Below, one piece after another: positions 1 through 32,000 of a DNA stretch of 32,000 bases. The notes beneath the pieces were generated by a model. It was not told where the DNA came from, did no database searches, and worked only from the letters and a program-made list of their open reading frames with translations. Each line of letters begins with the position of its first letter. The first letter of the stretch is position 1. Made by a program: the position numbers and the translations under genes. Source of the stretch: Paenibacillus swuensis (GTDB taxonomy: Bacteria > Bacillota > Bacilli > Paenibacillales > DY6). The DNA lies in the NCBI RefSeq assembly GCF_001644605.1, contig NZ_CP011388.1, positions 4,957,752-4,989,751 on the forward strand, read 5' to 3'.

Positions 1-1007
1 ATCAAGGGTGCCAGTTTCTCCAGATCCTGCAACAGTTCTGCGAATTGATGCGGGAACAGGGACTGCACGCCGTCACCGGTCATGGAGTTATCAGGGTCCG
101 TATGCATCTCAACGATCAGTCCGTTGGCGCCTGCTGCCACAGAGGCTTTGGACATCGTGGCTACCAGTTCGCGGCGTCCCGTACCGTGGCTCGGATCCGA
201 GATCACGGGAAGATGGCTTAAACCCTGAAGAACGGGAATAGCGGTCAAATCTAACGTATTCCTAGTGTAGGTTTCGAACGTACGAATACCACGTTCACAG
301 AGCATAACGTTCGGATTTCCGCCAGCTAGGATATATTCAGCCGCGTTCAGCAGTTCATCATAAGTAGCGCTGAAGCCCCTCTTAAGCAGGACTGGCGTCT
401 GTATCGTGCCAAGCTTACGCAAGAGATCGAAGTTCTGCATGTTCCGCGTACCGACTTGCAGAATATCCGCGTATTCGGCGCATACATCGACGTATTCCGG
501 CGCCATAACTTCCGTGATGGTCAGAAGTCCGTGCTTATCTCCGGCTTCCTTCATCATGACCAAGCCTTCAACACCGACGCCTTGGAAGCTATACGGCCCG
601 GTCCGCGGTTTAAATGCACCCCCGCGTAATACTTGACCCCCCGCCGCTTTCACCAATCTGGCAATCTCATCAATCTGCTCCGGGCTTTCTACAGCGCAAG
701 GTCCGCCCATAATGACAAGATTCTCCCCGCCGATCTGGACGCCTTTAATCTCAATGACGGTATCTTCCGGGTGGAAATCACGGCTAGCCAATTTGTAGGA
801 TTTAGAAATCTTAATCACATTCTCAACACCGGACATTTGGCGCAGATGCTCCGCCAGCGTCGGGTTGGCCTGGCCTATGATGCCGATTACAGTCCGGTCC
901 ATCCCTTTGGATACGTGAGCTTGATTGCCGCTCTTCTCAATATACTGAACAATCTCCGTCAGGCGTTCATTCGATATGGCATTTGAAGTTATTGCAATCA
1001 TCTTCAT
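1..1007 (-). CDS. aroF: 3-deoxy-7-phosphoheptulonate (DAHP) synthase, class I-beta with an N-terminal regulatory domain. The 3' end runs off the window.
   Basis: Absent from the ORF track because the frame is open to the window edge. My minus-strand translation gives MKMIAITSNAISNERLTEIVQYIEKSG...GENLVIMGGPCAVESPEQIDEIARLVKAAGGQVLRGGAFKPRTGPYSFQGVG...LQVGTRNMQNF...LLKRG...MLCERGIRTFE...VISDPSHGTGRR. These are hallmark DAHPS/KDO8PS-family motifs. The GGAGAG RBS abuts the first ATG (1007), so the second ATG (1001) is the likelier start. Confidence 0.85.
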   Translation of the reverse strand, partial: MKMIAITSNAISNERLTEIVQYIEKSGNQAHVSKGMDRTVIGIIGQANPTLAEHLRQMSGVENVIKISKSYKLASRDFHPEDTVIEIKGVQIGGENLVIMGGPCAVESPEQIDEIARLVKAAGGQVLRGGAFKPRTGPYSFQGVGVEGLVMMKEAGDKHGLLTITEVMAPEYVDVCAEYADILQVGTRNMQNFDLLRKLGTIQTPVLLKRGFSATYDELLNAAEYILAGGNPNVMLCERGIRTFETYTRNTLDLTAIPVLQGLSHLPVISDPSHGTGRRELVATMSKASVAAGANGLIVEMHTDPDNSMTGDGVQSLFPHQFAELLQDLEKLAPL

Positions 1008-1103
1008 CTCTCCTTGTAGTTTAACTTTATCTATAAGATTCATCCTATGCTGACTTATGCACTTTAATGCTTATACGCTTTTAAGCTTTTAATCACTAAA
1101 GTA

Positions 1104-1132
1104 AATATACAGGAAATGACTTCAGTTCGCAA
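1104..1132 (-). promoter_or_regulatory. Putative sigma-A promoter for the DAHP synthase gene
   Basis: The minus strand reads TTGCGA, a 17-nt spacer, then TATATT, about 95 nt upstream of the start codon. Confidence 0.4.
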
Positions 1133-1144
1133 TACTTTTCATAC

Positions 1145-1177
1145 AAAAAAACCTCAAGAAACAAACCTTTCTTGAGG
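1145..1177 (-). terminator. Rho-independent terminator after the DUF2062 gene
   Basis: The minus strand reads CCTCAAGAAA-GGTTTG-TTTCTTGAGG followed by TTTTTTT. It sits 13 nt downstream of the stop at 1190. Confidence 0.8.
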
Positions 1178-1189
1178 GACTTATCCATA

Positions 1190-1726
1190 CTATTCTAATA
1201 TGCTATCTTTAAGCATCAATGTGTTTTTGCGCAATTTACGCTTCTCCCTGCGGCGATTCGTGTAGGTCTCGAGCAACCATTTCACTGGGAAATAGAGCAC
1301 AAGCCCTAAAAGGGTTCCCACCACCATACCTCCTACAATGAGCTTGAGGTTCAGGTACACCAGCTTCTCAATCCATTCCGGTAAGAAGGAGAGGTATGCT
1401 TCCAAATTTTTTGGAACAATCATACTGCCTACTTTGCTGTTCATGAAGGCAAACGGAATATAAATAATTTTCCCGATGACAAACCCGATCAGAGCCCCCG
1501 CCACACTGCCTCGCAATAAATAAACCAAGGGGAAGATCAGGAAGAAAGCCAGTCCCATTGTAGGCAACGTAAACATCTCGATGGCAAGGCCAATGGAGAA
1601 ACCCTTGGCGACCATGGCTGCGCCGCCTTTGGCGCGAAACAACATCATATATTTATATTTAAACCAACGCGCCATTAATCTGAACCTTGCTTTCATCCTG
1701 CTCCCCCCTTTCCGGGAAATACTCAT
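1190..1726 (-). CDS. DUF2062-like small integral membrane protein
   Basis: The 178-aa ORF has about 3 hydrophobic helices and a basic C-terminal tail (RRREKRKLRK). The segment AAMVAKGFSIGLAIEMFTLPTMGL...LLRGSVAGALIG resembles my memory of the DUF2062 family pattern. An alternative start at 1696 (MKARF) has a GGGGGGAG RBS. Confidence 0.55.
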   Translation of the reverse strand: MSISRKGGSRMKARFRLMARWFKYKYMMLFRAKGGAAMVAKGFSIGLAIEMFTLPTMGLAFFLIFPLVYLLRGSVAGALIGFVIGKIIYIPFAFMNSKVGSMIVPKNLEAYLSFLPEWIEKLVYLNLKLIVGGMVVGTLLGLVLYFPVKWLLETYTNRRREKRKLRKNTLMLKDSILE

Positions 1727-1730
1727 GCTG

Positions 1731-2690
1731 TTAAGTGGCGGATTTCTGTTTAACGTTAGGCAGGAGCTTGTTCATGTTCACTGTGCGGTTAATCGCATGC
1801 GTTTCGGGAACCTCGGGATCGAATTGTTCCAAATAAGCGATAACCTCTTTAGTAATCGGTGTTGGCGTGGAAGCTCCGGATGTAACGCCAACGATCTTGA
1901 CCCCTTGCAACCATTCCGGTTGAATTTCCGATACATCGGAAATCCGGTAAGCGGTTACCCCCGCAATCTCTTCGGAAACCTGGGCTAACCGATTGGAGTT
2001 ATTGCTGCGCGGGTCGCCTACGACGATGACCAGATCGCAAGCACCGGCTTGTTCCGCTACTGCTTCTTGCCGCACTTGTGTAGCCAGGCAAATTTCATTA
2101 TGGATCTCGGCCTGTGGGTAAGTTTCCAATAATTTCTTCATGATATGCTTAATATCCCACTGTGACATGGTCGTTTGGTTCGTAATAATAATCCGTTCGG
2201 CGGTGAGATTCAACTGATCAATCTCTTCTTCCCGCTCAATGAGATGAACATGGTCGGGTGCCACACCGATGGCTCCTTCAGGTTCCGGGTGAGCTTTCTT
2301 GCCGATGTAGATAATTTCGTAACCTTCCGTAACTTTTTCGCGAATTAGATCATGCGTCTTCGTTACATCCGGACAAGTCGCGTCTACACAGGTTAAGCCT
2401 TTGTCGCGAGCTCTCTTCCGCACTTCAGGGGAAACCCCGTGGGCGGTAAAGATGACCGTTCCTTTCTCAATCTGGTCGAGAATCTCCATACGGTTCTCCC
2501 CGTCCAACGTGATAATACCCTCTTTCTCGAAGGCATCGGTCACATGACTGTTGTGAACAATCATTCCCAATATATAAATCGGTCTGGGCAGATCCAAATT
2601 CTTAGCCGTTTGCAATGCAAGAACCATAGCGTCCACGACACCGTAACAGTAGCCTCGCGGCGTAATCTTCAACACTTCCAAATCCGACAC
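1731..2690 (-). CDS. ispH: 4-hydroxy-3-methylbut-2-enyl diphosphate reductase (IspH/LytB)
   Basis: The N-terminus [16 protein letters not shown], together with TAHGVSP, DATCP, ITNQTT and [13 protein letters not shown], is typical of Firmicute IspH. The ORF-track start is GTG. A TTG at 2681 ([14 protein letters not shown]) has better AGGTG spacing. Confidence 0.9.
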
Positions 2691-2728
2691 CTGCTTTCAA
2701 ATTACGACTTTCCTGCTTTCATTATACC

Positions 2729-4201
2729 TTATTCCACAGTACGTGGAAAGCTTGCGGGGAGCCAGATCGTAAAGGTGGTGCCAATTCCCAGACTGGTGCT
2801 GACCTCGACCGAGCCTTCATGTTGATCGATAATCCATTTGGCTATTGATAATCCCAAACCTGTGCCTGACGTTTCACCCCGTGATGCGTCAGCCCGGTAG
2901 AAGCGTTCAAATATGAGCGGCACGTGACTTTTATCCATACCCATGCCGGTGTCCTCAATACGGATTCCGACAGAACCTTCACCCTTAACGGCATCCAACT
3001 TAACAAAACCCTCCGAGGTGTATTTGAATGCATTTTCTATAAAGATGAACAGCAGCTGTTGCAATAAATCTTTATTACCGTTCACCACAGCTTCTTCCAA
3101 CGCATGCAGATCCCCGGCTTTCCATTCCGCTTCATGGGGCAAGAACTGCGCGCGCCGAACCACTTCCTCCACCAACCCATGGATCTCAACGGGCTCCTTC
3201 TGCAACTCCTGTCCGGCATCCGCGCGGGCCAACGCCAACAGATCGTTCACTAACCGGCTCATGCGTTCCGCTTCATCCGCTATATCGCGCATCGCTTCCA
3301 ACGACATCTCCCTGTTGGCAGGAGCGACTAAATCCTCCGGGACCGCGGCGTTCTTCCACATTCGCTCCAGCAAATCCACGTTTCCTCGAATCGTCGTTAA
3401 CGGCGTCCTCAGCTCATGGGAAGCATCGGAGACGAAACGCCGCTGTGCGCGGTAAGCCTCTTCCATATCGCTGTACATGACTTGAATCCGGGAGAGAAGA
3501 CTGTTGAATGTGTCTGTTAAACGACCGATTTCGTCCCTCGGCCCGTTATATTTAATGCGTTTGCCCAAGTCCGAGCCCCGTTCAATCTGGTTGGCCGCCA
3601 CGATGACATGGTCAATGGGCTTCAAAGCTTTACGCGCAAGGAAGAAGCCCAGAGAAGCCGCGAGTAAAATCACGCCAAAGCCGGCCAGGCTCAAACTGAA
3701 TTTCATCGTATTTAACCAGGAATCAATGGAATCTACCCGGGTAGCGACCTGCAAGACGCCGATGACTTCACCGCTGCCAATCAATTGATAAGGCGTGTTA
3801 TAAACGTAAACGGTAATATCACCCACTTTTTCTTTCACAAAAAAAGCTTGGCCTTCCTTAGCTCTCTTCAGCGTTGCCTCTGTACGTCCCAGCTCGAACT
3901 TCCCCAACGTGTTGGATTTGTTCATTAACTCCCCGCCGGGATACACCGATTGAAAATAAATATTGGAATTCTTGAATGTGTCCAGTTGAGGGAAAATAAC
4001 GGTATACCGAGCCCCGTCCCCGTAAGGTTCTTCGTACACCCGCGCTTTGCTGTTAATATATTTGCTTTGAGAGTCCAGTTCTTTTTTTACCGAAGAATAC
4101 AGTTGATATGAGAAAAATCCGTATAAGGCCATGCTGAATGTTGTGATCATCACGGCTAATATCAAGGTGTACCACAATGTCAGTCTCAGCCGGATCGACA
4201 T
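2729..4201 (-). CDS. Sensor histidine kinase: two TM helices, an extracytoplasmic loop, then HAMP, HisKA and HATPase_c
   Basis: TM1 is LTLWYTLILAVMITTF and TM2 is LSLAGFGVILLAASLGFFLA. The H-box is FVSDASHELRTPLT. The N/G boxes are ENAFKYT, EDTGMGM and GTGLGLSIAK. The start lies 4 nt after the stop of the regulator gene. Confidence 0.9.
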   Translation of the reverse strand: MSIRLRLTLWYTLILAVMITTFSMALYGFFSYQLYSSVKKELDSQSKYINSKARVYEEPYGDGARYTVIFPQLDTFKNSNIYFQSVYPGGELMNKSNTLGKFELGRTEATLKRAKEGQAFFVKEKVGDITVYVYNTPYQLIGSGEVIGVLQVATRVDSIDSWLNTMKFSLSLAGFGVILLAASLGFFLARKALKPIDHVIVAANQIERGSDLGKRIKYNGPRDEIGRLTDTFNSLLSRIQVMYSDMEEAYRAQRRFVSDASHELRTPLTTIRGNVDLLERMWKNAAVPEDLVAPANREMSLEAMRDIADEAERMSRLVNDLLALARADAGQELQKEPVEIHGLVEEVVRRAQFLPHEAEWKAGDLHALEEAVVNGNKDLLQQLLFIFIENAFKYTSEGFVKLDAVKGEGSVGIRIEDTGMGMDKSHVPLIFERFYRADASRGETSGTGLGLSIAKWIIDQHEGSVEVSTSLGIGTTFTIWLPASFPRTVE

Positions 4202-4205
4202 GCTG

Positions 4206-4916
4206 TTAATCTCCCTTCATGACATACCCGGCGCCGCGAACCGTCTGAATTAATCGCTTGCCTCCGTGCTCCTCTGTTTTCTGGCGCAGCATGGCGATAT
4301 AGACCTCCAACACATTGGACTCGCCGCTGTAGTCATAGCCCCAGATTCGCTCCATAATGACGTCGCGGGACAGCACTCTGCGGGGATTATGCAGAAATAG
4401 GTGAAGCAAATCGAATTCCTTCGTCGTAAGTTCCACTCGTTTTCCGTTCCGAATAACCTCTCGCGTATCCATATCGAGCATGATATCTTCAAATTGCACC
4501 CGATTCGTTTTCTGCTCGGCGCTTTCGATTTTCCTTCGCAATAACGCTCTTACTCTGGCCAACAATTCTTCCAGCGCGAACGGTTTCACCAAATAATCAT
4601 CGGCGCCTAAATCCAGCCCTTTTACTCGTGAAGAAATTTCGTCCTTGGCTGTAAGCATGAGAATCGGGATCTCGCTTCCCCCTTCTCGAATTCGACGGCA
4701 CACTTCCCACCCATCGAGCTGGGGCATCATCACATCCAGAATCATGACATCGGGTTCGTCGCTAAGCAGCTTCTGGAGTCCATCCGCGCCATGATTCGCG
4801 GTCACTACATCATAGCCTTCAAAGGTTAAGCTCCTGCGCAACATAGACGTAATTTTCTCATCATCATCCACAACTAGTATTCGGTTTCGCATCGTTCTCT
4901 CATCCGTCCTTTTCAC
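4206..4916 (-). CDS. OmpR/PhoB-family response regulator
   Basis: The receiver domain shows ILVVDDDE...DVMMPQLDG...LTAK. The winged-helix output domain shows LTTKEFDLL...RGAGY. The ORF-track start is GTG. An internal ATG at 4892 (MRNRILVVDDD) is equally plausible. Confidence 0.9.
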   Translation of the reverse strand: MKRTDERTMRNRILVVDDDEKITSMLRRSLTFEGYDVVTANHGADGLQKLLSDEPDVMILDVMMPQLDGWEVCRRIREGGSEIPILMLTAKDEISSRVKGLDLGADDYLVKPFALEELLARVRALLRRKIESAEQKTNRVQFEDIMLDMDTREVIRNGKRVELTTKEFDLLHLFLHNPRRVLSRDVIMERIWGYDYSGESNVLEVYIAMLRQKTEEHGGKRLIQTVRGAGYVMKGD

Positions 4917-5010
4917 AAAATATCCCCGAGAACGAACCTAGCCGCACAAGCACCGGTCGCTCTCAGGGAAACTGTCTCATGATTCAATTGTCGAGGTTAC
5001 ATGATGATGA

Positions 5011-6618
5011 TCATTGTTGTTTTTGTTGTTCCAGTGCTTGCTTCTCGTACTCATTACGGTCGCCGATCTTAACCGTTACTTGGCTGGTTTTACTATTGCG
5101 CAGAATGGTCAGGTTCACGGACTCGCCTACCTTGTTTTTGGAGATTTCCGCTTTAAGGGCATCGCTGTTATCTACCTTGACCCCGTTCACTTGCGTAATT
5201 ACATCATAGGTCCGCAGATCGGCTTGATATGCCGGCGTATTGTAAGGTACGCTTGCGATAATTGAACCTTTGGTACTCTTAAGTCCGAGTTGGGCTGCCA
5301 TTTCGGCTGTAATATCGGATAAGTTTACACCAATAAAAGGAACCGGCTCCTTCGGAATTTCCTTATTATTCTTCAATTGGTCCAGCACGCCGTCAATCGT
5401 GCTTGTAGGTATCGCGAATCCGATGCCTTGGGCCTGGGCGCTTACAGCCGTGTTAATGCCGATAACCTCACCGTCCAGGTTCAACAAGGGGCCGCCGGAG
5501 TTGCCGGGATTGATCGCCGCGTCGGTTTGGAACAGATTCTTGTAGTTCCGCTCGCCCGCTTCATCCGAAATGGAGATTGGACGCTCTTTGGCGCTCAATA
5601 CACCGACGGTAACCGTGTGGTCGAAGCCGTATGGATTCCCGATTGCAACTACCCAGTCTCCAATGGAGGTATTGTCGGATTTGCCAAGGGGTAATGTAGG
5701 GAAGTTATTATCTCCCTCAATCTTTAACACAGCCAGATCCAGTTCATAGCTTGAACCTAGAAGCTTGGCGGTATAAGGCTCTTTACGGCCTTCCAGAGTC
5801 ACTTTGATTTCATCCGGATTTTCGCCTACTACGTGTTGATTTGTAAGGATATAGCCTGTTTTGTCAAAAATAAACCCGGTTCCAAGCCCGGCAGGCTGCA
5901 GCTCACCCGTTCCCGGTTGCTCCGTTTCTCCGCCTTGCCCGCCGCCGAAATCGTCGCCGAAAAATTGCCGAAAGAACGGATCATCCAACAGGGAACGTCC
6001 TGTGCCGCCGCCGTTTCTGGATTGCGCTCTTTGGAACGTCTCTACTTTAATAACGGCAGGACTTGCTTTCTGATAGAGTTGTGCGATATTGTTCGGCCTC
6101 GCCATGTCCAACGCCGCCGAAGAAGCCTGACCGCTGTTGGACGAATTCGATTTCTCCACAGCCGCGTTCGCCGAACCCCCGGACTCCATGACCCCTTCAT
6201 CCGGTGTGAAGAGGTTCATCCGATCCGATACAACGGCAAAGCTTCCAAGCAGCACCGCTCCCGCGATAAAGGATGCAAACATGCTCTTAAAGCTGGATTT
6301 GCGTCGGGTATTGCTGTAATCCCAAGTTCGTACCGGCGCCACCGGATATCCTTGACGATTCAGTTCCGCCTTTTGTAAAGCATGTTGCGAGTTGTACTCG
6401 GGCTGACGGTCTTCGTCATGGGTTACCGAGATCGGCGATCTCTTGCTCTCCACGGGCGGCTGCGCTTCATTCACGTTCGATTTAAAAGGTCCATAAGAAT
6501 AATAATAAGAGGTTCGTTCCTCGCCGGGCGTGCCGTCTTCACTATTTCCCCTTCCAGGACGGTTCTCGTCTTCCGCGTCAAATCCTGTTTGCTTGTCATT
6601 CTTATAATCGTCACTCAT
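5011..6618 (-). CDS. htrA: HtrA/DegP-family membrane-anchored serine protease (trypsin-like S1C domain plus PDZ)
   Basis: The protein has an acidic, disordered N-terminus and one TM helix (FASFIAGAVLLGSFAVV). Catalytic-triad contexts are TNQHVV, DLAVLKI and GNSGGPLLN. A C-terminal PDZ-like segment is present. The RBS is GAGGAGG, 8 nt upstream of the ATG. Confidence 0.9.
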   Translation of the reverse strand: MSDDYKNDKQTGFDAEDENRPGRGNSEDGTPGEERTSYYYSYGPFKSNVNEAQPPVESKRSPISVTHDEDRQPEYNSQHALQKAELNRQGYPVAPVRTWDYSNTRRKSSFKSMFASFIAGAVLLGSFAVVSDRMNLFTPDEGVMESGGSANAAVEKSNSSNSGQASSAALDMARPNNIAQLYQKASPAVIKVETFQRAQSRNGGGTGRSLLDDPFFRQFFGDDFGGGQGGETEQPGTGELQPAGLGTGFIFDKTGYILTNQHVVGENPDEIKVTLEGRKEPYTAKLLGSSYELDLAVLKIEGDNNFPTLPLGKSDNTSIGDWVVAIGNPYGFDHTVTVGVLSAKERPISISDEAGERNYKNLFQTDAAINPGNSGGPLLNLDGEVIGINTAVSAQAQGIGFAIPTSTIDGVLDQLKNNKEIPKEPVPFIGVNLSDITAEMAAQLGLKSTKGSIIASVPYNTPAYQADLRTYDVITQVNGVKVDNSDALKAEISKNKVGESVNLTILRNSKTSQVTVKIGDRNEYEKQALEQQKQQ

Positions 6619-6750
6619 CTATAATGCCTCCTCGTATGAAATTGAAGTAAGTATTTGAGTATATATTGCCTGAGTTTCCTTAAACAAACCTTAAAAAAGA
6701 ATGAAAGGAACATAAATAGTTAATAAATTATCAAGGTGTTTATACATGCG

Positions 6751-6774
6751 AAAAAACCCGGCTGTTAGACCGGG
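6751..6774 (-). terminator. Short intrinsic terminator whose loop contains the stop codon of the YugN-like gene
   Basis: The minus strand reads CCCGG-tctaacag-CCGGG followed by TTTTTT. The stem is only 5 bp. Confidence 0.45.
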
Positions 6775-7184
6775 AATTGGCTTTCTGCTTTAGATAAATG
6801 CTCTTTGGCTTGATTAAGCCACTTATCGTCGATATTGGCATCGGGATTCAAAGGCTTTTGGAATTGGTCAAAAAGAGCTCCCGCAATCTTCGGCTGCGCA
6901 TCCGGATCCGGATTATCGTCCTCGCGATACACATGTCTCAGCACATAGGGTGTACCCAGCTTCACTTGAGCATCGCTCGCGTCCGCATCCACGTCCAGTT
7001 CGCCTCGGGTTACTTCGAAAGGGATTCGGAGCCATACCTTATTGGCCTCATCCAAAGCGTGGTCGAAGACGCCTTGTTTATAGTCCCATCCGCCTCCAAG
7101 AGAGAATCCGTGACGGGATAGATACGTGTTGGCATCATTGTATGCCAGTTCTTTGTTTTCCAGTTGTGAAGTCAGTGTAATCAT
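6765..7184 (-). CDS. YugN-like family protein (small acidic cytosolic protein)
   Basis: The 139-aa ORF has an AAAGGAG RBS 7 nt upstream. The segments GGGWDYKQGVFDHAL...LRIPFEV...LRHVY match my recollection of the Bacillus YugN family pattern. This was not verified by a search. Confidence 0.5.
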   Translation of the reverse strand: MITLTSQLENKELAYNDANTYLSRHGFSLGGGWDYKQGVFDHALDEANKVWLRIPFEVTRGELDVDADASDAQVKLGTPYVLRHVYREDDNPDPDAQPKIAGALFDQFQKPLNPDANIDDKWLNQAKEHLSKAESQFPV

Positions 7185-7271
7185 AAAATATCTCCTTTGG
7201 GGTTCAGAATGTCCGTATAGGTGTTATTTTAGGATTTACCCAAACTTTCCTTTTTATGAAACGCTCATGCT

Positions 7272-7925
7272 CTACTTTTCTGCCCAACCTTTGCGGTGTG
7301 CGTAAATGGCAAGCTGTGTCCGGTCCTCTAATTCGCACTTCATCAGCAGATTGCTGACATGTGTTTTCACGGTTTTGATACTGATATGGAGTTCTTCACC
7401 GATTTCTTTGTTGGCTTTACCGTCCGCAATCAACAGCAATACTTCTTTCTCCCGATCCGTCAATCCTTCGGTATCATCCTTCGCGGTACGTTGCCTTAAA
7501 CCTCGCGTTAAAGCCTGAGATACCTCCGCGTTCATGACAGGCATTCCGCGGAACGCTCCCTGAATGACATAGACAAGCTCTTCCGATGTAACGGTCTTCA
7601 GCACATAGCTTGTAGCTCCGGCCTCCATCGCCTGCACCACTTTCTCATCATCCAGGAAGCTCGTCAGAATAATGATTTTCATATCCGGATATTTTGCGGA
7701 TATTGCCTTAGTGGTCTGGACGCCGTCCATCTCGGGCATCATTAAATCCACTAATGCCAGATCCGGTATGGTGGAATCTTCTTGTTGTAGGATTTCCAGC
7801 GCTTCGCGGCCGTTTGCGGCCTCTCCGATTACATTCATACCGCTTTCCAGCATCAAATATGTACGCAGTCCCATACGCACCATCTCATGGTCATCCACAA
7901 TCATAATGTTCAACACTCGTTCCAT
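7272..7925 (-). CDS. liaR: NarL/LuxR-family response regulator, LiaR/VraR-like
   Basis: The receiver domain shows IMIVDDHEMVR...DLMMPEMDG. The C-terminal LuxR HTH shows LTDREKEVLLLIADGKANKEIGEELHISIKTVKTHVSNLL. The gene follows liaF- and liaS-like genes with 4-nt gaps. Confidence 0.8.
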   Translation of the reverse strand: MERVLNIMIVDDHEMVRMGLRTYLMLESGMNVIGEAANGREALEILQQEDSTIPDLALVDLMMPEMDGVQTTKAISAKYPDMKIIILTSFLDDEKVVQAMEAGATSYVLKTVTSEELVYVIQGAFRGMPVMNAEVSQALTRGLRQRTAKDDTEGLTDREKEVLLLIADGKANKEIGEELHISIKTVKTHVSNLLMKCELEDRTQLAIYAHRKGWAEK

Positions 7926-7929
7926 ATCT

Positions 7930-8958
7930 CTAGCCCCCTCCGGCTTCGCTGAATTTAGGGATTGCCGCCTTCACCCTCGTACCCGCTCCGGGTTTACTGA
8001 GCACCTCCAAAGATCCGCCCAGCTTTTGTGCCCGCTCCAACATCGTTGATAAACCATAGGAGTTCAGCTTGACTCTTGCGCCGTCGAAGCCTGAACCGTT
8101 ATCTGAAATGGTCAACATGTATTGATTATCGGTTTCGTACAGCGACAAGGTCACCCTTGATGCCGAGGCATGCTTCGTCACATTCGCCATAGCTTCTTGT
8201 ACGATCAAGAAAAACTGATGTTCTTTCGCATCCGACAAGCCTTGAATGAGCTGGATATCCATGGTGCCTTGTAAGCTGTTCTGACGGCAATAGTCCGGAA
8301 ACCACTTATCCAGTGCGCTTTCCAAGCTCTGTCCATCCAGTTCAAGCGGACGAAGTTGGGCGATGAGCGAGCGCATCTGCTTCTGGGCGTGTTGGGACAT
8401 CTGAATGAGCTGCTGAAGCACTTCAAGGCTTGCTTCGCTATTCCGTTCCAGCAGCTTGGGGAGCGACGAAGCGGACATATGGATAGCGAACAATTGCTGG
8501 GCCACGGTATCATGCAGATCTCTGGCCAGCCGTTTACGTTCTTCCAATACCGCGTCTTCCTCGCTTTCCGCGCGTTGCATGACCAGTTCTTCACCTAGTG
8601 TCTGCAGCATCTTCACTTTCACTTCCACCGATTCGGCCATTTCATTAAAGTCCCGGTAAATCTGATGGAAGGAATCGGATTCACTGTATGCTACGCGATT
8701 GGTGAAATTACCCTTGGACATCTGGAACACAGACAGCTGCAGAACATTCAACTTACGCTGAATGTTCTGCGCCGCAATGTAACCTATAATCAAACCTAGA
8801 AACAACACACCCGCAAGATACAGCAACCATAGGTAGTCATGATCTAAGGAGTGCGCAAAATAAACACAGCCGGCGAACGTGGCCGAGGTTACCAGAACCG
8901 TTGCAATGAGGAAATAGGCGATCATTTGCCATTTGACGTTATTTCTCCAGCCGCCCAT
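7930..8958 (-). CDS. liaS: LiaS/VraS-like intramembrane-sensing histidine kinase (2 TM, HAMP, HisKA_3, HATPase_c)
   Basis: There are two N-terminal TM helices with almost no external loop. The HisKA_3 H-box is RLARDLHDTVAQQLFA. The ATPase boxes are EAMANVTKH, DNGSGF and GLSTMLERA. Confidence 0.8.
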   Translation of the reverse strand: MGGWRNNVKWQMIAYFLIATVLVTSATFAGCVYFAHSLDHDYLWLLYLAGVLFLGLIIGYIAAQNIQRKLNVLQLSVFQMSKGNFTNRVAYSESDSFHQIYRDFNEMAESVEVKVKMLQTLGEELVMQRAESEEDAVLEERKRLARDLHDTVAQQLFAIHMSASSLPKLLERNSEASLEVLQQLIQMSQHAQKQMRSLIAQLRPLELDGQSLESALDKWFPDYCRQNSLQGTMDIQLIQGLSDAKEHQFFLIVQEAMANVTKHASASRVTLSLYETDNQYMLTISDNGSGFDGARVKLNSYGLSTMLERAQKLGGSLEVLSKPGAGTRVKAAIPKFSEAGGG

Positions 8959-8961
8959 CGT

Positions 8962-9951
8962 TTAGCCCACCCTGATTACAGTAACATCCCCGATAAAAGT
9001 GGACGTTACCAGCCTGATTTTCTTCTCGGCTTCTTTGAAGCTGGGTGTCTCCGCGCTCGTATTCTTGAACAGTCCGCCGATTCTCTTATCCAGTACCGTT
9101 GTATCCCCAAGAAAAGAAGAAGTAATCGCGTTAATACCTACTTCGTAATCGTTAGGAACCAACACTTTCACATCTCCGATAAAAGAAGAGACGTTGATTC
9201 TCGTTTCACCGTATGGGATTTGAGCTTTCGTTAAATCCAGAACGGTGTCTCCGATGAACTGCGAAATATTTAACGGCTCCAGCTCCCAGTAATCCTGACC
9301 CAGATGAATATCCCCGATAAAGCTGGATTTGGAGTGCTTGCTGTGAAAATGTGTATGGATATCTTGATGGATCTCTTGATGAATCATCTCGTGAACGTGA
9401 TGCTCGTAATGCTTATGATGATCTGCCTTGAACTGCTTCCATTCCTGCTTTTGGGAAGTCCAGTCAGGTGGTGTCGGCGTACTCAACTTTATTTCCGGAT
9501 CGGATTCCGGCGATTTCCCGGATTTTTTATCTGGATTCATTTCTGACTTGGGATCCAGCGGCCCGTCATGTGTATAAGGATTATGATAGGAAATTGAATT
9601 TTTACGCGGACGGAAGAAGAAACTCAACCCGATCACAATCAGCGCAATGGGAATAATCAATCGGATTAATTCTCCAAACGACATTTCAATAACGCCGAAA
9701 TTCTGACCCAAGAAGTAAAAGCCCAATACGACAGGTATAAGACTCCAAATCCACTGAGACCCGCCTTTTCCCCATTTCCACTGACTAAAGGCTCCCCAAG
9801 AGCCGAAGTAAATTAATACCAGAGGCCATAGATTTCCGATGAGTGATCCGATATCCACCTCAATCAGGTTAAATTCTTTCAGTAGAAACAGAGAGCCCGC
9901 TCCGATTAACAGCAACCCGATAATCATGCGATGAAATAATGTTCCGTTCAT
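8962..9951 (-). CDS. liaF: LiaF-like cell-envelope stress sensor-inhibitor: N-terminal TM region plus C-terminal DUF2154-type repeats
   Basis: There are 4-5 TM helices. The C-terminal half carries iterated FIGD motifs (SFIGDIHL, QFIGDTVL, SFIGDVKVLVP, SFLGDTTV, TFIGDVTV), typical of LiaF/VraT. The gene sits directly upstream of the liaS- and liaR-like genes. Confidence 0.75.
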   Translation of the reverse strand: MNGTLFHRMIIGLLLIGAGSLFLLKEFNLIEVDIGSLIGNLWPLVLIYFGSWGAFSQWKWGKGGSQWIWSLIPVVLGFYFLGQNFGVIEMSFGELIRLIIPIALIVIGLSFFFRPRKNSISYHNPYTHDGPLDPKSEMNPDKKSGKSPESDPEIKLSTPTPPDWTSQKQEWKQFKADHHKHYEHHVHEMIHQEIHQDIHTHFHSKHSKSSFIGDIHLGQDYWELEPLNISQFIGDTVLDLTKAQIPYGETRINVSSFIGDVKVLVPNDYEVGINAITSSFLGDTTVLDKRIGGLFKNTSAETPSFKEAEKKIRLVTSTFIGDVTVIRVG

Positions 9952-10041
9952 GGTTGTACGCCTCCGGCTATTTGTAACGTTTATATATTATATTGTAAAG
10001 AAATGAAAACATGGGTGCCAGCGTCGCCGGATGGAAAATGG

Positions 10042-10061
10042 TATCCGTCTGGAGACGGATA
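10042..10061. promoter_or_regulatory. Perfect 9-2-9 palindrome upstream of liaF. Candidate LiaR-type operator, or alternatively part of the MCP terminator region.
   Basis: The sequence is TATCCGTCT-GG-AGACGGATA. It lies about 50 nt upstream of a TATAAT hexamer that has no good -35 element, and about 90 nt upstream of the liaF ATG. Confidence 0.35.
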
Positions 10062-10070
10062 GGTTTGCCT

Positions 10071-10096
10071 AAAAAATAAAAACAGCACCACCTGTT
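10071..10096 (-). terminator. Weak intrinsic terminator after the MCP gene
   Basis: The minus strand reads AACAG-gtggtg-CTGTT followed by TTTTATTTTTT. The stem is only 5 bp. Confidence 0.35.
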
Positions 10097-10123
10097 CAGG
10101 GATACTGTTAGCCGCACAACAAA

Positions 10124-11671
10124 CTAAGAAATAATTAAATCCATTCCCACCACGCCTGCGGGGTTCCCGGAGGGATCCAGAATCACTTTCGACATCGTAA
10201 TGCACGGTTTCTTAGTAATGGCGGAAATATACACTGGTGACAGATATAGATGACCATCCATCGCCTGCTTCCACCATTCTCTGCCTTTAGCATTCAGCAA
10301 TCCGGCTTCGGGCAAGGAGAAAACGAAGGATCCGTCCGCGCGGTTAGACCATATCGCTTCAATCTCGGCATTCGCTTTCATATATCGGGTTAACCCTTCG
10401 GCATGACTCCGTTCGTCCAGCCCTGCCAGCTTAGGATCGGAAGCAATGGCCCCCAACAACGTTCGCATGGGCTCCAGATCCATGTCTACTTGCTGTGTCT
10501 GGGAAGTTACTCCTACTTGCTGTATCGAATGTATTAATTCGCTTGAGGAGCTCTTCAGCTTCTCATTCACCCGTTGCAATTTATTAATTTCGGTGCGTTG
10601 CGTATTCAATTGATGCAGTGTAACTTCCACACTCTCCAGCGTATTATTGACAGTATATACGACATCCTGAAGCATGTTTGTGGACTCCGCCATAAGCGAT
10701 GTTTGATGCGTACTTGAATCATTCGTCTGGCCCACAAGATGATTCACTTGCGATATCCGATTAAAGATGTCGTCCATGCTGTGTTGAATGTTCTGCATTT
10801 CATCTAACCCGCGCGCAACAGCCAGCTTCTCCTGTTCCACAGAAGCGACGACCTGACCTACGCCTTGTTCAATTGAATTCAGAATGAGCGATGAGCGTTT
10901 AACAGCCTCATTACTTTGTTCCGCAAGCTTCTTGATTTGCTGCGCAACAACGGCGAATCCTCTGCCGTATTCACCGGCATGGGCCGCTTCAATAGAAGCG
11001 TTCAGCGCGAGAAGCGAGGTTTGGGAGACCACTCCTTGAATAAAGGAGTTAATTTCCTCAATCTTGGAGGCATGATCCGAAAGCTCCCTGATCCGCTCGT
11101 CCATCGTTTGGTTATAGGAACGAAGAGAATCCATGACTTCATTCGTCTTCGTAAGGGACTGCACCACATGCATAACAACCGTTTGAGTGCTCTGGCTCTC
11201 GGTATTCATGTATGCCGAAGTATCACTGATCTGGTCGGCAGCGGCTGCCACTTCCTGCAAGGAAGAAAATGCTTCATTGATTCGGTTCACGGCCAACCGG
11301 CTGTGATTGCGTAACTGCTCCTCGATTTGCGTGGAACTGTCCGCGACACGGTTCAAGCCTTCAATCGATAAGTTCACTTCCTCGATAGCAGCATTTAACT
11401 GGTCCGATACCACTTGCGATTCATTCACGAACTGTACCACAGTTTCTATGGAGATGTCCCTCTCCATGTTTTCCTTATTCAGGCTTGTAATCCCAACATC
11501 TCCGCTTTGCTTATTCCAAAGGATGAAGGCCGCCGTAATCAACATCCCGCCAATGGACAGCAGACCTGCGGGTATAGACAGAAAACTGATCACACCTGCT
11601 GTAATAACTCCTACAATCCCCACCGTACGCAATTCTTTGTTCAGTCTAAGCTTCACCGCTTGTGTCCCCAT
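10124..11671 (-). CDS. Methyl-accepting chemotaxis protein: N-terminal TM hairpin, MCP signalling domain, then a C-terminal Cache/PAS-like domain
   Basis: The highly conserved MCP tip is [35 protein letters not shown]. The hydrophobic N-terminus is [36 protein letters not shown]. The start is refined to the ATG at 11671 (MGTQAV), which has a GGGGGAG RBS 6 nt upstream. The ORF-track start is 11698. Confidence 0.85.
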
Positions 11672-11744
11672 TCGAATCTCCCCCAAGGAATAGAGCATTC
11701 TATGTATATGTTAGAATTTCTTACATTATAATGGAAGTATATTC

Positions 11745-11774
11745 AAAAGAAAAGAGGGACTTTTCAGTCCCTCC
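11745..11774 (-). terminator. Rho-independent terminator after the SASP-like ORF
   Basis: The minus strand reads GAGGGACT-gaaa-AGTCCCTC followed by TTTTCTTTT. It sits 30 nt downstream of the TAA at 11804. Confidence 0.75.
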
Positions 11775-11803
11775 CTGAAGCTATTTAATAACCAAAACCT
11801 TCA

Positions 11804-11965
11804 TTACTTCGTCATGTTCTCGCTTGGAGCTTGTACGGATTGCTTTTTGCTCTTTGTAGTTGTCTCTTGAGCAAACTCCGTTTTAAATGCGTTTTGGTTT
11901 GCTTCTTGAGTGCTTGAGAAGTTTGAAGAAGATGCAGCCTTTTGGTTTACTTTGTTGTTTTTCAT
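11804..11965 (-). CDS. Small acid-soluble spore protein-like ORF (gamma-type-like), 53 aa, not in the ORF track
   Basis: My translation is MKNNKVNQKAASSSNFSSTQEANQNAFKTEFAQETTTKSKKQSVQAPSENMTK. The RBS is GGGAGGTG. The composition is Q/N/S/K-rich with no hydrophobic core. TEFAQET resembles the TEFASET germination-protease site of gamma-type SASPs. A forespore-type promoter lies upstream and a terminator lies downstream. Confidence 0.6.
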   Translation of the reverse strand: MKNNKVNQKAASSSNFSSTQEANQNAFKTEFAQETTTKSKKQSVQAPSENMTK

Positions 11966-12023
11966 TGCATTTCACCTCCCGAATTTTTTGCGCAATATGA
12001 AGGCGAGCCCTCATTTGCTCTTA

Positions 12024-12053
12024 TATTATGGGACACAGCCCCCCCTTTTATGC
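12024..12053 (-). promoter_or_regulatory. Candidate forespore (sigma-G/sigma-F type) promoter for the SASP-like ORF
   Basis: The minus strand reads GCATA, an 18-nt spacer, then CATAATA. This fits the remembered sigma-G consensus GHATR-N17/18-CATnnTA. Confidence 0.5.
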
Positions 12054-12090
12054 TTTCACAATTATGGGAACCAAGGCCGATGACGCTGAC

Positions 12091-12126
12091 CAAAATAAAG
12101 CGCACGGCCCTGGGAGCCGTGCGCTT
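12091..12126 (-). terminator. Rho-independent terminator after the 3D-domain gene
   Basis: The minus strand reads AAGCGCACGGC-tcccagg-GCCGTGCGCTT followed by TATTTTGG. Confidence 0.8.
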
Positions 12127-12147
12127 GGTAAGACATGAAGTTGGGCA

Positions 12148-12936
12148 TTATAAAGCTTGAGGCTTGCGTGTTTCCGCTTTGACCAACCGGTTTAAATCGC
12201 TCATCATGCGCTCATTAAACTTGCCGGTACCTGTGCGGATTACACGGACACCCACTTTCTTCTTGCCCCATTCTTTATAAATTTGATTCTTGGTATCAAA
12301 GTACAAATCAATCTTGTGACCTTTGATCGCCGATCCGGTATCCGCCACTACCCCGTACCCGTATCCGGGAATTAGCAGAATGGTACCGATCGGGAATACC
12401 CTGGGATCCGCTGCGATGGTGGATACGGTATCCCGCTTCACCTTAACACCTGAGTAAGTAATACCGTATGCTTTATCTCCAGGGCGCTTGCCTGTGGATT
12501 CAACACCGGCATAATACCCTGTTGCCGTTACTTCAACGGACTTGTAATTCTTTATATCTCGGCGCAACAAGGTTGTAATACCCTGTATCTCCGCGCTAAC
12601 CGCTTGCTCCTTGACCGCTGTTTGCCGTTTGGCCGTCGCCTGTTTGGCTGCCGGGGCAACCTGTTGAAGCGGCTTGGCTTGTTGTACCTTTGGCTTGGAA
12701 GCAGCCTGTACCGGTTGAACCGATTCTTCTCGGCTCCGTGCTGCATATATTGCTGTACCCTCCTGAACAGGCGCGGTATCGGATGTGCTTGGCACAACGC
12801 TCATGTACTCGCTTTTTCTCTGTTCAGGCTTGTCCCTCAGAAATGAACCCTCCAAGGGATATAACGCCGTAACCGCCAAGATGATCAGCAGAATAAAACC
12901 AACCCACTGCGGCCGGCTTAAAGAACCAACAGACAT
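12148..12936 (-). CDS. 3D-domain cell-wall protein (YuiC/YabE-like, MltA-type double-psi beta-barrel), membrane anchored
   Basis: The C-terminus VTATGYYAG...[13 protein letters not shown]...[43 protein letters not shown] is the 3D-domain signature. There is an N-terminal TM helix and an A/Q/K/P-rich linker. The start is refined to the ATG at 12936, which has a GGGGGAGG RBS 7 nt upstream. The ORF-track start at 12990 is GTG. Confidence 0.85.
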
Positions 12937-13068
12937 TCGGATACCTCCCCCTAGTATACTAATTGTCCCTTTTCGAGGACATTCAAACACTAGGATTGGA
13001 TTTTTTCACAAAATAGACGCATTTGTAGGGTATCCAAAGTCTGTGATTCTATGCCGTAACCTTTGGCA

Positions 13069-15027
13069 TTAGAGCGTATTTGGCACTTCAACCAATTTAT
13101 TATGAATTTCTGAAAGAAGTCTCTGCTTTACCTCTTCAACGCTCTGCGCGCCTAGATCGCCTTCTCCGCGCTTACGGACAGACAAGGTATTCGAATTCAT
13201 TTCATTCTCGCCGACAACAAACATGTAAGGCACTTTCTCCAGCTGCGCTTCTCTGATTTTGTAGCCCAGCTTTTCATTGCGATAGTCCGCTTCCACCCGG
13301 ATTCCCGCGGCTTGTAACTGCTCTGTTACTTTGCGCGCGTAATCTTCAAACGCTGTGGATACCGGAATCACTTTAGCTTGCAATGGAGCGAGCCACAGCG
13401 GGAACGCGCCGGCAAAGTTTTCTAGCAGGAACGCGGTCATTCGCTCCATCGTGGAAATGATGCCCCGATGAATCACGACTGGACGATGTTTTTTTCCGTC
13501 ATCGCCCACATACTCAAGTTCAAAGCGTTCAGGAAGAAGGAAGTCAATTTGAGCCGTGGAAAGGGTCTCCTCTTTGCCTAAAGCCGTCTTGATCTGAACG
13601 TCAAGTTTAGGTCCGTAGAAAGCCGCTTCTCCTTCTTCCTCGAAGTAAGGAATGCCAACTTCCTCGGCAACTTCCCTCAACATGCTTTGAGCCAGATTCC
13701 ACATTTCATCGTTCTGGAAGTATTTCTCTGTATCCTTCGGATCCCGATAAGATAAGCGGAAACGATAATCTTTAATGCCGAAGTCGCTGTATACCTGTTG
13801 AATCAGAGTGATTACTCTGGCGAATTCTTCTTTAATCTGATCAGGACGGCAGAAAATATGGGCGTCATTCAGCGTCATCGCGCGAACCCGGTGTAACCCG
13901 GTCAGTGCGCCTGACATTTCATACCGGTGCATCGTTCCTAACTCAGCAATACGAATCGGTAAATCCCTGTATGAACGCATATCGCTCTTGAACACCATCA
14001 TGTGATGCGGACAGTTCATCGGGCGCAGAACCAGCTCTTCATTATCCAGCGTCATCACAGGAAACATGTCTTCCGAGTAATGTTCCCAGTGACCTGAAGT
14101 TTTGTATAAATCCACATTAGCCATAACAGGAGTATAGACGTGCGAATAACCGAGACTTTCTTCCAAATCAACAATGTAACGTTCCATGGTTCTTCTAAGC
14201 TTGGCGCCGTTGGGCAGCCAAATCGGCAAACCTTGACCTACTTCGCGGGCAAAAGTAAACATCTTCAACTCACGGCCCAATTTCCGGTGGTCGCGTTTCT
14301 TGGCTTCTTCCAATAACCGAAGGTGTTCATCTAAATCCGCCTTCTTGGGAAAAGCGGTTCCGTAGATGCGCTGTAACATCTTATTCTTGGAATCGCCGCG
14401 CCAATAAGCACCGGCAACGCTTAGCAGCTTGAATATCTTGATACGTCCTGTTGATGGCAGATGCGGCCCGCGGCAAAGATCGAAAAACTCGCCCTGATCG
14501 TAAATGGTCAAAATAACGTCTTCAGGCAAATCGTTGATCAGTTCCAGCTTCAGATTATCGTTTAATTCGGTGTAGATGGCTAACGCTTCTTCACGGCTGA
14601 CTTCCCTGCGGCGAATCGGCAAATTTTCATTCGATATTTTGGCCATTTCTTTCTCGATCTTATCCAGATCCTCAGAGCTCAGAGGTGTTTCAATATCGAT
14701 ATCGTAGTAAAAACCGTCTTCAATCACAGGACCGATGCCCAGTTTCACCGCTTGTTGTCCGTAAATCCGCTTGATTGCCTGCGCCATCATATGCGCTGTG
14801 GAATGACGATACATCTCCAAGCCGTCCTTGCTGTCTAGAGTCACAATTTCAAGGGACGCGTCTTCATTCAACGGATAGTAAATATCAACCACCTTTCCGT
14901 TCACTTTCCCTGCAACGGCATTCTTCTTTAATCCGGAGCTGATGGATCCGGCCACATCTTCAATGGTGCTTCCCGCGGCGTATTCTCTGACGGCGCCATC
15001 CGGGAACGTTACTTGTACTGCTGACAT
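13069..15027 (-). CDS. thrS: Threonine--tRNA ligase
   Basis: The protein has a TGS domain ([11 protein letters not shown]), an editing domain ([10 protein letters not shown]), class II motifs ([14 protein letters not shown]) and an anticodon-binding domain. The start is refined to the ATG at 15027 ([11 protein letters not shown]), which has a GGAGG RBS 8 nt upstream. The ORF-track extension to 15075 runs into the T-box terminator. Confidence 0.95.
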
Positions 15028-15029
15028 GT

Positions 15030-15364
15030 TAAAAGCCTCCTTATAGTCGTGTATCCGGGCAACAAAAAAACGCACACATCCCTGTAAGAAGGGACGAGTG
15101 CGTGCGCTCGTGGTTCCACCCTAAATTCGATCCGCGAAGGAATATCAGCATCCTGCTTGCGCTGTCCTTGCGATCCTCATTAGCATTCGTTAACGGAAAT
15201 GACCCGGTGAATGATACTTTCAAGCTTGTAGCCTGGGTTCCCATTCACTGCTGCAAAGGGGTAAATTCTGTATTGGTGCGGAAGGAAATTTCAGCTGGAT
15301 TCCTCTCTCTGGACCGTCAATTGCAGAATTATTGTCTTTGTTCATGGCATCCTATATCCAAGTC
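15030..15364 (-). promoter_or_regulatory. T-box riboswitch leader of thrS
   Basis: The minus strand carries the T-box motif AATTTAGGGTGGAACCACGAGCG (15105-15127), which overlaps the 5' arm of the terminator. The Stem I region contains AGAGAG and GCTGAAA elements and an AGTGAA/GGGAAC distal motif. The tentative Thr specifier is ACC followed by A, at 15275-15277. Confidence 0.8.
15064..15106 (-). terminator. T-box leader terminator
   Basis: The minus strand reads CGCACGCACTCGTCCC-ttcttac-AGGGATGTGTGCG followed by TTTTTTT. Confidence 0.85.
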
Positions 15365-15371
15365 TATCCCC

Positions 15372-15401
15372 ATATTAGCTTATACAGACGACAGCGGTCA
15401 A
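15372..15401 (-). promoter_or_regulatory. Putative sigma-A promoter for the thrS leader
   Basis: The minus strand reads TTGACC, an 18-nt spacer, then TAATAT, just downstream of the ytxC stop. Confidence 0.45.
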
Positions 15402-15444
15402 GGGTAGACGTAAATTAGAATCATTCTTTCCAAAAAACGGTTGT

Positions 15445-16362
15445 CTAAGTCAACGTGGATCGTTGTTCCTTACGGAAATCTCCCAAATGAGGCGAGCAAG
15501 ATCCGCAAAGCGTGCACAGGGTGGCTCGATCATCAAATATTTGCTTGATCGTCTTAATCACTTGCATTTCGGGTTCCCGGGTATGAATAAATACCTTTTG
15601 AGGGGATACGGTAATTAACGTGCTCACAATCATATCTTCATAATTGATATCTTTATCAATCATCTCCACCACGAACGTCTCCACCTGTTTCGTTTCGATG
15701 GGCTCGAAATCCTCATTCAACAGAATAAAGTCGTTTTCCCCTTTATGCATGAGGTGCGCCACGGGTATTTTGGCATCTTGAATATATACGAAATATTTTA
15801 ACAAAGCGATGAATTCCTGATACTGTTTATCCATCAGATACTCGTCTATCGCATATTCAACCACTTCGCGCAGTTCTTCCGCATAGGCATGAAGCCTGAA
15901 ATGAATGAAACCGTCGATGTTCACTTCAGGAAACTCTTCAAGATATGTGATAAAAGCCAAGGCGATCTGATTTTTTCTGCGTTTTCTCGCCTGATGACCT
16001 CCGATTTCTTCTTCGGACTGGTCCAAAATATGAAGCGTATAGGTTTCGATTTTTGAAATCTCATCCCTTATTTTGTAAGCATACTCGTTGATAATCATTT
16101 TTTTGATAATCCGCTCTTCATACTCTGCAAGAACATAAGAGGCTATACCGCGCCCCGCCCGTTCTCGGACCTTGTTTGCAAGCTCCGTATCGGTCTCATA
16201 CCAAGTACATCTTAACCCCACAAGTTCCTGCTCCGTCTCCGTATCTATGAACACCTTCAAAGAATCTATATGTAACTCCCGGAGTTCCTCCATTAACTCG
16301 CCGAACAGCTTATCAACCTGCGTCTCCGACCCTTTAGCCATCCACAAGGTAAACAGCTCCAT
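15445..16362 (-). CDS. ytxC: YtxC-like putative sporulation protein
   Basis: This 305-aa acidic protein sits immediately upstream of thrS, as ytxC does in Bacillus subtilis. The call rests on synteny plus a general resemblance, with no search run. Confidence 0.6.
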   Translation of the reverse strand: MELFTLWMAKGSETQVDKLFGELMEELRELHIDSLKVFIDTETEQELVGLRCTWYETDTELANKVRERAGRGIASYVLAEYEERIIKKMIINEYAYKIRDEISKIETYTLHILDQSEEEIGGHQARKRRKNQIALAFITYLEEFPEVNIDGFIHFRLHAYAEELREVVEYAIDEYLMDKQYQEFIALLKYFVYIQDAKIPVAHLMHKGENDFILLNEDFEPIETKQVETFVVEMIDKDINYEDMIVSTLITVSPQKVFIHTREPEMQVIKTIKQIFDDRATLCTLCGSCSPHLGDFRKEQRSTLT

Positions 16363-16473
16363 GACATCGCTCCTTTCTCTTCTCTACTCAAGTTTATGTT
16401 TCAAGAGAAACAGATATACGACGAAGCATTTGGAATCCCCGCGGGTGTATAAAATAACCTCTTTCCAATTGGG

Positions 16474-16522
16474 TTCAATAATAAAACCCCTAACATTCGG
16501 TGGATACCGAAGTCAGGGGTTC
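16474..16522 (-). terminator. Rho-independent terminator after the MqnC-like gene
   Basis: The minus strand reads AACCCCTGACTTCGG-tatccac-CCGAATGTTAGGGGTT followed by TTATTATTG. Confidence 0.75.
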
Positions 16523-16537
16523 TCGTTTCAGTTTACG

Positions 16538-17671
16538 CTAATTCTGCATAATAAAATCTTTGTTCACTGTGGCCGAAGCATCATCATATACACGCAAAAT
16601 CTCATATTTGGTGTTTCGCTGCGCAGGAATTTTACCTGCTTCACGAATCAGTCTGAGAATGGATTCGATGTTGACTTTATGCGTTGTGCCCGCGGCGGAT
16701 ACGACATTCTCTTCAATCATCGTGCTGCCGAAATCATTACAACCGTAGGATAGCGTGGTTTTGCCTACTTCAGGACCCATCGTTACCCAGGAGGACTGGA
16801 AATTGGCTACATTGTCCAGCATAATACGGGAAATCGCCAATGTCTTCAAGTACTCCTCGGGCGACACCTTCTCCGCTTTCATGTTCGTATTGTCCGGTTG
16901 GAAGGTCCATGGGATGAAAGCCAGGAATCCGGGCGTCTTGTAACCATGGCTCAAGCATTCATCCTGCGCGTCTCTGATTCTCTGCAGATGTAACGCCCGC
17001 TCCTCCATAGACTCTCCGAACCCGATGACCATCGTGCCCGTAGTGTGCATGCCAATGCGGTGCGCCGTTTGCATCACATCCATCCAGTCCCTCCAGGAGC
17101 CCTTCAGACGGCTGATTTTGCGTCTTGTGCGGTCATCGAGAATCTCGGCGCCGCCACCCGGCAGAGAGTCTAAGCCGGCTTCGTGCAACTCACGGACAAC
17201 CTGCTCGAGGGGTAATCCTGACACCTCAACCATCTTCATAATCTCCGCGGGGGAGAAAGAGTGCATCGTAATATCAAAGCGTTTCTTAATCTCTCGAAGC
17301 AAGTTCGTGTAATAACTGAATGGTAAATTGGGATTGGTTCCGCCCTGCATCAGAATCTCGGTTCCATCCACATCAAGCGTTTCCTGGATTTTCTGAAAAA
17401 TCGTTTCATCTGGCAATACATAACCTTCATCGGAATTCGGGGAACGATAGAACGCGCAGAATCGGCAATACACATCGCATACGTTCGTATAATTTATATT
17501 CCGCCCGACCACAAATGTGGTAATCGGCTCCGGGTGCCATTTCAGCATAATTTGGTTAGCTACATTACCTATCTTCTCAACCTGATCGGATTCAAACAAC
17601 GTGATACATTCTTCTGTATCAATCCGCACGCCGGTCGCAGCCTTATGTAAAATTTGTTCTACTGTACTCAT
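16538..17671 (-). CDS. mqnC: Radical SAM enzyme of the MqnC/MqnE/CofH family, most like cyclic dehypoxanthinyl futalosine synthase (MqnC)
   Basis: The radical SAM cluster motif is NINYTNVCDVYCRFCAFYR (CxxxCxxC). A GGTNP motif is present. The 377-aa length and overall layout fit the futalosine-pathway radical SAM enzymes. I cannot separate MqnC from MqnE by eye. Confidence 0.6.
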   Translation of the reverse strand: MSTVEQILHKAATGVRIDTEECITLFESDQVEKIGNVANQIMLKWHPEPITTFVVGRNINYTNVCDVYCRFCAFYRSPNSDEGYVLPDETIFQKIQETLDVDGTEILMQGGTNPNLPFSYYTNLLREIKKRFDITMHSFSPAEIMKMVEVSGLPLEQVVRELHEAGLDSLPGGGAEILDDRTRRKISRLKGSWRDWMDVMQTAHRIGMHTTGTMVIGFGESMEERALHLQRIRDAQDECLSHGYKTPGFLAFIPWTFQPDNTNMKAEKVSPEEYLKTLAISRIMLDNVANFQSSWVTMGPEVGKTTLSYGCNDFGSTMIEENVVSAAGTTHKVNIESILRLIREAGKIPAQRNTKYEILRVYDDASATVNKDFIMQN

Positions 17672-17766
17672 GGGGAGTCACTCCTTACTCGATCGAAATC
17701 CTGTTTCCTACATCGTATCACAAACACTCTCTACCGTCATCCACTGGCGAGCCTTAGAGCCTTAGC

Positions 17767-19845
17767 TTAGATGCCGCGCCAGTTCCACGGACCCAGCCAC
17801 TTCATTAATGAAGGAATGAGGAGCAACCTGATGATTGTCGCGTCTATAAACACAGCCGCCGCGATTCCAATGCCCAATTGCCTGACCCCCGCCACATCTC
17901 CGGCGGCGAACGGTGCGGTAACAGCCATCATAATCAACGCCGCCGATGTAATAATTCCTCCTGCGGAGGCAAGTCCTTCAGCAACAGCTTGTTCATTATC
18001 CCCTGTCAGCCTGTAATGCTCAGCGATTCGGGACAACAGAAACACCCCGTAGTCCATGGAAATGCCGAACACCAGTCCGAATATGAAGATAGGAATCATG
18101 ACGGCCACCGCCTCATGACTTTCACCGCTGATCCACGGCGAAACCATAACCAGTACCCCATAGGCGGCACCGATGCTCAAAGCATTCATTAGCAAAGCCT
18201 TAAGGGGGATGAGGAATGAACGAAATGCGATGTAAAGAACGATAAAATTGGACAATACGATAAAAATCAATGCCCCCGGCATTGACTTTCGAAGGGTCTC
18301 AAACACTTCTTGCTGATACTTCGCTTCACCGCCCCATAGAATTGTTAAAGGTTCTGGGAGTTGAAGTTGCTCCCATCGTGTCATCCAGGTCTGTACTGCC
18401 GCATCGGAAGGGCTCCCTTTCAACGTTACTTTCAACACCGTGGAATCTTTGCGAAGAAGGGCTTGAACCGGCAGCCCTTGTCGGGAGAAGACGGACTGCA
18501 CATGGATAACTTGTGGATCCGACGTCAGAACCTTGATTACAGTACGAATATGTCCCAAATCCTGACGGGTGAGTTGCCGATTATCCTTGCCTATGATTGC
18601 CCATACCTGATTGACCGGGGTTTCATTGTTCGCTGAGTGGGTCTGAAAAACCTCCTCCCAGTCTTCGAAAGCTTGTCTTGACGCATATTCAGACGGGAGC
18701 GAGCTGGCATCGGGAATAGCGATTCGCATATCGTTTAACGGCAGCAGGCAGACAAGCAGCAAACCGGATCCGAACATAATTACCGTTCCTGGGCGGCGCA
18801 TGACCGCATGTGCGGACCAGCGCCATATTCCCGCGGTTTTCATGGGGTAACGCGGCGCGCGCAAACGTTCGGACAGCCTATACAAGATGACCGGGAGCAA
18901 GGTTAAAGTCAGAAGGACCGATAACAAGAGTACTACCATAGCACCCCAAGCGACCGATGCGAATATGGGCATGGGAATAAAAGCGATTCCTGCCAGTCCC
19001 AAAGCCACGCAGGCTGCAGACAGCACAACGGCCCTGCCCGCGGTCTCCATCGTGATGCGTAAAGCATCACCCGCAGAGCGCCGGTGTAACTCCTCCCGAA
19101 ACCGGCTGACCATCATAAGCGCAAAATCTATGCTTAACGCCAATCCCACCATCGGGATCACATTCAAAACAAAAGAGGAAAGCTCCGCATGCTTACCAAG
19201 CTCGGCCATAAAGCCCATTGCGCCTGCGACAGAGATTACTCCCATCCATACGGGCAATAAAGCGGCCCAAACGCTTCCGAATGCCAGCCACATGATGATA
19301 AAGGCAATGGGGATTCCTAAGCTTTCGGCTTTACCTAAATCGGTTCGACTGGCCGCGTTGACATCCGTTTGAACAACCTTGCTCCCTGTCAGCCTGACGC
19401 CGATTCCTTCCTGTGGCGGAAAAACCTGACGAAGCTCCTTTAGCGCCCCTTCCATTTCACCGGAGGGTTGGCTGAATTCAATCAGTGCGTAAGCGAAATT
19501 CGCTTTACGCATCTCGGGTCTGTTGACAGGTGAAATGATCTTCTTTACACCCTGAATGCTCGCGGCAACGTGCAATCTTTGCTCCAAGTAGGATTGAAAT
19601 TCATCCGAAGACACCTTCTTTTGAACGTCAAAAAGAACGATAACCGGATCTTCAGGAATTCCGAAGTCCTCCGACAATACATGTTGAACATCGTTATAGG
19701 ATCCCTGTGTTCGTAATCCGTGATCATGCAGAACAGCGGGTAAGTCAGACGCATGCGCAGCGAACCAGCTTAAACAAACGAGCCAAGTGATCAGAATGCC
19801 GCGAGGATACCGGATTGCCTTGTCTGCAAGCCATAAATACAGCAT
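17767..19845 (-). CDS. MMPL-family (RND superfamily) membrane transporter
   Basis: The protein has two repeats of about 6 TM helices, each carrying the MMPL signature (LALSIDFALMMVSRFREEL and FGISMDYGVFLLSRIAEHY), with large extracytoplasmic loops. The start is refined to the ATG at 19845 (MLYLWLADKAIRYPRG). The ORF-track start at 19941 would overlap the upstream gene by 53 nt and add a Cys/Arg-rich non-membrane extension. Confidence 0.85.
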   Translation of the reverse strand: MLYLWLADKAIRYPRGILITWLVCLSWFAAHASDLPAVLHDHGLRTQGSYNDVQHVLSEDFGIPEDPVIVLFDVQKKVSSDEFQSYLEQRLHVAASIQGVKKIISPVNRPEMRKANFAYALIEFSQPSGEMEGALKELRQVFPPQEGIGVRLTGSKVVQTDVNAASRTDLGKAESLGIPIAFIIMWLAFGSVWAALLPVWMGVISVAGAMGFMAELGKHAELSSFVLNVIPMVGLALSIDFALMMVSRFREELHRRSAGDALRITMETAGRAVVLSAACVALGLAGIAFIPMPIFASVAWGAMVVLLLSVLLTLTLLPVILYRLSERLRAPRYPMKTAGIWRWSAHAVMRRPGTVIMFGSGLLLVCLLPLNDMRIAIPDASSLPSEYASRQAFEDWEEVFQTHSANNETPVNQVWAIIGKDNRQLTRQDLGHIRTVIKVLTSDPQVIHVQSVFSRQGLPVQALLRKDSTVLKVTLKGSPSDAAVQTWMTRWEQLQLPEPLTILWGGEAKYQQEVFETLRKSMPGALIFIVLSNFIVLYIAFRSFLIPLKALLMNALSIGAAYGVLVMVSPWISGESHEAVAVMIPIFIFGLVFGISMDYGVFLLSRIAEHYRLTGDNEQAVAEGLASAGGIITSAALIMMAVTAPFAAGDVAGVRQLGIGIAAAVFIDATIIRLLLIPSLMKWLGPWNWRGI

Positions 19846-19888
19846 GAGGATGATTCGCCCCTTCCGGTTTTCGCACCCGTTTCTCTCC

Positions 19889-21061
19889 TTAGCCTCGGAG
19901 TCTGGTCGCCCTGAATATTTGGTTGGACATGAACGGAGCAACCTTGCCTAAGCCAAAAAGAATCGTCCCCATCCCTGTTGAAGAAAGTGCCCCCTGGAGC
20001 CACTTTCCCATTCGAACCGGAGACGTAAATTCACGAGTAAGCTCGCGGGTGTACGCGATTTGCCAGCCATCCATCGTCAGATCCCCATATAAGTACCGAT
20101 GCGCCAGCGGCAAACCTAATTGTGCGGAACGCAGCGCCATCGCCATTCCGTCACCGCATAACGGAGGAATCATCACAGCGGCATCGCCTATAAGCGGAAA
20201 GCGGCTCCATGCCTTAAGCTGACGGTCCAGTCTTACCGGTGATGTAGCGGAAAGGCTGCCGACAATCGGTGAACCAACCGCTAATCGTTTGCGTAAGGCA
20301 GGGTTCTGGGTGGATGCCGATTCGATTGCGGCGGCAACGCTTTTACCCGCTTCCTGAAATGCTCGCTCCGTCATCAGCGCGGTTACATTCGTGCGTCCCT
20401 CTTCAATAGGACATAGACCGATGTAACCGCCGCGAAAAAAGTAAAGTTCCACCGCGCCTCCGGCCGGAACTTCTTCGTAATGCGCTTTAATACCCACATA
20501 GGTTACCGCTCTGGTTCTTGATGCAGAAGAGGGCACAGCAGGATCGTTTACGGCTAAATCCGCCCGAGGATGCCGTCCCCACGCCGCAATTACAGATTTG
20601 GCCGTTATCGAAGAATGGGGTTCCTGCCCTCCTTTGGTGTACGCTTGAACCAGATAAGTCCCGTTTTCATTGCACTTCACCGCGGAAACCGACGTACCGC
20701 CTAACCACAGCGCGCCAAGTTCCTCCGCTCTTTGTTGCATGATGAAATCCAGCTGATACCTGCTGATCCCCATTGCCTTCTCCCGCATGGGAATGGTCAG
20801 TGTCGCGCCGTTGGCCAGTGTCAGAATCGCCTTGTCTATTTCAGCGGGACCTATCGCATCAACGGCTTCTTGAAGTCCAAGGACATGCAACATAGCTATG
20901 GATTCCGGGGAAAGGAACTCCCCGCATACCTTATGCTTCGGTAAATTGTTCTGATCCATAAGGACGGTGTTCCATCCGGCTTTAGCCAACCCAATCGCCA
21001 TGGAGCTGCCGGCCAAGCCACCGCCAATGATGACAGCGTCTGCTTTATCGGGTGGGAACAT
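19889..21061 (-). CDS. FAD-dependent oxidoreductase/monooxygenase (geranylgeranyl-reductase/UbiH-like fold)
   Basis: The N-terminal dinucleotide-binding motif is DAVIIGGGLAGSSMAIGLAKAG...VLMD. A later GDAA-type motif is LIGDAAVMIPPLCGDGM. The RBS is GAAGGAGA, 8 nt upstream. The gene overlaps the methyltransferase stop by 17 nt. Confidence 0.8.
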   Translation of the reverse strand: MFPPDKADAVIIGGGLAGSSMAIGLAKAGWNTVLMDQNNLPKHKVCGEFLSPESIAMLHVLGLQEAVDAIGPAEIDKAILTLANGATLTIPMREKAMGISRYQLDFIMQQRAEELGALWLGGTSVSAVKCNENGTYLVQAYTKGGQEPHSSITAKSVIAAWGRHPRADLAVNDPAVPSSASRTRAVTYVGIKAHYEEVPAGGAVELYFFRGGYIGLCPIEEGRTNVTALMTERAFQEAGKSVAAAIESASTQNPALRKRLAVGSPIVGSLSATSPVRLDRQLKAWSRFPLIGDAAVMIPPLCGDGMAMALRSAQLGLPLAHRYLYGDLTMDGWQIAYTRELTREFTSPVRMGKWLQGALSSTGMGTILFGLGKVAPFMSNQIFRATRLRG

Positions 21062-21806
21062 GAACTGATTCTCCTTCAGCAGAGACCGATTGACAGATCA
21101 CTGCGTACCGAAATAAGGGCCTCCACTTATAAGTAAGCAGGACCTCATCATGGCAAGAATCAGCCAGACGATTCCAATCGGCCGCCCGGAATCCCTTGGC
21201 CACGGATAACGGACCATCATGCTGAATATAACGGTTCCGCGAAACCAGACGGGTCATGAGCCATACCGCCGACCAGGAAATCCAGTGCCGGTGAATATCG
21301 TTGATTACTACCCCGATCCGGGAGGCCCGGTGCATACAACGTAAAGCCTGTGTCAGCGTATCCCCCGTGAAATGATGAAGAAATTGAGTTGCGGTAACAA
21401 TGTCTGCCGTATCTTTACCGCTTATTCGGAACAGATCCCCCTGTACAACCTGAATTCGCGGTTCATTCGAGTAATAACGGACTGCTTCCGCACAAGCTTC
21501 CTCGGTAATGTCCATTAACGTAATCTGTACTTGAACTCCTTTGGTGTCTGCCCATGTAAGCAATCGCCTGTTTACGTCACCCGATCCCGCACCAATATCC
21601 AACACGGTCAGCTCCGTCGGTTTACCGGAAGCCTCCCATAAACGTTCGATACCATAAATGGTAGGACCTGCTGCGGCAAAGATCCGGTTAAGCCGTCTCA
21701 AATGACGCAGCGCCTCTGTTAACTCCGGCCCCCCTTGATCCAGTTGATCCATATATTCCTCAAGGGTGGATCTTTTCTTCAACAAGCTAAACATGGTAGC
21801 ATGCAT
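21045..21806 (-). CDS. Class I SAM-dependent methyltransferase
   Basis: The SAM-binding motif I is VLDIGAGSGDV, followed by an acidic post-I residue (LMDITEE) and motif II (VTATQFLHHF). An alternative start at 21794 (MFSLLKK) exists. Either start overlaps the T3PKS stop. Confidence 0.8.
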   Translation of the reverse strand: MHATMFSLLKKRSTLEEYMDQLDQGGPELTEALRHLRRLNRIFAAAGPTIYGIERLWEASGKPTELTVLDIGAGSGDVNRRLLTWADTKGVQVQITLMDITEEACAEAVRYYSNEPRIQVVQGDLFRISGKDTADIVTATQFLHHFTGDTLTQALRCMHRASRIGVVINDIHRHWISWSAVWLMTRLVSRNRYIQHDGPLSVAKGFRAADWNRLADSCHDEVLLTYKWRPLFRYAVICQSVSAEGESVHVPTR

Positions 21807-22950
21807 CCTCAGGCTGAGAATGGCTGCTCATTATTCCAGGAACGTAATGAAACTTGAGCAATTCAGCTGTTAGGCCTGGACCGAATGCGGCCGCTACCCC
21901 GCTTGAACGCCGGGCGCTGGATGCGTTCAGCTCCCTTCTCATATCCTGAAGAACATAAATAATGGTTGCGGAGGACAGATTCCCCACTTTTCGTAACACC
22001 TCTCTGCTAACCCGCGTTTGCTCCGAAGTCAATCCCATACCTTTCTCAACAGCATCAATGATGCCTCTTCCGCCGGGATGAATAGCCCACAACTCAGGCC
22101 ATTCCTCCTCTTTCAACAGAACTTTGATTTCGAGGGGCAGATAGGCACCGATCCATTCCGGGATGCGCGGGGAAAGATACAATGAAAAGCCATAATTACC
22201 AATCTCCCAAGTCATCTCATCCGAAGAATCCGGCAGTAAGACGGAACGGTGCTCCCCCAACTCAAATACTCCGTCCCGCCCCCGCCTGCTCTCTGCTCCG
22301 CCAACAACACAGGCTGAAGCACCGTCACCGAAAAAGGCGGCCGCATATAAGTCCTCTTTGGAGGAGCTGGGTTGTATATGCAACGTACATAGTTCAACGC
22401 ACACAATCAGAACATGGGCTCTCGGCTGGCGATCTGCTATTTGTCGGGCCAAACAGACGGCCTTTAATCCTGCTGCGCATCCCAAATACTGCAGAGGGAT
22501 CCTTTCCACATCGTTGGAAAGACCCAGCCCTCGAATCAGCGCCGCGTCCAATCCAGGCAAAAAAAGACCTGTGCAGGTAACCGTAATCAGGTGTGTTATA
22601 TCATCAGCATCCAGCGCACTATCAATCAAAGCTCTTACGGCGGCCATGTAACCAAGTTCAACGGAAGCCTGCTTATAGAGTCCCATTCGTTCCGCTGTAG
22701 TAGGGATCTTGTCTTCCGGTGTTCCCGGCAAGTACATACTTCGGGGAGCGGGTTCAAGCAGGTTCGGTTCGCACGTATAACGGGTATCCACCCCGCATTG
22801 ATTGAATATTCTTCGCGCCCACCGCGAAGCGTCTCTGTCTTCGGACAAAGCGTCCGCCAGACGAGTGGCAGCCTCAGCTTGATTAACCTTATGGGGAGGC
22901 AGCGCCGTACCCAACCCGAGAATTGCCGGAGCAAGTGAAATAGTTCTCAT
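21787..22950 (-). CDS. Type III polyketide synthase (chalcone/stilbene synthase superfamily)
   Basis: The Cys-His-Asn triad contexts are LITVTCTGLFLPGLD (Cys), WAIHPGGRGIID (His) and VGNLSSATIIYVL (Asn). The 387-aa length is typical of bacterial T3PKS such as RppA, SrsA and BpsA. Confidence 0.9.
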   Translation of the reverse strand: MRTISLAPAILGLGTALPPHKVNQAEAATRLADALSEDRDASRWARRIFNQCGVDTRYTCEPNLLEPAPRSMYLPGTPEDKIPTTAERMGLYKQASVELGYMAAVRALIDSALDADDITHLITVTCTGLFLPGLDAALIRGLGLSNDVERIPLQYLGCAAGLKAVCLARQIADRQPRAHVLIVCVELCTLHIQPSSSKEDLYAAAFFGDGASACVVGGAESRRGRDGVFELGEHRSVLLPDSSDEMTWEIGNYGFSLYLSPRIPEWIGAYLPLEIKVLLKEEEWPELWAIHPGGRGIIDAVEKGMGLTSEQTRVSREVLRKVGNLSSATIIYVLQDMRRELNASSARRSSGVAAAFGPGLTAELLKFHYVPGIMSSHSQPEDACYHV

Positions 22951-23066
22951 CGTTCATCCATCCCCTCAGTTTGTCCATCCCTTGGAGGACAAGAAGTGTC
23001 TACCCTCATTGTATTAGCGAGGAAAGCCCTGTAGTACACCGAATATGCTTATCCTAAGTGTCGTCC

Positions 23067-23103
23067 AAAAAAAAAGAGGCAACCCCTATTCTTGGGCTGC
23101 CTC
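23067..23103 (-). terminator. Rho-independent terminator of the EAL gene, with the stop codon inside the loop
   Basis: The minus strand reads GAGGCAGCCC-aagaatag-GGGTTGCCTC followed by TTTTTTTTT. Confidence 0.8.
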
Positions 23104-24471
23104 ACGCAATTGTTTAATTTTCACTTTCATGCTTTGGAAATTTTCCAGTTGATTCGTACGCTCCAGCGGTGTTGCTCCGTTCAACGGCTCGGGTCTTGCG
23201 AAGTAATAGCCTTGTCCCATCTGAACTTCATGTTGGAACAGTACTTCCGCTTCTTCTTCCCGTTCAATGCCCTCCGCTACAACTTCACATCGAATATCCT
23301 GGGCGAACGCCATTAGAGCTTTCAGCATGGATCGTTTCACCGATATTTGATCTATGTTCTGGATAAGGGACTTGTCAATCTTGATAATATCCGGAATAAG
23401 CTCGGAGATTGTTAACAAACTGGAATAGCCGGCGCCTGCATCATCCACCGCAAACCGGAAGCCGTGTGAACGGTATTTACTTATCGTTAATCCCATTTCG
23501 TGGTAATCCCTAATGGCATGGCGCTCTGTAATTTCAAAAATAAGCTGTGTCGAGGCCACATCCGGGAACTCCTTCAGTTCATTAAGGAGGAACTCAAGAA
23601 AGATGGGTTGTGCCAACGATACGGAAGTAACGTTAATAAACACCTGTTCCTGAATGCGGCGTGTTGCAATTTCCAACAAGGCTTTGCGGATGACGAGACA
23701 TTCCATCCGGATTAACAAATCGGATTGGAACGCGAAATCAAACAGTTCCGTGGGTCCATAGAAAGGGGTATTACGCGGTCCCCGGGTGAGAATCTCCCAG
23801 CCAAACACATCACCGTTCCGCAAATTCATGATGGGCTGAGCCAACACCGTAATATTCTCTTCATTTAATATAGATATAATATCTTCTTTATATGGATGAA
23901 CGGCGGTAGTCATTCTGCCGTTAAATTGTGTTCTTGCATAGAAATAAGCGTTCTGTACGGCGAAGTGGGTGTTTTCCACACTTCTTTCTAATACCGTATG
24001 GCTATGTATAAATGTCAGTGAGCCGCTTGTGGTAGGTTGCAACCGAAGTTCTTCAATGACCGTAAGCAGCCTCCGACAGACGTCATCACCCAGATTATTC
24101 AAATAGGCAAAGGCGTTCTGGCTTGTCTCCTTCAGGAAAATGCCAAAATCCTCAGATCCAAACTGCTTCATACCGTAAAGCATATCTTCTTGCACCGTTT
24201 CTGTAATAATATCCTCTATAGCTTCCTTAATCTGGATGTTCAGCTGCTCCATGACGTGGACTTCATATGTATAAGCAAGCAGACTGAAATTTTCTATGCG
24301 AATCAGTAACAAGGCACATTCCGTTTCACGATGCCGCAATTCATGTATTCGGTCGATAACCGGATCAATGAGAGCTGTTTCCAGAGGAAACCCTGCGGTA
24401 CTGTATGAAGGAACAGAATCCGCTTTACCAAACTTGGCTTTCCATCTGTTCACCGATGCGGTAAATCCCAT
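23086..24471 (-). CDS. Degenerate-GGDEF plus EAL domain protein (putative c-di-GMP phosphodiesterase)
   Basis: The EAL-domain motifs appear intact: GWEILTRGP (an EIL variant of EAL), INVTS, FEITE, DDAGAGYSSL, IKIDKSL, EGIE and QGYYFARP. The N-terminal half resembles a GGDEF fold, but its signature is degenerate (FGSEDFGIFL). Confidence 0.8.
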   Translation of the reverse strand: MGFTASVNRWKAKFGKADSVPSYSTAGFPLETALIDPVIDRIHELRHRETECALLLIRIENFSLLAYTYEVHVMEQLNIQIKEAIEDIITETVQEDMLYGMKQFGSEDFGIFLKETSQNAFAYLNNLGDDVCRRLLTVIEELRLQPTTSGSLTFIHSHTVLERSVENTHFAVQNAYFYARTQFNGRMTTAVHPYKEDIISILNEENITVLAQPIMNLRNGDVFGWEILTRGPRNTPFYGPTELFDFAFQSDLLIRMECLVIRKALLEIATRRIQEQVFINVTSVSLAQPIFLEFLLNELKEFPDVASTQLIFEITERHAIRDYHEMGLTISKYRSHGFRFAVDDAGAGYSSLLTISELIPDIIKIDKSLIQNIDQISVKRSMLKALMAFAQDIRCEVVAEGIEREEEAEVLFQHEVQMGQGYYFARPEPLNGATPLERTNQLENFQSMKVKIKQLREAAQE

Positions 24472-24588
24472 AAACGGTCCCCCTGTTAGTCGTTAAGAAT
24501 GTGGCTAGAGCTTGTCATCTCCGAATATTTTATCATACATAATCCTCAAAAAATAGCCGTATACCGTCAAGAAACAGTAAATTAGCAT

Positions 24589-24635
24589 AAAATAAGACGT
24601 AAGTCGCAGACTGGAAGCGACAAACGTCTTATTTT
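24589..24635 (-). terminator. Rho-independent terminator after metC (near-symmetric, possibly bidirectional)
   Basis: The sequence is AAAATAAGACG...(inner stem GTCGC/GCGAC)...CGTCTTATTTT. Confidence 0.7.
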
Positions 24636-24681
24636 GCCATTATATGTCCTTTTATGGGCATTTGAAGCATTTTTAGCCAAA

Positions 24682-25851
24682 TTACTCCTGTGCAAGAGCC
24701 CGTGATAAATCATCGATTAAATCCTCAATATCCTCCAAGCCTACGGAATACCGCAGAAGACCGTCTGTTATCCCGCGCTGGTGACGCACTTCCTTCGGCA
24801 TTGCCGCATGCGACATCATGGCCGGATAGGACAGAATGCTCTCAACAGCTCCTAAGGATACAGCTACCAATGGCAACTCGATCTTATCCAACACTTGCTT
24901 GGCGCGCTCGCCCGACCCGACATCAAACGACACAACGGCCCCGTAGCCCAGCGATTGGCGCTCATGAATCTCGCGTCCCGGATGGTCGTGCAGCCCCGGA
25001 TAATAGACCTTGGTGACCGAAGGGTGCTCGGATAGCCACTGAGCCAGTCTCCCAGCGCCGGTTTCCGAATATTCCATTCGGGCTTTAAGCGTCTTCATGC
25101 CGCGAATTAACAACCAGCAATCTTGTACGCCTAGTACGGTGCCCATCCCATTTTGCAAAATTTTCAGTCTGCGTCCCAGATTGTCGTCCGCAACCACCGC
25201 CAGCCCCGCAAGCACATCGCTGTGCCCCCCGAGGAACTTGGTGGCGCTGTGCAGAACGATGTCGATTCCGTGCTCGATTGGACGTTGATGATATGGGGTC
25301 ATGAATGTGTTATCCAGCATCGTAAGTAAATCATGAGATTTAGCCCATTCCGCAATCAAACCGATATCCGTAACTTTCAACGTTGGATTCGAAGGTGTCT
25401 CGATGTAGACCGCCTTAGTATTTGGTTGAAGAGCGGCCTTCACTTGGTTGAAATCGGTCATATCCACGAACGTGGTCTCAATGTTCATCCGGGACAGGAT
25501 GCTGGTTAACAACCGATAGGTTCCGCCGTAAACATCTTCTGTCACGATCACATGGTCGCCCGCCGAAAGCAGCATGAAGGTAGTGGAAATCGCCGCCATC
25601 CCTGAAGCAAAAGCGAACCCGCGAACGCCGCCTTCCAGCTTGGCGATATAATCCTCCAAAGCCTGACGGGTCGGGTTACCTGAACGGGAGTAGTCGAATT
25701 CCGGCGGATTTGCCAATGATTCGTGATGAAAAGTGGAAGCCTGATAAATAGGTACGGAGGAAGCTCCGGTATGTTTATCAATCTCAGATCCGAAATGGAT
25801 CAGATCCGTAGCAAATTTACGGCTGCGCGCCTTGGAATTATCCTTACTCAT
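24682..25851 (-). CDS. metC: Cystathionine beta-lyase (PLP-dependent Cys/Met metabolism family), MetC-like
   Basis: Family motifs are SRSGNPTR, SGMAAI, VYGGTYRL and the PLP lysine context HSATKFLGGHSD. The sequence is collinear with my memory of B. subtilis MetC. It is the second gene of a metI-metC pair, with an 8-nt overlap. Confidence 0.75.
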   Translation of the reverse strand: MSKDNSKARSRKFATDLIHFGSEIDKHTGASSVPIYQASTFHHESLANPPEFDYSRSGNPTRQALEDYIAKLEGGVRGFAFASGMAAISTTFMLLSAGDHVIVTEDVYGGTYRLLTSILSRMNIETTFVDMTDFNQVKAALQPNTKAVYIETPSNPTLKVTDIGLIAEWAKSHDLLTMLDNTFMTPYHQRPIEHGIDIVLHSATKFLGGHSDVLAGLAVVADDNLGRRLKILQNGMGTVLGVQDCWLLIRGMKTLKARMEYSETGAGRLAQWLSEHPSVTKVYYPGLHDHPGREIHERQSLGYGAVVSFDVGSGERAKQVLDKIELPLVAVSLGAVESILSYPAMMSHAAMPKEVRHQRGITDGLLRYSVGLEDIEDLIDDLSRALAQE

Positions 25852-27028
25852 ATGCGGCTACGCCTCCCTCAATTTCAAGTTTGGAAGAGGCAAGAGCCTG
25901 ACCGAGATCGGCGATAATATCATCCGCGTGCTCTATGCCCACCGAAAAGCGAAGAAGCCTGTCATCAACGCCTACCTGACGGCGAATTTCCTCGGGAATG
26001 GCCGCATGGGTTTGTACCGCGGGATAAGTCATCAGGGATTCGACCCCGCCAAGACTTTCCGCGAAAGCGATCAGCCGGATATGACGCAAGATCGGTTCAA
26101 CATAACGCGCATCCTTCACTTTAAAAGAAAGAATGCCTGTGTTTCCGGACGACTGCTTTCTTTGGATATCGTAATTCGGGTGATCCGGCAGCGCAGGATA
26201 GTATACATCGGAAATGGCTTCATGCGTAAGGAGATATTCCGCTACCTTCGTCGCGTTATATTCATGCCTTTCCATCCGGAGCGCCAGCGTCTTCATTCCT
26301 CTCATCAACAACCAGCTGTCTTGCGGTCCAAGTACGGCGCCAATGGAGTTATGCAACAGCGCCATCCGCTCGGACAAAGCTTCTCCTTTGGTCACAATTA
26401 GCCCAGCCAGAACGTCATTATGCCCGCCTAGATACTTGGTTGCGCTGTGAATGACAATATCCGCGCCTAACTCAATCGGTCTTTGCAAGAAAGGAGTCAG
26501 AAGCGTATTATCCACAATGGTCAAAATGCCGTGCTTCTTCGCCCAAGTCGCGACCTCGGCGATATCCGTAATCATCATAAGGGGATTCGTAGGCGTTTCG
26601 ATCAGAACGGCTTTGGTGTTTGCCGTACGGCTGGACTCCAGCGCATCAAGGTTATTCGTGTCCACATAAGTGGCCGTAACGCCGAAGCGCAGCATAATAT
26701 CCTCAAGCAAACGATAAGTGCCTCCGTACAGGTCTAATGAAACTATTAAATGATCCCCTTGGCTGAAATAAGCAAAAATCGTCTGTAACGCCGCCATTCC
26801 CGAAGAAGTCGCAAATCCCGCATCCCCCGACTCCAGTTCCGCGATGGCATCTTCCAGAATCGTACGGGTGGGACTCTTGGTCCGGGCATAATCAAATCCC
26901 GTACTCTCTCCTAATTTGGGATGACGGAAGGCTGTAGATTGGTAGATTGGGAAGCTGATCGCTCCCGTTACTGGCTCCGATATAGATCCGATTTGGGCCA
27001 AACGGCTTTCGATTTGTCTGGAAGTCAT
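25844..27028 (-). CDS. metI: Cystathionine gamma-synthase / O-acetylhomoserine thiolyase, MetI-like
   Basis: LAQIGS...VTGA.S.PIYQSTAFRH...GESTGFDYARTKSPTR...HSATKYLGGHND...CFAESLGGVES...LLRFSVGIEHA closely parallels my memory of B. subtilis MetI (YjcI). Confidence 0.8.
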   Translation of the reverse strand: MTSRQIESRLAQIGSISEPVTGAISFPIYQSTAFRHPKLGESTGFDYARTKSPTRTILEDAIAELESGDAGFATSSGMAALQTIFAYFSQGDHLIVSLDLYGGTYRLLEDIMLRFGVTATYVDTNNLDALESSRTANTKAVLIETPTNPLMMITDIAEVATWAKKHGILTIVDNTLLTPFLQRPIELGADIVIHSATKYLGGHNDVLAGLIVTKGEALSERMALLHNSIGAVLGPQDSWLLMRGMKTLALRMERHEYNATKVAEYLLTHEAISDVYYPALPDHPNYDIQRKQSSGNTGILSFKVKDARYVEPILRHIRLIAFAESLGGVESLMTYPAVQTHAAIPEEIRRQVGVDDRLLRFSVGIEHADDIIADLGQALASSKLEIEGGVAAYE

Positions 27029-27057
27029 GATTGGGTCCTCCTTAGAATTCGTATGGA

Positions 27058-27975
27058 TTAAATGCCTTCGCCTAATTCAAACGGGGTTTCCTGGTACACA
27101 TAATAGTTGAGCCAATTGGAAAATAACAGATTCGCATGCGCTCTCCATCGTGTAATGGGTTGCCTTGACGGATCGTCATTGGGGTAATAATTTTTGGGGA
27201 TGGCGATATCCATGCCCTTGGAAACATCGCGGTCATATTCCCATTTCAATGTGCATGGATCATACTCCGAATGTCCCGTAACGAAAATATGCTTGCCGTC
27301 CTTCGTGGCAACAAGATATACCCCCGCCTCCTCGGATTCAGAAAGAATTTCCAGCTCATCCACCTTCTCGATATCCTCCCTGCAAATGTCCGTATGGCGG
27401 GATTGCGGAACGTAAAACTCTTCATCGAATCCGCGCAACAGCTTAACATTCTGCTTTGATACCTGATGAGGGAACACGCCGAATACTTTATTGTCCAAAG
27501 TATACTTGGGGATGCCGAAATGATGGTACAGACCCGCTTGAGAGGCCCAACACACATGCATGGTCGACGTAACGTTGCGCTTGCTCCACTCGAAGATCTG
27601 GGTCAGTTCATCCCAGTAGTTCACATCTTCGAAGTCCATCAACTCCACAGGCGCGCCCGTGATAATCATACCGTCGAAGCGATCTTTCTTGATATCATCA
27701 AACGTCTTGTAGAATTGCTCCAAATGCAAGGCGGATGTATTTTTGGAGGTATGCGTCTTCGGTTTAAGCAACACACATTCGACCTGCAGCGGGGTATTCC
27801 CGATTAAACGCATAAACTGCGTTTCTGTCGTTTCCTTTGTGGGCATCAGATTCAGGATCACTATTTTTAACGGACGAATATCCTGTTGAAAAGCGAATGA
27901 TTCATCCATCACGAAAATATTTTCTTGACTTAACACTTCTTTAGCGGGTAAAGTATCCGGTATTTTGATCGGCAT
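27058..27975 (-). CDS. metA: Homoserine O-acyltransferase (MetA family)
   Basis: [11 protein letters not shown]...[17 protein letters not shown]...PLQV and the catalytic-region segment [10 protein letters not shown]...HVCWA are canonical MetA. The start is taken at the ATG at 27975. The ORF-track GTG at 27987 abuts the RBS. Confidence 0.9.
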
Positions 27976-28013
27976 TAGTGGTAGCACTCCTCATCTGTGT
28001 ATTTCATGTTTCG

Positions 28014-28200
28014 CCAAAAAACAACAAAAACCCTTCTCTACATAGAGAAAGGTTCACGAACGCAAAAAAAGGTTCACCTCTCTCATCTCTCAGAAATTTA
28101 CGTTTCCGCAAGAATTAGCACCGTGCGCTCCGGATCTTGGATCCAAACGTCGGTTGCCGGGTATCATCGGGCCAGTCCCTCCACCTACTCTTGATAAGAG
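28014..28200 (-). promoter_or_regulatory. SAM-I (S-box) riboswitch with terminator, controlling metA-metI-metC
   Basis: The minus strand reads CTCTTATCAAGAGTAGGTGGAGGGACTGGCCCGATGATACCCGGCAACC...GGTGCTAATTCTTGCGG...GAGAGATGAGAG, which is the canonical S-box core. It is followed by the terminator CCTTTCTCTA-tg-TAGAGAAGGG and TTTTTGTTGTTTTTT. Confidence 0.92.
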
Positions 28201-28247
28201 TTAAACGATATGAAATTATAACGCATCTGTCAGAAAATCCTTCTTTA

Positions 28248-28276
28248 AATGTATACGATAATGAATTTATCGTCAA
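28248..28276 (-). promoter_or_regulatory. Candidate sigma-A promoter for the S-box leader
   Basis: The minus strand reads TTGACG, a 17-nt spacer, then TACATT. An alternative perfect TATAAT at 28215-28220 lies closer to the aptamer but has no recognisable -35 element. Confidence 0.35.
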
Positions 28277-28402
28277 GCTGATAATTAGACAAGATGAAAT
28301 CATCTATAGACATTCTATCCACTTTTGCAAAGCCCTTGAAAACGTCACAAGGTCAGGCTTTTCGCCATACTTTAGGGTATATAAGAAGATCGCATTCTCT
28401 TC

Positions 28403-28431
28403 TTGAATCCTCTATGCTTGGAGTATATACT
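28403..28431 (+). promoter_or_regulatory. Candidate sigma-A promoter for the corA leader
   Basis: The sequence is TTGAAT, a 17-nt spacer, then TATACT. It predicts a 5' leader of about 250 nt. Confidence 0.5.
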
Positions 28432-28454
28432 AGACAAGTACTTGAAACCAAAGC

Positions 28455-28680
28455 AGATGACAAGGGGTGAAAGTTCGTATGGACGGAGACCGACCGAGAC
28501 CAAGTGTATTCACTGGGCAACAGAAGCATCAAGGAATGATAACTTATTCGTCGGCGATCCCGCGCGAACCGGCTGCTTACTTGACCATCAAGAGCTGCTT
28601 GATTTCGTAATGCCTTCGGCTGTTCCGTCCTTGGTGCTTTGAATGCCCTTCGGTTAGGGGTGCTTAAAGAGAGCAAAGGA
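28455..28680 (+). promoter_or_regulatory. Candidate M-box (ykoK-type Mg2+) riboswitch in the corA leader
   Basis: Patches resemble my memory of the B. subtilis mgtE M-box. GGGGTGAAAG..GTATGGA (28464-28483) resembles GGUGAGG..GUAUGGA. CACTGGGCAACAGAAGCATC (28511-28530) resembles AAUGGGUCAACAGAAAUCAUC. GGTGCTTAAAG (28659-28669) resembles GUGCUAAAG. No U-tract terminator lies ahead of the RBS. Confidence 0.4.
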
Positions 28681-28689
28681 GTGATGAAC

Positions 28690-29625
28690 ATGAAGGTACG
28701 TTTGGTTAATAACGGAGTGTTTACTCTGTTGGAAGAATTTACGATGCCGCTTACGCCGCCGGAAAGCGGATTTTATTGGATTGACGCGGATACGGAAGAC
28801 CTGGAAGAGCTGCAGCCCTTGTTCGGCCTGCATGAGTTAGCCGTTGAGGACTGTTTAACGGAAGAAGAACAACGTCCGAAGATCGAGCTTTACGATCATC
28901 AATATTTTATTGTAATTAACAGCATTCGTTATGATGATGAAGAGATTTTCTTGAGAGCCTTGAACATTTTTTTAGGCAGAAATTATATTATTACAGTTAC
29001 TAAACAGAAAATTAACGAAATCCGGGCGATTAAACCTGTTCTCTGGGAAGAGGAAGTGAACGCGCCGGACCGGTTCTTATATCATCTGGTGGATTTGGTT
29101 GTAGATAATTACTTCACGGTTGCCGATCGGATTGAAGCCAAGATCGAGAAGCTGGAAGAAGAAATTCTTCTGCACACGAAGAAATCTCACCTGAACGAAA
29201 TTATTTCGCTCCGAAGCGAAATTCTGTGGTTGAAGAAAGCGCTGGGACCGCAGAAGGACTTGATCTTTACGTTGAATAAGAAGGAATTGCGGCTTATTAA
29301 CGACCAGCTCCAGAAATATTTCAGCGACATCTATGAGAATACGATCAAAATTTCCGAGACGTTCGAAACCTTCCGCGACCTCATGGGGAACTTGCGGGAA
29401 GCCTATCAGATGTCTCTGGAGAATCGAACGAATGAAGTCATGCGTGTGTTCACCGCAATCACAACGATTTTCATGCCGCTCACGTTTGTGACCGGATTTT
29501 ACGGAATGAATTTCGATTACATTCCTTTATTACATTCCCCCATGGGGGCCGCTTTGGTTTCAATGGGCATGGCGTTGCTTGGCGGAGGCATGTTCTATTA
29601 CTTCCGCAAACGGGGTTGGCTGTAA
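28690..29625 (+). CDS. corA: CorA-family magnesium/cobalt transporter
   Basis: The C-terminal TM pair carries FYGMNFDYIP (the GMN motif), preceded by an acidic cytoplasmic funnel domain. The start is refined to the ATG at 28690 (MKVRLVNNG), which has an AAAGGAG RBS 8 nt upstream. The ORF-track start is 28639. Confidence 0.9.
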   Translation: MKVRLVNNGVFTLLEEFTMPLTPPESGFYWIDADTEDLEELQPLFGLHELAVEDCLTEEEQRPKIELYDHQYFIVINSIRYDDEEIFLRALNIFLGRNYIITVTKQKINEIRAIKPVLWEEEVNAPDRFLYHLVDLVVDNYFTVADRIEAKIEKLEEEILLHTKKSHLNEIISLRSEILWLKKALGPQKDLIFTLNKKELRLINDQLQKYFSDIYENTIKISETFETFRDLMGNLREAYQMSLENRTNEVMRVFTAITTIFMPLTFVTGFYGMNFDYIPLLHSPMGAALVSMGMALLGGGMFYYFRKRGWL

Positions 29626-29630
29626 GAAGA

Positions 29631-29666
29631 AACACGCTGTAGCATAAGCTGCAGCGTGTTTTTTAT
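29631..29666 (+). terminator. Rho-independent terminator of corA
   Basis: The sequence is AACACGCTG-t-AGC-ataa-GCT-g-CAGCGTGTT followed by TTTTAT. Confidence 0.85.
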
Positions 29667-29710
29667 AGGGGCATAGGATAAATCGAGGTATTATAAAGCG
29701 GAGAACTCCG

Positions 29711-29854
29711 TAACGCTTTCGAAGAGTTTGCTTTGCAAACTAAGTAACGCTTTCGAAGAGAGTTTGCTTCGCAAACTAAGTAACGCTTTCGAAGAGAGTT
29801 TGCTTCGCAAACTAAGTAACGCTTTCGAAGAGAGTTTGCTTTGCAAACTTTAAG
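29711..29854. repeat. Tandem direct repeat: 4 copies of a unit of about 36 bp, each containing a 7-3-7 hairpin
   Basis: The copies are at 29711-29744 (34 bp), 29745-29780 (36 bp), 29781-29816 (36 bp) and 29817-29854 (38 bp). The unit is TAACGCTTTCGAAGAGAGTTTGCTTCGCAAACTAAG, with the inverted repeat AGTTTGC-TTY-GCAAACT and a TTCGAA palindrome. The outer copies have TTT loops and the inner copies have TTC loops. Confidence 0.95.
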
Positions 29855-30851
29855 CCGCCGCAGTCTCCCTCCGAATCCGGATTCGCAACAGCCGCAGCCA
29901 TTCATAAATACGGTTCACATCCTTATCCTCCAGCTCTTGCGGTGTATAGATATGCTGGAGAACGGGCTTCAGATATCGGTGGCCTTCCTGAGCAAAGGCA
30001 AGAACAGCTTGCGTTAACTCTTGTTCAGGAACCGCAGCAAGTTCGTTATTCACAAGTCCATCCACGGGAATGCCTTCTTTGTCCAGCTCTTCAATCAGAG
30101 CAATCAGCTCTCGCCGGGGGACGGACAGTTGATCTTCCAACGCATCCAGCGTTTCGCCGCGTTGTATACCTTCCAACAGTTTGCGCTTTTCCACCTTCTT
30201 ATCGAAGTCATTCTTCAGCTTCAGCTCATGCTGTTTATGAAACCATCCGTTAAACGCTTCGGAATCCACGCCCTCTTCCACCCAGTTCAGCGGGAAATCC
30301 CCGTTGCGTTCGTGTTTAACGGTAATCGCAACGATGCCTTCGGCATAAGCTCCCGTCTTCGCGGCTCCGAAACCCGGCAACTGTTGCAACTCCTCCTTGT
30401 ACCAAGGTACAAAGGCGGCAAGCAGTTTAAGCGCCCGATTCGAAGCGATTAAGTAGGGGGCTTTCCCTTCCTTGCCCGCTTGAACCCTTCTCCATTCGCG
30501 CAACTCGTCGTACAGAGCTTCATTCGAATGCTGCTCACTGTAGTAGTACAGAATCTGTGCCATCCGGCTCTTGCCCTGACCGTTCACCGAGGGTACTCCT
30601 TGCATCCCACCGTCGATCACAGGGATAAATCCTAAACTCATCTTCTCCGCCAACCGATAACGGAACGCGCTAATCATCTCATCCCAATGCGCTCCTTCAT
30701 ACCACACGTCCTGCTGCAGCGTTCCTGTTGCATCCGGTTCATTCCAATAAATGTTCCAGATCCCCTGATTCTCACAAATCGATACCTGAGCCGTAATCGT
30801 GCTGTCCATCCCTGTCTTACGTTCCAAGCTGTTCAAAAAGACCAAATGCAT
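29850..30851 (-). CDS. HRDC domain plus helicase-associated HTH (HTH_40-like) protein without a helicase core
   Basis: The HRDC-like segment is ALYDELREWRRVQAGKEGKAPYLIASNRALKLLAAFVPWYKEELQQLPGFGAAKTGAYAEGIV. The C-terminal HTH_40-like segment is LEGIQRGETLDALEDQLSVPRRELIALIEEL...RYLKPVLQHI. The start is refined to the ATG at 30851 (MHLVFL), which has a GGAGGTG RBS 6 nt upstream. The ORF-track extension to 30944 reads through a hairpin. Confidence 0.7.
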   Translation of the reverse strand: MHLVFLNSLERKTGMDSTITAQVSICENQGIWNIYWNEPDATGTLQQDVWYEGAHWDEMISAFRYRLAEKMSLGFIPVIDGGMQGVPSVNGQGKSRMAQILYYYSEQHSNEALYDELREWRRVQAGKEGKAPYLIASNRALKLLAAFVPWYKEELQQLPGFGAAKTGAYAEGIVAITVKHERNGDFPLNWVEEGVDSEAFNGWFHKQHELKLKNDFDKKVEKRKLLEGIQRGETLDALEDQLSVPRRELIALIEELDKEGIPVDGLVNNELAAVPEQELTQAVLAFAQEGHRYLKPVLQHIYTPQELEDKDVNRIYEWLRLLRIRIRRETAAA

Positions 30852-30879
30852 AAGCCACACCTCCGCAATATTGTTGAAT

Positions 30880-30925
30880 AAACACAAAAAAGCACCCCTC
30901 CTACGATATCGTAGAAAGAGGTGCT
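30880..30925 (-). terminator. Terminator-like hairpin in the 5' region of the HRDC gene, with no upstream minus-strand CDS
   Basis: The minus strand reads AGCACCTCTTTCTACGAT/ATCGTAGGAGGGGTGCT, a long imperfect hairpin with a perfect CTACGATATCGTAG core, followed by TTTTTTGTGTTT. It ends about 29 nt upstream of the start codon. Confidence 0.5.
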
Positions 30926-31009
30926 TCCTCTGTGGTTGATTCAATTAATGTTAAATTACCATATATTTGAACAGTTTGCAACAGGTTTCTCCAAAATATT
31001 TGAGAAGAC

Positions 31010-31038
31010 TTACACGTAGTTCCTCAATCCTGTATAAT
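31010..31038 (+). promoter_or_regulatory. Possible sigma-A promoter for the two small plus-strand genes
   Basis: The sequence is TTACAC, a 17-nt spacer, then TATAAT, about 42 nt upstream of the ATG at 31080. Confidence 0.3.
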
Positions 31039-31079
31039 GGTTTTCTGGATGCCTACTACGAACGGAGGATGAACAACGG

Positions 31080-31379
31080 ATGTCAGCGGAAGCTTTTGAC
31101 TTTTTGTCAGATACAACGGAAAGCACGTCTACACGCTTCGTATGCTTTATCGGAGAGGCTAGCCTGCAAAGGTTTGATCTCGCGATTACTTCAACGAACC
31201 GATTCTATGGAAAGAAGCTTGTGACGGATCTGCAGTCGGGACGCACAGCTATATTGGGACCTGATGATCTTGATGAAGAAGGGTACCTGGAATTTTTCTT
31301 TAAAATCCCGGAGGATGCCGCCGAAGAGTTACGCTCCTTCTTATATTTGGTCGTGGGTGCCGTAAACTTCACAGATTGA
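31080..31379 (+). CDS. Small conserved Firmicute protein, DUF3055/SAV0927-like
   Basis: This is a 99-aa acidic protein. The segments TRFVCFIGE...RFDLAITSTNRFYGKKLV.D.QS.R.AILGPDDLDEEGYLE..F....E.AEELR.FLY resemble my recollection of the DUF3055 family. This was not verified by a search. Confidence 0.5.
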   Translation: MSAEAFDFLSDTTESTSTRFVCFIGEASLQRFDLAITSTNRFYGKKLVTDLQSGRTAILGPDDLDEEGYLEFFFKIPEDAAEELRSFLYLVVGAVNFTD

Positions 31380-31458
31380 TTTCATTCCGCAACTCATAAT
31401 TCATCTCTTGCAGGGCACAATGGGAACACATCCGAAGTGAAGGAGGTGTTCTTTTTTT

Positions 31459-31743
31459 ATGACTGAAATCATGAACGAAGACCGCGAGGAATATACCGAT
31501 TTATCCACTGTGGAATCTCAACGCAACGACTTGGTGGCTGAAGAGTTTCCGGAAGGCCCCTATGGTTCGTCTATCCTATCGGATAAGCTGGGCAAGAGCG
31601 CACCCTACCGTAAAGATCAGCGGCCGCCGAATCGGTTTACGTACGAAAACCGCGAGTTGCATGAGGGAATCTCGCGTGACTATCCCGGCAGTCATCCGAC
31701 ACATGATGAGAGCCGTAACGAAGATCCGGTTGAACGCGGTTAA
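31459..31743 (+). CDS. Hypothetical small acidic, Pro-rich protein
   Basis: The 94-aa ORF has an AGGAGGTG RBS about 10 nt upstream. There is no terminator between it and the preceding gene, and a strong terminator follows it. I recognise no family. Confidence 0.5.
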   Translation: MTEIMNEDREEYTDLSTVESQRNDLVAEEFPEGPYGSSILSDKLGKSAPYRKDQRPPNRFTYENRELHEGISRDYPGSHPTHDESRNEDPVERG

Positions 31744-31756
31744 CTCCTTGGCAGAC

Positions 31757-31797
31757 AAAATCCCCGGCCCAACAGGCCGGGGATAATCTTTGTTTAT
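31757..31797. terminator. Bidirectional terminator between the small plus-strand gene and ilvD
   Basis: The sequence is ATCCCCGGCC-caaca-GGCCGGGGAT (31760-31784). It is flanked by AAAA on the left and a T-rich tract on the right. Confidence 0.8.
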
Positions 31798-32000
31798 TTA
31801 GATTTTCATAACGCCGCCCGTGCTGGCGGAAGTAACAAGCTTGGAATAACGGGCAAGATAACCCGTCTTAATCTTCGGTTCAAACCCTTTCCAGTTCGCT
31901 TGACGGCGCTCCATCTCTTCATAGCTGACTTGAAGCTCGATCGTGCGGTTGACCAGATCAAGCTCAATAATATCGCCGTCCTCCACGAACGCGATCGGAC
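31798..32000 (-). CDS. ilvD: Dihydroxy-acid dehydratase, C-terminal fragment. The 5' end lies beyond the window.
   Basis: The frame stays open to the window edge: ...[66 protein letters not shown]. This pattern is typical of the IlvD C-terminus. Confidence 0.8.

Follow-up and report, generated by a model that had tools for sequence, protein, structure and literature searches.

Four co-directional genes on the minus strand of Paenibacillus swuensis, found in a 32,000-nucleotide stretch of DNA analyzed here as a whole (the window), are supported as one conserved unit, and we consider it rather probable that this operon makes and exports a tailored long-chain phenolic lipid. The genes encode, in this order, a type III polyketide synthase (T3PKS), a methyltransferase (MT), a FAD-dependent oxidoreductase and an MMPL-family transporter. 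The enzyme trio itself is of an already known kind; what is most likely new is its fixed pairing with the MMPL gene, along with a likely sporulation-type promoter in relatives, neither being described in the literature searched. The features are listed in Table 1. The T3PKS and MT genes overlap by 20 nt, the MT and FAD genes by 17 nt, and a gap of 43 nt separates the FAD gene from the MMPL gene, a tight packing that the original prediction had described correctly. A scan of the intergenic junctions revealed no promoter-like or terminator-like sites between the four genes, and the unit is bounded by two strong terminators, one on each side, the first one downstream of the cluster lying beyond mqnC.

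Table 1. Features of the P. swuensis cluster and its flanks (window positions).
Feature	Position	Strand	Remarks
T3PKS, 387 aa	21787..22950	-	probably an alkylresorcinol synthase; Chal_sti_synt_N and Chal_sti_synt_C above cut-offs
Soluble class I SAM-dependent MT, PRK06202-like, 253 aa	21045..21806	-	Methyltransf_25/11/12 above Pfam cut-offs
FAD-dependent oxidoreductase, 390 aa	19889..21061	-	FAD_binding_3; putative aromatic-ring hydroxylase
MMPL-family RND transporter, 692 aa	17767..19845	-	PF03176 253.6 bits (cut-off 20.5); dedicated to the cluster
GCATATT, -35-like	23042..23048	-	perfect match to sigma-E -35 consensus; 26 nt from -10-like box, not 14
AATACAAT, -10-like box	23008..23015	-	7/8 matches to sigma-E consensus CATACAHT
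TCTTGTCC, SpoIIID-like box	22987..22994	-	reverse complement of GGACAAG core of TAGGACAAGC; ~43 nt 5' of ATG
GGACAAA, second inverted SpoIIID-like half-site	22970..22976	-	read from sequence
Intrinsic terminator of upstream EAL-domain gene	23076..23103	-	10-bp stem, 7 GC pairs, then nine-T run; 5' boundary of unit
Spacer MMPL/mqnC	17672..17766	-	no terminator-like site; weaker fold than its shuffles (z = +2.1)
mqnC (cyclic dehypoxanthinyl futalosine synthase)	16538..17671	-	TIGR03699 480 bits (cut-off 428)
Strong intrinsic terminator after mqnC	16483..16523	-	-27.2 kcal/mol, z = -4.85, 0/200 shuffles as stable, then UUUUAUUAUU

A gene-neighborhood survey covered 80 Paenibacillaceae loci around T3PKS homologues. 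The T3PKS-MT-FAD trio was present in 73, and an orthologous MMPL gene lay immediately 3' of the cluster, in the same direction, in 37; a 38th locus (L047) contained just a distant MMPL, with 26% identity and 3.3 kb away. Of the 30 loci with both trio and MMPL, 25 had an FAD-to-MMPL gap between -11 and +56 nt. In one lineage (7 loci), the T3PKS and MMPL genes were retained without MT and FAD, and because the link between PKS and transporter outlasts the loss of both tailoring genes, it can be regarded as the core of the unit. The cluster is widespread across Paenibacillus and Cohnella, with one case in Neobacillus, and in the T3PKS tree the MMPL-bearing versions were scattered among deep branches. 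When sampling was started from the transporter, all five MMPL orthologues sat 3' of a trio, in differing chromosomal contexts, and the same arrangement was observed in Neobacillus, P. gansuensis and UNC499MF. The four-gene arrangement, with the same order in dozens of species, is well past chance, and the coupling of MMPL to the cluster is supported as real by synteny tested both ways, as had been predicted. That the MMPL is an unrelated drug-efflux gene, a chance neighbor of the trio, might be suggested by its annotation in the sources ('RND superfamily putative drug exporter'), by the 43-nt gap as opposed to the overlaps at the other junctions, and by the lack of an adjacent MMPL in about half of the related clusters. 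This explanation is already contradicted by the synteny, i.e., by the 37 co-directional neighbors with gaps mostly below 60 nt, the retention of MMPL where MT and FAD were lost, the five orthologues sampled from the MMPL side, and a gap devoid of promoter-like or terminator-like sites; we find it hardly credible. The literature searched contained no report of a Firmicute T3PKS linked with an MMPL transporter, in line with the original statement that no such characterized cluster was known. The accompanying suggestion of an undescribed system holds for the MMPL pairing, but the cluster is not rare, and RND genes beside cyanobacterial T3PKS clusters had already been noted (PMC8086630).

The HMM search placed all four proteins above Pfam cut-offs in the families originally named, and the catalytic triad, SAM motif and dinucleotide fold were found as Cys158/His291/Asn324, DIGAGSG and GGGLAG, respectively. 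The alternative that the first gene encodes FabH was rejected, as FabH models gave only 29-49 bits against cut-offs of 249-437, and the protein is a true T3PKS. It is the deposited P. swuensis protein (identity and coverage 100%) and scored 112 bits with Chal_sti_synt_N and 83.5 bits with Chal_sti_synt_C (cut-off 27). Its triad aligned with stilbene synthase and other solved T3PKS structures, and remained unchanged across 81 homologues. Moreover, Trp248 was invariant among homologues and stood opposite a Trp in Steely1, whereas Pks18 and 2-PS, both pyrone synthases, have Leu at this site; its invariance and alignment with the Steely1 residue are consistent with the resorcinol-formation rule based on Trp281 of ArsB (PMC9927152). 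The product is probably an alkylresorcinol rather than a pyrone.

The MT scored 49.6 bits with Methyltransf_25 (cut-off 27) and 142 bits with NF004851, under the cut-off of 243. The alignment favors Met5, at 21794, as the start, and the overlap with the T3PKS gene would then be 8 nt. The motif DxGxGxG, H144-H145 and D170-I-H-R were invariant in 74 MT sequences; the sequence search of the PDB retrieved no homologue, and the Pfam search gave no match to an isoprenylcysteine carboxyl methyltransferase (ICMT) domain. This bears on the proposed likeness to srsABC of Streptomyces griseus. The order T3PKS, methyltransferase, flavoprotein is the same in srsABC and in pkqABC of Mycobacterium smegmatis, and the pathway logic, from alkylresorcinol through methylation and hydroxylation to a quinone, is common to the P. 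swuensis trio, so this part of the prediction stood. The enzyme family did not: SrsB is an ICMT-family integral-membrane enzyme (PMC6669644), whereas the P. swuensis MT is a soluble Rossmann-fold enzyme. In addition, srs and pkq are without a transporter.

The oxidoreductase scored 56.4 bits with FAD_binding_3 (cut-off 22). Its best NCBIfam matches, all below cut-off, were the geranylgeranyl-reductase family (114 bits), QhpG (78 bits), and also GoxB and LodB, the last three of which we take to be aromatic-ring hydroxylases building quinone cofactors. The nearest solved relatives were flavin halogenases, and the halogenase WxWxIP motif was absent from the protein. The second Gly of GGGLAG was replaced by Ala in 62 of 73 homologues, and H43-K-x-C-G-E-F and G292-D293 were invariant in the sequences covering these columns (72 of 73). 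Judged by these similarities, the protein belongs to a branch related to geranylgeranyl reductases, QhpG and halogenases, and not to the UbiH-type hydroxylases. No curated NCBIfam cut-off was reached, and since the geranylgeranyl-reductase-like Cys (KVCGE) is kept, it could be a reductase and not a hydroxylase. No activity could be assigned to the Gimesia oxidoreductase in Corynebacterium (PMC10896814).

The MMPL gene, with an ATG at 19845, a stop at 17767 and the ribosome-binding site GGAAGGGG, encodes the deposited P. swuensis protein (identity and coverage 100%). The protein matched the MmpL3 structure 7nvh with 206 bits, spanning both transmembrane halves, and the MmpL3 equivalog model with 233 bits, against a cut-off of 1400. 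Asp240 in TM4 and Asp598-Tyr599 in TM10 were invariant in 38 MMPL sequences, and transmembrane Asp/Tyr residues are conserved in the MmpL proteins as well; TM4 reads Asp-Phe, unlike the Asp-Tyr of MmpL3. We know of no Firmicute MMPL protein with a known substrate. Mycobacterial MmpL exporters beside PKS genes (MmpL7 for PDIM, MmpL3 for trehalose monomycolate) are likewise coupled to a polyketide-lipid pathway, but their partners are type I PKS or FAS systems of Actinobacteria, and the P. swuensis protein is short and without their C-terminal domain. An RND-superfamily gene beside a T3PKS gene is also found in cyanobacteria, where RND, MFS or ABC transporters in T3PKS clusters were taken as a hint of an extracellular role (PMC8086630). 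Those clusters are paracyclophane-like or cytochrome-b5-associated, not of the hid type, and a dedicated co-inherited transporter subfamily is not established there.

The original prediction did not consider the kinship to the Planctomycetota mtr-fdo-t3pks and hidABC (hierridin) operons, tight operons with the same three families, i.e., T3PKS, soluble class I MT and FAD oxidoreductase. Over most of their length, the P. swuensis proteins aligned with those of the Paludisphaera operon with identities of 36% for T3PKS (E = 2e-67), 29% for MT (E = 1e-20) and 30% for the FAD protein (E = 1e-25), similarities that place the trio as related by descent to this homologue of the Planctomycetota operon. 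The likeness to hidABC is drawn via the Planctomycetota homologue and the literature; the operon proteins are reported as 48-55% identical to HidABC, and the T3PKSs tested from operons of this type generated alkylresorcinols (PMC10896814). The usual order in these operons is MT > FAD > T3PKS, there is no transporter gene and the hosts are non-sporulating Gram-negative phyla, whereas in the P. swuensis-type cluster the MMPL is a fixed member of the unit and a sporulation-type promoter is present in relatives. An alternative order, hidC > hidA > hidB, is known (PMC8086630), and this is the order in P. swuensis.

Collectively, these data point to a pathway in which the T3PKS, whose class is clear, would load a fatty-acyl starter, extend it with malonyl-CoA and cyclize it, most likely to a 5-alkylresorcinol. 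The MT, also clear in its class, may then methylate the ring, either on O, as HidA, or on C, as proposed for the Gimesia enzyme, and the flavoprotein would add a ring oxygen, yielding a hierridin- or alkylquinone-type compound (methoxy-alkylphenol, hydroquinone or quinone). The MMPL, of established family and genetic coupling, would be driven by the proton-motive force to move the lipid, its presumed substrate, from the cytoplasmic membrane outward to the outer face or envelope. These steps are common to the alternative of a secreted signal or antibiotic acting on other cells, with the MMPL as an efflux or self-protection pump, and only the destination differs. In favor of secretion, B. subtilis alkylpyrones act extracellularly, delay sporulation and kill some Bacillus strains (PMC5686519), anti-proliferative activity was reported for hierridin analogues (PMC10896814), and the cyanobacterial transporters mentioned above were interpreted likewise. 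Nothing decisive stands against it, but long-chain alkylresorcinols are membrane lipids of poor solubility, the closest characterized MMPL proteins carry envelope lipids or siderophores and not drugs, and a mother-cell promoter, if real, points to the spore; we regard it as unlikely.

The product could instead be a polyketide quinone serving as an alternative respiratory carrier in the cytoplasmic membrane, like PkQ of M. smegmatis and Streptomyces spores, with the MMPL only inserting or organizing it and the adjacent mqnC reflecting a switch between this quinone and menaquinone. A T3PKS, a methyltransferase and an oxidoreductase yield PkQ by the same three-step logic (PMC9927152), Streptomyces spores, where PkQ is present, raise PkQ genes and lower menaquinone genes, which would suit a sporulation promoter, and in the window the first terminator past the cluster, a strong one, lies after mqnC, with possible read-through from the cluster. 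However, mqnC was missing near the cluster in all 80 other loci and in P. gansuensis a DinB-family gene intervenes between MMPL and mqnC; mqnC is thus a neighbor outside the conserved unit, and this reading gains nothing from it. Furthermore, the MT lies outside the SrsB family, although PkqB is only presumed to be of the SrsB type, an electron carrier residing in the membrane does not require an RND exporter, whereas the MMPL subfamily was found solely with the cluster among the sampled orthologues, and the 7 loci with PKS and MMPL are without the quinone-making enzymes. We consider this explanation quite improbable, and an exported phenolic lipid remains the preferred one.

The upstream region offers a candidate control for this export pathway. 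The sigma-E consensus used here is the textbook one, and that of SpoIIID was confirmed in PMC11180830. The strict sigma-E consensus was found at 14 of 81 loci versus 3 of 924 control upstream regions, and a relaxed pattern at 23 versus 6, 21 of these 23 loci having the boxes 14 nt apart; an independent set gave a sigma-E-like promoter in 5 of 9. The SpoIIID core was present at 33 of 81 loci versus 83 of 924 controls, and a SpoIIID-like box lay at the same position in many relatives, whose -10 box reads AATA(G/C/A)AC. In the sister species P. gansuensis (L096), the arrangement is TCATATT-14-AATACAAT-14-TCTTGTCC, its last two boxes being common to the window, and GAG follows the octamer. The window fails both sigma-E patterns because of the 26-nt spacing. 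The leader RNA fold was ordinary (z = 0.27) and matched no Rfam family, making a DNA-binding site likelier than an RNA element for the GGACAAA half-site. These motifs argue strongly, in relatives, for a sigma-E-type mother-cell promoter modulated by SpoIIID; for the window the same proposal is tentative, slightly short of an even chance. Such a promoter would turn the operon on in the sporulating mother cell, and the lipid might end up in the spore envelope or, as a signal of the sporulation stage, be released. The bpsA-bpsB operon of B. subtilis, also a Firmicute, likewise combines a T3PKS with a methyltransferase, and its products influence sporulation, but it has two genes only, without flavoprotein or transporter, and generates mainly alkylpyrones; BpsB is an ICMT-type enzyme. 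Upregulation of bpsA in sporulation was reported (PMC5686519). One MMPL-less clade showed a different, sigma-B-like promoter.

The T3PKS, methyltransferase (MT), FAD oxidoreductase and MMPL transporter genes were found head-to-tail on the minus strand, and re-analysis returned the coordinates and motifs of the original prediction unchanged. The T3PKS and MT frames overlap by 20 nt and those of MT and the FAD protein by 17 nt, and a gap of 43 nt separates the latter from MMPL, whose ATG is preceded by the ribosome-binding site GGAAGGGG. Alignment to the MT of a Planctomycetota operon suggests Met5 as the MT start, in which case the first overlap would be 8 nt. The T3PKS and MMPL translations were 100% identical to the deposited P. 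swuensis proteins. No promoter-like or terminator-like sites were seen inside the block from T3PKS to MMPL.

Coordinates of the cluster, its promoter region and neighbouring features, in window positions
Feature	Position	Strand	Remark
T3PKS	21787-22950	-	ORF
MT	21045-21806	-	ORF
FAD protein	19889-21061	-	ORF
MMPL	17767-19845	-	ORF
Terminator of upstream EAL gene	23103-23076	-	strong; ends EAL gene
-35-like box GCATATT	23048-23042	-	
-10-like box AATACAAT	23015-23008	-	same in P. gansuensis
SpoIIID-like box TCTTGTCC	22994-22987	-	same in P. gansuensis
mqnC	16538-17671	-	MqnC profile 480 bits, over cut-off
ytxC	15445-16362		putative sporulation gene
Box upstream of ytxC	16391-16419	-	GTATATC-14 nt-CATAAACT
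T-box leader	15087-15354	-	upstream of thrS
SAM riboswitch (S-box)	28080-28200	-	80.2 bits, over gathering
Homoserine O-succinyltransferase gene	27058-27987		preceded by S-box
Cys/Met PLP enzyme gene	25844-27028		S-box unit
Cys/Met PLP enzyme gene	24682-25851		S-box unit

To describe the neighbourhood in relatives, we surveyed 80 loci that carry a T3PKS homologue; they come from Paenibacillus, Cohnella and a small number of MAGs, and gene families were called by tblastn and unbiased ORF clustering. Only four families were widely recurrent, namely T3PKS (80 loci), MT (73), FAD (72) and MMPL (38), and MMPL was in every case co-directional and downstream. The MMPL of one locus fetched from a relative's genome (L047) is distant, with 26% identity and a separation of 3.3 kb, and an orthologous MMPL is therefore present in 37 loci. 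Of the 30 loci carrying both the trio and MMPL, 25 had a FAD-to-MMPL gap between -11 and +56 nt. The P. amylolyticus group includes seven loci in which MMPL directly follows T3PKS without MT or FAD genes, and a sister of these seven, L026, carried all four. MMPL-bearing clusters sit on many deep branches of the T3PKS tree; read most simply, the ancestral unit would have had four genes and lost MMPL repeatedly. The 120 top-ranking MMPL homologues were 44-50% identical and, where named, came from Paenibacillus or closely allied isolates. When the test was reversed and five of these homologues were sampled, each was located immediately downstream of T3PKS-MT-FAD, and the chromosomal contexts were unrelated; one of the five is at a second locus in P. 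harenae, next to an integrase. The four-gene set was also found in Neobacillus ginsengisoli, P. gansuensis and Paenibacillus sp. UNC499MF. Since synteny holds from both the T3PKS and the MMPL side, gene neighbourhood identifies the transporter as a dedicated, co-inherited partner of the cluster, and the idea that it came to lie next to the trio by chance, which we find hardly credible, is ruled out by the same synteny. The original prediction had allowed that MMPL might not be syntenic with the trio in related genomes and had asked whether the set is conserved in Paenibacillaceae; it is syntenic, and the unit is common in that family.

In the literature searched, we found no T3PKS linked to an MMPL transporter in Firmicutes, as the original prediction had also held, and no characterised Paenibacillus member of the cluster; RND transporters adjacent to T3PKS clusters of other kinds were already noted in cyanobacteria (PMC8086630). 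The trio itself is of an already known kind and the cluster chemistry is probably conventional; new here are the dedicated MMPL partner and a testable sporulation hypothesis. The result is a compact, block-inherited unit that couples the synthase with a single dedicated MMPL transporter.

The MMPL protein matched PF03176 over the Pfam cut-off, with 253.6 bits in two stretches covering both halves, and aligned with MmpL3 across both transmembrane halves (206 bits). Asp240 of TM4 and Asp598-Tyr599 of TM10 were invariant, while the Tyr in TM4 of MmpL3 corresponds to Phe here. Orthology to MmpL3, the trehalose monomycolate exporter, was rejected, with 232.8 bits for NF052608 against a cut-off of 1400.

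The neighbourhoods varied in several ways. Four loci (L070:12965-14248, L040:13193-14440, and the same position in L071 and L077) had a FabF-like ketosynthase gene between FAD and MMPL, and a fused DAO-Rieske FAD oxidoreductase of ~510-640 aa stood directly after MMPL or before T3PKS in ~10 loci; coordinates of accessory genes recurring with the cluster are L070:16348-17883, L077:16257-17885, L016:7884-9800 and L093:1290-2828. In the P. amylolyticus / xylanexedens / taichungensis group, the T3PKS-MMPL pair forms a second, two-gene locus (L014, L022, L025, L027, L029, L032 and L033), with a flavin reductase gene upstream in at least L014 (L014:9157-9777), its ORF cluster comprising 8 loci; other strains of the group have an MMPL-less trio. 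The four-gene cluster was also present in L086 (GCA_035491515.1, labelled Candidatus Udaeobacter), with a T3PKS identity of 56% and a gene for a spore-germination permease; its neighbours are those found in Bacillus sp. FJAT-28004 (L094), and this contig is probably from a Firmicute and wrongly binned into a Verrucomicrobia MAG. Phage-type integrase/transposase genes adjoin the cluster in N. ginsengisoli (L084:5680-6669) and at the second P. harenae locus (L091:8659-10121), which hints that the four-gene unit moves horizontally as a block. On a Deinococcus radiodurans plasmid (L089, 5013-10726), the trio, in the order of the window, is followed by glycosyltransferase and phospholipase-D-like genes in place of MMPL, and these may be another way of handling the lipid product.

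Pfam profiles, the check proposed in the original prediction, detected T3PKS, MT, FAD_binding_3 and MMPL domains in the cluster. The T3PKS scored 112 and 83.5 bits for the N- and C-terminal Chal_sti_synt domains, with a gathering cut-off of 27, and its Cys158/His291/Asn324 triad was in register with stilbene synthase, Steely1 and Pks18 and invariant among 81 T3PKS sequences. Identity as a FabH or KAS III enzyme, which had been raised as the case against the first gene, was rejected, as the FabH models gave 29-49 bits, far under their cut-offs of 249-437 (48.7 against 249 for the best). Trp248 was also invariant. Steely1 has Trp at the aligned position, whereas Pks18 and 2-PS, both pyrone synthases, have Leu; the argument is drawn from these three enzymes, ArsC being absent from the PDB-search alignments listed. 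This pattern agrees with the ArsB Trp281 rule for resorcinol formation (PMC9927152), and an alkylresorcinol product is thus supported indirectly.

The three proteins of the trio were homologous, over most of their length, to those of a Paludisphaera borealis operon with the order MT-FAD-T3PKS, at 36% identity for T3PKS (E = 2e-67), 30% for the FAD protein (E = 1e-25) and 29% for MT (E = 1e-20). Operons of this type (mtr-fdo-t3pks) have been studied, the tested PKSs make alkylresorcinols, and the Planctomycetota proteins are 48-55% identical to cyanobacterial HidABC (PMC10896814); our link between the window and HidABC passes through this published identity. The order hidC>hidA>hidB is on record (PMC8086630). 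As in the Paludisphaera operon, the three genes are adjacent to one another in the window. A tblastn search of plasmids found MT and flavoprotein genes accompanying T3PKS in Proteobacteria, Planctomycetota and Deinococcus, with the window's order also in D. radiodurans and Paracoccus, and a decayed copy of a hid-type trio on a Microbacterium plasmid. Among its matches no actinobacterial operon was of the srs type, those in Streptomyces and Tsukamurella being other T3PKS clusters.

The original prediction had described the cluster as srsABC-like. This holds for the order T3PKS > MT > flavoprotein and for the pathway logic, both shared with srsABC and pkqABC, but not for the methyltransferase family. 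SrsB is a membrane enzyme of the isoprenylcysteine carboxyl methyltransferase family according to its published assignment (PMC6669644), whereas the window MT matched only class I Rossmann-fold families and therefore belongs to a different one. Because of this difference and the three-protein homology to the Paludisphaera operon, we classify the trio, on sequence grounds, as a hid-type and not an srs-type module. The cluster also illustrates that two unrelated methyltransferase families have been recruited to one T3PKS + MT + flavoprotein logic, and cluster-mining tools that tag such loci as 'alkylresorcinol/srs-like' should separate them.

The MT is a soluble class I enzyme matching Pfam Methyltransf_25/11/12; it resembles NCBIfam PRK06202 (142 bits, under the cut-off of 243), and no sequence relative was found in the PDB. 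The flavoprotein carries an FAD_binding_3 domain, and its best named relatives, all under cut-off, were the geranylgeranyl-reductase family (114 bits), QhpG (78 bits), GoxB and LodB, the nearest solved structures being flavin halogenases. It has an invariant HKxCGEF motif and lacks the halogenase WxWxIP motif. Identity as a flavin-dependent halogenase was rejected, as GGYIGLCPI aligns with WvWmIP of CmlS and the first W position holds no Trp, since Tyr is invariant there in 73 sequences. The geranylgeranyl reductase family (TIGR02032) was likewise rejected, with 114.1 bits against a cut-off of 158.8. There is a conserved Cys in KVCGE, which we take to resemble the reductase Cys of that family.

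In the mechanism best supported by these data, the T3PKS would make a long-chain alkylresorcinol, the MT would methylate it, the flavoprotein would oxygenate the ring, and MMPL would move the lipid out of the cytoplasmic membrane, with expression perhaps in the mother cell during sporulation. The sequence analysis establishes the enzyme classes, their homology to the hid-type operon and the genetic coupling, from which product, hydroxylase role, transported substrate and timing are deduced. The product could instead be a respiratory polyketide quinone that resides in the membrane as an electron carrier; this we consider quite improbable, since a dedicated exporter is present, PKS-MMPL pairs without tailoring enzymes exist, and mqnC is non-syntenic. 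Read-through from the cluster into mqnC is possible in the P. swuensis genome, because no terminator was seen between MMPL and mqnC in the window and a strong one lies 3' of mqnC (z = -4.85); the 95-nt spacer ahead of this gene showed no sigma-70-like promoter. A functional link as a conserved feature was nevertheless rejected: mqnC was near the cluster in 0 of 80 loci, and a DinB-family gene separates it from MMPL in the sister species P. gansuensis, where the whole neighbourhood is shared. On these grounds mqnC is treated as a positional neighbour. It stands alone, with no other mqn genes within the 32-kb window.

Sigma-E promoters have the consensus ZHATAXX-14-CATACAHT. Upstream of T3PKS, many relatives share the layout TCATA(T/A)T, 14 nt, GAATA(G/C/A)AC, ~16 nt, GCTTGTCC, the first two elements of which fit this consensus. 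The third, read on the opposite strand, matches the core of the SpoIIID consensus TAGGACAAGC (PMC11180830). The strict sigma-E consensus was present in 14 of 81 T3PKS upstream regions and in 3 of 924 control upstream regions from the same loci (0.3%), and shuffles gave a mean of 0.35 matches per 81 sequences. With the relaxed pattern, these numbers were 23/81 and 6/924 (0.6%), and 21 of the 23 matching loci had a 14-nt spacer; the SpoIIID core occurred in 33/81 and 83/924, respectively. Among nine loci not used for motif finding, five had the relaxed pattern and two more were near-misses. The six control genes with the relaxed pattern (DctP, ArsR, MATE, nfo, one unknown and one DAO-Rieske gene of the cluster neighbourhood) are not sporulation genes and add no validation of the sigma-E motif.

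The P. gansuensis upstream region reads TCATATT-14-AATACAAT-14-TCTTGTCC. In the window, the T3PKS upstream region matched neither the strict nor the relaxed sigma-E pattern, because its -35-like box lies 26 nt from the -10 box, versus 14 in P. gansuensis. When the whole window was scanned for a sigma-E promoter that could serve as an internal reference, only two relaxed matches came up, both uninformative. The box upstream of ytxC comes close to the sigma-E-type layout but deviates from the strict pattern at two positions of the -35 element. An RNA element in the T3PKS leader was rejected, as no Rfam family matched and the fold was not unusual (z = 0.27), and for this reason we favour protein-binding DNA over RNA structure for the leader boxes.

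Phenolic lipids of type III PKSs recur in dormant forms, such as Azotobacter cysts, Streptomyces spores and sporulating Negativicutes, and we know of no route by which they reach their destination there. One reading is a sigma-E/SpoIIID mother-cell pathway in which MMPL would carry a phenolic lipid through either the mother-cell membrane or the outer forespore membrane to reach the developing spore envelope; we hold it tentatively, as a somewhat unlikely possibility. If true, it would be the endospore counterpart of the Azotobacter cyst alkylresorcinol coat and the first substrate assignment for a Firmicutes MMPL/RND lipid transporter. The lipid might also be a secreted signal, acting outside the cell rather than in the envelope or spore, which we regard as unlikely, although the sequence data are compatible with either destination. 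A sporulation link fits the reported upregulation of B. subtilis bpsA in sporulation (PMC5686519) and the appearance of PkQ in Streptomyces spores (PMC9927152). The dedicated partner and the promoter evidence make the cluster worth experiment, and four genes in a culturable Paenibacillus offer a simple genetic system both for MMPL cargo outside Actinobacteria and for the question of whether phenolic lipids are built into endospores.

A large MMPL-less clade, which includes P. amylolyticus, P. typhae and P. illinoisensis, has the sigma-B-like promoter GATTAY-14-GGGTAA in place of the sigma-E-like one. This pattern was found in 13 of 81 loci and 3 of 924 controls; twelve of the loci have an MMPL-less trio (L041, L050-L052, L054, L059, L063, L064, L066, L069, L078 and L080), with the match ~77-86 nt before the T3PKS start, and the remaining one, L057, has an MMPL gene and a match 233 nt upstream. 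Since other relatives have the sigma-E-like promoter, the same enzymes appear to be under two regulatory regimes.

Elsewhere in the window, the SAM riboswitch and the genes it precedes form an ordinary methionine operon. The T-box leader of thrS scored 78.6 bits (E = 2e-17), below the Rfam gathering threshold of 93, and was therefore missed by the default Rfam scan.
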